Below are positions 1-64,000 of a DNA stretch of 64,000 nt, piece by piece. Under the pieces are notes generated by a model. The model ran no database searches, had not been told where the DNA came from, and was given only the letters and a program-made list of their open reading frames with translations. Position numbers and translations under genes: made by a program. Source of the DNA: Candidatus Levyibacteriota bacterium (GTDB taxonomy: Bacteria > Patescibacteriota > Microgenomatia > Levybacterales > UBA12049). Each line of letters starts with the position of its first letter. Position 1 is the stretch's first letter. The stretch is taken from positions 931-64,930 of the forward strand of contig DAIDHK010000003.1 in NCBI GenBank assembly GCA_027459725.1. Direction: 5' to 3'.

Positions 1-130
1 CTGGTGGTACAGGTGTCGGTGGTACAACAAGATTCTCGTCTGGCATAGTTTTATGCTACCCTAACAAACTACCTTGCGTCAAGCTTAGTTATAAATCTAA
101 ACAACAAACATTCGCGAAAACAAATTTGCA

Positions 131-502
131 ATGCAGGTGACTTTGCTCTACCATGATATTATGCCTGCCAAAGTCAGTAACACCAAAAAAAATGATTACC
201 TTCAAACCTTGGAGTATATGTTACTCAAAAAAATAGTAACAGATGTCAAAGCCCAACAAATGAGTATGCCTGAGGCCAAGAAATATGCACAGGATTTTCT
301 AAAACTTCTGCCTTTCTCCTCTTCTGAAGATGCGCAAATTAAAATGCATGAGTATGTACGCAAGTATCCCGTTCATGCAGAGATGGAAGACTACATAAAA
401 GCGTTTAATCACGAGGCTAAAGTAAATTCGATCATTGACAAAATGCGCAAACACCTTAAGAATAATAATATAGATAAAGCTTTGGAGGAAGCGAAAAAAT
501 AA
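131..502 (+). CDS. hypothetical Lys-rich protein, 123 aa
   Basis: Intact ORF with AT-rich codon usage matching the window. It ends 1 bp before the next ORF, so is probably co-transcribed. No recognisable motif. Confidence 0.45.
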   Translation: MQVTLLYHDIMPAKVSNTKKNDYLQTLEYMLLKKIVTDVKAQQMSMPEAKKYAQDFLKLLPFSSSEDAQIKMHEYVRKYPVHAEMEDYIKAFNHEAKVNSIIDKMRKHLKNNNIDKALEEAKK

Positions 503-503
503 T

Positions 504-2351
504 ATGGCAAATATAGACGCCCCAATCACACCAATGGAAGCTGTTACTCCTGCCCGTGATCCAAAAAAAGATACTTTAGATTTAGGAGGAAGAAGAGTTG
601 ACACCCCAGCTGGTGCTCTGGATAAGGCCATGGGCGAACTACCCGATCCCATTTTTGACGCAGAATCTGCATTAAAACAAAATACCTCTGAAGCTCTTTC
701 CCAGAGCTTAGATGGATTAGCCCATGACTCAGATAGAGACTTGCGGGAAGAAATAGATGGCGGTCTAAGAACAAATATGATACGGCAGGACAATCTTCGA
801 CAAAGTAATCAAGCTGCTGCTGAGGTATTGCGACGACGCCATCAAGCCAGGATTGCAGGTACAGCTGCTGCAGGAACAGGCGAACCAGCTGCTGCAACTG
901 GGGCTTCAGCTAGTGATGAGTTGCCTAGTTTTGCCGACACTATGTTCCCTTCAGCGGTCGAACCAGCTACTACCGCAGGAATGGGTGAACCGTCCTCCTT
1001 TTCTAGTTCTTTTACTGCCCAAGAAGCTCAACGCCAAGCAGATCTTATAATGGCAGGTACATTACGTCCTGGAGATGTTAAAGCTGGACCTGCTATGACC
1101 GATGATATAAATAGGCTTCTGGCTGCCAGAGGCTATACTGGTGAACAAATTAAAGCAATTGATGACCATCTTCAGCGATCTGCTGCTGCGACTGGCCCTG
1201 CCACCCCTGGCGGAGGGAATACTGGAGCTGCCGCAGCGGGAACGGGAGAACCCTTAGCAGTAATCGAACCTGAAGCAAGAGGTGTTGATTCCCAAGCTGC
1301 TGTCCCTGAACGAGAAGATACTGGAGCTACAAAAGAATCAGATAAAACACCCGGTAGAGCGGAAGCTGACAAACGACAAAGAATGAATGAACTAGAAACC
1401 AAGTTCAAAGAAAATAAAGTTCCCATGACTGTAGCTGAGCTTAATGAGTTAAGGCAATTACGACAGGAAGGGATTGCATACTTCCCTACTCCACAAGAAG
1501 AATTACAAGATATAAAAAATAAACTTCTTGATCCTTCTTTAACGGATGCCGATCGAGAAAAATTAGGCGATCGTTATAATGATCTCCTTAGGCAAACCAG
1601 CCCTGAAACTGCTGAGACTCTCAGACAACAACTGGAAACCGAGGCCGAGAAAAAAGTGAATGAGTTGGGCAGAGGTTTGGTGGAATCATATTTAAAAGGC
1701 GATGTTAATATGGAAAGCTTGAGAGAGTTGCAATCACTTATAGGACAACAAGTGCTATCAGAAATAACCGGATTTACCCCCGATCAAGCTGCAGAGGCAT
1801 GGAATTTCTTCAAAAAATCTAAACTTGCCCAACATGTTGAATCAGCTTTAGAAACAGGTGTACGTAAACTTTTAAATGAAATGATGGGTATTGAAATGCA
1901 GGTACTTGTAGCTCCTGGTACACTTGATCAAATCAATGACGCTGAAAAAGAAACCTTGCAAACTATTGCAAAAATGGAACAAGATCTGCAATTAAAAAAT
2001 GTCGATTTGGATGATGAAAAGCGACGCAAACAAAGAGGAGAAATCAATAATCAATATATGAAATTAGCCTCTTTAAGAAGTCGTAAGATGGATTTGGCCA
2101 CCAGTTTGCCCAAATTAGAAGCACAATACTCCAACTTACAGCGACAAGTGAGATTTAAATTAGGACTGATGTCTCCCTGGGCTGCACTGGTAGCTTGGGG
2201 TGGTTCACAGACTAGAAAAATATCCGCCGAAATACAATCTAAAATTCAAAGTCAGTTACCTAGTCAGGCATATTTAGCCAACTATGATGCCTATACCAGT
2301 GCTAAATTTGCAAATGCTACGGAAGCTATTCCTCTCAAATCAGCCGCCTAA
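504..2351 (+). CDS. hypothetical protein, 615 aa. The N-terminal half is Ala/Gly/Pro/Thr-rich and low-complexity with internal repeats. The C-terminal half is predicted coiled-coil.
   Basis: Long ORF. Repeated 'AAAGTGEPAA/AAAAGTGEPLA' segments, locally GC-rich DNA (about 800-1300) against an AT-rich background. A charged heptad-like C-terminal region. Confidence 0.55.
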   Translation: MANIDAPITPMEAVTPARDPKKDTLDLGGRRVDTPAGALDKAMGELPDPIFDAESALKQNTSEALSQSLDGLAHDSDRDLREEIDGGLRTNMIRQDNLRQSNQAAAEVLRRRHQARIAGTAAAGTGEPAAATGASASDELPSFADTMFPSAVEPATTAGMGEPSSFSSSFTAQEAQRQADLIMAGTLRPGDVKAGPAMTDDINRLLAARGYTGEQIKAIDDHLQRSAAATGPATPGGGNTGAAAAGTGEPLAVIEPEARGVDSQAAVPEREDTGATKESDKTPGRAEADKRQRMNELETKFKENKVPMTVAELNELRQLRQEGIAYFPTPQEELQDIKNKLLDPSLTDADREKLGDRYNDLLRQTSPETAETLRQQLETEAEKKVNELGRGLVESYLKGDVNMESLRELQSLIGQQVLSEITGFTPDQAAEAWNFFKKSKLAQHVESALETGVRKLLNEMMGIEMQVLVAPGTLDQINDAEKETLQTIAKMEQDLQLKNVDLDDEKRRKQRGEINNQYMKLASLRSRKMDLATSLPKLEAQYSNLQRQVRFKLGLMSPWAALVAWGGSQTRKISAEIQSKIQSQLPSQAYLANYDAYTSAKFANATEAIPLKSAA

Positions 2352-2377
2352 CTAATATAATTGAATCTCAAGTATTT

Positions 2378-2830
2378 TCATTTAGATCCACGGCGTAAAA
2401 AACCAAATAAAATTCGAATTAATCCCCTAGGTCTTTTTGTATCAAGCGACCTCTCATCGGTGGGAGGAATTAGTTTCTCACTAGTTGCAGATTTTACACT
2501 TTCTGATGCGTCCGAGGATAGAGTATGTAAATATTCTGTGATTGCAGCTTGTCTCTTCTCTTCTTGTTGTTGCGCCAATTTAGCATCTTGCATCTCTTGC
2601 AACAATCTTGGCTTGGTTAAATCTTCAATACCCTGATCCAACCTTTGCGAAAAAGTTATTTGTCCCTCTGTTTGAGAGGACTCAGCTTGTAGAGAGATGC
2701 CATGGTGACGCATTGGTCGTTGAGTATGTAAATGCAGTAATGTGCTCACAAAACGCTTCAATCGAGGCTCTGTATTTTTCTCAGTGCTATCTGTTGGGGC
2801 ATTTTCCAGTGATATTCCTTCTTCCATCAT
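2378..2830 (-). CDS. hypothetical acidic protein, 150 aa
   Basis: ORF convergent with the 504..2351 gene. No motif recognised. Confidence 0.4.
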   Translation of the reverse strand: MMEEGISLENAPTDSTEKNTEPRLKRFVSTLLHLHTQRPMRHHGISLQAESSQTEGQITFSQRLDQGIEDLTKPRLLQEMQDAKLAQQQEEKRQAAITEYLHTLSSDASESVKSATSEKLIPPTDERSLDTKRPRGLIRILFGFLRRGSK

Positions 2831-2900
2831 TAAAGATTATATGAGGAGTTAAATAAAAAAACAATTTGTGGAGTATAAAAGATACACCCATTTGTTGAAT

Positions 2901-3131
2901 CTAAACTAGTATATGTTTATTGATAAACGCTCTACCCGAGCCAGATTTGAGATAGTGTTCGAAACTAAAGGCAGTATATTTATTTGAGAAGGCAAAGTAA
3001 GAAATTAGCTTTACTGGTAATCTTTTTTTCGTTGCAACAACTTGACCTTTAGAATGGCGCTCTATTCTCTCTTTTAAATTTTCAGAGCAACCTGTATATT
3101 GCTTACCGTCATTGCGCTTGAGGATATAAAC
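2901..3131 (-). CDS. GIY-YIG nuclease-superfamily protein (UPF0213/YhbQ-like), 76 codons, without a canonical start codon. Possible pseudogene or non-canonical initiation.
   Basis: Hand translation of the minus strand gives 'VYILKRNDGKQYTGCSENLKERIERHSKGQVVATKKRLPVKLISYFAFSNKYTAFSFEHYLKSGSGRAFINKHILV*'. This contains the GIY...YIG...R...H...E core. The codon before V is TAA. There is no ATG/GTG/TTG in frame, which is why it is absent from the ORF track. Confidence 0.4.
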   Translation of the reverse strand, partial: VYILKRNDGKQYTGCSENLKERIERHSKGQVVATKKRLPVKLISYFAFSNKYTAFSFEHYLKSGSGRAFINKHILV

Positions 3132-3331
3132 TTAATAAAAGCAGACTGCGTCTGTCGAAGGTCGCTCGTTAAATGTAGCAATATCTTCGATTTTAGGTCC
3201 AACTTTCATTACAGAAGTCGCCTTCGTTAAAACTCCTGCGACCGAAGGCGGTGTCTGATTGACTACGTTGGAACGTACTATACAGAGATGTTAATGGATA
3301 ATCAATCAAATTTTACCTATGTTTAACATTT

Positions 3332-4318
3332 CTAATGCGCAGAGAAATACTTTTTATTAAGATTAAATGCGTAGTAGCCTGTACCTATGAGAGTAATACC
3401 ACAAATCATCAAGGATATCGGCCATCCTAATGTCCCACTGAAATATTCTCCTGTAATCTTGAGAATATAGATCATGAGAAAAAGAGTTCCAAATGTCAGA
3501 AAGGATTTACTCTTAAGATAAACACTTAAGAATAGTACGGCGAATAACAATCCTGGATAAATTACTTCCCATATTACATCTTGTGAAGGCTTCCAACCAC
3601 CTAACCCAAGTGCAGCTCCAAGAAAAAACAGCACTCCAAAACCATATAATGCTCCTTTCAAATCTTTTTGACTTGTAGAAGAAAAATAATATCCAAGACT
3701 AACATAGGATAATCCAACTAGAAGAAATCGATACTCATAAAATTTAATGTCCGCAAAATATGGATTTGTGCCGATTAGAAAATTAGTAAAGCTGAAGAAA
3801 AACCATGTAGCATATGCAATACTAAAAAATGTAAAAATAGGCTTCTTAAATACGAAATAGGAGCTTATGTACATCGCTAGTAATACTCCAGCAATAAGAC
3901 TCTGAATTCCTGCACTAGATGTATTGAAACCTACTTGGTCAAATACAACTCCTAATCCAAGCGGAATGACAAGTGCAGCGATAAGATGAAATGCATAGCT
4001 AACTGCACCATATTTTTCTTCTTTATGGAGAAGTACACCTATAAGATAAGCTGCAATACCAAACCCAAGTGTAGCAAGGATTTTTGTAAATATATTTAAC
4101 GAACTCCAGTTTTGCCATATCAGCACTGCTACTCCCACAAATACTATAAATCCGCCGATGAAATACAAAACCTCTGACAATCCTAAATCACGTGTTAGAG
4201 TGCTTATATCCTTCTTCCTTCCTGCTTCGAAAGCATGCACTACTTCTGCTTGGGTAATAAGATTCTGTGAGGAGAACGATGTTATAGCTGATAATACCGA
4301 CTCTTTATCCATATTCAT
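3332..4318 (-). CDS. polytopic integral membrane protein of unknown function, 328 aa. About 50-aa cytoplasmic N-terminus followed by about 9-10 TM helices.
   Basis: Long ORF with a hydrophobic periodicity. Overlaps the upstream ORF by adjacent stop/start positions (4318/4320). Confidence 0.55.
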   Translation of the reverse strand: MNMDKESVLSAITSFSSQNLITQAEVVHAFEAGRKKDISTLTRDLGLSEVLYFIGGFIVFVGVAVLIWQNWSSLNIFTKILATLGFGIAAYLIGVLLHKEEKYGAVSYAFHLIAALVIPLGLGVVFDQVGFNTSSAGIQSLIAGVLLAMYISSYFVFKKPIFTFFSIAYATWFFFSFTNFLIGTNPYFADIKFYEYRFLLVGLSYVSLGYYFSSTSQKDLKGALYGFGVLFFLGAALGLGGWKPSQDVIWEVIYPGLLFAVLFLSVYLKSKSFLTFGTLFLMIYILKITGEYFSGTLGWPISLMICGITLIGTGYYAFNLNKKYFSAH

Positions 4319-4319
4319 A

Positions 4320-4874
4320 CTATTGAATTATCCAACCTAGAAAATGAAATGAATCAGAATAGGTTGAACCATTGTTTACAATATTGAGCTTTTTACTTGT
4401 ATTATGTCCTACAAGATACTCAGCATTATAATTATTATCATACCAGAAGAATGGGAAAAAACCATCACCTTGATTTCCATTCTCAATCTTATACCCATCA
4501 GGAGATACATCAGCAGGGTCTAGTGTTAGGTTCTGCGCATTTTGTAGTGCAACAGGCATACTTTCATTAGTCGAAACGTTATGGATATATAGTTGCGGGG
4601 TAGTATACGATCTATAAGTGGGGTATGCAGGTGAAGGTTGAGGTACAACAATGAGTCGTCCATTATTAACAGAATAAGACTGATCGTTATAATAATTTTC
4701 ATCTGTTGTATATAAAAAGCTGTATTTGGGATGAAGGAAAAGACCTGGAATATAAATGCTCGCAACGACAAAAAGTATCACCAATATTGGTATTGCAAAT
4801 CCAATAACAAGGGGCGCATTTTTTTTCTTAAACATAACTATCTCAAGTATTTCAAAAATAAATGTGGAAATCAA
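4320..4874 (-). CDS. N-terminally membrane-anchored protein of unknown function, 184 aa
   Basis: Single N-terminal TM segment (PLVIGFAIPILVILFVVASIYIP) followed by an Asn/Tyr-rich extracytoplasmic domain. In operon arrangement with 3332..4318. Confidence 0.5.
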   Translation of the reverse strand: MISTFIFEILEIVMFKKKNAPLVIGFAIPILVILFVVASIYIPGLFLHPKYSFLYTTDENYYNDQSYSVNNGRLIVVPQPSPAYPTYRSYTTPQLYIHNVSTNESMPVALQNAQNLTLDPADVSPDGYKIENGNQGDGFFPFFWYDNNYNAEYLVGHNTSKKLNIVNNGSTYSDSFHFLGWIIQ

Positions 4875-4923
4875 GGTTCCAACCGTTCCAGTGGTAGATA
4901 AAAAACGAAGCTAAAAAATAGGG

Positions 4924-5010
4924 CGGAGAGGGCGAGATTCGAACTCGCGGTGGAGTTACCTCCACAACAGTTTTCAAGACTATCCTGTTAAACCGCTCCA
5001 GCACCTCTCC
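4924..5010 (-). tRNA. tRNA-Ser (anticodon UGA), class II with a long variable arm. CCA is not encoded.
   Basis: Manual fold of the reverse complement gives a 7-bp acceptor stem GGAGAGG/CCTCTCC and a 3-bp D stem. The anticodon stem is ATAGT/ACTGT with loop CTTGAAA (anticodon TGA). There is an 18-nt variable arm, a T arm GCGAG-TTCGAAT-CTCGC, and discriminator G. Confidence 0.8.
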
Positions 5011-5100
5011 TGGTAGCAAAAAGTATATCAAATACCCCTATACACTACAAGCTAAGGCTAAATATTAGTTGACCATGGTTTCCCATACAACAATTCTATA

Positions 5101-5313
5101 TTGATGAGAGACACGCAACGAAAAGGAAATATCCCTGTATCACAAGCAATAGCTAGCTTTACACAAATGGGTTATGATATCGTTTTACTACTAACAGAAT
5201 CAGCATCTTATGATTTATTAGTAGACATTGGTCTTGAAATAAAACGTATACAAGTAAGGTATTGTAGTAGTAATAGTGTTGATCTAAGGAGAGTACATTC
5301 AAATTCTAAATGA
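5101..5313 (+). CDS. small ORF with a PD-(D/E)xK-like pattern (Hjc/YraN-like nuclease fold?), probably truncated. 70 aa.
   Basis: 'GNIPVSQAIASFTQMGYDIVLLLTESASYDLLVDIGLEIKRIQVRY' resembles the G..E..A..L...GY.I......DLI....E.K core of small restriction-endonuclease-like proteins. It is short and partly degenerate, and sits next to the tRNA. Confidence 0.25.
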   Translation: MMRDTQRKGNIPVSQAIASFTQMGYDIVLLLTESASYDLLVDIGLEIKRIQVRYCSSNSVDLRRVHSNSK

Positions 5314-5578
5314 TACGTAGTCAAAAAAATAAAATAGAATGCTTATGACTGGCTCTATGTTCTTAAAAATGATGGCAAAGAATATTTGATTAAAATTGTT
5401 TGTCAAACCGAAGAGCAATAAGATCAAAGAAAGAACATTTACTAATCCATACAAATTATTCTTAGTTCTCTACTTGTAAAAAACTTTCGGTATGAACTAA
5501 TCCGCATTATAGTCTGGGCTCTGATTCTGGGATCTTGGCTTGACAGTAATACAAAAATACAGCAAACTAGAGTTATCT

Positions 5579-7693
5579 ATGTTTTCTCTTGCCCGTAAAT
5601 TGTTACTAACACTGTCAATAGCTCTTATTGTAATAATTTTTGCGATCAACCCGGCTTTTGCACAAACTACTACATCTACCACGCAAAGTGTAACGCCAAC
5701 AGTTGCAGATTATGCTGAAAATTTAAATGTTCAAAAACTGATGATTAACGTCATGAGTGCCATGAGTTGTCAGGTAGCAGGTATTAATGCAGCCTATCCC
5801 AATCAAGCTTGTTACGGCCAAAAGAGCAACCCCTTAAATGGTCAGGTTTCCCTGCAGAACACAAACAACCTCGGACTCATCGGCCTTGCAGTTCAGGGCA
5901 TCAACCTTACTTTTACTCCTATTGCCTCTCCCAATACCTATTTTCAGGATTTAGCTCAAAATTTCGGTTTTGTGAAACATACTTACGCATCTACCACCAC
6001 ACAATGTGCAAACGGCGGAGTATACGGGCAAGGAGTAGGATTTTGCCAGCTGCATCCACTGATGCAAATTTGGACTGTTGTCCGTAATCTTGCCTATTTA
6101 GGTTTTGTAGTAGTATTCATCTTTATTGGATTCGCCATAATGTTTAGAATAAAAATGAATCCTAATACCGTTGTAAGTATTCAAAGTACAATTCCCAAAG
6201 TCATAATTGCCTTGATTCTAATAACTTTTTCCTATGCCATTTCAGGATTTTTAATTGATATCATGTATGTTTCAATTGGAGTCATCACCCAGCTCGGAGA
6301 ACAAGTAGATCCTATTTCAATTAATAGTAATCATCAAAAGAACCCTGACATGGACAAAATTTTTTCTACTTTACAAGGAGATAATCCAATCAGCTTTGCC
6401 AGTCAAATGGTGGGATTAGGAGGAACAGCCAGTAACACTGCTCACGCTTTAGGAGATGCTGCTGGAGGAATTATAGGATCGTTCGGAGAAGGCGGTACAA
6501 TAATTGCCGCTTTGATTGGCGGCCTGGCGGGATCCAAAGTAGCCTCGGCACTTGGTTCGGGTCTGCAAATTGGAGGAGCAATAGTTGGAACAGCCATTGC
6601 AGCTATCACCGGAAATCCCGAACTCATACCAGCACTTTCTATGGGCGGAGCGAATATAGGTGGAGCTTTGGGACAAGTTATCGGTATCTCAGCTGGTGTT
6701 GGCAGCGCTATAAATAACGCCAGCGGCACTGTTGCCTGGATCGGCTATGTTGCAGCTGTGCTTATTTTATTTGTCGGAATACTAATTTCACTAGCACGGC
6801 TTTGGCTAACTTTGATTATGGCATATATAACTATTTTAGTAGATGTTGTCTTCGCACCGTTTTGGATTTTACTAGCAATTGTACCAAAATCTAAATTCAC
6901 TTTTACTTCCTGGATCAAGGATATGATTGCTAATCTGGCTGTTTTTCCGATGGTTATCGGCATTTTTGTCATAGCAAAGATATTCATCGATGCATTTAGT
7001 ACAGGCGTTGGGAATGGTGAGTTATTTGCTCCACCTCTTGTAGGCTTAGGCTCATTAAATGATGGGGCTAATACCATGCAAGGGATTATTGGCCTTGGTT
7101 TTATATTTATGGCACCTTCCCTGCTTAATATCTCACGCTCAATTTTTGGAGCGCCTAAATCAACTTTAATGTCTAATAGTATACAAAGCTTTATGATAGG
7201 AGCACAATCAGGCAGAAGAATTTGGGGAGTAACTGGCGGTAGGTTAATCGGTGTTGATAAAAACGGAAAGCCTAAACCATTCAGTGCAATGCTTGCGAAT
7301 AATCGCGCTGAAAGGGCCCATCACAAAACTGATGAACTACTTACTCTTCAAAGAGATCTTGATGCAGGCAAACTTACAGGCTTTGATGCAGTACGAGCTA
7401 AAGCCAAACTTCGACTCGCCAATGCGGGAAGAGGTTTCTCTAATCTGGGTCAAAATAGTACAGTAGAATTTAGGGAGAAACTTCGTAGTCGCTTAGACGA
7501 ACTACAAAGATCGGGTAGGTTTGATGGCCCTCAAATGGAAAAGTATATGAAAGACTATGCTGCCCGAGAAGTGGCCAGGTCAACAGGGCGAGCAAAATTA
7601 GCTACTAGTGAAAATCAGGTACTCGAGAAAGTTTTACAGGAATACAATCTAGGTGTTAAGCAACCAAATCCCACTCCCGGTGGCTCGCATTAG
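5579..7693 (+). CDS. VirB6/TrbL-like polytopic membrane protein. Signal peptide, Cys-containing extracytoplasmic N-domain, Gly-rich multi-TM core, about 170-aa charged cytoplasmic C-terminal tail. The ORF opens at 5540 with TTG, but the ATG at 5579 begins a canonical signal peptide.
   Basis: MFSLARKLLLTLSIALIVIIFAINPAFAQ signal peptide. There are at least 6 long hydrophobic segments with GxxxG/glycine-zipper runs. A basic/acidic C-terminus. Its size and topology match the TcpH/PrgH/VirB6 class, and it is in a locus with VirB4. Confidence 0.45.
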   Translation: MFSLARKLLLTLSIALIVIIFAINPAFAQTTTSTTQSVTPTVADYAENLNVQKLMINVMSAMSCQVAGINAAYPNQACYGQKSNPLNGQVSLQNTNNLGLIGLAVQGINLTFTPIASPNTYFQDLAQNFGFVKHTYASTTTQCANGGVYGQGVGFCQLHPLMQIWTVVRNLAYLGFVVVFIFIGFAIMFRIKMNPNTVVSIQSTIPKVIIALILITFSYAISGFLIDIMYVSIGVITQLGEQVDPISINSNHQKNPDMDKIFSTLQGDNPISFASQMVGLGGTASNTAHALGDAAGGIIGSFGEGGTIIAALIGGLAGSKVASALGSGLQIGGAIVGTAIAAITGNPELIPALSMGGANIGGALGQVIGISAGVGSAINNASGTVAWIGYVAAVLILFVGILISLARLWLTLIMAYITILVDVVFAPFWILLAIVPKSKFTFTSWIKDMIANLAVFPMVIGIFVIAKIFIDAFSTGVGNGELFAPPLVGLGSLNDGANTMQGIIGLGFIFMAPSLLNISRSIFGAPKSTLMSNSIQSFMIGAQSGRRIWGVTGGRLIGVDKNGKPKPFSAMLANNRAERAHHKTDELLTLQRDLDAGKLTGFDAVRAKAKLRLANAGRGFSNLGQNSTVEFREKLRSRLDELQRSGRFDGPQMEKYMKDYAAREVARSTGRAKLATSENQVLEKVLQEYNLGVKQPNPTPGGSH

Positions 7694-7761
7694 CCAATCC
7701 AACCGTTATAACATTTGGACGTCACTAAAATTTACTTTTAATCTTTAATGCTTAAAGAGGA

Positions 7762-10695
7762 CTAAAGACCCATATCTTTTTTGGCTGCTCCAACTAAAGG
7801 TGAGAGAACTTCTTTAGATACTTCACCCACTTTACCGGGTTTACGCATTTCGCGTACTAAATCAAGCAGGAATAAGTGTGGCTCAGTAATCCTCGCCTTT
7901 CTACGTAACCAACCGATTTCATAACGACTAAAGGCATGTCCCATAAATCGATTATTTTGTAAATTATCAGGATCACGAAATTCTGAATCCGGAACAGATC
8001 TCAAAACTGTAATTACTGAACGATAAAAGCTAGAACCGTAACGAATATCATGTCCATATCTAACACGATGGGCAAATATTTGTCCAGCTACTATGTTAAG
8101 AAAAATACTTTTCACTAAATCAACTTTATTGGTATTAACTTTCTGAGCATCTATAACATGCTGCCCAAAGATGTCTTTTATGGGCATATCGCGCAATTTA
8201 CGGGTAATTGGATGTATTCTCTTTTCTGTCTTCCAGAAGGCAGGAATGTCCAATACTTCTTTTCCAAACATAGCTTCTGCTAAAGGAACGGTGACAAAAT
8301 AAGAACGCTTTTCCATTTTTGGCTCACCGTGTTCCATGACTATATTCCCATCCGCGTCTCTTACGGCAAACTCGCCTTCCTGAATCATTTGATAGTCCTG
8401 AGCAAAGTTAGTACTACCCCAAGTGCTATACATGTTGTAGATTTTCTTTAAAATATCATTCAAAACCTTTTCACCAAAATCTTCTTCTTTAAGAACAAAT
8501 TGTTTATCACGATCATCAAACTTAGTATATTCTTCCCAATGAATTTCCTTACCTGAAGACATAAGATCATGAATGGCAACAGCATTACTAATATGATCTC
8601 TGGTATACTGAATCATTTCATTACGCTTGAAGCTTAATGTTTCAGCATTTTTCATGAAGGCTTGTTGTATAAGTAATTCTTCCTTTTTCTTTTCTTCCTC
8701 ATTTAGTGCCTGCTTTTTCTCAATATCTCTAACTTTTTCTGTCGCTTTATCTGCTTTGTCGCGCAATTCAAAGAAAGTTTCCGCAATACTTTTCCCATTA
8801 GTGGTAGCTCCAGCCCAGAAGAATGGCACAGCGGTCTCGGTAAGAGCATTTAAAGTAGTGGCAGGACCTGACCAACGCATGCGTCCTCTTACATCACGGA
8901 GTCTGCTTCTTAGAGATCTGTGAACTGCTGCTCCACTGAAGTTGCGAGCTTCAATATCAAGCATTGTTATAATGCCTGTTGCTTGAGCAAAGTTCTCTGC
9001 TAATAGATAGGCAAACTCCAAATTATCATTGTCTACTTTTTGCATCTCTGGATCAAGGTATACATCGTACCTTTTAGCCACCATACGACGGATAATATTT
9101 CTAACAGCCTTAATAATAAGTTCATCTTTTTGGGGTAAGTTAAACAGATTAACTACATCAAGTACATGATTTACAGGATCATTTTTTGCTTTTTTCCATT
9201 GTTCATCATTTTGTTCTAAGGCTTTGATCGTCTCATCCGGATCTCTGTGCAAATTTTTTGCCTGCTCTCTTACCTCTGCTTCAACAGTTTTGAAATCCAG
9301 CAATTCACATCCCTCTGGATATAGTTCTTCAAGTGCCCCACGGTTAGCTAGGTTCATGATTGTTTCAACCATTAACAAGAAAGAATAACCAACCTTATTG
9401 TCTGATCTTCTTCTAAGTGCACCGGTATCTTTATCTGGTATCATGTCAGAGGAATAATTCTGAGGTAAAGTAGCCATAAACTCCAGCATACTAGATTCAT
9501 CCCCATAAAACAGATCAGTAAAGCGGTTATCAGCAAAAAGTTGTGTTAACAAATTGGCATACTCTGGTCCACCCTTACCAAATTTTGTCCAAAACGTAAC
9601 GCCCTTGTCACGTGTCCACATAGCAACCAGCATTTCTTTGGCTATATTGTTACCTAATCTAAATAGATAGCCCTTCCTTGATCCTTCACCAAGTTCTTCG
9701 CGGAATAACTTTCCTTGTTTGATAACCATTTCTTGATAAAGATTAATAGTTCTACCACCAACCAGGAAGCTTAAGCGATCAATAAAATTAACTGGATCAC
9801 GCGGAGATTCTCCAGCGTAGAAGTTAATTCTTTCACGGACAAAACGCAATACATTCTCTTCTATTATTTCTATACTCTCTTCTTGAGGCCTTTTGGGTCT
9901 TATCCTACCATCAGGCCCTCTCTCCCAAGCCTTTATTCTTACCAGTGGAAAAGGAATCGTACCTTTTTTAGCTATATCCGGGTTCCTCAATTCACCTTCG
10001 GGAGCTATATTTTCAGCTCCCCATTTACTTTTATCTACACCTGTTGATAAGGCAAAAAACATATCCTGGGCAGTCTCAAAAGATTGGATTTTTTCCTGAG
10101 CTTTTACTTGTGCTTCCGACTGCATCTCCTCCACGTCAGCACGGTCCTTCATTGCTCTATCAATATCCGTTGTTGTGGGAGTGAGAGGAGTCTCTTCCAC
10201 TTGTGCTGTATCAACTTCTCGTGTTGTGGGTGTAGTTTCACCCTGTTGTACTTGTCCTAATCGACTTTTAATATTTTGTAGTGCTCTTTTTGCACGACTC
10301 AGCTTGTCAGCATTTTTTACTCTTCCCGCTCTCGTTTCTGCATTAATACGTGGTTCAACTACCTGCAATAAGTTATCAAGTTCAGATTGTTGAATTGGCT
10401 CTCCTGAACCAACTGACTTAAAACGCAGGTCTAAAACTGATTTTTCAAAATCTGCAGGTACTAAATCGCCCAGTTCATTGATTCCACCCAGTTCCAAAAG
10501 TTGCTTCAGAACCTCATAATCTATATTCGATCCTCCATCTATTGCTGCACGAGGGTTACGTCTTTCGTGCCCACGTGTTCTTTCATTTGTAGGATTACTC
10601 ATATTTTCCTTATCACTTTCAGCATAACCTACTCTGCGAGAAGGTGTCAAACGTGTCATCTCTTTTAAAGGATGGTAAATATATTCCCCCGACAT
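7762..10695 (-). CDS. large hypothetical cytoplasmic protein, 977 aa. No TM segment and no P-loop.
   Basis: Uninterrupted 2.9-kb ORF. Charged, with a disordered Thr/Pro-rich N-terminal segment. No recognisable catalytic motif by eye. Confidence 0.6.
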   Translation of the reverse strand: MSGEYIYHPLKEMTRLTPSRRVGYAESDKENMSNPTNERTRGHERRNPRAAIDGGSNIDYEVLKQLLELGGINELGDLVPADFEKSVLDLRFKSVGSGEPIQQSELDNLLQVVEPRINAETRAGRVKNADKLSRAKRALQNIKSRLGQVQQGETTPTTREVDTAQVEETPLTPTTTDIDRAMKDRADVEEMQSEAQVKAQEKIQSFETAQDMFFALSTGVDKSKWGAENIAPEGELRNPDIAKKGTIPFPLVRIKAWERGPDGRIRPKRPQEESIEIIEENVLRFVRERINFYAGESPRDPVNFIDRLSFLVGGRTINLYQEMVIKQGKLFREELGEGSRKGYLFRLGNNIAKEMLVAMWTRDKGVTFWTKFGKGGPEYANLLTQLFADNRFTDLFYGDESSMLEFMATLPQNYSSDMIPDKDTGALRRRSDNKVGYSFLLMVETIMNLANRGALEELYPEGCELLDFKTVEAEVREQAKNLHRDPDETIKALEQNDEQWKKAKNDPVNHVLDVVNLFNLPQKDELIIKAVRNIIRRMVAKRYDVYLDPEMQKVDNDNLEFAYLLAENFAQATGIITMLDIEARNFSGAAVHRSLRSRLRDVRGRMRWSGPATTLNALTETAVPFFWAGATTNGKSIAETFFELRDKADKATEKVRDIEKKQALNEEEKKKEELLIQQAFMKNAETLSFKRNEMIQYTRDHISNAVAIHDLMSSGKEIHWEEYTKFDDRDKQFVLKEEDFGEKVLNDILKKIYNMYSTWGSTNFAQDYQMIQEGEFAVRDADGNIVMEHGEPKMEKRSYFVTVPLAEAMFGKEVLDIPAFWKTEKRIHPITRKLRDMPIKDIFGQHVIDAQKVNTNKVDLVKSIFLNIVAGQIFAHRVRYGHDIRYGSSFYRSVITVLRSVPDSEFRDPDNLQNNRFMGHAFSRYEIGWLRRKARITEPHLFLLDLVREMRKPGKVGEVSKEVLSPLVGAAKKDMGL

Positions 10696-10778
10696 ACAAG
10701 TCGGATTCTAAATTTGTAGCTAAATTAATACATGATAATAAAGTAACAAGAAGTTCTTAAATGAATAACAAAAAATTG

Positions 10779-12122
10779 TTAGGGAGTAAACTTAAACCCT
10801 CGCCCCTTAATTGTCACAATATGTCTGGGATTCCCCGGATTGTCCTCAATCTTTTTTCGCAGTCTGAGAATTAGTTGATCAAGAGCTTGTTCAGTAACAC
10901 CAAATGTAGATTTATTCTCTTCCCAAACTACATCTATTACCTTTTCTCTGTCAATAATCATCCCAGGATTAAGTAAAAAATATTTTAACAAACGCAGTTC
11001 AGAAGCGGTTAAATTGTCCGACAATATCTGACTGCCTTTATGAATTAAGTTTTTTTCTACATCATATTCAATTTTATCATTAGTTATAACTACTGCATTG
11101 ACATCTTCCAGTAAAAACCTCTCTAAAAGTGGGATGGTTATTTTCCCACCGCTAACCAGCTGTAAATTAGTAAAGTAACTTTCGATATTTTTATTTTCCT
11201 CAGTTCTGTTTTTACCCAATAGCCACAGCTGTTCGGCAGGATTAAAAGAACGCCAAATCTCTTTTAATCCCCCTTTAACTGCCCGCTGGGCAAGCAAAAA
11301 ATCCGCGAATTTACTATCTTCAATTGCCTTCTTTTCATTAACTAAATAAGCTTCTGCAGCCAATCTGGTAAGTTTACCATGACCTGCTGTTAAATCTATA
11401 ATCATATTGCGAATTTTACTGCTAATATGCTTACCCGTCGCTTTTTCCATATAGTCCAGACGGAAAGGTAACCCCACGTCGTCTTTTAAACTTAAATAAA
11501 CTATATGTCCGGCTAAAAACTCATGAAATTCTGCAAATGACGAAGGTTCTATTAAATCTTCTAGCGGTTTATTTAAAGAAAAAACCACTGAAAAACGATA
11601 TTTTGCTCTGTGACGAAGAATTCTCAAGTTACTAAATAGTCCCTCATTAAGATATGGAATATAATCTTCAAAACGGTCAAAGAGTAGGACTATATTCATC
11701 TCCTCGTCAATTGCTAGATAGTCAATAGCATGCTTTAGAGCTTGAAAAAGAACCATTTCGTCATTGAACGATAATCCTTCTTTAAATAACTCATTAACAT
11801 CTGTATAAATATCATCCAATTGTCTCTGTCGCAGTGAATCAAGTAGACAAAGGAAAATATATTTAGTCACATTAAATAAATCTTTTCCTCTCATTTCGGA
11901 GAAGTCGACTATGACAAAGTTAATCCACTGATGATTTTCTTTCAGATGCATTTGTCGAATAAAACGGTTGTAAACCAATAAACTTAAAACTGTCCCTCTC
12001 CCTGCTCCCGGCAAGCCTACCAACTGACAGGAATTACCTTCATTGACATAAGATATAATCATCTCTATTTCTGTAAAACGCGTTTTGTCGGGATATAGAG
12101 ATTCAAAATGGGCAAGTTCCAT
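10779..12122 (-). CDS. putative transcriptional regulator. N-terminal P-loop NTPase (AAA/STAND-like) fused to a C-terminal OmpR/PhoB-type winged-helix DNA-binding domain.
   Basis: Walker A-like 'GLPGAGRGT' and Walker B-like 'IVLLFDRFED'. The C-terminus 'LTASELRLLKYFLLNPGMIIDREKVIDVVWEE...ALDQLILRLRKKIED...HIVTIKGRGFKF' matches the trans_reg_C (OmpR/PhoB) signature. Confidence 0.6.
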   Translation of the reverse strand: MELAHFESLYPDKTRFTEIEMIISYVNEGNSCQLVGLPGAGRGTVLSLLVYNRFIRQMHLKENHQWINFVIVDFSEMRGKDLFNVTKYIFLCLLDSLRQRQLDDIYTDVNELFKEGLSFNDEMVLFQALKHAIDYLAIDEEMNIVLLFDRFEDYIPYLNEGLFSNLRILRHRAKYRFSVVFSLNKPLEDLIEPSSFAEFHEFLAGHIVYLSLKDDVGLPFRLDYMEKATGKHISSKIRNMIIDLTAGHGKLTRLAAEAYLVNEKKAIEDSKFADFLLAQRAVKGGLKEIWRSFNPAEQLWLLGKNRTEENKNIESYFTNLQLVSGGKITIPLLERFLLEDVNAVVITNDKIEYDVEKNLIHKGSQILSDNLTASELRLLKYFLLNPGMIIDREKVIDVVWEENKSTFGVTEQALDQLILRLRKKIEDNPGNPRHIVTIKGRGFKFTP

Positions 12123-12132
12123 AGCAAAAATA

Positions 12133-12158
12133 GTATAGACAATCTGGGCTGTCTATAC
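12133..12158. promoter_or_regulatory. perfect 9-bp inverted repeat (GTATAGACA-N8-TGTCTATAC) in the divergent intergenic region between the ATPase-wHTH regulator and the pilin-fusion gene. Candidate operator.
   Basis: Seen directly in the sequence at 12133..12141 and 12150..12158. Confidence 0.35.
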
Positions 12159-12217
12159 CAGTATGATTATGGTTCGACCTCTTGCAAAGCCTAAAGATTT
12201 TGGGATACCATGAGAGT

Positions 12218-14872
12218 ATGCATTGTTATCCAAGAATATCAAAATTACTGTTTCCATTTCTTGTTTTTTTTATAGTTTTTGTTTCACTGTATAGAATTAA
12301 CTATGCTTTTGCAACGAGTAGCAATACGAGGTCATCAGGTACTTCTTTGGGAAGTGATAGTACAGTTTATACTATAGCTAACGGAGTAACTGTCACACAA
12401 TCGCCTAAAAATGTCTATGAAAATACCTCAAATATAACATTGTTGTTTAATATACCTGCTAGTAGTAATAATAATACCCCATACTATATTTTATTCTGGA
12501 ATCAGGCAAGCAATTGGCCTGACTACAATCATTGTGAGACTATAGGAAGTGAATTTCTTCTGGGAGGATGGGATAATGCTATGGGTATAGGTGGATGGTC
12601 AGGAGGCTCAAATGGAAAATGCACATTGCTTAATCCTAATGATTGGGGCAAAGATACATATACACTAGTACAAGATAAAACAGCAAAAGAGTTGACACCA
12701 TTGGGAAACAAATGGGGATATCAAGTATCAGTAAACACTTTACCTGGGGAAAGTATTAAATATAAAATTTGGCAAGGTGATGTTGAATCAAGTTATCAAG
12801 CATCCCAGATGATTGGTCAAATTAACATAGGACAATGTACTCAATCACAAAATGGCTGTCCTGGAATCGCGGTAGACAGCTACCCGGTTCAGTATGACAC
12901 TAATTTTCCTCTTTACATCGCCAATCCACATGCTGATACAGCCTACATAGTATGGTGGAAAGGATCTAATACAGTAATCTGGTCAGGCTCGTTCACTACT
13001 AACCAAATAAAAAGTGCTTCGAAATTCAACGTTATTGGCAGTAATAACTCCACCGTGTCAGTTCCCGCAATTAAGCTGCAAAACAATGGCCAGGACGTGA
13101 CACAAATAGTTTCCAGCAGCGAAGATTCGAATCTTCCAATTGATAGCAGCAATGATTTTAAGTACAAAACATTATGTCTATATCAAGCGACGCCTCAAAA
13201 TTTAGCCTCAATAATTTCAAATTTCTCGCTAAAATGTGACTCAACCGCCAAATCAACCCGAGTCTATTTCGGTATTAATGGGCAACCACTCGGGTCTGGA
13301 ACGTTACTGTCGAATGGTAACATCGGTGCTCCATCTGCTTCTGAGAACTTTAACCTGCAGTCTGTTAACACCGGATTCTTTCTACCCTGTATTTCCCCCA
13401 CGCCCACCCCAGTTAATCAAGCATATAATAGCAAGAACTCTTCAAATACATCATTTGCTGATGCTTGGAAAAATATATTGGCAGACGCCGCTTTCTTCTT
13501 TACCGGTCAATCTGCCATGCCAAGTCCAACTTCTTCCAACATAAATCAACAACTCGCCTACTCACAAATTACCCCTGCCCAAACAACTCCAGAATTTTTA
13601 ATGTCCACAACTAATCAGTCAACCACTCCCATTAGCGTCGGCCCCGCTTCTGTATCCCCAGGGGATACTTTCGTTGTTGGTTTAACATCTCCGATAAGCA
13701 ATAATTACACTCTATCTATACACGATGGTAGCAACAATAGCTTACTAAATAGCAACATTACTCAATATTGCCAATCAGGAAAAGCATGCGACTTTATTAT
13801 AAATAGCAGTAAGTATTCTAATTACAAGTTCACATTCCCTACAAATCCGCAAAACTTTCAGATCACTATCGCCGATAATAATAAAACCGTAGGTATGACA
13901 GATGTGGCATTCACCCAATCAGCATCTTCCAATGTTAATGACAGTCAAACTCAGAACACAACCACAACAAAAAATATACAAAACGATGGAACTATTACTA
14001 TACAGAATCTTGGTAACAAGCAGAATACTGGCTCTGCTAATATTTATTCCGATGACGCTTTATCGGTTTATATTTCATATAACAGCAAAACTTCTATTAA
14101 AAACTGCTCTGTAGCTATCGCGGTAAATCAATCAGCTATTACCGCACTATCGCCACAAACCTGTAACAATAGTACTTCACCGAATTCTAACACAAACTTA
14201 TTGCCTTTAGATCTATCAAAATATAGTCAGTTTGCATCTATTACTACCCCTACTGACCTCAGTCTAAGTGCGGTTGCCTATGACACTAATGGTAACATAC
14301 TTTCAATAAAGAAAGACTTTACAATCTATCCGGTTTGTGGTACTCAAGAATGCAATGGATCATGTATAAATGTGCCTGGACAAAGCCAGATTTATTGTGC
14401 AGAACCAACTAGTACGCCTACTCTTAGCCCAACACCAAACGCTCAACAGTCTATTTGCAATTCATGTTTGGCGAGTGGTACAAGCGATTGTAGTAGCGCC
14501 TGCACTGCTGCTACAACAGTTTCTGATACTCCAAGCGTAGAGACTCCAACATCATACCCTACTCCTGTAAATATAGGCTTCTCCCCCTGTTATCAGGTAG
14601 ATACCGCCATTGGAATGATAAGCACAGATCCTATTTCCTTTGTTAATAATATGTTTGATATTTTATTAAGCCTAAGCGGCGGCATTGCTCTTCTGATTAT
14701 CATCTACAACGGTTACCGCTTGTTAATCTCACGGGGCAATCCCGATGCCATCAAAAAAGCCCGTGAGGGTATTACCTCTGGTATTATTGGCATCATCTTT
14801 GCTATTCTATCTATTGCCATTCTACAAACTATTGGCGTTGATATATTACATTTGCCAGGTTTTGGCAATTAA
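12218..14872 (+). CDS. secreted Ser/Thr/Asn-rich surface protein (about 885 aa) with a C-terminal VirB2/TrbC-type pilin-like hydrophobic hairpin. Candidate pilus-tip adhesin or minor pilin fusion. The ORF opens at 12182 with TTG; the ATG at 12218 is preferred.
   Basis: Signal peptide MHCYPRISKLLFPFLVFFIVFVSLYRINYAFA. Long low-complexity Cys-containing ectodomain. The last about 90 aa 'GGIALLIIIYNGYRLLISRGNPDAIKKAREGITSGIIGIIFAILSIAILQTIGV' have the same helix-loop(K/R-rich)-helix pattern as the small pilin paralogs downstream. Confidence 0.5.
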   Translation: MHCYPRISKLLFPFLVFFIVFVSLYRINYAFATSSNTRSSGTSLGSDSTVYTIANGVTVTQSPKNVYENTSNITLLFNIPASSNNNTPYYILFWNQASNWPDYNHCETIGSEFLLGGWDNAMGIGGWSGGSNGKCTLLNPNDWGKDTYTLVQDKTAKELTPLGNKWGYQVSVNTLPGESIKYKIWQGDVESSYQASQMIGQINIGQCTQSQNGCPGIAVDSYPVQYDTNFPLYIANPHADTAYIVWWKGSNTVIWSGSFTTNQIKSASKFNVIGSNNSTVSVPAIKLQNNGQDVTQIVSSSEDSNLPIDSSNDFKYKTLCLYQATPQNLASIISNFSLKCDSTAKSTRVYFGINGQPLGSGTLLSNGNIGAPSASENFNLQSVNTGFFLPCISPTPTPVNQAYNSKNSSNTSFADAWKNILADAAFFFTGQSAMPSPTSSNINQQLAYSQITPAQTTPEFLMSTTNQSTTPISVGPASVSPGDTFVVGLTSPISNNYTLSIHDGSNNSLLNSNITQYCQSGKACDFIINSSKYSNYKFTFPTNPQNFQITIADNNKTVGMTDVAFTQSASSNVNDSQTQNTTTTKNIQNDGTITIQNLGNKQNTGSANIYSDDALSVYISYNSKTSIKNCSVAIAVNQSAITALSPQTCNNSTSPNSNTNLLPLDLSKYSQFASITTPTDLSLSAVAYDTNGNILSIKKDFTIYPVCGTQECNGSCINVPGQSQIYCAEPTSTPTLSPTPNAQQSICNSCLASGTSDCSSACTAATTVSDTPSVETPTSYPTPVNIGFSPCYQVDTAIGMISTDPISFVNNMFDILLSLSGGIALLIIIYNGYRLLISRGNPDAIKKAREGITSGIIGIIFAILSIAILQTIGVDILHLPGFGN

Positions 14873-14874
14873 CT

Positions 14875-15240
14875 ATGTTAAAAGAACATTTATTAGCCTT
14901 ATCTATTCCTGGGGAGAATGGGAGTAGCACTAATATCGTAATGCCTAACGCAGTAAACTGCGGCAGTAATGGCTGTTTGAACACAGTCATGCAATACATC
15001 ATACAATGGCTTTTCGTAGGAGCCATCATTCTTTGTCTAGCTTACCTAATCTGGGGCGGGATTGATTGGACAATGTCCTATGGAGACAAAACGAAAGTGC
15101 AAAAAGCCCGTTTAAAACTTGTGTATGCCATTATTGGTTTATTTATAGTTTTCCTCGCTTTCTTCTTTGTTAATTTGGGAGGACACTTACTTGGTCTACC
15201 TCTTACTAATGTCAGTACAACTATCAATACAACTCCTTAA
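14875..15240 (+). CDS. VirB2/TrbC-like pilin-family protein, paralog 1 (121 aa)
   Basis: N-terminal leader with a Cys pair, then 'WLFVGAIILCLAYLIWGGIDWTMSYGDKTKVQKARLKLVYAIIGLFIVFLAFFFV' (two TM helices separated by a short basic loop). It starts 2 bp after the fusion gene. Confidence 0.5.
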   Translation: MLKEHLLALSIPGENGSSTNIVMPNAVNCGSNGCLNTVMQYIIQWLFVGAIILCLAYLIWGGIDWTMSYGDKTKVQKARLKLVYAIIGLFIVFLAFFFVNLGGHLLGLPLTNVSTTINTTP

Positions 15241-15262
15241 CTTTCAACTATAATAGAACAGC

Positions 15263-16495
15263 ATGAAGGCTTCCCTCTTTTATTTTTTAAGTGCCTTTTT
15301 ACTTTTACTTTTAAGTTTGGTCGCAGTTATTGGCCCGCATACAGAACTTATAGACGTAACAGAATATCACTGTTATGCCAGTATCTTCTGGACTGGGCAT
15401 TTACAAATCAACAAAACTGAACAACGATACTGTTTATCTGAGATTAAATCAAACCAAATACATAAATATAAATTACCCCAGGAGTATCCTCTACTTAGCC
15501 TGTTTATCTTTTCTCTTCCCCTACTTTCTCCTTTCAGCTACAGCCTAGGTTTTAGACTATTAATGCTGGTATTTTTACTAACTATCTGGATGTATTTTTT
15601 CAAAGTTAAAAAATTTACTTCAGGTATAATATTTCTATTATTAATCACGCTTGGACTTAGCTCAGTTACCTTTAACCGTTATGACTTAAGTGCTACCACT
15701 TTAACCTTTTTTGCCATAATACTGGCTTATAATAAAAAGTTTCTTCCCAGTTACTTATTATTAGCACTAGCAACGTTTCTCAAAATTTATCCCCTTTTTC
15801 TTATACCGTTGGTCTTCCTTTTTGAATTACAAACCCATAAGCATAAACTACTCAATCTAAAAAATTACTACTTCGTTTCACTTGGAGTCATTGCATTAGC
15901 CTTACTGCTAATACTTTCACTCAAGCTTGATTTTGTTCAAACGCTTGCACCCCTACAGTATCAAGCAGCCAGGCCACTACAAATAGAATCTATCCCCGCT
16001 TCCATCTTTTTGCTAACTAGCTTCGGAAAAGTATGTTTTATTCAATCTTTTGGTTCACTTAATATTCTTCATTCTATTAACCATCAATGTTCTCCCAACT
16101 TAGTCAGTCAAACTCTGGAGACTATCTTTAGTATCCTAATGCTATTAAGCCTTATAGTCGTCTATCTAAACTTCTTCAAAGGTAGAATTAAATTCACAGG
16201 CGCCGTGGTCTTATTAATCTTAAGTCTTCTTATCTTTAACAAAGTCTTGAGTCCGCAATATTTTATTTGGCTGGCTCCTTTTTTAGCTCTAAAATATAAA
16301 AAAATCTCATTAAATACACTTATCTGGTTTATACTCTTTGCGCTAACTTATTTAATTTACCCAATAATGTATTCCCAAACTAGTATGAGTAATTTACTGG
16401 GAGTAATTTCCGTACGTAACATTCTTTTAGTTTTTCTATATATCTATACATGGAAAGAAGTATTACATAAATTCAAGAAACAGTCTGTAAAATAG
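15263..16495 (+). CDS. polytopic membrane protein, possibly a GT-C-fold glycosyltransferase (410 aa)
   Basis: About 11 TM helices. An acidic 'DVTEY' motif lies in the first predicted external loop, reminiscent of the GT-C D-E-x-x-Y motif. It sits between the pilin genes. Confidence 0.4.
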   Translation: MKASLFYFLSAFLLLLLSLVAVIGPHTELIDVTEYHCYASIFWTGHLQINKTEQRYCLSEIKSNQIHKYKLPQEYPLLSLFIFSLPLLSPFSYSLGFRLLMLVFLLTIWMYFFKVKKFTSGIIFLLLITLGLSSVTFNRYDLSATTLTFFAIILAYNKKFLPSYLLLALATFLKIYPLFLIPLVFLFELQTHKHKLLNLKNYYFVSLGVIALALLLILSLKLDFVQTLAPLQYQAARPLQIESIPASIFLLTSFGKVCFIQSFGSLNILHSINHQCSPNLVSQTLETIFSILMLLSLIVVYLNFFKGRIKFTGAVVLLILSLLIFNKVLSPQYFIWLAPFLALKYKKISLNTLIWFILFALTYLIYPIMYSQTSMSNLLGVISVRNILLVFLYIYTWKEVLHKFKKQSVK

Positions 16496-16499
16496 AACT

Positions 16500-18041
16500 A
16501 TGAACAAATCTATTAAGCAATGTTTATCATTTATAAAAAAGCATATCTATCTCATCTTGTTAATTAGCTTTTTCTCACTTTATACTCTGGAGGGCATTTA
16601 TTTGCTCGATCCAGATTTCGGTTGGCACTTACGTTTTGGTGAAATAGTATTACAAACCCACAGTGTCCCCTTAAAAGATCTATTTTCATATACCATGCCA
16701 AGCTATGACTTCATTAATCATGAATGGTTTTCAGACGTTATTATCGCCGTTATTTACCATTTAACCGGACTTGTAGGAGTAGCTATATTTTTTGGACTAT
16801 TCGTCACTATTGGACTTGGAGTAGTAGTTAACATTGCCCAAAAGAAAGATAAGATTGGTTTCTGGCTGTCACTTTTAACTATGGTCGCTGTAACAATGGT
16901 GCAATTTGCCGGCATTCGCCCACAAGCTTTAAGCTGGACATTCTTTGTTTTAGTCTGGTATTTGTTGGATATCTCAAAAAATAAATGGCGCTTTATAATC
17001 TTGCCTATCATTTTCCTCATCTGGGCTAATCTGCACGCCGCCTTTGCTTTAGGGTTATTTCTATTTTTTGTTGCTGTCATCAATTCTTTGCTTAAAAAAG
17101 ATAGAAGCAGTATTTATCTGTTAATCTCCTTCATCATATCGACCGGGGCTACCTTGATTAACCCTTATGGATTTAAATTATGGCAAGAAGTCATTCTCAC
17201 CTCAGCTTCCCCGCAAATCTCCACTGTTGAAGAATGGACGCCAAGTTTCACCCACATTATCTTTCCCATGTGGCTATTTATTGATTTCTCATTAATTCTC
17301 CTCTGGTTCAACAGATCTAACGTAGCTAAGAAAAATATTTTTTTACTAACTGTTATTGGCATACTTTTTTTAGTAGGCATACGACAGGCTCCGCTATTTA
17401 TGTTGTTTTTATTACCTTTAGCAATTGAGGCAGTGAATGATTTCATTGACCAGGCAAAAAAATATCAGTATGCCATTAAACGCCTAAAAGTTGCATCACT
17501 AATAGTAACTATCATCACTGTTGTTTTCTGTATTATTACCTTATGGCCTCTGGAATCCAGCTTATGGAAAAGCGGATTTAACATCCAAAAAAGTATTTCA
17601 TTAACTTACCCAAGCACTTCTGTCAAATATTTAAAAACTCACCCATTTAAAGGCAATTATTATTCAATATATAACTGGGGTGGTTATTTGATCTGGCAAC
17701 TCCCTAACAAAAAAGACTTCATAGATGGTCGTATGCCTACCTGGATTAATCCCAATGCACCCAAAAATGAAAGCAAAAATGCATTGCAGGATTTTCTCAA
17801 GATAGACAATCCAAAAATACTGGACAAAACAATTCATAAGTATCATATAACCACCCTAATAATCGCACCATTGAAACAATCTGTTCCTCAATGCTGGTGG
17901 CTGCAAAACTGGTGTAATCAAGTCATCAAGCAAAGAAATAAGCAAAATCAGCCACTTGAAACTTATCTCCATATTCATCACTGGCATGAGCTAATACACG
18001 ACAAAGTCTCAGTTGTTTATCAGTTATCTGTTAGTCAGTAA
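16500..18041 (+). CDS. polytopic membrane protein, possibly a GT-C-fold glycosyltransferase (PMT/ArnT/YfhO-like), 513 aa
   Basis: About 11-12 TM helices plus a C-terminal soluble domain. An acidic loop 'LDPDFGWHLRFGE' follows TM1. It starts 4 bp after the previous gene. Confidence 0.4.
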   Translation: MNKSIKQCLSFIKKHIYLILLISFFSLYTLEGIYLLDPDFGWHLRFGEIVLQTHSVPLKDLFSYTMPSYDFINHEWFSDVIIAVIYHLTGLVGVAIFFGLFVTIGLGVVVNIAQKKDKIGFWLSLLTMVAVTMVQFAGIRPQALSWTFFVLVWYLLDISKNKWRFIILPIIFLIWANLHAAFALGLFLFFVAVINSLLKKDRSSIYLLISFIISTGATLINPYGFKLWQEVILTSASPQISTVEEWTPSFTHIIFPMWLFIDFSLILLWFNRSNVAKKNIFLLTVIGILFLVGIRQAPLFMLFLLPLAIEAVNDFIDQAKKYQYAIKRLKVASLIVTIITVVFCIITLWPLESSLWKSGFNIQKSISLTYPSTSVKYLKTHPFKGNYYSIYNWGGYLIWQLPNKKDFIDGRMPTWINPNAPKNESKNALQDFLKIDNPKILDKTIHKYHITTLIIAPLKQSVPQCWWLQNWCNQVIKQRNKQNQPLETYLHIHHWHELIHDKVSVVYQLSVSQ

Positions 18042-18097
18042 GTTATACATTGACCTCTTGACAAGTCTGTGTAATTTTAACTAGAGTATAAATAGAT

Positions 18098-18532
18098 ATG
18101 AAATTTGACTTGAAAAAATCATCGCTTTTTGCCTCTACTTTCGTGACACTAGGTGCGCTTACTACTGTTTCTTCATTTGCTGCAGGTACTGATAATGCTA
18201 TCAGCATTTGTCCTGCCGGTTCAGCTTTCTCAGGAGTCTGTAACTTTAACACTAGTACACTCTTAGGTAGTGTTATCAATGTCGTCTTCGTTATCGCTAT
18301 CTTAATCGCCCTCTTCTTCCTGATCTATGGCGGTATCCGTTGGATTATCTCCCAGGGTAATAAGGAAAAGGTTAATGGTGCTCGTGATATGTTAATCGCT
18401 GCTTTAGTAGGTTTGATTGTTGTCTTCCTCTCCTACTTCCTACTCGGTCTGGTCATACAGTTGTTATTTGGTCAGTCAACACAAAATCTGTTAAATTCAG
18501 TTACTACTAACGGTATCTTTAATACGAAATAA
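18098..18532 (+). CDS. VirB2/TrbC-like pilin-family protein, paralog 2 (144 aa)
   Basis: Signal peptide ending '...SSFAAG'. Cys pair 'CPAGSAFSGVC'. Hydrophobic hairpin 'VINVVFVIAILIALFFLIYGGIRWIISQGNKEKVNGARDMLIAALVGLIVVFLSYFLLGLVIQLLF'. Confidence 0.6.
   Translation: MKFDLKKSSLFASTFVTLGALTTVSSFAAGTDNAISICPAGSAFSGVCNFNTSTLLGSVINVVFVIAILIALFFLIYGGIRWIISQGNKEKVNGARDMLIAALVGLIVVFLSYFLLGLVIQLLFGQSTQNLLNSVTTNGIFNTK
18206..18474 (+). repeat. copy A of a 269-bp near-identical segment (2 mismatches) shared by the tandem pilin genes
   Basis: Direct comparison of 18206..18474 with 18739..19007. They differ only at A/G 18366 vs 18899 and A/G 18466 vs 18999. Confidence 0.85.
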
Positions 18533-18636
18533 ATAGTTCTTAATGCTCTCCTCCTTTTAGTCTCATTTCCTAATTTCTGTTTTTAGAGTCAACCATTGAC
18601 AAATCATATTGGCTGCGTTTAAAGTATTAATATACC

Positions 18637-19206
18637 ATGAAAATAAGTATTAAAAGATTTGCCACCGGTTTAATCAGCATTAGTAGTTTAGTTGCCTTTT
18701 CAGCTACTCCAGCATTTGCAGGCGGTAATGTTGTTAGTATTTGTCCTGCCGGTTCAGCTTTCTCAGGAGTCTGTAACTTTAACACTAGTACACTCTTAGG
18801 TAGTGTTATCAATGTCGTCTTCGTTATCGCTATCTTAATCGCCCTCTTCTTCCTGATCTATGGCGGTATCCGTTGGATTATCTCCCAGGGTAATAAGGAG
18901 AAGGTTAATGGTGCTCGTGATATGTTAATCGCTGCTTTAGTAGGTTTGATTGTTGTCTTCCTCTCCTACTTCCTACTCGGTCTGGTCATACAGTTGTTGT
19001 TTGGTCAAACTACTCAGAACTTACTTAACTCTGTTACAAGTAATGGAATATTTAATAGCGGAGTTACTAATTCTCAGTCTCTTCCTTCTTGTTCATCCTA
19101 TTGTCCTAACACAAGTACATGTCTGGCAAATAATGTAAATGCTAGTGCTTATCAAGGGTGTATAACAAACTGCGAAACTAACCACGGTGGAGGTCAATGT
19201 AATTAA
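18637..19206 (+). CDS. VirB2/TrbC-like pilin-family protein, paralog 3 (189 aa), with a divergent N-terminus and an extra Cys-rich C-terminal tail
   Basis: The core is identical to paralog 2. The C-terminal extension 'PSCSSYCPNTSTCLANNVNASAYQGCITNCETNHGGGQCN' contains 7 cysteines. Confidence 0.6.
   Translation: MKISIKRFATGLISISSLVAFSATPAFAGGNVVSICPAGSAFSGVCNFNTSTLLGSVINVVFVIAILIALFFLIYGGIRWIISQGNKEKVNGARDMLIAALVGLIVVFLSYFLLGLVIQLLFGQTTQNLLNSVTSNGIFNSGVTNSQSLPSCSSYCPNTSTCLANNVNASAYQGCITNCETNHGGGQCN
18739..19007 (+). repeat. copy B of the 269-bp near-identical pilin core segment
   Basis: See copy A. The mirrored spurious antisense ORFs in the track (18043..18279 and 18627..18812, both starting MITLPKSVLVLKLQTPEKAEPAGQ) also reveal the duplication. 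Confidence 0.85.
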
Positions 19207-19253
19207 TTGACTAGTTTATTGTTTCTAACAAATACTTCTGCTAGATTATCTAT

Positions 19254-19610
19254 ATGGACTGGAATAATTGTCTGCAGAATGTAACAGATTCTTCAAATAA
19301 AGTGGTTGGCCAAGCTGCCACATTAAACTGTGTACCCGTACTCTTCTCTAACTTAGTCAATGCTGCGTTTGTCTTTGCTGGTAGTGTTGCAGTCATCTTT
19401 ATTATTTGGTCAGGAATTCAATATATAATGTCAGGTGGGGACCCTAAAAAGGCCGAGGGCGCGAAGAAAACATTAACCTGGTCTATCATAGGACTTTTAC
19501 TCATTGTCTTCTCTGTGGCGATTATAAACATCCTAGCAACCATTACAGGCGCTCATTGCATCACTATGTTTGGATTTAACAACTGTCAGACCAATATCGC
19601 AGGCAATTAG
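19254..19610 (+). CDS. VirB2/TrbC-like pilin-family protein, paralog 4 (118 aa)
   Basis: 'LVNAAFVFAGSVAVIFIIWSGIQYIMSGGDPKKAEGAKKTLTWSIIGLLLIVFSVAIINILATI' shows the same helix-basic loop-helix pattern. There are Cys residues in the leader and the tail. Confidence 0.5.
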   Translation: MDWNNCLQNVTDSSNKVVGQAATLNCVPVLFSNLVNAAFVFAGSVAVIFIIWSGIQYIMSGGDPKKAEGAKKTLTWSIIGLLLIVFSVAIINILATITGAHCITMFGFNNCQTNIAGN

Positions 19611-19629
19611 TGGCCAGGCGTGTTATTCT

Positions 19630-19995
19630 TTAATTCTGCGCATTTCCTTCGCTCTTAATTATTTTATTCAATTCTTCTTTTGTTACTGACAAGTCTGAAT
19701 CATCTTTTATGCTCATTAAATATTGATCAAAAGACTGCTGTGTCTGCTTAAGAACATCTGGATAAAGATCTCCTTCCATTTTACGCTTCCCATCTTTAAT
19801 TTCTTCCATAGCAATTTGTAAGTTAGTCTGTACCTGCATTTCAAATAAAGAGTCGTAAGTTGTCCAGAGAATCTGATCCACAACATAATGCTCTGATTCA
19901 TCCATCGTGTCATATTTGGTCGCTAGTTCCTCCTGAAAGCTTTTTTCAAAAGGTAAAAGTTTGATTAAATCTTTCGTTTTATGTGCTTTGTCCAT
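19630..19995 (-). CDS. hypothetical acidic cytoplasmic protein, 121 aa
   Basis: ORF immediately downstream (minus strand) of the 1073-aa gene, with 5-bp spacing. Confidence 0.45.
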   Translation of the reverse strand: MDKAHKTKDLIKLLPFEKSFQEELATKYDTMDESEHYVVDQILWTTYDSLFEMQVQTNLQIAMEEIKDGKRKMEGDLYPDVLKQTQQSFDQYLMSIKDDSDLSVTKEELNKIIKSEGNAQN

Positions 19996-20000
19996 AGTTT

Positions 20001-23000
20001 TTATGCCGCACGTGAATTATCCAACGCTTGGGCACCAATATAATTAATCGCTCGGATAAAAAATCTTCGCATATGATGTGGGTCTACTGACCCACTTCTA
20101 GTCGCTGTATTCAAGGCCGTAAGGACTTGTGCTATATCACCTTGCACAGCAGGTGCTAAATTCAACTGGGCCGTTTCATTTAACATTTCCGCCATTCTTT
20201 CTGGTGGTAATACATGCGTCAACCATACCACATCATTGGAACTACTCAGTACTCTTAGCATATCAAAATATCCCCTTGGTAAAGTTCTTAAATGACCATC
20301 TCTCAACATCTCAGCGTATACAGGATTATTGTTAGGTAAAGTCGAGGTGTCAAATACATAGTCCGCATCAGGCTTCCCACCAGCGGCATCACGAATATAG
20401 CGTAAAATTAGATCTGCCTTTCCATCACTGAGAATTATCGGCAATTCATCACACAAATGACCTGCATGCGTCAGATGATCCGTTATCTCTCTCATATCGT
20501 CAGTAGAATTCTTGCGCTCTCTCAGTCTGGTCACTATATTTTCTCTTTCGCTGGCTTCCCTATTAATGATCCCCAGACGTACATTATAAATATTGTTTCT
20601 ATAATCAGTAATTACTGCTTGAATTAAATTGATATTATTAGTTCTTGCTGTAGGAGTGGGTGCCCCCGTAAATGGATCCAAACTTGCATCCCACCCTGTA
20701 ACTGGCGCCACAACATTTACACTTACATAAATATCATCATATATTTCATCAGCAGTATGAGTTATAAAATCATTATCCCAAACTTGAAAATCTCGAAGCT
20801 GTATTCTATTTTGCAAGATACCGGCTCTAGGAGCGGCAGATCGATCCGGTTCGATATTCAAAGCTCTTTCTTCTATACGAGCATGCTCAAGGTTACGACG
20901 AATATCTGCATTTGGTGACCACCCCATCTCTGTTACAGCAATATGATTTAGATTAGGTGGAAGAGGCACGGTAGTATTGTTCCAGCCAAAGGTGCCAAAA
21001 CGAGTGCGAATAGTGTGTATAAAGTTGAGCCTTGCTGTTATTTGCTGAGGATCTAATGAGCGAATATCGATATTTGCTCTCCAATAAGTGGGGACTGCTG
21101 GAGGAGGAACATTTGGTACGGTATTAAAGTCTGTTGTCCATTGATTATTTGGCCCGCTTATTACATTAACTAATTCAGCTGGTAATGTTCCACCTGATAT
21201 TAAGGTTCTTAAATGTGCGATAAATGCATTAGCATATAACATTTGCACCTCCAGATTATCTCTTTCACTTTCCAAACTACTAAGTACCCTACGCTCCGCA
21301 GACACAATATCTGCTCCATTACTTAAAGCATCCAGCTTGCTATTAATTTTATTTCGTAATTCTACTAATCTATCATATCGAGTCTGATCCTCCTCTTTAT
21401 CTCTCCTTACTTCTGCCATACCTGCTTCATAGATAGCATTAACCTCTTCATTTATTGTCTGTCTAGCACTTTCAGCTGCCTTGCCTGAAACTGTAACCAA
21501 ACCGAATCTTCTATTTCTCTCCCTTTCTCTAGTCACTCTTAAGTCAGCAACTCTACCTGCAAAAGATGTAGGTCCAGTATCAACGTTGAGTACTCTGTGC
21601 AATCTATTTATCTCTGCATTTAGGTCTATTAAAGAGTTATACCCAAACTCTTGTGTGACCGCTTCTCGTGCCGCATTGAGCTCGCCTACTGCATCAGAAT
21701 ATGCCTTCAGCGCATCTCGATCCCCTTTCATGACATTTGCCTCCTCCTCTATAGCTTTGGCTTGTCTCTCAATTTGTTCATCTCTCTCTTGTTTCAGCTT
21801 GCCCCCTTCGATCGCTTCTAAGCGAGCTTTTATGGCTTTCGGACCCACCTCAGCTAATTTGGCTCTTTGCTCCGCCACCAAACTCTTGGTGGCAAAAAAT
21901 AGCATGGTTTCTTGCTTGGCCTTGGCCATCCGCTTCAAGCTTTCCACCATATCAATATGGTTCCTATCAAAATTGTTATTAGGTACCCACTTTCCACCTA
22001 CCTCGTGCATAGGTGATACATATTTAAATGCACCACGAGGAGGAGGGTTACTGTGGCGGGATACGATACCTGCCCTATTAGGATTCCAGCGTCGGGTAAA
22101 TTCTTGTTGCCAATGTGTCCCAAGCTGTTCAGTAGAACCATCTAGATAGGCATAAATGGCTTGTTCAGGACTGGCATCTAATTTTTCGGTGGGTACACCC
22201 AAAGCCTCATAAAATTCTCTACGGATCTCAATACCATTCAAAACACTATCTTGCAAATCTTGCACATCAACCGTGCTCTCGGGGACGAATTGATTTTTAT
22301 TTCTGTTTTGGCGCAGTCTAGTAATCATTCCACCGGCCATATTATAATCATTGACATCTATACCAAAAGCCGCCTTTACATAAGCTGCTTCCGCTGGATC
22401 CACCTGGACATATCGGAAAGCATCTCGACAAAACTTCAGCTGATCGACATCACCATTGCGGATTGCCCAGGCAATGGGCTCGTAAATTCCTCTCACCGCA
22501 TCAATACCTACCCCAGCTACCCCTATGGCAGCGGCTCCAAAAGCCACAGCAGGCACACCTCCGGCAGCATACAATCCCACACCACCTCCAGCCACACCAA
22601 CCAACCCAGCTACTTTGGCGATCTTCTCATTGACGGGATTTGGCAACCAGCGGAAAAATTTATTTAAAAAACCTTGTCGCCTACCGGTCACAGCCAAAAT
22701 CTCATTGGCTATTCTTCTTCGTTCACCTGCTGGCAAATGGACTGCCACTTGTCCCAATGCAAAAGCTCTATACTTGGTTCTTTCTTCTCTCAGAGCCGTA
22801 ACGGCCATTAAATGATCAGGGTCCTTCAGATATTCCTTGATTTTTTTCTCATCTATGACTTGATTGCCGGCATTGTCGGTGGTGACAATAGCCTCGAGCA
22901 TTGCATTTTCACCGGGGTGATTTTGGGCTGAAACAACTGCCAATTGCGGATTGCTCTCACGCAACTTGAGCATACCTGTGGCGAAAGATCTCAATAATCT

Positions 23001-23222
23001 AAAATATTCTTTTCTAACTTTTTCTGGAATATGGACCTCTTCTGAAACTTCTTTTTCTGTGGATTTGTGTGTTCTTGCATCTCTAGTACGACTGGAGTCA
23101 TCATCAATGAAAAATTCAGACCTATTGATCAACAAGCCGCCCTCTTCTTGCTTATGCTCACCTATCTTTTGTTTTTTCTTGCCACCTTCAAGGGCAGCAT
23201 CTAAACTTACTTCCGATGACAT
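20001..23222 (-). CDS. large hypothetical protein, 1073 aa, with one Gly/Ala-rich hydrophobic hairpin
   Basis: 3.2-kb ORF. A segment 'KVAGLVGVAGGGVGLYAAGGVPAVAFGAAAIGVAGVGIDAV' (glycine-zipper-like) lies about 200 aa from the N-terminus. No P-loop. Confidence 0.6.
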   Translation of the reverse strand: MSSEVSLDAALEGGKKKQKIGEHKQEEGGLLINRSEFFIDDDSSRTRDARTHKSTEKEVSEEVHIPEKVRKEYFRLLRSFATGMLKLRESNPQLAVVSAQNHPGENAMLEAIVTTDNAGNQVIDEKKIKEYLKDPDHLMAVTALREERTKYRAFALGQVAVHLPAGERRRIANEILAVTGRRQGFLNKFFRWLPNPVNEKIAKVAGLVGVAGGGVGLYAAGGVPAVAFGAAAIGVAGVGIDAVRGIYEPIAWAIRNGDVDQLKFCRDAFRYVQVDPAEAAYVKAAFGIDVNDYNMAGGMITRLRQNRNKNQFVPESTVDVQDLQDSVLNGIEIRREFYEALGVPTEKLDASPEQAIYAYLDGSTEQLGTHWQQEFTRRWNPNRAGIVSRHSNPPPRGAFKYVSPMHEVGGKWVPNNNFDRNHIDMVESLKRMAKAKQETMLFFATKSLVAEQRAKLAEVGPKAIKARLEAIEGGKLKQERDEQIERQAKAIEEEANVMKGDRDALKAYSDAVGELNAAREAVTQEFGYNSLIDLNAEINRLHRVLNVDTGPTSFAGRVADLRVTRERERNRRFGLVTVSGKAAESARQTINEEVNAIYEAGMAEVRRDKEEDQTRYDRLVELRNKINSKLDALSNGADIVSAERRVLSSLESERDNLEVQMLYANAFIAHLRTLISGGTLPAELVNVISGPNNQWTTDFNTVPNVPPPAVPTYWRANIDIRSLDPQQITARLNFIHTIRTRFGTFGWNNTTVPLPPNLNHIAVTEMGWSPNADIRRNLEHARIEERALNIEPDRSAAPRAGILQNRIQLRDFQVWDNDFITHTADEIYDDIYVSVNVVAPVTGWDASLDPFTGAPTPTARTNNINLIQAVITDYRNNIYNVRLGIINREASERENIVTRLRERKNSTDDMREITDHLTHAGHLCDELPIILSDGKADLILRYIRDAAGGKPDADYVFDTSTLPNNNPVYAEMLRDGHLRTLPRGYFDMLRVLSSSNDVVWLTHVLPPERMAEMLNETAQLNLAPAVQGDIAQVLTALNTATRSGSVDPHHMRRFFIRAINYIGAQALDNSRAA

Positions 23223-23261
23223 ATATAAAAATGGTAATTGATTTGAAGTATTTATTCAAGT

Positions 23262-24563
23262 ATGCTCAGATATATGGCGGATACAGAAGTAACAGCTGAA
23301 GTCGCGGATGCTACTGGGGCAGCACCTGTCGCTCCTACTGCAGAGGAAGCAGTGACAACTGAACCTAAACAAAAAGAACAGGCTGAAGAGGTGGTCTCTA
23401 AAGAAGTTTCTTTGAGCCAACAAAAAAATGAAGCGCGCCTAGTCACTAATCTGGTAATTTCGCGAGCTATCGATAGAGCGAAGGAGAAGCAACGTAAATT
23501 AAATTCTCCCATAGACGGTGAAGAAAGCCCCGCACCCCTCACAGAAGCAGATCAATCTTTCCTGTCTATAAATGCTCTGAAAACAGCGGGAATTTCGGTA
23601 GATGAAAATGGAGAAGAAGTAATAACCGAGCTTAACTACACTACAGCTGAAAATCCTTACGGTAGAAAAATCGATAGTAGTAAAAGACCTATAAATGTCG
23701 TAACTGACGAAGGGACATTCATTATTCGTAGTATAAAAAGAATTAATGGGCAAGATTTCACCTGCATGTGCTCTGATGCTAAACGGCCCACTCAGCAAGA
23801 GGAAAAAATATTTAAGCGAAACACAATTGTAGAAGGCCAGATCAGAGCAGAAGCAGAAATAATAATCCCAGCTATTACAGATAAGGAAGGCGATGTCTTA
23901 GCATTATCTATGGGCATGTTGGAGGCTGATGCAGATGAAAGGAATGATATTATAGAGTCCGCTGCCAAGTCGGTTGGACTAATAACCTCAGAATCAATGA
24001 TTTCTACAATAGAAAGATTCAAAAAAGAAAATCCAAATTTACCCCCCGAAACAAGTACCGATTTAGATGGACTTGTAAACACACTTAAAAAAAGCAATGT
24101 GGTGGACAAGGAGGCTATGGTTCGCATAGCTAATATCTTTTTAACAGATAAGGTTAAGAAATTATTAATAAACCAACAAGCAAGATTGTCTGAAGGCAAT
24201 AATCAAGCAGCCAGTAACATTGGGGAACAAATAAGTATGTGGAATAGCCTTACAAGTGGAGAAAATAACTTAATTGAAAGATACTTTAACAAAGTTGAGA
24301 AAGGTGAGGTCTCAGAAGAAGGATTAAGATCTATTAACAGATTATTAGTCAATGGTGATGTATCCAATTTCCTAGAAGAACTTCAGACAAGAATAAAAAA
24401 TGATCCCAGCCTGACACCAGAGGAGAGAGAGGAAAAAACAAAAATGCTAAACTATTATAATGAAACACCTGGAGAGGGGTTGGTATCTCTTTTTGGAGCC
24501 ATAGCTCTAGAAGTCCTTTTAGAAGTTGGAAAGAGCGTAGTAGCGGGACAAAAGGCAGCATAA
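23262..24563 (+). CDS. hypothetical acidic protein, 433 aa
   Basis: Long ORF divergent from the 1073-aa gene with a 39-bp spacer. No motif recognised. Confidence 0.5.
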   Translation: MLRYMADTEVTAEVADATGAAPVAPTAEEAVTTEPKQKEQAEEVVSKEVSLSQQKNEARLVTNLVISRAIDRAKEKQRKLNSPIDGEESPAPLTEADQSFLSINALKTAGISVDENGEEVITELNYTTAENPYGRKIDSSKRPINVVTDEGTFIIRSIKRINGQDFTCMCSDAKRPTQQEEKIFKRNTIVEGQIRAEAEIIIPAITDKEGDVLALSMGMLEADADERNDIIESAAKSVGLITSESMISTIERFKKENPNLPPETSTDLDGLVNTLKKSNVVDKEAMVRIANIFLTDKVKKLLINQQARLSEGNNQAASNIGEQISMWNSLTSGENNLIERYFNKVEKGEVSEEGLRSINRLLVNGDVSNFLEELQTRIKNDPSLTPEEREEKTKMLNYYNETPGEGLVSLFGAIALEVLLEVGKSVVAGQKAA

Positions 24564-24669
24564 AAACTTTTCACAAAATTTGGCACCACTTAGGCCTATA
24601 TTTGACCCACTTTGATAATCTTGAACACAGATTTTTCACGTTATACACTTTTTGTAGGAGTGAGATACT

Positions 24670-26241
24670 ATGGAAAGCAATCATCCTATACCACAAGATG
24701 TCACAGGATTTCAGTTTAAGTTAATCGGCGCGATGACGGTTAAGCAATTTTTGTATCTGGCTGTACCCTCGGTAGTGGCTTGGGTATTCTATTCAGCACC
24801 TTTTTTACCCTGGTTTGTTAAGTATCCAATAATTCTATTCTTAGCCATCGGCGCAGTAGTTATGGCTTTTTTACCTATTGAAGGTCGTCCGGCTGATGTA
24901 ATGTTAAAACACTTCTTCGAAGCGCTATTTGCGCCCAATCAGTTTATTTATCAGAAAACAGGACAAAAACTTGCCTTTACCACCATCTCTACTCAATCCG
25001 TACAGAAACGACCTGCAGTTAATCCACTTGCCCAGGCAGAACAAATCAAGACAAGACAGCTACAGGCATTACTACAATCATCTCAACATGAGAATCTGAT
25101 GGATGATCGTGAATCATCATTTATGCAAAAAGTTTCTTCTCTTATGCCACCCCCACCGGTAGTTAATCAAACAGCCAGCACCGGAGGCAAGGGTATTTTG
25201 CCTTTCCACTTACCACAAATATTCTCTCGACCACTGCCTTCTAAGCCGGTGCTTTCCAATTTTAAAATGGTAGATTTGGGCAATCAACCAGAACCAGAAA
25301 ATAAGCCCATTCCTGTCGATCAATCAAAAAAAGATGAGACAGAAAAAGTTACCCCCATAGTTGCATCTAACCCAGCACCAATTATGGTGTTACATCAAAC
25401 ACCCGAACCTAAAACCACCAATCTACCTATAGAACAGCCATCTATTATTCCCAATACGCCCATCACACAATCGACACCAATCCCGACAGTTAGCACTTCA
25501 ACTACTCCAGTAGCCTCACCATATCCCAAGCCAGAACCTTTGACTCAAGGTGTTAATCAAACCACCCTAAACTACGATGAGCAGCTGAAAAAGTTACAGT
25601 CTGAAAAAGAGAGAATGGAAAAGGAACTAGCTACATTGAGGAAACAACAGGAACAAACTCCGGTAAGCTCACCAGTTCCAGTCCCGCAAACTCATGTAGT
25701 AGATACTCCTGTTGTTACGCCACCTACTTCAGTCTCACTTGTTAATCAAACAACTGCCCCTACCTCCACTCAATCAACACCAGCACATCCTATGCAACCA
25801 GTTACTCCTGTTGTAGCTACTCCTACTCCTACTCCTACTACCCCAATCATGCCTAAAACTCCTGCTGGATATGAACCACCACATGTAGCTAAAATTCCAG
25901 CGGCAATGGCTAAAAACATGGGCCTACCAAGCATACCCGATTCTCCTAATTTAATTACCGGTATAGTACGTGATCCACGCGGGAATATTCTGCCAAATAT
26001 TTTGGTCGAAGTTAAAGATAAAGAAGGAAATCCAGTTAGAGCTTTCAAAACCAATCAACTCGGTCAGTTTGCATCAGCGACACCTTTACTAAATGGAACT
26101 TATACTATTAATTTTGAAGACTTAACAGGACAACATAAATTTGATGTTATTGAGATTATAGCCAAGGGTACAGTCTTATTACCTATTGGAGTGATCTCTC
26201 ACGATGCACGTGAAGAATTACGTAAAGCATTATTTTCTTAG
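24670..26241 (+). CDS. PrgI/TcpE (VirB3)-like membrane protein with a long Pro/Thr-rich extension and a C-terminal carboxypeptidase-regulatory-like beta-sandwich motif (523 aa)
   Basis: The N-terminus 'FQFKLIGAMTVKQFLYLAVPSVVAWVFY...PIEGRPADVMLKHFFEALFAPNQFIYQK' matches the PrgI-family pattern (F..K..G.mT.RQFlyl...GRP.D.wl..f...l..P..y.w.k). It sits directly upstream of VirB4. The C-terminal 'GIVRDPRGNILPNILVEVKDKEGNPV' is CarboxypepD_reg-like. Confidence 0.5.
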   Translation: MESNHPIPQDVTGFQFKLIGAMTVKQFLYLAVPSVVAWVFYSAPFLPWFVKYPIILFLAIGAVVMAFLPIEGRPADVMLKHFFEALFAPNQFIYQKTGQKLAFTTISTQSVQKRPAVNPLAQAEQIKTRQLQALLQSSQHENLMDDRESSFMQKVSSLMPPPPVVNQTASTGGKGILPFHLPQIFSRPLPSKPVLSNFKMVDLGNQPEPENKPIPVDQSKKDETEKVTPIVASNPAPIMVLHQTPEPKTTNLPIEQPSIIPNTPITQSTPIPTVSTSTTPVASPYPKPEPLTQGVNQTTLNYDEQLKKLQSEKERMEKELATLRKQQEQTPVSSPVPVPQTHVVDTPVVTPPTSVSLVNQTTAPTSTQSTPAHPMQPVTPVVATPTPTPTTPIMPKTPAGYEPPHVAKIPAAMAKNMGLPSIPDSPNLITGIVRDPRGNILPNILVEVKDKEGNPVRAFKTNQLGQFASATPLLNGTYTINFEDLTGQHKFDVIEIIAKGTVLLPIGVISHDAREELRKALFS

Positions 26242-26246
26242 TAACT

Positions 26247-26897
26247 ATGGCTGCCCAAAAAATTCACTCATCAACTCAAAAATTTACAGAGATAGTCGAT
26301 ATCGTTGACAATATCGTTGTACTCGAGGGAGGATATGCTTGCGTAGTAATCGAGCTAACGGCTACTAATTTTGCTTTACTCTCCCGGCAGGAACAAGATG
26401 CAAAAATCTATGCCTATGCTGGTCTGCTTAACTCTTTAAATTTCCCCATTCAAGTATTAGTCCGAAATAAAAGAGTAGATATCACATCCTATCTCAATCA
26501 GTTAGATGACGCTGAAAAAAGAACTGCTAATAATCAATTGAAAGAGCAAATTGAACAATATAAAAGTTTTGTTAATGAGATGGTGACTGTGAATGTGGTG
26601 TTAAACAAGCAATTCTACATCGTTATATCTTATTCTTCTTTAGAAGGTGGTATCGGTGCTATAGCTCCGGGTAAAGGCAGTCAGAAAGATGCGTTTGTTG
26701 CAGCCGCTAGTAAAACCTTATTAACCAAAGCCGAATCTATTCACGGCCAACTTAATCAATTAGCAAGTACAGCCAGACTTTTGGACCGAGAAGAACTTAT
26801 AAAATTATTCTATGATATTTATAACAATGATCTTGTCGAACCCAACCAAATAGTAACAGACATTACGACACCGATAATTCGTTCGGCAAGTAAATAA
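26247..26897 (+). CDS. hypothetical cytoplasmic protein, 216 aa. Weak resemblance to the N-terminal domain of VirB4/TrbE-family ATPases.
   Basis: 'IVDNIVVLEGGYACVVIELTATNFALLSRQEQDAKIYAYAGLLNSLNFPIQVLVRNKRVD' parallels the start of Agrobacterium-type VirB4 ('IVLLEDGS..A.I.GV.FELEE.E....R..AFNTLLRNI....VSIYAHLVR'). This is a pattern-level resemblance only. Confidence 0.4.
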   Translation: MAAQKIHSSTQKFTEIVDIVDNIVVLEGGYACVVIELTATNFALLSRQEQDAKIYAYAGLLNSLNFPIQVLVRNKRVDITSYLNQLDDAEKRTANNQLKEQIEQYKSFVNEMVTVNVVLNKQFYIVISYSSLEGGIGAIAPGKGSQKDAFVAAASKTLLTKAESIHGQLNQLASTARLLDREELIKLFYDIYNNDLVEPNQIVTDITTPIIRSASK

Positions 26898-26940
26898 AAA
26901 GTGTCTGTAAACAACTTTAATATTATTACACTAATTAATT

Positions 26941-29091
26941 ATGGCTTTATTTGGTAAAAAGAAAAATCAAACTAATCAAACACCAGCAGCAGCTGCTCAA
27001 GCAGCTGGTAATAGAGCCGTGCAGCAGTTGCAAAAAGGTATGGTGTCTTTGGTAGACATTATAGCCCCTTCTTCGATCGAAGTTGATTTTAAATACATTC
27101 GAATTGGTGAAACCTACTACACCACTCTATTTGTGGTTGGGTATCCCCGTTTCGTATCGACCAACTGGTTACAGCCGTTGGTAGACTTTGACCATACACT
27201 GGATATTTCGATGTTTGCCTATCCGACTTCGGGAGCCGATGTACTAGGAGACTTGAAGCGTAAGATTGCTGAAATGGAAGCCACTATTTCTTCTGATATT
27301 GAAAGAGGTAAACCAGCTGATCCAACCGTACAAGCGGCACTGGAAGATGCATTGGCTTTACAAGAAGAATTAGCGAAAGGTATTGAAAGATTTTTTCAGT
27401 TTAGTTTTTATATCACCATTTCAGCAGAGAGCCTACAAGATCTCCAGGATACAGAGAAAAGATTAAAAACCACTCTAGCCTCAGTATTACTCAGTGCCAA
27501 ATCGGCAACTTTGCAGATGGAAGACGGCTTCAAAACCACTCTACCAATTGCCCAAGATCGCCTAGCTATAACTCGCAACATGGACACCACCTCTCTGGCC
27601 TCAACGTTTCCTTTCACATCGGCCGTATTAACTCAAAATAATGGTGTTTTATATGGACTAAACCGTCAAAATGGCTCTTTAATTATTTTTGACCGTTTTT
27701 CCCTAGAAAATGCCAACGAAGTAGTACTAGGAAAATCTGGATCAGGAAAATCCTATACCATTAAACTGGAGATCATGCGCCAATTTATGCTTGGCGCGGA
27801 AGTTATTGTTATTGACCCTGAAGGAGAATACGAAACATTAACACAGGCCATGGGAGGAGAAGTAGTCAGCTTTTCTGCCAATGACCCAATCAAGATTAAT
27901 CCTTTTGATCTATCAGAATTATATGAGGAAGGAGAGAATGAGTTGGGCTTAAAAATTCTTTCCTTACATGGTCTGCTAAAAATTATCATGGGTAATATTG
28001 ACGCCGAACACGAAGCGATTCTGGATAAAGCCCTGGTGGAAACTTATCGGCAAAAAGGCATCACACCCGATCCCTCCACTCAAAAAAAAGACCCACCTTT
28101 AATGGAGGACCTATACAAGGTTTTACTTGGCTACGAAAATGCTGCAGCACGTGAACTCGCCTATCGGTTAGAAAAGTTTATCAAAGGCTCAGCAGCGGGT
28201 ATTTTTAATCAAAAATCCAATTTCGACCTAAAGAATCCTTTAACTGTTTTTAATATACAACAGCTAGAAGAAGATCTTCGACCGATTGCAATGCACATCA
28301 TCTTAGATTTTGTTTGGACAAAAGTGAAAAAGACCTTGAAAAAACGAGTATTAGTACTTGATGAAGCTTGGTATATGATGAAATATCAGGATTCTGCTTC
28401 GTTTGTCTACTCAATAGCTAAGCGTGCAAGAAAGTATTATTTGGGTATGACTACTGCCACTCAGGATGTAGAGGATTTTCTTTCCACCGATTATGGAAAA
28501 GCAGTTTTAACCAACTCATCTATCCAAATTTTACTTAAACAAGGCACTGCTGAGGTTGATATGGTGTCAGATACGTTTTACCTAACTGAGGGGGAGAAAG
28601 AACTGCTTGTCTCAGCCGATATAGGGGAAGGGTTGTTTTTTGCCGGTCAAAATCATGTGGCCATCAAAATCATCGCAGCTCCTTACGAGAACGACATGAT
28701 TACATCCAATCCGGCAGAACTTCTTAAACAACAGGAATCAGTAACAGAACATCCAATAATAGAAGAAACACCAGTCGCACAACCCGAAACGACAAGTAGT
28801 AGCTATGCAAAAAAGACAGATGATTTAATAGGTTCACTAGACGCACGTGCGAAACAAATATCTAATCAGTTTGCGCAACAAGCCTCTAGTCCTTTTAGCC
28901 CGGCTACTCCTACTCCTACTCCTACTCCTACTCCTACTCCTACTCCTACTCCACCAACCCCTACACAAGCAGTACAGCAACCTACTGTAACAAACACTTT
29001 ACAGTCTAACAATAACCAGTCTTTCCAACCGCCAATTCCAACGGCAATTCCTCCTCAAGCAGTACCAACTGAGCCGTCAAAACCATTTTAA
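26941..29091 (+). CDS. VirB4/TraC/PrgJ-family type IV secretion ATPase (716 aa) with a C-terminal Pro-Thr repeat tail
   Basis: Walker A 'VLGKSGSGKSY' and Walker B 'VLVLDEAWYMM'. An N-terminal 'IRIGETYYTTLFVVGYPRFVSTNWLQPL' VirB4 N-domain pattern. A C-terminal '(TP)n' low-complexity tail. Confidence 0.85.
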   Translation: MALFGKKKNQTNQTPAAAAQAAGNRAVQQLQKGMVSLVDIIAPSSIEVDFKYIRIGETYYTTLFVVGYPRFVSTNWLQPLVDFDHTLDISMFAYPTSGADVLGDLKRKIAEMEATISSDIERGKPADPTVQAALEDALALQEELAKGIERFFQFSFYITISAESLQDLQDTEKRLKTTLASVLLSAKSATLQMEDGFKTTLPIAQDRLAITRNMDTTSLASTFPFTSAVLTQNNGVLYGLNRQNGSLIIFDRFSLENANEVVLGKSGSGKSYTIKLEIMRQFMLGAEVIVIDPEGEYETLTQAMGGEVVSFSANDPIKINPFDLSELYEEGENELGLKILSLHGLLKIIMGNIDAEHEAILDKALVETYRQKGITPDPSTQKKDPPLMEDLYKVLLGYENAAARELAYRLEKFIKGSAAGIFNQKSNFDLKNPLTVFNIQQLEEDLRPIAMHIILDFVWTKVKKTLKKRVLVLDEAWYMMKYQDSASFVYSIAKRARKYYLGMTTATQDVEDFLSTDYGKAVLTNSSIQILLKQGTAEVDMVSDTFYLTEGEKELLVSADIGEGLFFAGQNHVAIKIIAAPYENDMITSNPAELLKQQESVTEHPIIEETPVAQPETTSSSYAKKTDDLIGSLDARAKQISNQFAQQASSPFSPATPTPTPTPTPTPTPTPPTPTQAVQQPTVTNTLQSNNNQSFQPPIPTAIPPQAVPTEPSKPF
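28906..28953 (+). repeat. hexanucleotide microsatellite (ACTCCT)x8, in frame inside the VirB4 C-terminus (encodes (TP)8)
   Basis: Seen directly in the sequence. The same ACTCCT unit occurs x3 at 25818..25835 in the PrgI-like gene. Confidence 0.8.
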
Positions 29092-29130
29092 ATGATTAAC
29101 AGTCCATGGCCTGTATAGTATACTCATATT

Positions 29131-32568
<3,438 letters not shown>

Positions 32569-32616
32569 GAATTAGTAATTGTAATGATATTTCTAAGCTA
32601 ATATAATAAATTTATA

Positions 32617-33762
32617 ATGCGAGATTTAAATAAACTATATATATTCTATGGAGCCATGTCCGTAGGTATACTGACCGTAATTGTACTAACTGTGTTTTAC
32701 CTATTTAACAATACTAATCATATAAATATCAATAAGCTAAACCTACCCGCCCCAAACCAAATCTCTAACACCCCAATTCAAATAAATAATAACGCCACTA
32801 ATTATACTCGCGCTCAAATTCAAGCAAATCCCGACCTACTTAATGGAATGACCGCATTTTCTGACCATTATTACCAAAATAATATATATTATTTGTCTGA
32901 CGGCAGAAACAGATTTTATGAATATTCTATAGACGATAAAGGTGTAACCCCATATTCAGATCCATTAGCAGCAACTATCCAGGGAGTATTCTGGTCACCG
33001 AACGCGCGATCTGCAGTTATTCAAATCTTAAACAATAAATATCAGCTTAATCGCGTGTCTAGCCCCTTTTTATCTCTTCGAGACGCGGATGATACACTTA
33101 CAAATTGGTATTATAATTTTGCTTCTAAAACATACTTCCAGCTTCCCACCAATGCTATAGATTTCTCTTTCTCTGACGCTAACAAGCTTGCTTTTATAAC
33201 TAAAGACTCCAGTACTCTAAGTTCCCTCAATGTACTACAAAATTCTCAATCGGCAAATTCTGCACAGAAAATTCTCTCTTTTAAGTCCTCACAGGATACT
33301 TTATCCTTTCTCGACGAAGACCATATTTTATTAACAGACTCTACAGGGAATAATCCTGGCATATTCATAATAGATTTAAAGACAAAAAGTTCAACGTTGC
33401 TTGCTAATACAAATCAGTTATACGGAATAAGAATGTCTCCTAATAAGCAGCAATTTTTGGGTCTTTTAAAGACCTCAGATGGATATACTTCTTTAGTAAT
33501 TTATAATTTAAACTCAAAACTTATCGAAGATTTACAAATACAATGCCCATTAGAAGATACAGCTTGGGAACAAAACAATGCCAGCATTGTCGTTTTAAAG
33601 AATAATTCCTTGGAAAAAATAACTCTAAATCCATTAACTACTATGTCCGTTGCTCTACCATCAGATCTGGTGTCGACCAATATATTAGCTAATAGTCTTT
33701 TGGCTATAAGTAACAATGTCTTTTTCATTAATGAAAATTTATTCTATCGCGTTACATTTTAA
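32617..33762 (+). CDS. N-terminally anchored extracytoplasmic protein of unknown function (381 aa). Candidate VirB8/TcpC-like scaffold, which is speculative.
   Basis: Single TM 'YGAMSVGILTVIVLTVFYLF', then an Asn/Ser-rich domain. The position between the VirB1-like and CHAP genes is the basis for the role guess. Confidence 0.45.
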   Translation: MRDLNKLYIFYGAMSVGILTVIVLTVFYLFNNTNHININKLNLPAPNQISNTPIQINNNATNYTRAQIQANPDLLNGMTAFSDHYYQNNIYYLSDGRNRFYEYSIDDKGVTPYSDPLAATIQGVFWSPNARSAVIQILNNKYQLNRVSSPFLSLRDADDTLTNWYYNFASKTYFQLPTNAIDFSFSDANKLAFITKDSSTLSSLNVLQNSQSANSAQKILSFKSSQDTLSFLDEDHILLTDSTGNNPGIFIIDLKTKSSTLLANTNQLYGIRMSPNKQQFLGLLKTSDGYTSLVIYNLNSKLIEDLQIQCPLEDTAWEQNNASIVVLKNNSLEKITLNPLTTMSVALPSDLVSTNILANSLLAISNNVFFINENLFYRVTF

Positions 33763-33765
33763 TTT

Positions 33766-34626
33766 TTGAAGTATACAAATATGCGTCTTCTTCTTTTTTT
33801 TATTCTTGCTGCTTTGACATTTACTCTTTATACCTACCCAGTTCTTGCACAGGACGCCACAAGCAATTGTGTGATAACAGATATTGGAAATAGCAACTCT
33901 AGTTCTATTCCGGCTAACTGCCAGAATACAGGCAATCAAAGTTCTTCTGGGAATGGTCAAGTTGGACCATCTGTAAATACCGGAAATGCAATAGTTGATT
34001 TAGCCGGGGATCTAATAAATGCAGCCCAAGTTGATTGTCATGCAAATACTGGAGCGGAATTTTCTGCCACTGCGAGCGAACAAACAGATAAATCTGGAGT
34101 TATAAGAGATGACAATCCATCATGTCTTAACACCGATGTGACTGCTATTCTTTCTTCAAAAGGATTAGGTCAGAATGCTGCCTCAACAATTAATCAAATA
34201 GCATTTTCAATAACACAAGGGGCAAACGAAACAGACATTTTGGGCCAAGTACATAAATATTTTCAATGTGTTGGTTTTGCCCAGACTGTCCTACAAGCAC
34301 TTTATACCAATGTAACATCAGGTATTACAGTAGGCAGTACCCACTTCCCTCCTGGATTCAGCGACATCGGAGTTTCGTATGTTAATGGGCAAGCAAGTCC
34401 AATGCCCCAACCGGGAGATATTGCTGAATTAGATAATTTTGGCCATGTTGCAATTGTTAGCTCTGTACGCAATAATGGAGATGGAACATATTATTTCACA
34501 GTCATGGAGGCAAATTATTGTTTTTACGGATGGTTGAATAATAATGAAACTACTTCTTGTAGAACAGTAGGAAAATATATTCCGAGTGATGCTCCTGGAA
34601 TTGAAGCATGGGTAAGAAAAGAATAA
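33766..34626 (+). CDS. secreted CHAP-domain peptidoglycan hydrolase (286 aa)
   Basis: Signal peptide 'MRLLLFFILAALTFTLYTYPVLAQD'. CHAP Cys/His motifs 'HKYFQCVGFAQTV' ... 'GDIAELDNFGHVAIVSSV' ... 'TVMEANY'. Confidence 0.55.
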   Translation: MKYTNMRLLLFFILAALTFTLYTYPVLAQDATSNCVITDIGNSNSSSIPANCQNTGNQSSSGNGQVGPSVNTGNAIVDLAGDLINAAQVDCHANTGAEFSATASEQTDKSGVIRDDNPSCLNTDVTAILSSKGLGQNAASTINQIAFSITQGANETDILGQVHKYFQCVGFAQTVLQALYTNVTSGITVGSTHFPPGFSDIGVSYVNGQASPMPQPGDIAELDNFGHVAIVSSVRNNGDGTYYFTVMEANYCFYGWLNNNETTSCRTVGKYIPSDAPGIEAWVRKE

Positions 34627-34627
34627 T

Positions 34628-35338
34628 ATGAGTAATAACCATAAATTAATCTTTCTTTATTTAGGAATGGGATTATTTGTTTTTGTTTTAATCTTATTTT
34701 TGTTCTTCAGCTTTAATAAAGGAATTTCTACTCATTCAAATCAACAAATAACACCAACTATAATTAACCTCCAAAGCGGTATAAAAGTTCTTCAAACTTC
34801 TCCTTCTAACAAAGCAACTGATGTTTCTATCAACACTTCTAGCTTAGAAATTACTTTCAATAATCCAGTTTCAATTCAACAAAACGACATTTCTATACTC
34901 CCCACTACAGAGTTCTCATATCATATTCAGGGCAACGAGCTATTTATTATTCCTACAAACAGTCTTATTTCTAGTAGCCATTATGCTGTAACTGTTAAAT
35001 ACTCGGGCGCTAATGGCGTAGCCCAGTACGAAACATTTACTTTTACTACTACTGGACCTACCCCCACACCTCTGCCATCTTCAAATGATAATTACAGCCA
35101 ACAGTTAGGCAATTTTATTCAAACACACCATCCTGAACTAGTGTTGGTCAACAATTTGCCATATCAAAATGAAAATTTTTCAGCTATATATATAGATCAA
35201 CAAAATCAACCTTTTAAATTTGTTGTTAGTTCAAAAAATGGAAATCTGAATTCTGCCAAACAAGCATTTATTTCATGGGCTGAATCATTAGGAATTACAC
35301 CTTCGCAACTTAACTCTTTGGATATAACCTATCAGTAA
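34628..35338 (+). CDS. N-terminally anchored extracytoplasmic protein, 236 aa. Unknown, with an Ig-like beta domain.
   Basis: TM 'LIFLYLGMGLFVFVLILFLFFSF'. Its stop codon abuts the dnaN stop on the opposite strand. Confidence 0.45.
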   Translation: MSNNHKLIFLYLGMGLFVFVLILFLFFSFNKGISTHSNQQITPTIINLQSGIKVLQTSPSNKATDVSINTSSLEITFNNPVSIQQNDISILPTTEFSYHIQGNELFIIPTNSLISSSHYAVTVKYSGANGVAQYETFTFTTTGPTPTPLPSSNDNYSQQLGNFIQTHHPELVLVNNLPYQNENFSAIYIDQQNQPFKFVVSSKNGNLNSAKQAFISWAESLGITPSQLNSLDITYQ

Positions 35339-36445
35339 TTACTCTTGCACTTTAATCGGCATGATCAAATGTAGATAAGAGGCATCTTCAGCAGTTTTAA
35401 ATACCCCGGGATTTAGGGGCCCTGTCATTTCAAAATTAATATTTTCAGACGGCAAGTTACTTAGTGCATCAAGCAGATAGCGTGAATTAAATGCAATCTC
35501 ATTTTCTTCACCTTTAATTTTGCTATCTACTTCTACTATATTCTCCCCTGCTGAAACTATAATCTTATCTTTTTGCAAAGAAAACTTAATCACATTAGCA
35601 ATATCGCGGGCAAAAATCGAGCATATCCGAACAGCTTTCAACATTTCTTCTCTGTCAAATGAAGCAGTTACGGAGAAGTCAACCGGAATAATTTTTTCAT
35701 AATTTGGAAATTCAGCTTCAATTAGACGGCTAATAAGAATTATTGAACCTTGTTCAAAAATGATTTGATTACTATTAATAGACACATAAAGCTCAATTTT
35801 TTCTGTCTCCTCTTTCATGGCTAAAGCTTCTTTGAAAGCCCTGGCCGGTACGATCATACTCGACTTTCCTTCCAGTAGGTTAACCTTATCGTCTTTCCCT
35901 GCGGTAAAGTGTTTAAGAGATAAACGATAGCCATCAGTAGCGACGAGTAAAAATCCATTTTCCTCCTGTTCTACATAAACTCCAGATAAAGATGGACGGG
36001 CGATATCAATACTTGCAGAGAAAACCACGGCATTTAGTTCTTTTTTCATTTCTTCCGCATTTATGCTGGCCAACAGTACTCCTCTTTCTTCAAACAAGCG
36101 GGGAAACTCATTGGCAGACATGGTGGCAAAAATGCTTTTGGTTTTATTGGTCTTTACAACACAATTACTTCCGTCAGACTCAATAGTTAGACTATCTGCT
36201 GATAGAGAATTTACCAACTCGGAGAAGGTGCGAGCTGGAACAGTTATTTTTCCCGGTTGTTTTACTTCTGCTGATAATTCTACTTGAATTCCTATTTCCA
36301 GATCTGTACTACTTAAGTTTAATTTACTCTCTTTCGCTTCAAGCAAGAGGTTTAAAAGTATTGGAAGCTGTTGCTTATTAGAAACTGCGTGGTTGATAAA
36401 TCCAAGTTTATTTTTTAACTCTTCTGCCTTAAGTGTTACTTGCAT
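35339..36445 (-). CDS. dnaN: DNA polymerase III beta sliding clamp
   Basis: 368 aa with a three-domain beta-clamp pattern. Located immediately downstream of dnaA. Confidence 0.85.
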   Translation of the reverse strand: MQVTLKAEELKNKLGFINHAVSNKQQLPILLNLLLEAKESKLNLSSTDLEIGIQVELSAEVKQPGKITVPARTFSELVNSLSADSLTIESDGSNCVVKTNKTKSIFATMSANEFPRLFEERGVLLASINAEEMKKELNAVVFSASIDIARPSLSGVYVEQEENGFLLVATDGYRLSLKHFTAGKDDKVNLLEGKSSMIVPARAFKEALAMKEETEKIELYVSINSNQIIFEQGSIILISRLIEAEFPNYEKIIPVDFSVTASFDREEMLKAVRICSIFARDIANVIKFSLQKDKIIVSAGENIVEVDSKIKGEENEIAFNSRYLLDALSNLPSENINFEMTGPLNPGVFKTAEDASYLHLIMPIKVQE

Positions 36446-36687
36446 AATATATTTAATTGTAGTTGTAGTAGTGTATCGGGAAATGTGGAAAAATGCAAGA
36501 GCATAATGCCCTATAAAACGACGATAATTATAAAAACGAAGCTGTTATTCAGCTTATAATTATATCTTCGTCATGTAATAATAAAATATTGGTGGTTGTC
36601 AATTCGTGACTAAAAGAATGTGGAAAAGATGTTGATAAAATTGGGGAAAACCTGTTGATAAAGTGTAAAGTGAGTTATACACTTTTT
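36446..36687. promoter_or_regulatory. dnaA-dnaN intergenic DnaA-box cluster (oriC-like). Four co-oriented 9-mers within 180 bp.
   Basis: TGTGGAAAA at 36484..36492 and 36619..36627. TGTTGATAA at 36630..36638 and 36653..36661. Each is 1 mismatch from TGTGGATAA, the complement of TTATCCACA. The context is AT-rich. Confidence 0.5.
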
Positions 36688-38109
36688 TTACACTCTAAGT
36701 AACTGTTTTATCCCCGAGATATCCTGAGAGATATGCACATTTCCTTCAAGCTGACCTTCAATCTTTTCCACACCGTGCATAACAGTCGTATGGTCTCTAC
36801 CTCCTAATATGTTGCCAATTTCGACAAGGGTTAATTTAAGTTCTGCTTTAAGCATATACATCGTTATCTGACGAGCTCTCACTAAAGAGGCATCTCTCTT
36901 GGGTCCTTTGAGTTGAGTGGGTTTAATGCTGTAAAAATTACATACTTCTTTAATGATGTCATCTGCATGGAGGCTTCCCCGCTTCTCTTCGGTCTCTTTT
37001 CCAAGTGCCTTTAGAGCAACTTCTGATGTGATTTCACTTTGCTGAAGTGATGTTGCTAAAGTAATCGCTCGCAGAAGAAGACCTTCTAGTGATCGGGTAT
37101 CCTGGGCTCCGTTTGCTAACAACTTTGCTACTTCAATGGATAATTCCCAGCCGTATTTTTCTGCTTTCTTTAAAAGGATGGCTGTTTTAAGTTCAAAATC
37201 AGGAGCTTCTATATCAACGGTTAATCCGCCCGCAAAGCGAGAAGATAATCTTTTTTCCAACTTTTTTATCTCCTGTGGAGGGCGATCGGATGACAAAACA
37301 ATCTGAGAACCCTGGTCAATGAGAATATTAAATGTATGAAACAATTCTTCTTGGACGCGGTCCTTGCCTTCAATAAATTGAATGTCGTCAATTAATAACA
37401 GGGCTGCAGTGCGAAAGCGTTTCTTCATGCGCGAAGTGTCGTTGTTTTTGATAGCCTCAACCACTTCATTTGTAAACTCCTCACTGGTGAGGTAAATAGT
37501 CTTTTGTTCGGGATTTTGCATATATATATGGTTTGCAATGGCATGCAACAAATGGGTTTTCCCTACCCCAACCGGTCCATAGATAAAAAATGGATTGTAG
37601 GATTGCCCTGGGTTTTGAGCTACGTTTTGAGAGGAAACAAAAGCTAATTGATTGGTGGATGAAACGGCGAATGTAGCAAAGTTATATTCTTTGCGGACCC
37701 TGGGAAGATGTCCAATCATTGAAGGTTGAGAAGGTTTAATCTCGGTTTTAAGTATAGGGGTAGTCTTTCTGTCTTTTTCAGATAAGCCATTCAGTTCTGT
37801 AGCAAAAAGAGGTCCAGTTTTTTCTTTAATAGGTGATTTATTCAATGCCTGGACTATAAATAAGAGTTCATTGTTTTCTTTAGTTTGTTCATCCAGTGAT
37901 GCTTTTAACTCTTTATAAAAGCGTTTGTATAATAGGTCTCCCACTACGGTAGAAGGGGTGGCGATGGTGGCAATATTATCTTCTAGGCTAAGTAAACCGG
38001 TATTAGCAAAAAGGGTAAAGAAATTGGCAGTTGAAACTTTCTTTTTTAGCTCTTTAAGCACGTGCTGCCAGATTGTATCAAGTCGATCATTCATACTGTT
38101 AATAAACAA
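36688..38109 (-). CDS. dnaA: chromosomal replication initiator DnaA
   Basis: Walker A 'GPVGVGKTHLLHAIANHI', sensor/box VII, and the C-terminal DNA-binding signature '...GGRDHTTVMHGVEKIEG'. Confidence 0.9.
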   Translation of the reverse strand: MFINSMNDRLDTIWQHVLKELKKKVSTANFFTLFANTGLLSLEDNIATIATPSTVVGDLLYKRFYKELKASLDEQTKENNELLFIVQALNKSPIKEKTGPLFATELNGLSEKDRKTTPILKTEIKPSQPSMIGHLPRVRKEYNFATFAVSSTNQLAFVSSQNVAQNPGQSYNPFFIYGPVGVGKTHLLHAIANHIYMQNPEQKTIYLTSEEFTNEVVEAIKNNDTSRMKKRFRTAALLLIDDIQFIEGKDRVQEELFHTFNILIDQGSQIVLSSDRPPQEIKKLEKRLSSRFAGGLTVDIEAPDFELKTAILLKKAEKYGWELSIEVAKLLANGAQDTRSLEGLLLRAITLATSLQQSEITSEVALKALGKETEEKRGSLHADDIIKEVCNFYSIKPTQLKGPKRDASLVRARQITMYMLKAELKLTLVEIGNILGGRDHTTVMHGVEKIEGQLEGNVHISQDISGIKQLLRV

Positions 38110-38283
38110 GCAAGGAGTTTTTGTGTATAACTCAAAAACTAAACTTCTACTTGGACATTAGAAGAAGCGGAATTTTGTTTGTATAATGTAGTGTACTGCA
38201 TGTGGATAACTGTCGCAAGAGAAAAAAAGACGAATATGGAGGACTTATATATAGCGTTATTAAGAATCTGTGACAATAAGTGT
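38110..38283. promoter_or_regulatory. dnaA upstream region with a consensus DnaA box (TGTGGATAA at 38201..38209) and a near-consensus box (TGTGTATAA at 38122..38130)
   Basis: Exact complement of TTATCCACA seen in the sequence. Confidence 0.45.
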
Positions 38284-38300
38284 CTTGACCGCGACTAATA
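38284..38300. repeat. 17-bp direct repeat CTTGACCGCGACTAATA flanking the IS (left copy)
   Basis: Identical to 39585..39601. Confidence 0.8.
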
Positions 38301-39584
38301 TGTAAGTAATACTCTGAATTGACGCAAAATTGTAAGTCTCAATTGACGCATTGTTTCCCGCCATAAGATTTCCAAATAAATGGAAAAGGTACATACTCTG
38401 GGGTAGGAGAAGTTACTCACGTAGTCGAGTTTTCCAAAAGACTTCTCCGTTGGCTTCAAAGCAGACTTTGTTCCCTTTAATCTTTACCCAGATACGGCAC
38501 CCAATATAGCCTGGGGGGACAAAGTAGTGTTTACCATAAAGAGAGATCGTTGACTCTCTGGTAACCTTACGTCTTTCCTCAACCGTTAGTAATGTTTGCA
38601 GTTCTAACTGGGTTAATCTTCTTTCAGAAGTATGATAACGGGAAGCATGGGTAATATTACTAAAATACCTACTCTTGTAGACATAATTGTATCTGGCAAG
38701 CCAGATCTCCCATTGCCCGTTTACCTCCTCAAGAGTTTTTGCCTTAATTACTTCCGGAACAAAATCTGTTTGGACAAATTTCCAAAACCGCTCAATCTTT
38801 CCCTTAGTTTCTGCATGGGTTGCCCAGTGAAGCTTAATACCCACTTGTGTGGCATACCACTGGTAATCAGCAGTTCCGAGTCTGGTTCTAGCTTTGTATT
38901 GAGACCCTTCGTCCTGCAGCATTGCATCAGGAAGACCGCACTTGCTTAAAGACTCATACCAGATTTGAAACACATTCATTTTCCCTTGAGTCCTGTACCA
39001 TTTGCCGGCAGGAACAAACCGGGAATGGTCATCAAGTGTTGCGATAAGGTACAAAATACCAATGTTGGGGAAATTGATTTTCCCTTGAATGTCTGTCTGC
39101 CATAATTGATTAGGATACTCTGCTTCAAATCGGATAATTGCTTTGACTCGCTTGTTGTTCTCCCGAGTTAGTCCCTCACTTCTTAAGATATTACCAACAG
39201 CAATTTCTGATACCGACAAATCAAGTTTATCCCGAATATTTCTGGCCGATCGCCATCTGTCCTGTTTCTTTAAACTGATAACCTTTTCCTTTTGGTGTGA
39301 AGTCAGTTTGTAGTGATTGCTGTGGCGATGATCTATAAGGCCTGCTTTGCCGCTTGCTACAAATGCTTTTCTGTATCGTTCAATTGTACTTCTACTACAT
39401 ACCAGAAGTGTCATTGCCTGCTGGATACTAACCTCTCCTTGCAGAAGGTTTTGGATGACGCTTTGTCGCTCTTCTATAGGTTTTTTCATTTGCTCACCTC
39501 CTTTTAGAGATGAGCTTAAATTGATTTGTCGATTCCTTCAACTGAGAATTACAAACGATACATCAACTGAGAGTTTGCTTTACA
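38301..39584 (-). mobile_element. IS481-family-like insertion sequence (1284 bp) with imperfect terminal inverted repeats (TGTAAGTAATACTCTGAATTGA... / ...TCAACTGAGAGTTTGCTTTACA)
   Basis: Single transposase ORF, terminal TGTAA/TTACA ends (about 17 of 24 positions match), flanked by a 17-bp direct repeat. Confidence 0.7.
38413..39489 (-). CDS. DDE transposase, IS481-family-like (N-terminal HTH plus rve integrase core), 358 aa
   Basis: HTH 'SIQQAMTLLVCSRSTIERYRKAF'. DDE core 'WQTDIQG', 'IATLDDHSRF', 'LQDEGSQYKA'. Confidence 0.8.
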   Translation of the reverse strand: MKKPIEERQSVIQNLLQGEVSIQQAMTLLVCSRSTIERYRKAFVASGKAGLIDHRHSNHYKLTSHQKEKVISLKKQDRWRSARNIRDKLDLSVSEIAVGNILRSEGLTRENNKRVKAIIRFEAEYPNQLWQTDIQGKINFPNIGILYLIATLDDHSRFVPAGKWYRTQGKMNVFQIWYESLSKCGLPDAMLQDEGSQYKARTRLGTADYQWYATQVGIKLHWATHAETKGKIERFWKFVQTDFVPEVIKAKTLEEVNGQWEIWLARYNYVYKSRYFSNITHASRYHTSERRLTQLELQTLLTVEERRKVTRESTISLYGKHYFVPPGYIGCRIWVKIKGNKVCFEANGEVFWKTRLRE

Positions 39585-39601
39585 CTTGACCGCGACTAAT
39601 A
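39585..39601. repeat. 17-bp direct repeat CTTGACCGCGACTAATA flanking the IS (right copy)
   Basis: Identical to 38284..38300. Confidence 0.8.
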
Positions 39602-39608
39602 CCATGAA

Positions 39609-39637
39609 TTTACATATTAAGATGCATTTGCTATAAT
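39609..39637 (+). promoter_or_regulatory. sigma70-like promoter for rpmH: TTTACA -17 bp- TATAAT
   Basis: -35 at 39609..39614 and -10 at 39632..39637. The rpmH ATG is 8 bp downstream of the -10. Confidence 0.45.
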
Positions 39638-39644
39638 TAAGCTT

Positions 39645-39779
39645 ATGGAAAAGCTAATTAAACTTAAAAAAATCAAAAGAAAGAGAAAACATGGTTTCCT
39701 TGCTCGTTCGAAAAGCCATAATGGACGTAAAGTCTTAAAGCGTCGTCGTGCTAAAAAGAGATCTACTTTATCTCTTTAA
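39645..39779 (+). CDS. rpmH: 50S ribosomal protein L34
   Basis: 44 aa 'MEKLIKLKKIKRKRKHGFLARSKSHNGRKVLKRRRAKKRSTLSL'. It is below the ORF-track length cutoff and was found by hand. Confidence 0.85.
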   Translation: MEKLIKLKKIKRKRKHGFLARSKSHNGRKVLKRRRAKKRSTLSL

Positions 39780-39784
39780 TCTTC

Positions 39785-40105
39785 ATGTTAAAACGTAAAT
39801 TTCGTTTGCCAGCTAGACAAAAACTGCAAAGACCCCAAACTCGAGCAACACCTTATTTTATTTGCAGGTACGCACCAAACGGTCTTTTATATTCGCGTTT
39901 TGGTTTTGTGGTGAGTAAAGCAATAGACAAGCATGCTGTCGTACGCAATCGAACAAGACGTGTGCTGCGTTCTTTTATTGAAGAGAAATTAAATACAATC
40001 ACTCCGGGCTATGATTTCCTATTTATTCTCCGACGAACAATTGCAGAAAAAACTCCAGAATTGGAGAAACTTGTTAGCTCTACTCTTGGTGGGCTAACGC
40101 ATTAA
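39785..40105 (+). CDS. rnpA: ribonuclease P protein component
   Basis: 106 aa, basic, 'FRLPARQKL...RFGFVVSKAIDKHAVVRNRTRRVLR'. The rpmH-rnpA-yidD-yidC synteny is conserved. Confidence 0.8.
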   Translation: MLKRKFRLPARQKLQRPQTRATPYFICRYAPNGLLYSRFGFVVSKAIDKHAVVRNRTRRVLRSFIEEKLNTITPGYDFLFILRRTIAEKTPELEKLVSSTLGGLTH

Positions 40106-40139
40106 ATTAAGGATATATTGTATATAGAATATTAGTCTT

Positions 40140-40343
40140 ATGAGGAGAATTGCAATTTGGATTATCATTTTTTATCAGTCGGTAATTGCCTCAATTCTGC
40201 AGGCTTTAGGTTTAAAAACAGAATGCAGATACGAGCAGACTTGCTCTGAATACACTAAACATGCTATTCTTAAACACGGCGTTTTAAAGGGTTCACTGCT
40301 TGGTATTAAAAGAATTCTTTCTTGCCAGCCGTATTATAAATAA
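40140..40343 (+). CDS. yidD: membrane protein insertion efficiency factor YidD
   Basis: '[36 protein letters not shown]' haemolytic-domain signature. Confidence 0.8.
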
Positions 40344-41188
40344 TGGGTAATCTATTTCAAGTATTATTAGTCCAGCCAATTTTAAACATCCTAGTTGCTG
40401 TTTATGATTTGCTTTCCTTTTTTCATATTTCCTATGCTCTTGGGTTTTCAATTATCGCATTGACCATTATCATTCGTTTGATTTTATATCCCCTGACAAC
40501 CTCACAGCTTAAAACTTCAAAAAAGATGCAAGAGTTGACCCCACATCTGAATCGTTTGAAAGAACAGCATAAAAATGACGCAAAGCGTTTGCAGGCAGAG
40601 ACAATGGCCTTGTACAAGGAACATGGTGTAAATCCGGCAGCCGGTTGTTTACCTGTCTTAATTCAATTACCCGTCATCTGGGGACTATATTATGTTTTAC
40701 AGCATGCCATTATATTTAAATTAGCTGACGTTAATAAATTAGTATATCTTCCTTCTTTACGTTTGCATCAGATGTGGAATACAGATTTCTTTGGTTTGTC
40801 TTTGGCACAAAGCCCTTCTCACATTATTGCTCACACGGGTTATTTAATTCTATTAATTCCTGTTTTAACTGGTGTTTTTCAGTTCATTCAGTCTAAAATG
40901 ATTATGCCCACTCGTCAACCCTCAACTGGTCAGAAAAGCAGTCAAGACGATTTTACTGCCGCCTTCCAGTCTCAAACTACTTTCCTGGTGCCTCTAATGA
41001 TTGGCTACTTTTCTTTCTCTTTTCCCATAGGTTTGTCTTTGTACTGGAATACCTTGACGATTTTTGGTATCATACAGCAGTACCAAATACATGGACTAGG
41101 CGGTTTGAAGGATTTTATACCCAATCAGGCGATTGAGCAAAATATTCTTCCTTCCCAAACTCCATCTAAAAAGAAGAAGAAAAAATAA
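40343..41188 (+). CDS. yidC: membrane protein insertase YidC/Oxa1 (short 281-aa form, as in monoderms)
   Basis: 5 TM helices, conserved 'LYPL...Q...S..KMQ.L.P....LKE' and 'NPAAGCLP'. Lys-rich C-terminus. Confidence 0.8.
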   Translation: MGNLFQVLLVQPILNILVAVYDLLSFFHISYALGFSIIALTIIIRLILYPLTTSQLKTSKKMQELTPHLNRLKEQHKNDAKRLQAETMALYKEHGVNPAAGCLPVLIQLPVIWGLYYVLQHAIIFKLADVNKLVYLPSLRLHQMWNTDFFGLSLAQSPSHIIAHTGYLILLIPVLTGVFQFIQSKMIMPTRQPSTGQKSSQDDFTAAFQSQTTFLVPLMIGYFSFSFPIGLSLYWNTLTIFGIIQQYQIHGLGGLKDFIPNQAIEQNILPSQTPSKKKKKK

Positions 41189-41189
41189 T

Positions 41190-41669
41190 ATGGAAGACAA
41201 ACAGATTTTAAATTTAACAGCTGACCAGGAACAGATAATTAATGATTTAATCACTGATTTCTTTCAGCACCTGGATATTAATGGTGAATTTGATTTAATG
41301 ATTAACGAAAGTAGCGTTGATGTCGTCTTAGACACACCAGACACTGGTATAGTAATCGGTTATCATGGTGAAATATTAGATAGCTTACAATTGTTACTCT
41401 CCATGATTGTATCCAAAAAACTTGGCCAATTTGTTCGTCTATCATTAGAAGTGGGAGATTACAAAAAAAACCGCGCAGTTTATCTGGAAAACTTAGCAGA
41501 ACAAATTAAATCAAAGGTGGTAAACGAAAATCGGGAATATACTCTTCCCTCTTTAAAACCATGGGAAAGAAGAATTGTTCACTTACATTTACAAAATGAT
41601 AATAGTGTAAGTACTGAATCTATTGGCGATGGAAAAGAACGCACTTTGGTTATTCGTCCGAAGGCTTAA
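41190..41669 (+). CDS. khpB: Jag/KhpB RNA-binding protein (KH and R3H domains). The ATG at 41190 is preferred over the 41133 ORF start.
   Basis: C-terminal R3H motif 'PSLKPWERRIVHLHLQNDNSVSTESIGDGKERTLVIRPK'. Position after yidC. Confidence 0.7.
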   Translation: MEDKQILNLTADQEQIINDLITDFFQHLDINGEFDLMINESSVDVVLDTPDTGIVIGYHGEILDSLQLLLSMIVSKKLGQFVRLSLEVGDYKKNRAVYLENLAEQIKSKVVNENREYTLPSLKPWERRIVHLHLQNDNSVSTESIGDGKERTLVIRPKA

Positions 41670-42960
41670 TCCGGAATCTGCATTATTCTATCTCTTACTG
41701 CTGTTTCTTCCGACACAACTGGGTAAACATTTTTGGCCAAATTTCAGTTATATCTTAGGTATTCGTTCTGACTACCTCTCTCCTACGTTGTATTTTACAG
41801 ATGTTTTAGAAATCTTACTGTTCGTTTTTTTGTCTATTAAAAAATTTTCCTCAGATCAAAACATTAATTTTATAAAAGATAAAATTGATAAAAATAAGTA
41901 TAAGTATTCTATTGTGGTTTTGTCCTTTATTATTGCTATTATAATTTGGCCGGGGAATAAGTTACTGGAATTATATGGACTTGCAAAACTTACGGAAATT
42001 GTTTGGTGGGGATGGTACGTTAGTAAAAATTTGGGTCAAAAATATAATTTTATTACTGTAACTTTTGTTTTTTCTCTGGCAACAATAATTGAAGGTATAT
42101 TGGCAATTTTGCAATTTATTTATCAACACTCCATGGACGGATGGTGGTATTGGTTGGGCGAAAGACATTTTACACAACAAACAATTGACATCGCCAATAT
42201 GTCTTTAAAAGGCATGTTGGTTCTACGACCTTATGGTACATTCTCTCATCCCAATGTTCTTGCTGGATATCTGTTAATTGTTTCTACATTATTCTTGTTT
42301 TTATTCTTTCAGTTGAAAAAACGTCTGAAGTTTTACTTTTTAATAATTTACCTTTTATCTTCTCTGGTTTTATTCTTGTCATATGGAAGAGCTGCAATAA
42401 TTGGATGGATAGTAGTACTTGTGTTTTTTGTGTATCAGAATTTAAAAAATAATAAAATAATATTTGGACTATTTTTGTTTGCTGTGGTTTTTTTAATTTC
42501 TATAGCGTTTTTATTTACTGGAGAAACTTGGAGATTTATAACTTTGACTTGGACTAGTCAAACGGTAAGTGATAGGATTAGTCTTTTATCGGCGAGTTTC
42601 TACTTATTTAGCAAATATCCCCTCTTTGGTGTTGGCTGGTACAACTTTTTACCCAGTTTGGCAACGTTGAGTAATTATCAAATTAATTTTTTTTCTTTAC
42701 AGCCTGTACATAATATCTTTGTTTTAGTCTTGGTAGAAACAGGAATGTTCGGATTTATATGGTTTGCTTTTTTTGTCTATAAAACAATCAGAAAAGTATC
42801 AAGAAGTTTGAAGAAGAATAAATACTCTGTACTATCACTAGTTATTATTATTGAAGTTTTTTGGACGGGAAGCATTGATCATTACTGGTTAACGCTGCAG
42901 CAAGGACAATTATTAGCCGCATTTATATTTGGTTTAATTTGGTCAAAATACACCAGATAA
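41623..42960 (+). CDS. polytopic membrane protein, O-antigen ligase/Wzy-like polymerase family (putative). True start uncertain because it overlaps jag.
   Basis: About 10-12 TM helices with a large loop between late TMs. 'YGRAAIIGWIVVL' type motif. Product assignment is low-confidence. Confidence 0.4.
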   Translation: MAMEKNALWLFVRRLNPESALFYLLLLFLPTQLGKHFWPNFSYILGIRSDYLSPTLYFTDVLEILLFVFLSIKKFSSDQNINFIKDKIDKNKYKYSIVVLSFIIAIIIWPGNKLLELYGLAKLTEIVWWGWYVSKNLGQKYNFITVTFVFSLATIIEGILAILQFIYQHSMDGWWYWLGERHFTQQTIDIANMSLKGMLVLRPYGTFSHPNVLAGYLLIVSTLFLFLFFQLKKRLKFYFLIIYLLSSLVLFLSYGRAAIIGWIVVLVFFVYQNLKNNKIIFGLFLFAVVFLISIAFLFTGETWRFITLTWTSQTVSDRISLLSASFYLFSKYPLFGVGWYNFLPSLATLSNYQINFFSLQPVHNIFVLVLVETGMFGFIWFAFFVYKTIRKVSRSLKKNKYSVLSLVIIIEVFWTGSIDHYWLTLQQGQLLAAFIFGLIWSKYTR

Positions 42961-43100
42961 GTTAGCTGGATCTGTCAATCTTTCCAAGACCAATCGGATA
43001 AAAAAATACGTAAACTTAAAAGAAGTGAAAAATCGTTATGAAAATTCTGCGAACAGGAGTTGAAATGCTGTCAAGGCTGGGCTATGATTGAGAGAGTAGT

Positions 43101-45737
43101 ATGGCCCAACCTGCTTTTAGTTATCATCGTCCCCTCTTAATAATTGATAAAAAAGGAACTCTTGGTTCTTTAATTATTAATGATTTACCTAAAAAACAGG
43201 TAGTTGTTTTTGTTACAAGTAAAAAATATTCCCCTGAAAAAAATGTTGTTATTTTGCCATATGGACCTGGTGTTCCGCGAATACCCGATAATACCTTTTC
43301 AACGATTATTGCCGCTGACCTTAGTGTAAATGAGATTAAAGATTACTCGCCTTCACTATTAGAAAAGGCAAAGAAAGATAATAGCAAACTTTATTTTATT
43401 AATAACGTCTATAGTCTAACTATGAACTTTTTACAAATTTATAAAAAATGTATGGCACATGCGTCACTAATACTCTATGCCGACATAATCTCAGAAAAAA
43501 TACCTTTTGCTAACCGTGCTGAATTGTTAATTTCTTCAGCGGTAAAAAATAATAAATTAGTATTGCAAAATAGTGGTCTTGATATTATTTATCCTGTTCT
43601 GGAAAAAGATTTTATTACTTGGATAATAAATGTTTTATTGGAAGACAAACCTCCTAGAGTGCTTTGTCTATTTACTTCATTGGGAGTAACGGAGTTAAGC
43701 TTTGCACGCTATTTAACTGAAAAACTGGATGATTTAGTGGTAATTCTTAAAGACAACAATGCGGAAAGCGAACCATTACTTTTGCCAAAAAATAGTATAT
43801 TTATTCCTCCTGCAGATTATTCTGTGCAGCAGGAATTAAGAAAAGTTAATTTTAAAAATTTTGCACAAATAAATAACGTAAAAGTAAAGATGACCAAAAT
43901 AAAAGACAAAAATGAAAATACAACTTTATTAGTCATAGCAGCGGTGTTATTGGTTATATTTTTATTAATTTCAACACCTTTGTTCTTTTTATTTTTGGGT
44001 AAACTAGCCCTGCAAGGTAGTATAAGTCAACTGGGTTCTGTAAAGCTTTCATCCTCCGCTGCCCTTGCGCAAGCTGCAGTAGACAATTTTTCTTTAGCGA
44101 AAAGTACAGATATGCCTCTCAAATTTGTATGTTCTATAGTGGGGATTAATCAGTCTTGTAGTCAGTTATCTGATGATATGGATGCCGGTGAAGGTCTTGG
44201 GCAAGCAATGATATACGTTTCAAATGCTGCTGAAGACTTTCGTACCGCAAACAGCAATAGTAGTAAGGTTAATGACGGTTTAGCTAACATTAGGTATGCA
44301 TTAACTATTGTAAATCAGTTAGAAGCTGAGAAAAAATTCTCCGGTTTACCTGTCTACTATCAGCAGGAGATTGATTTTTCTTCTAATCTCGCATCACAGG
44401 TCCTAACAGTTTTACCTGATTTATTTGGTTATTCCGGTTCAAGACAATATTTAATATTGTTCTTAAACAATAATGAACTGCGACCTGGTGGTGGGTTTAT
44501 TGGGTCATATGCACAACTAACAGTAAAAAATGGTGTAATTGGAAAGCCTGTTGTGCATGATGTTTATGAAGCAGATGGTCAACTACAAGGACATGTTAAT
44601 CCACCGGATCCATTGCAAAAATACATGGGTTTAACCAATTGGTTTTTAAGGGATAGCAACTTCTCTGTAGATCAATATCAAAATGCTAAAACTGAAAGTT
44701 ATTTTTATAAACTCGAAACCAATAATAACGCTGATGGTGTGATTACTATTGATTCCAGTCTGATACAAGATTTACTTAGTTTGACTGGTCCGATAATGGT
44801 TACCGATTATAATCAAACTGTTACCGCTGATAATTTTTTTCAGTTAACTGAGGATCATGCCGAACAAAAGTTTTTCCCGGGGTCACAAGCAAAAAAAGAT
44901 TTTCTGTCGTCTTTTAGTACAGCTTTAAGGCAAAAGTTAATGACGCATCCTTTGTCAATTAGACAAATAATAGATTTTACCCTTAATGAATTGCAACAAA
45001 AACACCTTTCATTCTATGTTAACAATAATATTGTGCAACAAGCACTTTCACAAACAGTTTTCGGACAAGATGAAACAGATTTGCAAATCCTAAATAATGG
45101 CTCCGGAGTTTTTGATTTTTTTGCCGATAATGAAGCGAATGTGGGTGGGAATAAAGACAATCATTATATAAAACGCTCATTTAGTCACGAAATACAAGTG
45201 GGAGCTGATGGCAGCATAACCCACACGGTTAACATTACACTCTCTAATCCTAGTCAAACTGGAAACCCTTACAGTGGAGATTATAAGGTATTTATGCGTT
45301 TAATCATTCCCAAATCTGCAGCTATAAATCAGTTATCAATTAACAAGCAAATTCAAAATATTGTCTCCCCGAATCAATCGACAAATCCTATATATAAAGG
45401 ACATGAAATTCTATCGCGAACTGGCTTAACTGTTTATCAGGAGAATGTTTACGGGAAGACCTCATATGGATTTTATTTAGATGTTAAATCTGGTACAACT
45501 ACCACAGTTTCACTCACTTATTTACTAGGACAGAAACTGAGTGGAACACAGAACTACTCTTTAATGTTATATAAGCAACCAGGCACAAATGCAGATACAA
45601 CCCAGTTCAGTTTACAAACGTACCCTTCTTGGAAGATAGATTCTACAGACAATCAGGCAATTGTTACCAACAATTCATTAACCGAGCAACTGCCTCTTTT
45701 AAATGATAAAATAATCCACGTTAGCCTGAGTAAGTAA
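43101..45737 (+). CDS. hypothetical membrane-anchored protein, 878 aa. About 270-aa cytoplasmic N-domain, one TM, about 580-aa extracytoplasmic domain.
   Basis: TM 'TTLLVIAAVLLVIFLLISTPLFFLFLG'. No catalytic motif recognised. Confidence 0.55.
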   Translation: MAQPAFSYHRPLLIIDKKGTLGSLIINDLPKKQVVVFVTSKKYSPEKNVVILPYGPGVPRIPDNTFSTIIAADLSVNEIKDYSPSLLEKAKKDNSKLYFINNVYSLTMNFLQIYKKCMAHASLILYADIISEKIPFANRAELLISSAVKNNKLVLQNSGLDIIYPVLEKDFITWIINVLLEDKPPRVLCLFTSLGVTELSFARYLTEKLDDLVVILKDNNAESEPLLLPKNSIFIPPADYSVQQELRKVNFKNFAQINNVKVKMTKIKDKNENTTLLVIAAVLLVIFLLISTPLFFLFLGKLALQGSISQLGSVKLSSSAALAQAAVDNFSLAKSTDMPLKFVCSIVGINQSCSQLSDDMDAGEGLGQAMIYVSNAAEDFRTANSNSSKVNDGLANIRYALTIVNQLEAEKKFSGLPVYYQQEIDFSSNLASQVLTVLPDLFGYSGSRQYLILFLNNNELRPGGGFIGSYAQLTVKNGVIGKPVVHDVYEADGQLQGHVNPPDPLQKYMGLTNWFLRDSNFSVDQYQNAKTESYFYKLETNNNADGVITIDSSLIQDLLSLTGPIMVTDYNQTVTADNFFQLTEDHAEQKFFPGSQAKKDFLSSFSTALRQKLMTHPLSIRQIIDFTLNELQQKHLSFYVNNNIVQQALSQTVFGQDETDLQILNNGSGVFDFFADNEANVGGNKDNHYIKRSFSHEIQVGADGSITHTVNITLSNPSQTGNPYSGDYKVFMRLIIPKSAAINQLSINKQIQNIVSPNQSTNPIYKGHEILSRTGLTVYQENVYGKTSYGFYLDVKSGTTTTVSLTYLLGQKLSGTQNYSLMLYKQPGTNADTTQFSLQTYPSWKIDSTDNQAIVTNNSLTEQLPLLNDKIIHVSLSK

Positions 45738-45749
45738 AACAGGATTCAT

Positions 45750-46673
45750 GTGATAAACATATTGGTCATCATTTTGGGTTTGTGTGTGTTTGAAATTATT
45801 AGCAGTATAGATAACGCTATCTTCAACGCTAGTGTTCTTGTTAGAATGAGCATAAAAGCTCGTAAGTGGTTTTTAGTGTGGGGTGTATTAGTAGCCGTAT
45901 TTGTGGTTAGAGGATTATTACCCTGGGTTATATTGTATATGGTTTACCCTCAAGCTGGCTTGATGGGGTCTTTTTTAGCTGCTTTTAACGGAGATACTCG
46001 TTTAGAGCATACTATCACTTTAGCCTCTCCCAGGTTATACCTAGCAGGTGGAGTATTTCTGCTATTTCTTTTCCTGCATTGGATATTTCTTGAAGAAACA
46101 AATAATGTATTTAATGTTGAGAGATACGTGCACAGACACGGAGTGTGGTTTTTTGCGGTGGCGTCACTTACTTTGAGTTTAATGGTTTGGTATGCATTGC
46201 AATCTGACCAATATCTTGCCTTCGCGGCTGTAGTAGGAGCAAGTGCTTATTTTATTGTGCATGGCTTTCGTGAACAGTCTGAAAAAAGTGAAACATCAAT
46301 TTCGCAAAAAAATAAAAGCGGAGAAATAAGTAAATTACTATATTTAATAATCATCGATGCTATTTTCTCGTTGGATGGGGTTTTGGGCGCATTTGCATTT
46401 ACACTCTCAGTTCCCTTGATTCTGATAGGTAATGGTGTGGGTGCCTTTGTCGTTGCCTGGTTGACTGTCAATAAGGCGGAGCAGTTAAAAAAATATTACT
46501 ATTTGAAAGATGGAGCAATGTATTCGATAGGTATATTAGGCATTGTGATGAGTCTGAGGGGTTATGGTTATAGTTATCCTGACTGGCTCTCCCCTGTTTT
46601 AATCATAAGTATTATTATATATTTTTTTTGGAGATCAATTAAGAATAATAGGTTAGACAATAAAAAGATTTAG
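45750..46673 (+). CDS. TerC/DUF475-family integral membrane protein, 307 aa
   Basis: Two internal repeats carrying 'ISSIDNAIFNASVL' and 'IIDAIFSLDGVLGAFAF', which are TerC-type S/DxDN/SxD motifs. Confidence 0.45.
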   Translation: MINILVIILGLCVFEIISSIDNAIFNASVLVRMSIKARKWFLVWGVLVAVFVVRGLLPWVILYMVYPQAGLMGSFLAAFNGDTRLEHTITLASPRLYLAGGVFLLFLFLHWIFLEETNNVFNVERYVHRHGVWFFAVASLTLSLMVWYALQSDQYLAFAAVVGASAYFIVHGFREQSEKSETSISQKNKSGEISKLLYLIIIDAIFSLDGVLGAFAFTLSVPLILIGNGVGAFVVAWLTVNKAEQLKKYYYLKDGAMYSIGILGIVMSLRGYGYSYPDWLSPVLIISIIIYFFWRSIKNNRLDNKKI

Positions 46674-46679
46674 AGAATG

Positions 46680-47843
46680 TTAATGTTTTAATGCCTCAAT
46701 ACCCGGCAAAGTTCCTTTCTCAATATATTCCAGCATTGCCCCCCCACCGGTGGAAATATGAGTTATTCTATCAAGATATTCTTTATGGTTAATAGCGGCT
46801 AAGGTATCTCCTCCTCCTACGATGGAAATTGCATCTTGATTTTGGGTAATGGCGTAATAAATATATTCAGTTCCCCTACTAAACCTATTGTCTTCAAACA
46901 TTCCAACTGGACCGTTCCAGACAATCGTTCTAGCAAGGCTAATTTGGCGACCAAAAATCGCCTGTGTTTCTGACCCAATGTCTCGGATTGAATCATGTTT
47001 TTTAACATTTCTTACTGAAGTTTCATGATCAGGATGATCCTCAACTATGGCGTCCAACGGTAATAGCAACTTTTTATGAGCTCTTCTGGCATCGCTCATA
47101 AGCTGAAAAGCATATTTCACCTCATCTTTTTCTACCAGACTTTCCCCTACCATAAAATTCTCTGCGAGTAAAAAAGTATTTGCCATGCCTCCCCCGATAA
47201 GCACTGTATCAGCTAAATCAATTAACTTTTTTATCAATTTGATTTTAGTAGAAATTTTACTACCTCCTATAATTGCCACTAACGGCCTTTTTGGTAGATG
47301 AATAACTTTATCCAGCATGTTAATCTCCTTCTCCATTAAGAGTCCGCCGTACGCCGGTAATAACTTGGGCAACTGCGTTACAGAGGCATTGTTACGATGA
47401 CTTACACCAAAGGCATCATTGACATAGATCTCCCCTAGTAAGGATAATTCTCTGGCAAATTCTTCATCATTGGCCTGTTCGCCGGGATAAAAGCGAATAT
47501 TTTCCAGCATTAATATTTCTTGAGTTTGTTGTTTGATAAATATTTCTCTGTCTTTTTGAAAATCGTCAACGAGCCGTATGTGATATGAAGGCAAATATTT
47601 GGAGAGATCTTTAACTACACTTTGTAATGAAAATTGTTTATCTCTCTGTTTTGGCTCACCTAAATGCGAGATTAAAATCAATTTATTCTGTTGTTTGAGT
47701 AGCTTTCTAATTGTGGGTAAAGCCTGTTGGATACGAGTATCATCAGAGATTTTGTGCCGTTTATTAAAAGATACATTGAAATCAACTCTGAGCAATACTT
47801 TTTTATGACTTACTTCATGTTGCGAAAGAAAATTAATGTTCAT
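46680..47843 (-). CDS. pgk: phosphoglycerate kinase
   Basis: 387 aa. N-terminal 'KKVLLRVDFNV', hinge, and C-terminal 'IVGGGDTLAAI'. Confidence 0.85.
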   Translation of the reverse strand: MNINFLSQHEVSHKKVLLRVDFNVSFNKRHKISDDTRIQQALPTIRKLLKQQNKLILISHLGEPKQRDKQFSLQSVVKDLSKYLPSYHIRLVDDFQKDREIFIKQQTQEILMLENIRFYPGEQANDEEFARELSLLGEIYVNDAFGVSHRNNASVTQLPKLLPAYGGLLMEKEINMLDKVIHLPKRPLVAIIGGSKISTKIKLIKKLIDLADTVLIGGGMANTFLLAENFMVGESLVEKDEVKYAFQLMSDARRAHKKLLLPLDAIVEDHPDHETSVRNVKKHDSIRDIGSETQAIFGRQISLARTIVWNGPVGMFEDNRFSRGTEYIYYAITQNQDAISIVGGGDTLAAINHKEYLDRITHISTGGGAMLEYIEKGTLPGIEALKH

Positions 47844-47870
47844 TTTATTTATAGTAGCACAAATGGTTCA

Positions 47871-47904
47871 TTCGGGAATCAGTCGGAAAATACTCGGGAA
47901 TTAA
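47871..47904. promoter_or_regulatory. 34-bp triple direct-repeat motif TTCGGGAATCAGTCGGAAAATACTCGGGAATTAA (three TCGG(G)AA(A)AT units at 11-bp phasing), copy 1, upstream of valS
   Basis: 31 of 34 identical to 50256..50289, which lies upstream of def. Confidence 0.4.
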
Positions 47905-47989
47905 AAATGTAGAAAGCAGGATGAAATTGTTAATCTGGTTTATTCAGGATCTAGAAAAGTAAAAGAAACTGGCTTCATTGCGAGCGTAA

Positions 47990-50266
47990 GTGTACTTTGA
48001 TACAATTAGGAGAATGGATAAAACATATAATCATAAAGAGGTAGAAGAGAAAATTTATCAGCAGTGGGAAGAGAGGGGGACTTTTAAACCTGAAATAAAT
48101 CCAGACGGGAAACCTTTTACAATTATTCTACCCCCACCCAATGCAAATGGAGATCTGCATTTTGGTCATGCTATGTTTGTTGTGGAGGATATTCTCGTTC
48201 GTTATCATCGTATGTTGGGAGATAGCACCTTGTGGTTACCTGGAACCGATCATGCCGGAACTGAAACACAATTTGTATTTGAAAAAAAGTTGCAGGAACA
48301 GGGTAAATCACGTTTTGATTTCAGTAGAGAAGAGCTTTATGAAAAAGTAAAAGAATATGTAGATAAAAATAGGGGTGGAATCCAGAATCAACTGCGTAAA
48401 CTGGGTTTTTCACTGGACTGGTCGCGTGAGAAATATACTCTTGATGCTGATATTGTAAAAATAGTTATTGAGACTTTCAGGCGCATGTATGATGATGGAT
48501 TGATTTATCGAGATTATAGATTAGTTAATTATTGCACTCGGGACGGAACGTCATTTTCTGATTTGGAAACGATTAGTCAGGAAAAAGAAGGAAATTTATA
48601 TTATATTAAATATCCTGTTAAAGAGGGTGGTTTTATAACTGTTGCCACTACGAGACCTGAAACTTTATATGGTGATGTAGCAGTTATGGTTCATCCGAAG
48701 GATGTAAGGTATAAACATTTAATTGGTAAGACAGTCCTTTTGCCTTTAACACAGAGGGAGATACCAATTATTGCGGACGAGAGTGTAGAAAAAGATTTTG
48801 GTACTGGAGCAGTGAAAGTTACACCTTCCCATGACTTTACAGATTTTGAAGTAGGCAGAAAGCATAATCTATCTTTTCCTCCTATAATCGGTTGGAATGG
48901 TAAATTTGAGAAAACCGGTATCGTAGATGGTTTATATGCCAAACAGGCAAGAGAGAAAACGGTAGAACTTTTAAAAGAAAAAGGGCTTTTGGAAAAAGAA
49001 GAAATACACAAAATGGTCATCAAAGTCTGTTATAAATGTAAGACTATTCTTGAGCCTTTACCGCTTGAACAATGGTATGTTAGGGTACAATCTTTAAAAG
49101 AGAAAGCGATTGAAGTAGTTAAAAATGGAGAGATTAAAATTACACCTAATAGTTTTGTTAAACCATATATTGACTGGTTGGAGGGCTTGCGGGATTGGAA
49201 TATCTCAAGACAGAATGTCTGGGGAATTAGAATTCCGGTCTGGTATGAACTAGAGCATGAAACAGATTTTGCTGTTAGTTTTCTTGACCAAAAAGGTAAT
49301 TATCATCAAGGATTATTAAATGAGTTGTTAGGTCAAGGCTTTTCTTTTGACGAGATAGCTTTAGGGTTACAGCGTGTAATTGCTCGTATTGAGGCAAAAG
49401 TGGTGTTGGAAGAGGAAAAAGACCCTAAGAAAAAATATTTGCCTGAAACAGACACTTTTGATACATGGTTTTCTTCCGGACAATGGCCATTTGCCGTCTT
49501 AATGGCGAACAGTGATTGTAAAAACGCAGATGGCTTCTTTGAGAAGTTTTATCCAACTTCTGTGATGGAAACAGCCTATGATATCCTTCGTGCCTGGGTG
49601 AGTAGAATGGTGATGCTAGGAATTTATCGTACGGGGAAGATCCCTTTTAGACAGGTTTTGTTTCATGGTTTAGTTAACGATCCTTATGGCAAAAAAATGA
49701 GTAAATCCAAAGGAAATGTTGTAAATCCACTTGAGTTAATTGAGCAATATGGAGCCGATGCCGTTCGATTTGCTTTAGTTTATGGTAACGCGACGGGAGC
49801 TGACCAAAGCTTATCATATACTAAATTAGAGGCGGCAAGAAAATTTACTAACAAGCTGTGGAATATGGCTAGATTTATTGAGATGAAAAGGCTAGAGCTG
49901 AAAATTACTTTCTTTACAGATCATTCTGTGGGCAATTTGAAAAAAGTTAACACTAATGAATTTGATCAAAAATGGATTAAAAAAGTTGAAGATTTAACCA
50001 TAGAGATCAGTAAATATATCGACAGTTATCAGTTTAATTTAGCCTCAGAAAAATTGTATGATTTTGTCTGGCATGAATTTGCTGATAAATATATTGAGGA
50101 GACGAAAACAAATCCGGATGGATTAATCGTACTCGAGTCCTTATTTGTTATTATACTGAAGCTGCTACATCCCTTTATGCCATTCGTTACTGAGGAAATC
50201 TATCAGAAAATACCCGGGCATGATGGCATGTTAATTACGGCTATATGGCCAGACTTTCGGGAATAG
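47990..50266 (+). CDS. valS: valyl-tRNA synthetase (compact 758-aa form)
   Basis: Class I motifs 'PPPNANGDLHFGHA' (HIGH) and 'KMSKSKGN'. The ValRS-type 'WLPGTDHAGTETQ' is present. Confidence 0.8.
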   Translation: MYFDTIRRMDKTYNHKEVEEKIYQQWEERGTFKPEINPDGKPFTIILPPPNANGDLHFGHAMFVVEDILVRYHRMLGDSTLWLPGTDHAGTETQFVFEKKLQEQGKSRFDFSREELYEKVKEYVDKNRGGIQNQLRKLGFSLDWSREKYTLDADIVKIVIETFRRMYDDGLIYRDYRLVNYCTRDGTSFSDLETISQEKEGNLYYIKYPVKEGGFITVATTRPETLYGDVAVMVHPKDVRYKHLIGKTVLLPLTQREIPIIADESVEKDFGTGAVKVTPSHDFTDFEVGRKHNLSFPPIIGWNGKFEKTGIVDGLYAKQAREKTVELLKEKGLLEKEEIHKMVIKVCYKCKTILEPLPLEQWYVRVQSLKEKAIEVVKNGEIKITPNSFVKPYIDWLEGLRDWNISRQNVWGIRIPVWYELEHETDFAVSFLDQKGNYHQGLLNELLGQGFSFDEIALGLQRVIARIEAKVVLEEEKDPKKKYLPETDTFDTWFSSGQWPFAVLMANSDCKNADGFFEKFYPTSVMETAYDILRAWVSRMVMLGIYRTGKIPFRQVLFHGLVNDPYGKKMSKSKGNVVNPLELIEQYGADAVRFALVYGNATGADQSLSYTKLEAARKFTNKLWNMARFIEMKRLELKITFFTDHSVGNLKKVNTNEFDQKWIKKVEDLTIEISKYIDSYQFNLASEKLYDFVWHEFADKYIEETKTNPDGLIVLESLFVIILKLLHPFMPFVTEEIYQKIPGHDGMLITAIWPDFRE

Positions 50267-50289
50267 GTCGGAAAATCCTCGGGAATTAA
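50256..50289. promoter_or_regulatory. copy 2 of the triple direct-repeat motif (TTCGGGAATAGGTCGGAAAATCCTCGGGAATTAA). It overlaps the valS stop codon and precedes def.
   Basis: See copy 1. Confidence 0.4.
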
Positions 50290-50291
50290 TT

Positions 50292-50930
50292 ATGACTAAC
50301 ATTACCTGGAGACCTCAATTACCACCTTATAGGAAGTATAAAAAGAAGATGTATGCTCAGCTTGGATTGACCTCGGGTTTTATCTATCAGTTAGGGGAAG
50401 AAGATATGATTAGACGAAAGAGTAGAGAAGTAAAACCGGAAGAAATTCAAAGTAAAGAAATACAGTCAAAGATTAAGTATTTGAAAAGATGCTTGTTAAA
50501 ATATCGCAAAATAACAAGTATGGGTAGGGGAGTGGCTGGTGTACAAGTGGGGATTCCAGAACGATTAGCGGTTATTTATATGCCCGAGGAAGAAGACAAA
50601 TTATTAACAATTATTAATCCGCACATTATAGATAGGGCAGGGGATAGCTTAAAATTTACCGAAGGCTGTATGAGCGAAGGACCTCTTTTTGCTCCAGTAG
50701 TGCGTCCAGCTTGGATTAAATTTAAATATTTAGACGAGCAGGGGAGAGAACGGATGTGGGATAAAAAATCTGATAATCCCGCTCATTGTATAGCAAATAG
50801 AGTTTTCCAACACGAAATTGATCATATGGATGGTATAATCTTTCTAGACAGGGGAATCTTAAGTGAATTAACACTTGATTCTGACCCCCAATTTTATGAG
50901 CAAGTCAAATTCGAGGAAGTTCATTCGTAA
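50292..50930 (+). CDS. def: peptide deformylase. The real start is probably an internal Met, e.g. 50406 (MIRRK...).
   Basis: Motifs 'GVAGVQVGIPERLAVI', 'EGCMSEGP', 'QHEIDHMDG'. Confidence 0.75.
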   Translation: MTNITWRPQLPPYRKYKKKMYAQLGLTSGFIYQLGEEDMIRRKSREVKPEEIQSKEIQSKIKYLKRCLLKYRKITSMGRGVAGVQVGIPERLAVIYMPEEEDKLLTIINPHIIDRAGDSLKFTEGCMSEGPLFAPVVRPAWIKFKYLDEQGRERMWDKKSDNPAHCIANRVFQHEIDHMDGIIFLDRGILSELTLDSDPQFYEQVKFEEVHS

Positions 50931-51363
50931 AAAACCGCCTCATAAGCCGAATCGAAACGAAAAATATATTTTTCTTGGGAATACCCAAACTAAAGATAAG
51001 AAAAATAAGATCAATAATAAGACAGTACAAAAAGAAAACAAATGGCCTCTTTATTTGTATGTTTTTGCAGTTTGTTTTGTCTGTGGCATTATTCTTATGG
51101 GAATGTTATTAGTCGAGAAAACGATTGCTCAAAAGTATGATCAGCTGCAAGCTGATAAAACTACCAGAGCATCTATTGAACAGCAAATAGTAGAATGGAA
51201 GGGGATTTTACAAAAATACCCTGATTATAGGGACGGATATTATCATTTAGCCGTTCTGGAATATGAGTTAGGCAATAAACCTGCTGCGCAAATATATAAT
51301 CAGCAAGCTTTAGACATTGATCCAAATTATACCCCATCAAGACAACTGGAAAAGAAACTATAA
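50875..51363 (+). CDS. hypothetical bitopic protein with a C-terminal TPR-like repeat (start probably at an internal Met, about 50896)
   Basis: Basic N-terminus, TM 'LYLYVFAVCFVCGIILMGMLLV', TPR-like 'YRDGYYHLAVLEYELGNKPAAQIYNQQALDIDPNY'. Confidence 0.45.
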   Translation: MILTPNFMSKSNSRKFIRKKPPHKPNRNEKYIFLGNTQTKDKKNKINNKTVQKENKWPLYLYVFAVCFVCGIILMGMLLVEKTIAQKYDQLQADKTTRASIEQQIVEWKGILQKYPDYRDGYYHLAVLEYELGNKPAAQIYNQQALDIDPNYTPSRQLEKKL

Positions 51364-51383
51364 AAAAATGAAGTTTATCTAAC

Positions 51384-52058
51384 TTATTTTTCTTCTTTGG
51401 GAGCAGCTGTTGTGGAGTCAGGTTCTGCTGATGTTTCACCCTTAGATGGTATAGTGGCTTCACCCTCAGCAGCTGTAACTACGGGTTCGGGTTCTTTCTC
51501 TTCTTTTACTAATTCAGAAACCTGTACCACATTTTCCTCGGACGATGTAAGAATAGTAACGCCTTCGGGGGCCTTAATATCGGATACTTCTAAGATATCG
51601 CCAATTTCTTCCAAAGAAGATGCATCTACTTCAATAAAATCCGGAATGGCTTCTGGTAGGGCTTCTATCTCAATCTCGTTCAACAACTGCATTAATAATC
51701 CTTGATGATCGGTTACGGGTGCTGGTTCACCCACCACCTTAACTGGAACACTTGTTCTAATTTTTTCTTTCAGATTAACTTGATAGAAGTCCACATGTAA
51801 TGGTTGTGCACTATTAAAGTGCATTTGAGGGTTTTTGACTAAAACAGGAATTGTTTGTCCACTGACTTCCAGATCGATAATCCCTGTTTCTCCAACTTCG
51901 GAATAAACAGGAGCAAAATCTGCATAATTTACTTCGACTGCCTGACTGGGAATACCTTTCCCATACACATTGGCTGGCATTTTACCTCCACGGCGCAGTT
52001 GTTTAACTTTTTTGCCATTGATCTCACGTTTATTAGCGATTAATTTTGGATGCTGCAT
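51384..52058 (-). CDS. rplY: 50S ribosomal protein L25 / general stress protein Ctc
   Basis: 'REINGKKVKQLRRGGKMPANVYGKGIPSQAVEV' L25 N-domain plus an acidic Ctc-type C-terminal extension. Confidence 0.8.
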   Translation of the reverse strand: MQHPKLIANKREINGKKVKQLRRGGKMPANVYGKGIPSQAVEVNYADFAPVYSEVGETGIIDLEVSGQTIPVLVKNPQMHFNSAQPLHVDFYQVNLKEKIRTSVPVKVVGEPAPVTDHQGLLMQLLNEIEIEALPEAIPDFIEVDASSLEEIGDILEVSDIKAPEGVTILTSSEENVVQVSELVKEEKEPEPVVTAAEGEATIPSKGETSAEPDSTTAAPKEEK

Positions 52059-52177
52059 GAACGTAATTATAACAGAAACCGGACTTTGTGGTCAAACGGT
52101 CGTTGTTTTAGTAGAATTACAGCTTTGCTTGATTAATTCAAAGCTTAATTTGTTATAATACATAGTTCTTTTGATTT

Positions 52178-52717
52178 ATGAATATAACAGAAATATTAGA
52201 TCCAATTAGAAATTTGCAACTCAATCATAAATTGAAAGATAGGGTATATGGGGTTGATTCTTCAGACAAGATTTCACTCACTGTAGCAGATGTCATGTCT
52301 AACTTAGCCTCTTCAGAGCTTGCATTTCCAACTATAGGTCGGTTAGTTATGTATACTAAAATTCTTTTTTCTCTCGATACTATGAGGGGAGTGGTTTTTA
52401 GTGGGTCTGAATATTATCCTAACGTAATTATTCCGTATTTGTTGGAGGGGGAAAATAGACTCCCGACAGAACAAAGAATAGTATACGAATATAATAAAGG
52501 AGTTTCTTTGTTTAGAGCTGATAATTATTTAGCATCTATCGGAGAAAGTAAGGATGGGGTGCGTTTTGTAAAAAGTCGTCGTCTTGACGTAGAAAACACA
52601 TATGACTGGCTAAGAATTAAAAGAGGAATTAGGAAGGATATTACACAGACACCTGTAACGGGGACTAAATATTTTCAGCCCTATATCGCAGCGGCAGTAA
52701 TCTTTAATAAAATATAA
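52178..52717 (+). CDS. hypothetical protein, 179 aa
   Basis: Intact ORF upstream of ruvC. No motif recognised. Confidence 0.45.
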   Translation: MNITEILDPIRNLQLNHKLKDRVYGVDSSDKISLTVADVMSNLASSELAFPTIGRLVMYTKILFSLDTMRGVVFSGSEYYPNVIIPYLLEGENRLPTEQRIVYEYNKGVSLFRADNYLASIGESKDGVRFVKSRRLDVENTYDWLRIKRGIRKDITQTPVTGTKYFQPYIAAAVIFNKI

Positions 52718-52764
52718 AATTATTAAAATTTGCATTTGTCGTCCTTCCTTGCCATACTGCTTGC

Positions 52765-53259
52765 ATGAGAATTTTGGGTATTGATCCGGGTATAGGTCGT
52801 ACGGGCTGGGGAATAATAGAGGTTGATGCTTCGAAGTTTGAGGTTAGAGAGTATGGATGTATTGAGACACAGCCTAATAGTCCGTTGGGTGATCGTTTAA
52901 TTATCCTTTATGACGTATTAAAAAAGATTATTGAGAAACAGAGGCCTGACGAGATCAGCATAGAAGAATTATTCTTTAATACTAACGCCAAGACCGCTTT
53001 GATGGTGGGACATGCACGAGGGGTTGTCTTATTGGTGGCTGGACAGATGGGAATACCGATAGGCGAATATACTCCTTTGCAAGTTAAGATGGCGCTGACT
53101 GGTTACGGACGGGCAGAAAAACCACAAATTGGTCAGATGGTCAAAACCCTACTCAGGTTATCCTCAATTCCAAAACCTGACGATACCTCAGATGCTCTTG
53201 CAGTTGCGCTGACTCATGCCTTTTCTAGAAAGATGGGTTTATATCACCAGGTAAGGTAA
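52765..53259 (+). CDS. ruvC: Holliday junction resolvase RuvC
   Basis: 'MRILGIDPGIGRTGWGIIE' plus the catalytic D/E pattern. Confidence 0.85.
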   Translation: MRILGIDPGIGRTGWGIIEVDASKFEVREYGCIETQPNSPLGDRLIILYDVLKKIIEKQRPDEISIEELFFNTNAKTALMVGHARGVVLLVAGQMGIPIGEYTPLQVKMALTGYGRAEKPQIGQMVKTLLRLSSIPKPDDTSDALAVALTHAFSRKMGLYHQVR

Positions 53260-53421
53260 GTAGGGCTGTGAATTAGCGTTTAGACAGTATGTCATTTTTG
53301 TGTCTTCATGGCTAAGATCGAAAAATACTCGATGATAATTATATACTAAATTTTTTCTGCAGCTTTTATGATCCTCTATTTGCCATAAGCCATATTACGT
53401 GATATATTTTCACTGCCTCAT

Positions 53422-54000
53422 ATGATTGGTCTGCTTAAAGGTAAAATTGTCTATAAATCTGATCTATACATCATCGTTGATGTTCATGGTGTGGGCTATA
53501 AAGTTTTTGTCGGAACTACGACTCTATCAGATACAGATCTACATAAAGATGAGATAACTATTTTTACTTACACTCATGTACGTGAAGACTCTTTAGATTT
53601 ATATGGTTTTATAGATCCGGCTGACCTGCGCTTGTTTGAATATTTAATAGGGGTGTCAGGGGTAGGTTGTAAGACAGCTTTGGGTATTTTTTCCGTTGGA
53701 AAAAGGGATGAAATCACGAACGCCATTTTGCGTGCTGATGCAGATTTCTTTACCGCCGTACCTAGACTTGGCAAAAAGAATGCACAAAAAATTATTATTG
53801 AGTTAAAGTCTAAACTAGGCAGCACTGCTGATCTTGATTTATCAGGTGGAGGTAGTGATAATGCGACTGTTATTGAAGCGCTTAAACAGTTTGGTTATTC
53901 TAGCAGCGAAATAAATTCAGCCTTGAAATCCCTCAAAGATAAGAACATAAATGAAAATGAAAAAATTAGATTGGCTTTGAAGTATTTAGGCCGCAGTTAA
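53422..54000 (+). CDS. ruvA: Holliday junction branch migration protein RuvA
   Basis: '[10 protein letters not shown]...[13 protein letters not shown]', HhH '[13 protein letters not shown]'. Confidence 0.85.
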
Positions 54001-54008
54001 TAAAGAAT

Positions 54009-55052
54009 ATGGATAATAAACATAACACTATTATCAAAGAGGAACAAATGGAGCCTGAGGAAGAGCAGTTGATAACTTCTGTCCGGGCAGCGGATTGGGG
54101 TGAGTTCATGGGGCAGTCAAATATCAAGGAAAGTTTATCGGTGGCTATTCAGGCAGCTAAAAAACGTAAAGAAGCCTTGGAACACGTTTTATTATATGGG
54201 CCACCGGGTTTGGGTAAAACTACTCTTTCGCACATTATTGCCAAGGAAATGGGTAGCAATATCCGCGTAACTTCTGGGCCCGCGATTGAGCGGGCAGGAG
54301 ATCTGGCATCTATCTTAACTAACTTGGAAAAGAGGGATGTATTGTTTATCGATGAAATACATCGCTTAAATAAAGTAGTGGAGGAGACACTTTATCCTGC
54401 TATGGAGGATTATGCTTTGGATATTGTGGTAGGTAAAGGACCATCAGCCCGTACTTTGCGCTTGGATTTGCCGCCATTTACAATTGTAGGAGCCACCACC
54501 AGAGTTGGGCTACTATCTGCTCCGCTGCGTGACAGATTCGGTGTAATTCACCGGTTGAATTTTTATTCACCTAAGGAATTACGGGTGATTATTAAGAATG
54601 CGGCAAAAAAATTAAAAGTAGAAATTGACTCAGACAGCTTGATTGCTATTTCTACGCGCAGTCGGGGAACACCTAGAATTGCTTTAAAATTATTGAAACG
54701 TGTGCGTGATTATAGCCAGGTACATGGTGATGGTGAAGTTACCCTGGATGATACTACTAAGGCCTTGGATATGCTGGAAGTAGACAAGGTAGGTTTAGAC
54801 ACCTTAGACTTGCGTTATTTGGATGCTATCATTAAAAAGCACAGCGGTGGGCCCGTGGGTGTTGAGACTATTGGTTCTACAATTTCAGAGGATATTGGTA
54901 CGCTGGAAGATATGGTTGAGCCATACTTACTACAGATCGGTTTTATCAGACGTACAGCACGCGGGCGGGTGGCTACTAAGCATGCCTATGTACATTTAGG
55001 AGTTGTTTATCCCTCTTCTATGGAAGATGTTGATCAACAGAAGTTGTTGTAG
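54009..55052 (+). CDS. ruvB: Holliday junction branch migration ATPase RuvB
   Basis: '[18 protein letters not shown]', '[10 protein letters not shown]', arginine finger and winged helix. Confidence 0.9.
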
Positions 55053-55078
55053 TAATCATAAGAAAATATTTTTAGTAA

Positions 55079-55612
55079 CTATTGCTGTAAGTATGTTTTT
55101 AACTTCTGTAATGCAATACCACGCATGGAGATTCTATTTTTTTCCTCGATAGTCATTTCTCCAAATGTTTTATTCATACCTTTAGGTTGAAAGATAGAAT
55201 TAAAACCAAAACTTCTGTCTCCGCGGGGTCTTACCAGATCTCCCTCAATTGTTCCATCAAAAAAATGAACATCAGCAGCATTTTGAGCATAACCAATAAT
55301 AGTAGTGCATCGGGCTTTCGTATCTCCCAATTGGACACAAATTTCAGATAATTTCTGATCACCCAGAACTTGCTCAAACCACTTACCCAGGGGACCAGGT
55401 AAACCGTTAAGACATGATAAGTAAAGAGAAGTATCTTCGATAATAAAAGGTCCGTCATGATGTTGAAGTGCTGTTTGCAGCTTGTTCTCAATAATCTTTT
55501 TTGCATCAATTTCCTGGATTTCCGGTAGATCAATTTTTAATTGCTCGATATCGGGGAAAAATTGTTGTACTTCACGAAATTTGAATTTATTGCCGGTAAT
55601 AAAATAAAGCAT
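55079..55612 (-). CDS. non-canonical purine NTP pyrophosphatase (Ham1/RdgB/ITPase family)
   Basis: 'MLYFITGNKFKFREV', 'IIEDTSLYLSCLNGLPG', 'FGFNSIF'. Confidence 0.75.
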   Translation of the reverse strand: MLYFITGNKFKFREVQQFFPDIEQLKIDLPEIQEIDAKKIIENKLQTALQHHDGPFIIEDTSLYLSCLNGLPGPLGKWFEQVLGDQKLSEICVQLGDTKARCTTIIGYAQNAADVHFFDGTIEGDLVRPRGDRSFGFNSIFQPKGMNKTFGEMTIEEKNRISMRGIALQKLKTYLQQ

Positions 55613-55698
55613 TGGAAAGTGAATTATTTATAACATAATGCTAAAAAAAAAGAAATTTATACTTCGAAATAATTCCTCATCTTCTACACATCGCATCG

Positions 55699-55727
55699 TT
55701 GACAAATTTTTTATTAACCTGTAAAGT
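55699..55727 (+). promoter_or_regulatory. candidate sigma70-like promoter for guaB: TTGACA -17- TAAAGT, ending 5 nt before the ATG (near-leaderless)
   Basis: -35 at 55699..55704 and -10 at 55722..55727. Confidence 0.3.
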
Positions 55728-55732
55728 GAATT

Positions 55733-56878
55733 ATGGACCCTGCCAAAAATGTTTTTCCACTTGCTCTAACCTTCGACGATATATTACTTTTACCTGATTA
55801 TGCTGGATTTTCTCGTTCAGATGTTTCATTGACAACATATATTACCAGAAAAGTTAGAATAGATTTGCCTTTTATTTCTTCTCCTATGGATACCGTGACA
55901 GAGAGTAAATTGGCCATTGCATTGGCAAATAATGGCGGAATAGGGATTATTCATCGTAATCTATCTATTGATCAGCAAGCAGATGAAGTAGCAAAAGTTA
56001 AAAAACATAAACTGTTGGTAGGAGCAGCTATTGGTGCAAGTAAGGGGTATGAAGAAAGGGTAGCTGCTCTGATAAAGGCTGGTGCAGATGTGTTATTAGT
56101 CGACTCCGCCCATGGTTATACCAGATCTGTAATTGACACGACTAGGGATATTAAGAAGCGCTATGCTAAACAGCAGGTTATTTCAGGCAATGTGGCGACA
56201 TATGATGGGACCTTAGCATTGATTGGTGCCGGAGCTGACGGGGTACGTGTGGGCATGGGCCCGGGAGCAATTTGTACGACCCGAATTATTTCAGGTATGG
56301 GGGTTCCGCAAGTTACGGCCTTAAGAGAAGCCGTAAGAGCAGCCAGAAAGACGAAAACACCAATTATTGCGGATGGAGGGATTAAGTACTCGGGAGATAT
56401 GGTTAAGGCATTGGCTCTAGGTGCCAGCGCGGTGATGATGGGCAGTTTTTTTGCCAGTGCAGTTGAATCACCTGGGGAGACTGTGGAATTAAATAAAGCT
56501 CACGTTCCTCATCGTTTTCAAAGTATTTTTACTAAAGGCAGACAACATTTTCTTTTCAAACAGTATCGTGGGATGGGTTCAATTGGTGCAATGGAACAGG
56601 GTGCCAAGATTAAAGCAGAAGATGAATACCATGGTAAATCCTACAAAGATCGTGTCCTGATTGCCGAGGGTGTGGAGGGGTTAGTCCCCGTAAAAGGTAA
56701 AGTGTCTGATTTAGTCGATCAGGCGTATGGTGGAATTCAATCGGGCATGTATTATGTAGGTGCTAAAACAATTACAGAGTTATGGAAAAAAGCTAAGTTT
56801 ATTCAAATTACTCAGGCCTCTTTGATGGAGAGCCATCCGCATGATGTGTTAATTACCAATCCAGGTGAAAATTATTAA
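55733..56878 (+). CDS. guaB: IMP dehydrogenase-family protein lacking the CBS pair (compact IMPDH or GMP reductase; next to guaA)
   Basis: 'GIGIIHRN', catalytic loop '[11 protein letters not shown]', '[27 protein letters not shown]'. 381 aa, with no CBS insertion. Confidence 0.7.
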
Positions 56879-56889
56879 AAAAAATTGTT

Positions 56890-58407
56890 ATGATTCTGAT
56901 CGTTGATTTTGGTTCACAAACTACTCACCTCATTAGTCGTAGATTAAAAGATATAGGGATTACCTCTAAGATTATTGATCCAGAAAAATTAATGGTAGCG
57001 CTGAATGAGAGTTCTCCTGCTGGGATTATCCTCTCGGGAGGGCCTGCCTCGGTCTATGAGAAAAACGCTCCTAGTATTGATAAGAGGATTTTTGAATTAA
57101 ATCTACCCATTTTAGGTATTTGTTATGGCTGGCAGCTGATGACTCAATTATTAGGTGGTAATGTTGAGTCAGGTAAAAAAGAATATGGTCCTACCACGCT
57201 GAGAGTGTATGATTTTCATGATTTATTTTATGGCGCTCCGGATAAATTTATTGTTTTTGAATCACATGGTGACACAGTTGTAAAATTGCCTGCTGGATTT
57301 GCCATTATGGCTTCCACGCCTTCTGTAGAGTATGCAGCTGTTGGGAATAAAGCTAGAAAGATGTATGGAGTGCAATTCCATCCCGAAGTTCATGATACCC
57401 GATTTGGTAAACAGTTACTCGAGAATTTTGCGACCAGGATTTGCGGACTGGGAGTTAAGCCAGTCAAATTAGATCTTAACTCTATGGTTGAGGAAATAAA
57501 AGTTAAAGTGGACAAGAATAAGGTTATCGGTGCATTCTCAGGTGGAACTGATTCAGCAGTGGCGGGTGCTTTAGTGGCAAAAGCGATTGGTAGACAGTTT
57601 ATCCCTGTTTATATAGATAGCGGATTGATGCGTGAAGAAACACTTGGAAGAATTAAAGATACATTTCCTAAAGTATTGGGAATTCCAGTCAAAATAATCC
57701 ATGCCCGCAAAGAATTTTTGCAGGCTCTAAATGGTGTCACTGATCCGGAGCAAAAAAGAAAAGTGATTGGTAAGTTATACATTGATTTATTTCAGGCAGA
57801 AGCGGCAAAACATAAAAACGTCAGGTTTTTACTACAAGGTACGACATATGCTGATTTTATTCACTCTCAGGGCACAAAAAGATCGGCGCATATTAAGAGT
57901 CATCATAATGTAGGGGGTCTACCGAAGAATTTACCATTTAAGTTACTGGAGCCATTGAGATATTTCTATACCGACGAAGTACGTAAAATTGGTCTAAAGA
58001 TAGGATTACCAAGAGAGGTAGTTTTTCAGCAGCCATTTCCCGGTCCAGGACATGCAGTCAGAATTATAGGGGAGGTTACAACAGATCGTTTAAATAAACA
58101 AGTCCTAGCGGATTCTATAGTGCTAGATGAGATGCAAAAAGCAGGTCAGTATACTAAGGTTTTTCAGTGCTGGTCAATTATGACGGGTATTAATAGTACG
58201 GCAGTGAAGGGCGATGGACGGTTTTATGGAGAAATAATTGCTATACGGGTGGTCAAGAGTAAAGATCGAATGACTGCTGATTGGGCAAGATTGCCATATA
58301 ATCTGCTTGCTAAACTTTCAACTCGTTTAGTAAATGAAGTACCGGGAATTTCGCGGGTAGTCTATGACATTACCACCAAACCTCCAGCAACTATGGAATG
58401 GGAGTAA
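56890..58407 (+). CDS. guaA: GMP synthase (glutamine-hydrolysing)
   Basis: GATase 'GICYGWQLM', PP-loop 'SGGTDSAV', C-terminal dimerisation domain. Confidence 0.85.
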   Translation: MILIVDFGSQTTHLISRRLKDIGITSKIIDPEKLMVALNESSPAGIILSGGPASVYEKNAPSIDKRIFELNLPILGICYGWQLMTQLLGGNVESGKKEYGPTTLRVYDFHDLFYGAPDKFIVFESHGDTVVKLPAGFAIMASTPSVEYAAVGNKARKMYGVQFHPEVHDTRFGKQLLENFATRICGLGVKPVKLDLNSMVEEIKVKVDKNKVIGAFSGGTDSAVAGALVAKAIGRQFIPVYIDSGLMREETLGRIKDTFPKVLGIPVKIIHARKEFLQALNGVTDPEQKRKVIGKLYIDLFQAEAAKHKNVRFLLQGTTYADFIHSQGTKRSAHIKSHHNVGGLPKNLPFKLLEPLRYFYTDEVRKIGLKIGLPREVVFQQPFPGPGHAVRIIGEVTTDRLNKQVLADSIVLDEMQKAGQYTKVFQCWSIMTGINSTAVKGDGRFYGEIIAIRVVKSKDRMTADWARLPYNLLAKLSTRLVNEVPGISRVVYDITTKPPATMEWE

Positions 58408-58541
58408 GTTTTTACACTAGTTACTTCTTCTGCTACAATGGCGCTGTAAGTTATACAGAGTAGCAGAGAGCAAAGTTTCTCGCAAAATGAGTTTGTTTGC
58501 TTAGCTGAAGAATTGCACTTTCTGTTTTAATTAACTTTTAA

Positions 58542-60356
58542 ATGTACATCTTAGAGTGTATATTTTGCACTAAGTATATGGATGATGTTGCTTTGGTTCG
58601 AGAAAAGATAGATTTGGTCGCATTAATTGGTGAAACAGTGAGCCTGAAAAGAGCTGGTAAAAACTTCAAGGGACTTTGTCCCTTTCATTCGGAAAAGTCT
58701 CCTTCTTTTATGGTCTCGCCGGAACGTCAGATTTGGCATTGTTTTGGCTGCCAAAAAGGTGGAGATTGTTTTAGTTTTATCATGGAGCAAGAGCATATTG
58801 AGTTCGTAGAAGCTTTAAGAATATTAGCGAAAAGAGCAGGGATAGAGTTACAGCAGTCTCCTATAGCCACTGGCATCGCAGCCAAAAAAGAGAGATTATA
58901 CGAAGCGAACAAATTAGCTTTGGATTTCTATCATTATCTTTTGACAGAGCATAAAAGTGGGGCGCAAGCACGTGAATATCTAAATACCAGGAAAATGGGT
59001 GAAAAGATATGGCAGACTTTTAAACTAGGTTTTGCCCCTGATCAACGTGATGCTCTAACTAACTATCTCCTTAAGCGTAAACATTTTAAGTTAGAAGAGT
59101 TGCTAGAAGTTGGCTTGAGTACACGCACCCGAAGCGGAGTAATTGACTTTTTTTGGAACCGTTTGATGTTTCCATTATATGATCATCGTGATAATGTAGT
59201 TGGGTTTGCCGGACGTTTATTAATTCCCTCAGACCATGGGCCTAAATACATCAATACTAAAGAAACATTAATCTATCATAAAGGGCAAACCTTTTTTGCT
59301 ATTCAGGTTACTAAGGAGCATTTGCGCAAGACAAATCAGGCAATATTAGTGGAAGGTGAATTTGATGCACTAACTTGTTTTCAGGCGGGGATTACCAACG
59401 TCTTAGCAGTAAAAGGCACAGCATTGACTGAACAGCAGGTAACCCTGCTTAGTCGTTATGTTAATAAGGTTACTATGTGTTTTGATGGAGATTCGGCCGG
59501 ACAGGAGGCAATCAAGCGTAGTATTCCCTTGCTGGAGAAAAAGAACTTACAAACAACAGTAGTAATCATTCCTAATGGTAAAGATCCGGATGAAGCTATT
59601 AAAAATAATGAGTTAGGTTTTAAGCAAGCTCTTAAGCATGATATTCCGGTATATGATTATCTATTTGATGAGTCAATAAAAGGTCAGGATAAGGCCAGTG
59701 CGCAAGGTAAAAGAAATATCGTAGAGAGCTTCTTGCCAGTGGTTGCCACGATTGAGAATTCAGTTGTACGTGAGCATTATCTAAAAAAACTCAGTGCTGC
59801 TCTGGATACCTCTTATGAAAGTCTTAATAGAGAGATTGAGAGAATAGAAAGACCTCTAGAGACACAGAAGGGTGAAATTGTCCAGTCAGAAAAGCAAACT
59901 CGTCAGGAGAGACTGGAAGAATATCTTGTTTCATTAATTGTACAGCATGATGATCCTAAAACAGCTGTTTTACAAATCATTACAGCACTTGATTCCTCTT
60001 TAAATAATGAAAGAGCTTATCAAAAAATAATTTTCCATCTGCTAACTTTTGTGAAGACTCTGCAGCAGGCGATGTTTGATCATGAGGTATTTCTACATCA
60101 TTTACCTGAAGAATTGACAACTATTTACAACAAGTCATTATTATTTCCATTACCAAAACTGACCCCCGAGGACTATTTGGTTGAGATAAGTAAAACAGCC
60201 GGGCAGTTAAAAGAAATGTATTTGCGGGAGCGAATTCAGGAATTGGGTAAGCAGATTAAGCAAAAAGAGGCAGAAGATAAATTGGAAGAAGTAGAGCAGC
60301 TGGAAGCTGAAAGCGTAGAGATCACTAAGCAGCTACAGGCAATGAATGTTAAATAG
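58542..60356 (+). CDS. dnaG: DNA primase
   Basis: Zinc ribbon 'CPFHSEKSPSFMVSPERQIWHCFGCQKGGD', TOPRIM 'ILVEGEFDAL...FDGDSAGQEA'. Confidence 0.85.
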   Translation: MYILECIFCTKYMDDVALVREKIDLVALIGETVSLKRAGKNFKGLCPFHSEKSPSFMVSPERQIWHCFGCQKGGDCFSFIMEQEHIEFVEALRILAKRAGIELQQSPIATGIAAKKERLYEANKLALDFYHYLLTEHKSGAQAREYLNTRKMGEKIWQTFKLGFAPDQRDALTNYLLKRKHFKLEELLEVGLSTRTRSGVIDFFWNRLMFPLYDHRDNVVGFAGRLLIPSDHGPKYINTKETLIYHKGQTFFAIQVTKEHLRKTNQAILVEGEFDALTCFQAGITNVLAVKGTALTEQQVTLLSRYVNKVTMCFDGDSAGQEAIKRSIPLLEKKNLQTTVVIIPNGKDPDEAIKNNELGFKQALKHDIPVYDYLFDESIKGQDKASAQGKRNIVESFLPVVATIENSVVREHYLKKLSAALDTSYESLNREIERIERPLETQKGEIVQSEKQTRQERLEEYLVSLIVQHDDPKTAVLQIITALDSSLNNERAYQKIIFHLLTFVKTLQQAMFDHEVFLHHLPEELTTIYNKSLLFPLPKLTPEDYLVEISKTAGQLKEMYLRERIQELGKQIKQKEAEDKLEEVEQLEAESVEITKQLQAMNVK

Positions 60357-60379
60357 AGGAAAAGGGATATAATTACAAA

Positions 60380-61465
60380 ATGAGGGAGTCAGGAGAATAT
60401 TCTTCAGTTTTTGATCCCCGAACACAAGATGTATTACATGACAGAGCTCAGAGTGGAGAATTAATTAATAGACTAAGCTTGATTTTAAAAAATTATCCTG
60501 TGGGGAGAGTAATTTGGGATATTTATAACAAAAACTTTACTAAGGAAAAACTTTCACAAGGAGAACAGGATATGATGGAAGTTTTACATGGTCCAGAAGC
60601 CAGACCCTTAGGCAACAAAGTTGAATTTCCTCGACTCATGCGGGAGTTGGGATATCAAGCTCCGCGAGGGCTTATAGTTAAAGCGACTTTAAATGATGAG
60701 GAAAGGTTAGCAGTCGTAAAAGAATATTATGCCGGTTCCGGAGTAGAAAATATGTTTTGTAAGCCTTTGAATGGTACACGGCAAAGAGACTTGGTCGGCC
60801 AAACAACTGGTTTGTCATTAGAGTCGCAAGAATTTAGAAGATATCTTTCAGCTTTAGAAGAAGATACAGTTATTCAGAAAAAAATACCAATCAGTACAGA
60901 TATCAGATATATAAGATATCGTGATAGAAAAGGGCAAAATTATGTGGCTGCATTTCAATATGAAGAAGGATTCTCTGATGGAGATAAAGATTTTACTAGT
61001 CGGAGACCCGAAAGACAAAAAGCAAGACGAAGAATTCGGCTTCCCTTTATGGGTAACAGGATCAATTCTGTTTCAGGAGAAACTCTTAATGAGATGGTGG
61101 AGAGCATGGTCAATATGTCGGCCAGTTCTTTAAATAATGATCAACACCAACTATCTAATCTTAATCATTTCCTTGAGGATGCGATTATATCATTGGAAGG
61201 AAAAATAGGGGTAAAACTGCCTTTTTTCTCTTGTGATATCGGAATTAATAACTTTGAGTCTCTGCGGGGGGAATATAACTTTGATCAGCTTAGAAGTAAC
61301 ATTAGTTTTATTGAGACACAAGGCTTTCCTCATCCCTGGGCAGGTTATAATTTAAGTGATAAGCCAGCTTTGAATACATGTCTTAATATGTGTATGTTAT
61401 ATCTTCGTGAACATGGAGCCAGTATGCAATCTCGTGTAAGGGCAGTTTTGGCTCGATATAAGTAG
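60380..61465 (+). CDS. hypothetical protein, possibly ATP-grasp fold (RimK-like), 361 aa, inserted between dnaG and rpoD
   Basis: 'FCKPLNGTRQRDLV' resembles the ATP-grasp 'KP..GS.G.GV' loop. 'YVAAFQYEEG' and 'FFSCDIGINNFE...EYNFDQ' resemble the ATP-grasp C-domain. This is a pattern-level resemblance only. Confidence 0.4.
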   Translation: MRESGEYSSVFDPRTQDVLHDRAQSGELINRLSLILKNYPVGRVIWDIYNKNFTKEKLSQGEQDMMEVLHGPEARPLGNKVEFPRLMRELGYQAPRGLIVKATLNDEERLAVVKEYYAGSGVENMFCKPLNGTRQRDLVGQTTGLSLESQEFRRYLSALEEDTVIQKKIPISTDIRYIRYRDRKGQNYVAAFQYEEGFSDGDKDFTSRRPERQKARRRIRLPFMGNRINSVSGETLNEMVESMVNMSASSLNNDQHQLSNLNHFLEDAIISLEGKIGVKLPFFSCDIGINNFESLRGEYNFDQLRSNISFIETQGFPHPWAGYNLSDKPALNTCLNMCMLYLREHGASMQSRVRAVLARYK

Positions 61466-61520
61466 GTTAATGTGCTTGCTTGCATTATTAGCGAAAGATG
61501 CTATACTGAATTCAATGATT

Positions 61521-61548
61521 AAATAAACCTGGTCTGTCCAGGTTTATT
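61521..61548 (+). terminator. perfect 11-bp stem / 5-nt loop hairpin (AAATAAACCTGG-TCTGT-CCAGGTTTATT) followed by GTGTTGT. Candidate intrinsic terminator or attenuator just upstream of rpoD.
   Basis: Seen directly in the sequence. Confidence 0.4.
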
Positions 61549-61562
61549 GTGTTGTATAAATT

Positions 61563-62651
61563 ATGACTAAACAGGTAAAACTTCCCAGTATCATGAATGA
61601 CATTGTTACAAACGCTAAAAAGCGTGGATATATTACCCAGGATGAAATCATGGGAATTTTTTCTCGTCCGGAAGAACATATTTTAGAATTGGATACTCTA
61701 TATGATAAATTGTTGCGTCAGAATACGGATGTCTATGAAAACATGGCGCAGGAACCAGACGAGCAAAAACCAATTGCTGATTTAGAAAAAGAGCTGGAGG
61801 CTTTGACGGTACTTGCTGAAGGTACTGTATCTGATCCCGTGAGAATGTACTTAAAAGAGATTGGTCGCATTCCTCTACTAACTTTTAATCAGGAGATTGA
61901 ATTAGCAAAAAAAGTTGAGAAGGGTGATAAAAAGGCTAAGCAAACTCTTATTAACTCTAATTTACGTTTAGTAGTCTCTATTGCCAAAAAATATATTGGT
62001 CGTGGTTTATCTCTACTGGATTTGATTCAGGAAGGTAATCAAGGTTTAATCCGTGCCGTAGAGAAATATGACTGGAGACGCGGTTATAAGTTCTCCACTT
62101 ATGCAACATGGTGGATACGCCAGTCAGTAACTCGTGCTATTGCCGATCAAGCTAGAACTATTCGTATTCCAGTACATATGGTTGAAAATATTAACCGTTT
62201 TTTGAGAACCTCCCGTAAATTGATGCAGGAATTGGGTAGAGAGCCTACTCCTGAAGAAGTTGCTAAAACTTTGGGAATTGAGCCTGATAAGGCTTTGGAG
62301 ATTATTAAAATATCTCAGAATCCAGCCAGTCTGGAGTCCCCAGTTGGCGATGAAGAAGATTCACGTTTGGGAGATTTTATTCATGATAGTTCAGCTCCAA
62401 CTTTGTTTGATTCCGCTTCGCGCGAATTACTGAAAGAACAAGTGGAACAGGTATTAGGAACACTTTCAGATCGTGAAAGACGTGTGCTGGAAGAAAGATT
62501 TGGCCTTAAAGATGGACGACCAAAAACATTAGAAGAAGTTGGACGTATGTTTGCTGTTACTCGTGAGCGTATTCGTCAAATTGAGGCGAAGGCTTTACGT
62601 AAATTGCGTCATCCTTCCCGCGGAAATAAACTGAAAGATTATTTAATCTAA
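61563..62651 (+). CDS. rpoD: RNA polymerase sigma-70 factor (compact, 362 aa)
   Basis: Region 2 '[29 protein letters not shown]', region 4 '[28 protein letters not shown]'. Confidence 0.9.
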
Positions 62652-63299
62652 TACACAGTTACTAGAAGTTTCCAGTAATTACTCAAAGTGAGATCTGATG
62701 TCTTAATCCGTACTTTCATCTTTCAACATGGAGTCCATAACGAAGACTAAATTCAGGCTGTAGAATCGGATATTGAGCTACATTTTTCCCTCCATGCACT
62801 CCTTCAACTAAAATAACATCCTCCAGATCGATATCTCTTTTTAAAACATTTTTCACCTCTGATTTTATTTATTGGTATACAGCAAAGTCGTATGTAAGGG
62901 GCTAACCTCACGCGTGTTCATTTATGTGCTTGTAAAGAGATAACAAATAGCATACCGATGACAAGCGAAGGCTATACAATTACAAAATACCAACTTAGTT
63001 ATCAATCAAAACCCACATTCCATAAGTAAAACAAGCCAAATCCAAGAAAAGTAATTACACCTACCAAGTCATACTTCCAATCGATCAATATAACAACCAG
63101 ACAAATTAACGATTAGAGCAGATGCATAAAAAGAGGTAAAATAATCTCACACTCTGAATAGCTGAAAAAATACTCTTACCCGGAACATGAAAGTTCTTTT
63201 GCTTCTGTTAAAGCTGCTATTACTGAATTTATGACGCTTAAGCTCGTTGATTTTCAGACTGAGGTGTTAAATAATGTTAATATAAGTTAACGACAAGAT

Positions 63300-63473
63300 A
63301 TGGAAGAAAAATTTTACACAGCCAAAGATGTGGCTCAAATCCTCAAAGTTGCTTATATGACTGTTTATCTCTGGATAAGAGCAGGAAAATTAAAAGCATA
63401 TCTTGTACAAAAACAATATCGTATTAAGAATATAGACCTTCAAAGTTTTATTGAAGCTGGAAGCAGTAAATAA
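63300..63473 (+). CDS. excisionase/MerR-like helix-turn-helix DNA-binding protein, 57 aa
   Basis: 'YTAKDVAQILKVAYMTVYLWIRAGKLKAYLVQKQYRIKNIDLQSFIE' fits the excisionase-family HTH pattern. Found by hand, below the ORF-track cutoff. Confidence 0.55.
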   Translation: MEEKFYTAKDVAQILKVAYMTVYLWIRAGKLKAYLVQKQYRIKNIDLQSFIEAGSSK

Positions 63474-63475
63474 CA

Positions 63476-64000
63476 TGGCAAAGCAATACAATAATACTCA
63501 GAATATACTACAACCACAAGAGAAAAGTTATAAATTTTCAGCTGATGTTATCCGCGTTCTTGCAATCGCTGGGGTGGTACTTATCCACACAGCAAATGCA
63601 GTATATGGAAGACCAGATTTTTTTGGAGGAATTTCATGGTGGATAGCTATAATATTAAATTCTTTTTCTCGTATTGCAATTCCACTTTTCATAATGTTAA
63701 GCGGATATTTCATACTAAACAAGGATGAATCGTTTAGTAAATCATTAAAACGTACAGCAAATCGTATTATTATTCCACTTCTATTTTGGTTTGTAGCTGA
63801 TGTTATATGGAATGGAGGGAAACCTTCATTTGTTAATTTAAATCAATCTATAATTGTCAGACTGTTAACAGTAAATGTACTCGACCTCTATTTCCTAATA
63901 ATACTTGTAGGACTTTACATCGTAGCACCAATTATCAGGGCTTATTTACAGAAAACAAATTATTTAACACAAAGAAACTTTACGATATTTGCTCTATCAG
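63476..64000 (+). CDS. acyltransferase family 3 (OatA/OafA-like membrane O-acyltransferase), N-terminal part. Continues beyond the window.
   Basis: 'FSADVIRVLAIAGVVLIHTANAV...FSRIAIPLFIMLSGYFILNK' matches the Acyl_transf_3 N-terminal signature (R.D..R..A...V...H). Confidence 0.6.

Follow-up and report, generated by a model that had tools for sequence, protein, structure and literature searches.

The insertion sequence (IS) lying between rpmH and dnaA in the window, as the whole 64-kb stretch of DNA analysed here is called, is likely to be an intact member of a Patescibacteria clade of elements that was placed there by targeting of a promoter -35 box, and not by anything particular to oriC, with its 17-bp flanking repeat being the product of a staggered cut. 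What had been taken for an anomaly at the origin can then be regarded as a commonplace insertion that does no harm and whose cause is plain. A wider proposal, to which we incline with rather more reserve, is that the whole clade homes to the sigma-70-type -35 hexamer in a fixed orientation and with single-base precision (an offset of 7 bp and a stagger of 15-17 bp), and so represents an independent invention of promoter-targeted transposition.

The IS (38301-39584) is intact, starts with TGTAAG and finishes with TTTACA, and in an end-to-end alignment its terminal inverted repeats are identical at 18 of 26 positions. The first-pass annotation had described a 1,284-bp IS with imperfect TGTAA/TTACA inverted ends and a single DDE transposase, and boundaries, ends and ORF are all borne out. 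In a repeat search a motif of the TCTCA(A/G)TTGA type was found twice at each end, the IRL-end motif being the reverse complement of that at the left (IRR) end (Table 1). This two-module layout recurs in relatives, clade members being 1,278-1,287 bp in length, and ISAjo2-type IS1202 elements likewise have two binding-site copies per end (PMC10132070). One copy of the IS is visible in the 64-kb window and the identical transposase protein is on record for one contig only; it is an intact copy, and was probably inserted recently.

Table 1. Features of the rpmH-dnaA region, in window positions
Feature	Position	Strand	Basis or remark
dnaA-dnaN spacer, 71% A+T	36446..36687		box search; DnaA-box-like sites at 36484, 36619, 36630, 36653
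dnaA	36688..38094	-	homologues annotated DnaA of Patescibacteria
One-mismatch DnaA box TTATACACA	38122..38130	-	box search
Putative dnaA promoter, TTGCGA-17-TACACT	38190..38218	-	read from sequence; promoter assignment inferred
Perfect DnaA box TTATCCACA, inside putative dnaA promoter spacer	38201-38209		box search
Left target-site duplication copy, 17 bp, CTTGACCGCGACTAATA	38284..38300		exact repeat; two copies in window
IRR, downstream of transposase gene	38301..38326	+	starts TGTAAG; 18/26 match to other end; TGT...ACA termini
IRR-end motif TCT(G/C)AATTGACGCA, two direct copies	38313-38326, 38337-38350	+	repeat search; presumed transposase-binding sites
Transposase gene, 358 aa, single ORF	38413..39489	-	N-terminal HTH domains and rve DDE core; C-terminal region strand-rich
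IRL-end motif TCAACTGAGA(A/G)TT, two copies	39538-39550, 39563-39575	-	repeat search and end alignment; presumed binding sites
IRL, upstream of transposase gene	39559..39584	-	end alignment; + strand ends TTTACA
Right target-site duplication copy, 17 bp	39585..39601		exact repeat; two copies in window
Gap CCATGAA, duplication to -35 hexamer	39602..39608		7 bp in 10/10 sites
rpmH promoter, TTTACA (-35), 17-bp spacer, TG-extended TATAAT (-10)	39609..39637	+	11/12 consensus; best promoter match in region
rpmH, ribosomal protein L34, 44 aa	39645..39779	+	ORF call; first gene of rpmH-rnpA-yidD-yidC-jag block (Pfam labels of L208 orthologues)

At 21 of 26 independent sites of the clade a TTGACA-like hexamer, reading away from the IS, is found 22-24 bp from IRL. 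Among the 25 unique IRL flanks the reverse complement, TGTCAA, ends 22-24 nt off the IS tip in exact form in 16 (binomial P 4e-34) and with at most one mismatch in 20 (binomial P 1e-29), these counts becoming 17 and 21 of 26 with L001 included, and no comparable hexamer column was found in the 27 unique flanks on the IRR side. Wherever a motif-bearing site has a known duplication (ten sites), the gap from duplication to hexamer is exactly 7 bp. The window has the same geometry as 20 other sites: the IS tip at 39584, the 17-bp duplication, 7 bp and then TTTACA-17-TATAAT. The promoter earlier recognized for rpmH is upheld, though its placing immediately after the right repeat is not, as it starts 7 bp later. 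Most motif-bearing sites have a -10-like hexamer 16-18 bp past the -35, with a weak TG signal, and at most sites the neighbouring gene on the IRL side, where one was called, is divergent from the transposase gene. The information content of the -35 hexamer at target sites is far above that of the -10, and an exact TTGACA accounts for 65% of the hexamers targeted, compared with 2 of the 15 promoter-like sites near consensus in the window. The possibility that the hexamer is a mimic of the IS tip (TGTAAA) or of the TTGAC core of the end motif was considered and rejected as a general rule, because the same TTGACA is targeted by subfamilies whose tips are TGTGGA or TGTCAT and whose motifs are like TTTTCG.

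Five of the 26 sites (L196, L207, L211, L179 and L003) are without the motif at the expected place. At L179, beside another IS, the hexamer is at 36 nt, and at L003 it is at 14 nt; the clearest motif-less cases, L196 and L211, are directly past the end of a co-oriented gene. The 26 sites represent about 16 IS lineages, and since all are survivors in natural genomes, selection against genic insertions adds to the pattern. A scan of species-representative genomes gave loci that did not include the window's own genome.

The exact 17-bp direct repeat is a target-site duplication, as first proposed, and of ordinary length for the clade. Comparison of the flanks allows no extension on either side, and with up to three mismatches permitted, the flanks alone match in the 64-kb window, where 0.10 matches are expected by chance; the 17-mer does not recur there independently of the IS, and the reading of the element as mobile stands. 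Twelve duplications were rebuilt in the clade, two of 15 bp, eight of 16 bp and two of 17 bp, and their sequences are all different. Four of these were obtained from single contigs (the window, L204, L207 and L210) and the other eight by pairing flanks across contigs, since in assembly the flanks of multicopy IS become exchanged; a first automatic search inside single contigs gave nothing convincing, and pairing of left and right across contigs solved that. A warning follows for metagenome assemblies, in which the flanks of IS copies are often chimeric for such elements. On the two long contigs L083 and L088 the motif is present and the duplication was not seen. The earlier remark that 17 bp is unusually long for IS481 falls away, given the clade range and the published classes of long duplications, about 15 bp in IS481 and 15-17 bp in IS1202/ISTde1 (PMC10045372; bioRxiv 10.1101/2022.12.17.520857; PMC10132070). 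Mobility has further support from the presence of relatives at many different sites with differing duplications and from a related genome in which the rpmH-dnaA spacer has no IS.

In that genome, L208 (GCA_027459745.1; 78-82% nucleotide identity), rpmH is followed by a 223-bp spacer and dnaA without an IS. The rpmH promoter is conserved, the putative dnaA promoter block with its DnaA box is nearly identical and the box-bearing parts of the dnaA-dnaN spacer are also conserved, and the point of IS insertion falls where the spacer lacks conservation, the 17-mer being absent from it. The empty spacer sought in relatives thus exists, though that of L208 is too diverged for the site to be reconstructed exactly as it was before insertion. 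An origin close by is supported by the cumulative GC skew, which reaches its minimum at about 34-42 kb, and the DnaA boxes are, as had been reported, on the dnaA side of the IS. The contention that the IS splits oriC is not sustained: the recognizable boxes are contiguous on the dnaA side, with none cut off or interrupted, a second cluster is present in the dnaA-dnaN spacer, and the insertion point is in non-conserved sequence. The putative dnaA promoter block is intact and 66 bp away from the duplication. The dnaA-dnaN spacer is a candidate, on the evidence of its boxes, for a second or even the main oriC module, and it is untouched by the IS. An Rfam scan of 35-42 kb gave no RNA family.

For the choice of site a sequence of events can be outlined. 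The DDE transposase would make staggered cuts in the target 15-17 bp apart, repair of which would leave the 17-bp direct repeat, with exactly 7 bp between the promoter-proximal cut and a TTGACA-like -35 hexamer downstream of it, the IRL end facing the promoter and the transposase gene directed away. In the window the landmark would be the -35 box of the strong rpmH promoter. With the 7-bp gap and the 17-bp duplication upstream of the -35, native sequence would be restored to approximately -60, and so the rpmH promoter, the dnaA promoter and DnaA boxes, and both genes would be left intact, the insertion site acting as a safe harbour where genes are densely packed. Transposition may be by copy-out-paste-in, by analogy with related families. 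Direct reading of the hexamer by an HTH domain of the transposase is preferred here, though the choice between it and tethering via sigma or RNA polymerase is close to evenly balanced. In the latter case the targeting is real and the landmark is read via the host, the transposase docking on sigma region 4 or on the alpha C-terminal domains of promoter-bound RNA polymerase and cutting the exposed DNA at about -44 to -60, a region that is the seat of UP elements and of the alpha C-terminal domains. The 17-bp staggered region of the window, 7-24 bp upstream of the -35, corresponds to those positions, and most targeted hexamers resemble real promoters in having a -10-like hexamer at 16-18 bp, a weak TG and a divergent gene. 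Docking on the host transcription machinery has been proposed for TnGBS, and the 7-bp cut offset agrees with the value derived from TnGBS/ISLre2, where the inverted repeat is 13-17 bp from the -35 and duplications are 8-9 bp (PMC3942029), as would fit a shared steric constraint. Tethering is nevertheless a tentative explanation, as the -35 at target sites varies far less than it does across ordinary promoter sets with the -10 only ordinarily conserved, the only -10 at normal spacing from the L210 hexamer is a poor one (TAAAAC), no interaction motif is known, and the transposase is unrelated to the Mutator-like enzymes.

Position could also be the outcome of survival, with insertion essentially untargeted and the copy persisting as the rpmH-dnaA spacer is among the few dispensable stretches of a reduced genome. 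The host is one of the Patescibacteria with a compact gene layout, the insertion point is not conserved in L208 and GC skew puts the origin nearby; yet a hexamer that hardly varies, one orientation and a constant 7-bp offset are beyond what selection alone can produce at 21 of 26 unrelated sites, and the DnaA boxes are not separated from one another, which makes this account improbable. The notion, expressed in the first-pass annotation, that tolerance of an insertion at the origin is in itself notable gives way to promoter-proximal target choice, which explains the position better. Even less probable is that the IS has been co-opted, so that transcription running on from the transposase gene, or starting at an outward promoter in the IRR end, contributes to the expression of dnaA or the working of the origin. 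The transposase gene points the same way as dnaA, and the sequence between the two gave no terminator-like site, but the insertion leaves intact the conserved putative dnaA promoter and the DnaA box in it, L208 manages without the IS, and the same type of element adjoins many unrelated genes. As the length of the 17-bp repeat is atypical for most IS families, an att-like recombination core of a site-specific system, in place of a duplication made by insertion, might be thought of; with unrelated 15-17-bp repeats at each of 12 sites this is in practice refuted, and it has also to contend with the enzyme being a DDE transposase and with the relative's empty site being without the 17-mer. Targeting of the -35 box stays the preferred reading of the position.

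The initial description of the element as IS481-like is fair. The best NCBIfam model for its transposase is that of IS481 (NF033577), ahead of ISNCY, IS3, IS630 and IS21, though at 150.3 bits it is below the 224-bit cutoff and covers residues 8-269 only; on this model 135-143 bits were obtained for clade members P0047, P0089 and P0118, and 253 bits for L020 and 231 bits for L027, two IS481 elements included as controls. In its catalytic core the window transposase shares 32% identity over 189 aa with the bona fide IS481 transposase L020, the catalytic residues D133, D193 and E233 are all present, and the single-ORF rve DDE transposase, N-terminal HTH and 5'-TGT...ACA-3' ends are those of IS481. 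In contrast to IS481, the residue at E+7 is Q (Q240, in GKIERFWKFVQ) and not K/R, and the C-terminal domain lies outside the IS481 model. IS481 family duplications are 2-15 bp, mostly 6 (ISfinder values, PMC10045372), so that the 17 bp of the window are beyond that range and the 15-17 bp of the clade overlap it at the upper 15-bp class only.

For comparison with IS1202, ISAba32 from pD36-4 served as reference. ISAba32 scores 481 bits on NF033594, verifying this as the IS1202-group model, on which the window transposase, with 92.6 bits over residues 11-330, does not reach the 250-bit cutoff; its C-terminal region can be aligned with that of ISAba32, though with 25% identity over 153 aa. Q240 is invariant in an alignment of 24 sequences, as in the IS1202-type ISTde1 subgroup, and ISAba32 also has Q at E+7 (VERANRTLQ, from the alignment), with K in the IS481-type L020 (read by eye from the translation). 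D153 and D154, another mark of the ISTde1 subgroup, are invariant too, and are non-discriminating because L020 also has DD. With ISTde1 (1,327 bp, 17-bp duplication, 394-aa transposase), which was compared by description, and its subgroup the IS shares TGT...ACA termini, a length of about 1.3 kb, a single HTH and DDE transposase and direct repeats in the 15-17 bp range. In the window transposase D193 and E233 are 40 residues apart. At 1,284 bp and 358 aa it is shorter than any listed member of the subgroup (1,320-1,990 bp; about 400-500 aa), for none of which has promoter targeting been reported in the literature searched. Homologues of 350-370 aa form at least 120 clusters at 68-84% identity, the single one with a named source being from Patescibacteria. 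By sequence comparison the clade appears to sit between the IS481 and IS1202 families and to be abundant in Patescibacteria metagenomes. A PDB sequence search with the transposase gave just a marginal HTH match to Tc3 transposase, AlphaFold2, run on the 24-sequence alignment, gave a model of poor quality (mean pLDDT 61.5, catalytic core below 50), and among viral contigs and plasmids the only relatives had at most 28% identity and inconsistent annotation.

Oriented targeting of promoters is known for TnGBS ICEs and for ISLre2 and ISKra4, which have Mutator-like DDE transposases (PMC3942029), and the promoter-proximal cut about 6-9 bp from the -35 and the safe-harbour logic are common to them and the clade. 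The clade is not a member of those families: Pfam finds HTH and rve domains only in the window transposase, with MULE or Mutator-type domains absent, so that it is not an enzyme of the p-MULT kind, in which promoter targeting is linked to a signature motif, and hosts are Patescibacteria as against mainly Firmicutes and others. Its duplications are 15-17 bp versus the 8-9 bp of TnGBS/ISLre2, IRL is 22-24 bp from the -35 versus 13-17 bp, and the promoter-facing end is IRL, whereas in p-MULT 3 elements it is IR-right. What is new here is promoter targeting in an rve-type clade; in the literature searched no report was found of promoter targeting by IS481 or IS1202 elements, nor any earlier description of these Patescibacteria IS. 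If the targeting rule is true, a second and evolutionarily independent transposase lineage uses bacterial promoters as safe harbours, and direct -35 read-out versus RNA polymerase tethering thereby becomes testable by comparison. The rule would also help to explain IS persistence in gene-dense Patescibacteria genomes of about 1 Mb, would furnish a free computational marker for promoters and the -35 consensus in an uncultivated phylum, and would provide a compact enzyme, made of one protein, whose insertions fall at a predictable distance from a landmark of 6 bp.

Landmarks other than promoters are used by elements of the same broad superfamily. The ISAba32/ISAjo2 subgroup of IS1202 also inserts in an oriented, landmark-guided manner with IRL toward the landmark, though there the landmark is an XerC/D (dif/pdif) site, which the 5-6-bp duplication abuts without a 7-bp gap. 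Insertions of a bona fide IS481 clade, with duplications of 15-18 bp, are located at the 3' ends of tRNA genes. Taken with the dif-targeting IS1202 elements, they suggest that oriented integration guided by a landmark is general in the superfamily and has gone largely unrecognized.

Insertion sequences of the Patescibacteria clade to which the element between dnaA and rpmH belongs are probably, on comparison of their flanks, a new promoter-homing group, and this is the main interest of the locus. With copies oriented by their transposase gene there are 25 unique flanks on the transposase-upstream side (IRL) and 27 on the downstream side (IRR). In 16 of the 25 IRL flanks the hexamer TTGACA is present exactly, in reverse complement (TGTCAA), with its end 22-24 nt from the tip of the element, and a further 4 have it at that distance with one mismatch (binomial P = 4e-34 for exact matches and 1e-29 with up to one mismatch, with background taken from the same sequences). 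With locus L001 included the counts become 17 and 21 of 26 sites, the evidence being comparative and from natural genomes, with many of the sites on chimeric contigs. The 27 unique IRR flanks have no comparable hexamer column at any distance. Read on the promoter strand, most motif sites have TTGACA, a spacing of 16-18 bp and a -10 element of the TAnnnT type, with a weak extended-TG signal; where a gene is called on the IRL side, it is at most sites divergent from the transposase gene.

At all 10 motif-bearing sites whose target duplication is known, exactly 7 bp separate the hexamer from the duplication, and therefore the 15-17-bp variation in duplication length lies wholly at the promoter-distal cut. 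The window copy obeys this rule and is a textbook example of the targeting: the tip of the element at 39584 is followed by the 17-bp duplication, then CCATGAA and the rpmH promoter TTTACA-17-TATAAT, an 11/12 match and one of no more than 15 promoter-like sites in the window that come near consensus. The exceptions are L196 and L211, where the stop codon of a co-oriented gene directly precedes the insertion, L207, where the motif is absent, L179, where the element adjoins another IS, and L003, of a 40-45%-identical subclade, with its hexamer at 14 nt. A second copy of that subclade, L086, left out of the 26 sites as its left flank is short, has the hexamer at about 13 nt. If the 7-bp gap is assumed, the duplication at these distances would be about 6-7 bp long, shorter by roughly one helical turn and, on two sites, an echo of the discrete duplication classes of the superfamily. 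The IRL tips of L003 (5907) and L086 (32), from Levyibacteriota and an unbinned contig, are TGTTACACG. In one Patescibacteria lineage an IS4-type (DDE_Tnp_1) transposase gene adjoins the element (L179 451-1341, L180 1663-2553); there the duplication belongs to a hairpin-like inverted repeat, GCACCAGACTC..GAGTCTGGTGC, and the -35 motif is missing from its usual distance.

Features of the element and its surroundings (window coordinates except for L020)
Feature	Position	Strand	Remarks
Direct repeat CTTGACCGCGACTAATA, 17 bp	38284-38300 and 39585-39601		two exact copies
Insertion sequence	38301-39584		1,284 bp; starts TGTAAG, ends TTTACA
Transposase ORF	39489 to 38413	minus	358 aa; single ORF filling the element
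dnaN, dnaA	left of element	minus	
Putative dnaA promoter TTGCGA-17-TACACT	38218-38190	minus	conserved; DnaA box within spacer; left intact by element
rpmH, rnpA, yidD, yidC, jag	right of element	plus	Pfam labels from L208 orthologues
tRNA-associated IS, locus L020	5601-6885		
tRNA-Ser, locus L020	6888-6978	minus	

The repeat copies, whose outer edges agree with the first-pass annotation, cannot be extended on either side and are the sole matches to the 17-mer in the 64-kb window when up to three mismatches are allowed (0.10 expected by chance). The termini of the element match at 18 of 26 positions, and at each end there is a pair of TCTCA(A/G)TTGA-type motifs 24-25 bp apart. Its transposase has winged-helix/HTH domains (residues 6-102), an rve integrase core (126-222) and a below-threshold Pfam match to the Mu-transposase C-terminal domain (304-350); catalytic D133, D193 and E233 are present and invariant in an alignment of 24 homologues. 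A structural model of the protein was too poor for use. The 64-kb window holds no further copy or fragment of the element.

Homologues with 68-84% identity to the transposase make up at least 120 database clusters, nearly all of exactly 358 aa, and the contigs of most clusters are about 1,280 bp long, which is the signature of a multicopy repeat breaking assemblies. Among the roughly 60 contigs for which DNA was recovered, the left and right flanks of one contig usually do not match, and identical flanks reappear in differing combinations across contigs, so the flanks are chimeric. In four series of contigs (L169-L178, L179-L188, L189-L195 and L201-L206) a small number of left and right flanks occur in all combinations; assemblers therefore link the surroundings of different copies, a caution for synteny inferred across insertion sequences in MAGs. 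On the two long contigs L083 and L088 the promoter motif is present without a duplication. Pairing left and right flanks yielded 12 duplications, all different in sequence, two of 15 bp, eight of 16 bp and two of 17 bp; four of them (the window, L204, L207 and L210) each lie on a single contig. Since the rebuilt set spans 15-17 bp, the 17-bp duplication, which the first-pass annotation had taken as unusually long, is in the normal range for the clade. Its reading of a mobile element is borne out by these other copies with their own duplications, by the confinement of the 17-mer to the element's flanks, and by an IS-free spacer in a relative, GCA_027459745.1 (L208; 78-82% nucleotide identity to the window, DnaA 87% identical). 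There rpmH is followed by a 223-bp spacer and then dnaA; conservation extends to the DnaA-box block and to the rpmH promoter, and not to the short stretch with the 17-mer.

As judged from the flanks, target joining is shown to be staggered by 15-17 bp, fixed in orientation and offset by 7 bp from a TTGACA-like hexamer. An HTH domain of the transposase may read the -35 hexamer directly. A tether to sigma factor or RNA polymerase, the model put forward for TnGBS (PMC3942029), is a credible alternative: the sites are mostly true promoters, and from the published values for TnGBS-type elements, 13-17 bp to the -35 with 8-9-bp duplications, it follows that their proximal cut, too, is about 6-9 bp away from the -35. 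Direct read-out is nevertheless favoured because information is concentrated in the hexamer, which is exact at 65% of sites as against 2 of the 15 promoter-like sites in the window, because the -10 is conserved only to an ordinary degree, and because at L210 the -10 at normal spacing is poor. By either mode the insertion is into a safe harbour with no gene hit, and the duplicated segment keeps native promoter-adjacent sequence to about -60.

Among DDE elements, promoter targeting in a fixed orientation is known only from the unrelated Mutator-like TnGBS/ISLre2/ISKra4 group (PMC3942029). Surveys of IS1202 describe dif targeting in the ISAba32 subgroup only and none for other subgroups (bioRxiv 10.1101/2022.12.17.520857; PMC10132070). 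The literature searched gave no report of promoter targeting for IS481/IS1202 or for Patescibacteria insertion sequences, an absence that is no proof of novelty. The best NCBIfam models for the transposase are IS481 (150 bits, cutoff 224) and ISNCY_2 (93 bits, cutoff 250), the latter confirmed as the IS1202-group model by the 481 bits scored by the ISAba32 transposase of plasmid pD36-4. In pairwise comparison a bona fide IS481 transposase is the nearer match for the catalytic core (32% over 189 aa, E 1e-23), and ISAba32 aligns with the C-terminal part (25% over 153 aa, E 1e-5). At E+7 the clade has Q, whose replacement of K/R is a signature of the IS1202 family (bioRxiv 10.1101/2022.12.17.520857); its two sites per end are shared with ISAjo2-type elements (PMC10132070), and in size and duplication the element resembles ISTde1 (1,327 bp, 17-bp duplication, 394-aa transposase). 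Duplications of about 15 bp occur in some IS481 elements, and IS1202 is nested within IS481 in trees (PMC10045372). The element is best placed in an unassigned clade of the IS481/IS1202 superfamily, below the curated threshold of both families; the initial label of IS481-like is acceptable, IS481 being the top model.

Cumulative GC skew is lowest at about 34-42 kb, and 5 of the 11 TTWTNCACA matches in the window cluster at 36484-38201, so placing the origin near dnaA is reasonable. The DnaA boxes form two groups, one in the dnaA-dnaN spacer, which is 71% A+T and has additional one-mismatch boxes, and one upstream of dnaA, at 38122 and at 38201, the latter a perfect box 75 bp from the element. 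Neither group is interrupted, and the idea that the insertion splits the origin falls; the remark on a reduced genome is backed by the named relatives of the window DnaA, which are Patescibacteria, some on 1.0-1.6-Mb contigs. An Rfam scan of 35-42 kb gave no RNA family.

On the IRR side a weak TTGTCA-17-TATATA (38249-38283, minus strand) faces dnaA 7 bp past the left duplication copy, which would place the original target between a divergent pair of -35-like hexamers, both at 7 bp from a cut; as the stretch is not conserved in L208, it may be a chance occurrence. In the window (39632-39647) the rpmH ATG is only 7 nt past the -10 TATAAT with no Shine-Dalgarno sequence in between, and because this layout recurs at the L208 rpmH start and at the targeted gene of L210 (~1498-1510), leaderless mRNAs are likely in these Patescibacteria. 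About 5-8 kb past dnaN, L208 has TraG-like P-loop (DUF87/AAA_10) and TraC-like genes (14274-17106), which suggests that a conjugation-type module lies close to the origin region.

MAGs of Solirubrobacterales, Limnocylindria and Chloroflexi carry elements of about 1,270-1,290 bp (L020, L021, L027, L042, L051, L054 and L126) that have 15-17-bp duplications and are situated 0-5 nt away from the 3' ends of different tRNA genes (Ser, Gly, Ala, Leu and Lys); L020 and L027, the two that were scanned, are bona fide IS481 elements (231-253 bits, above cutoff). Past the duplication most have GATTCGAACCC, the reverse complement of the T-arm, and insertion at tRNA 3' ends is another form of oriented targeting to a landmark in this superfamily.
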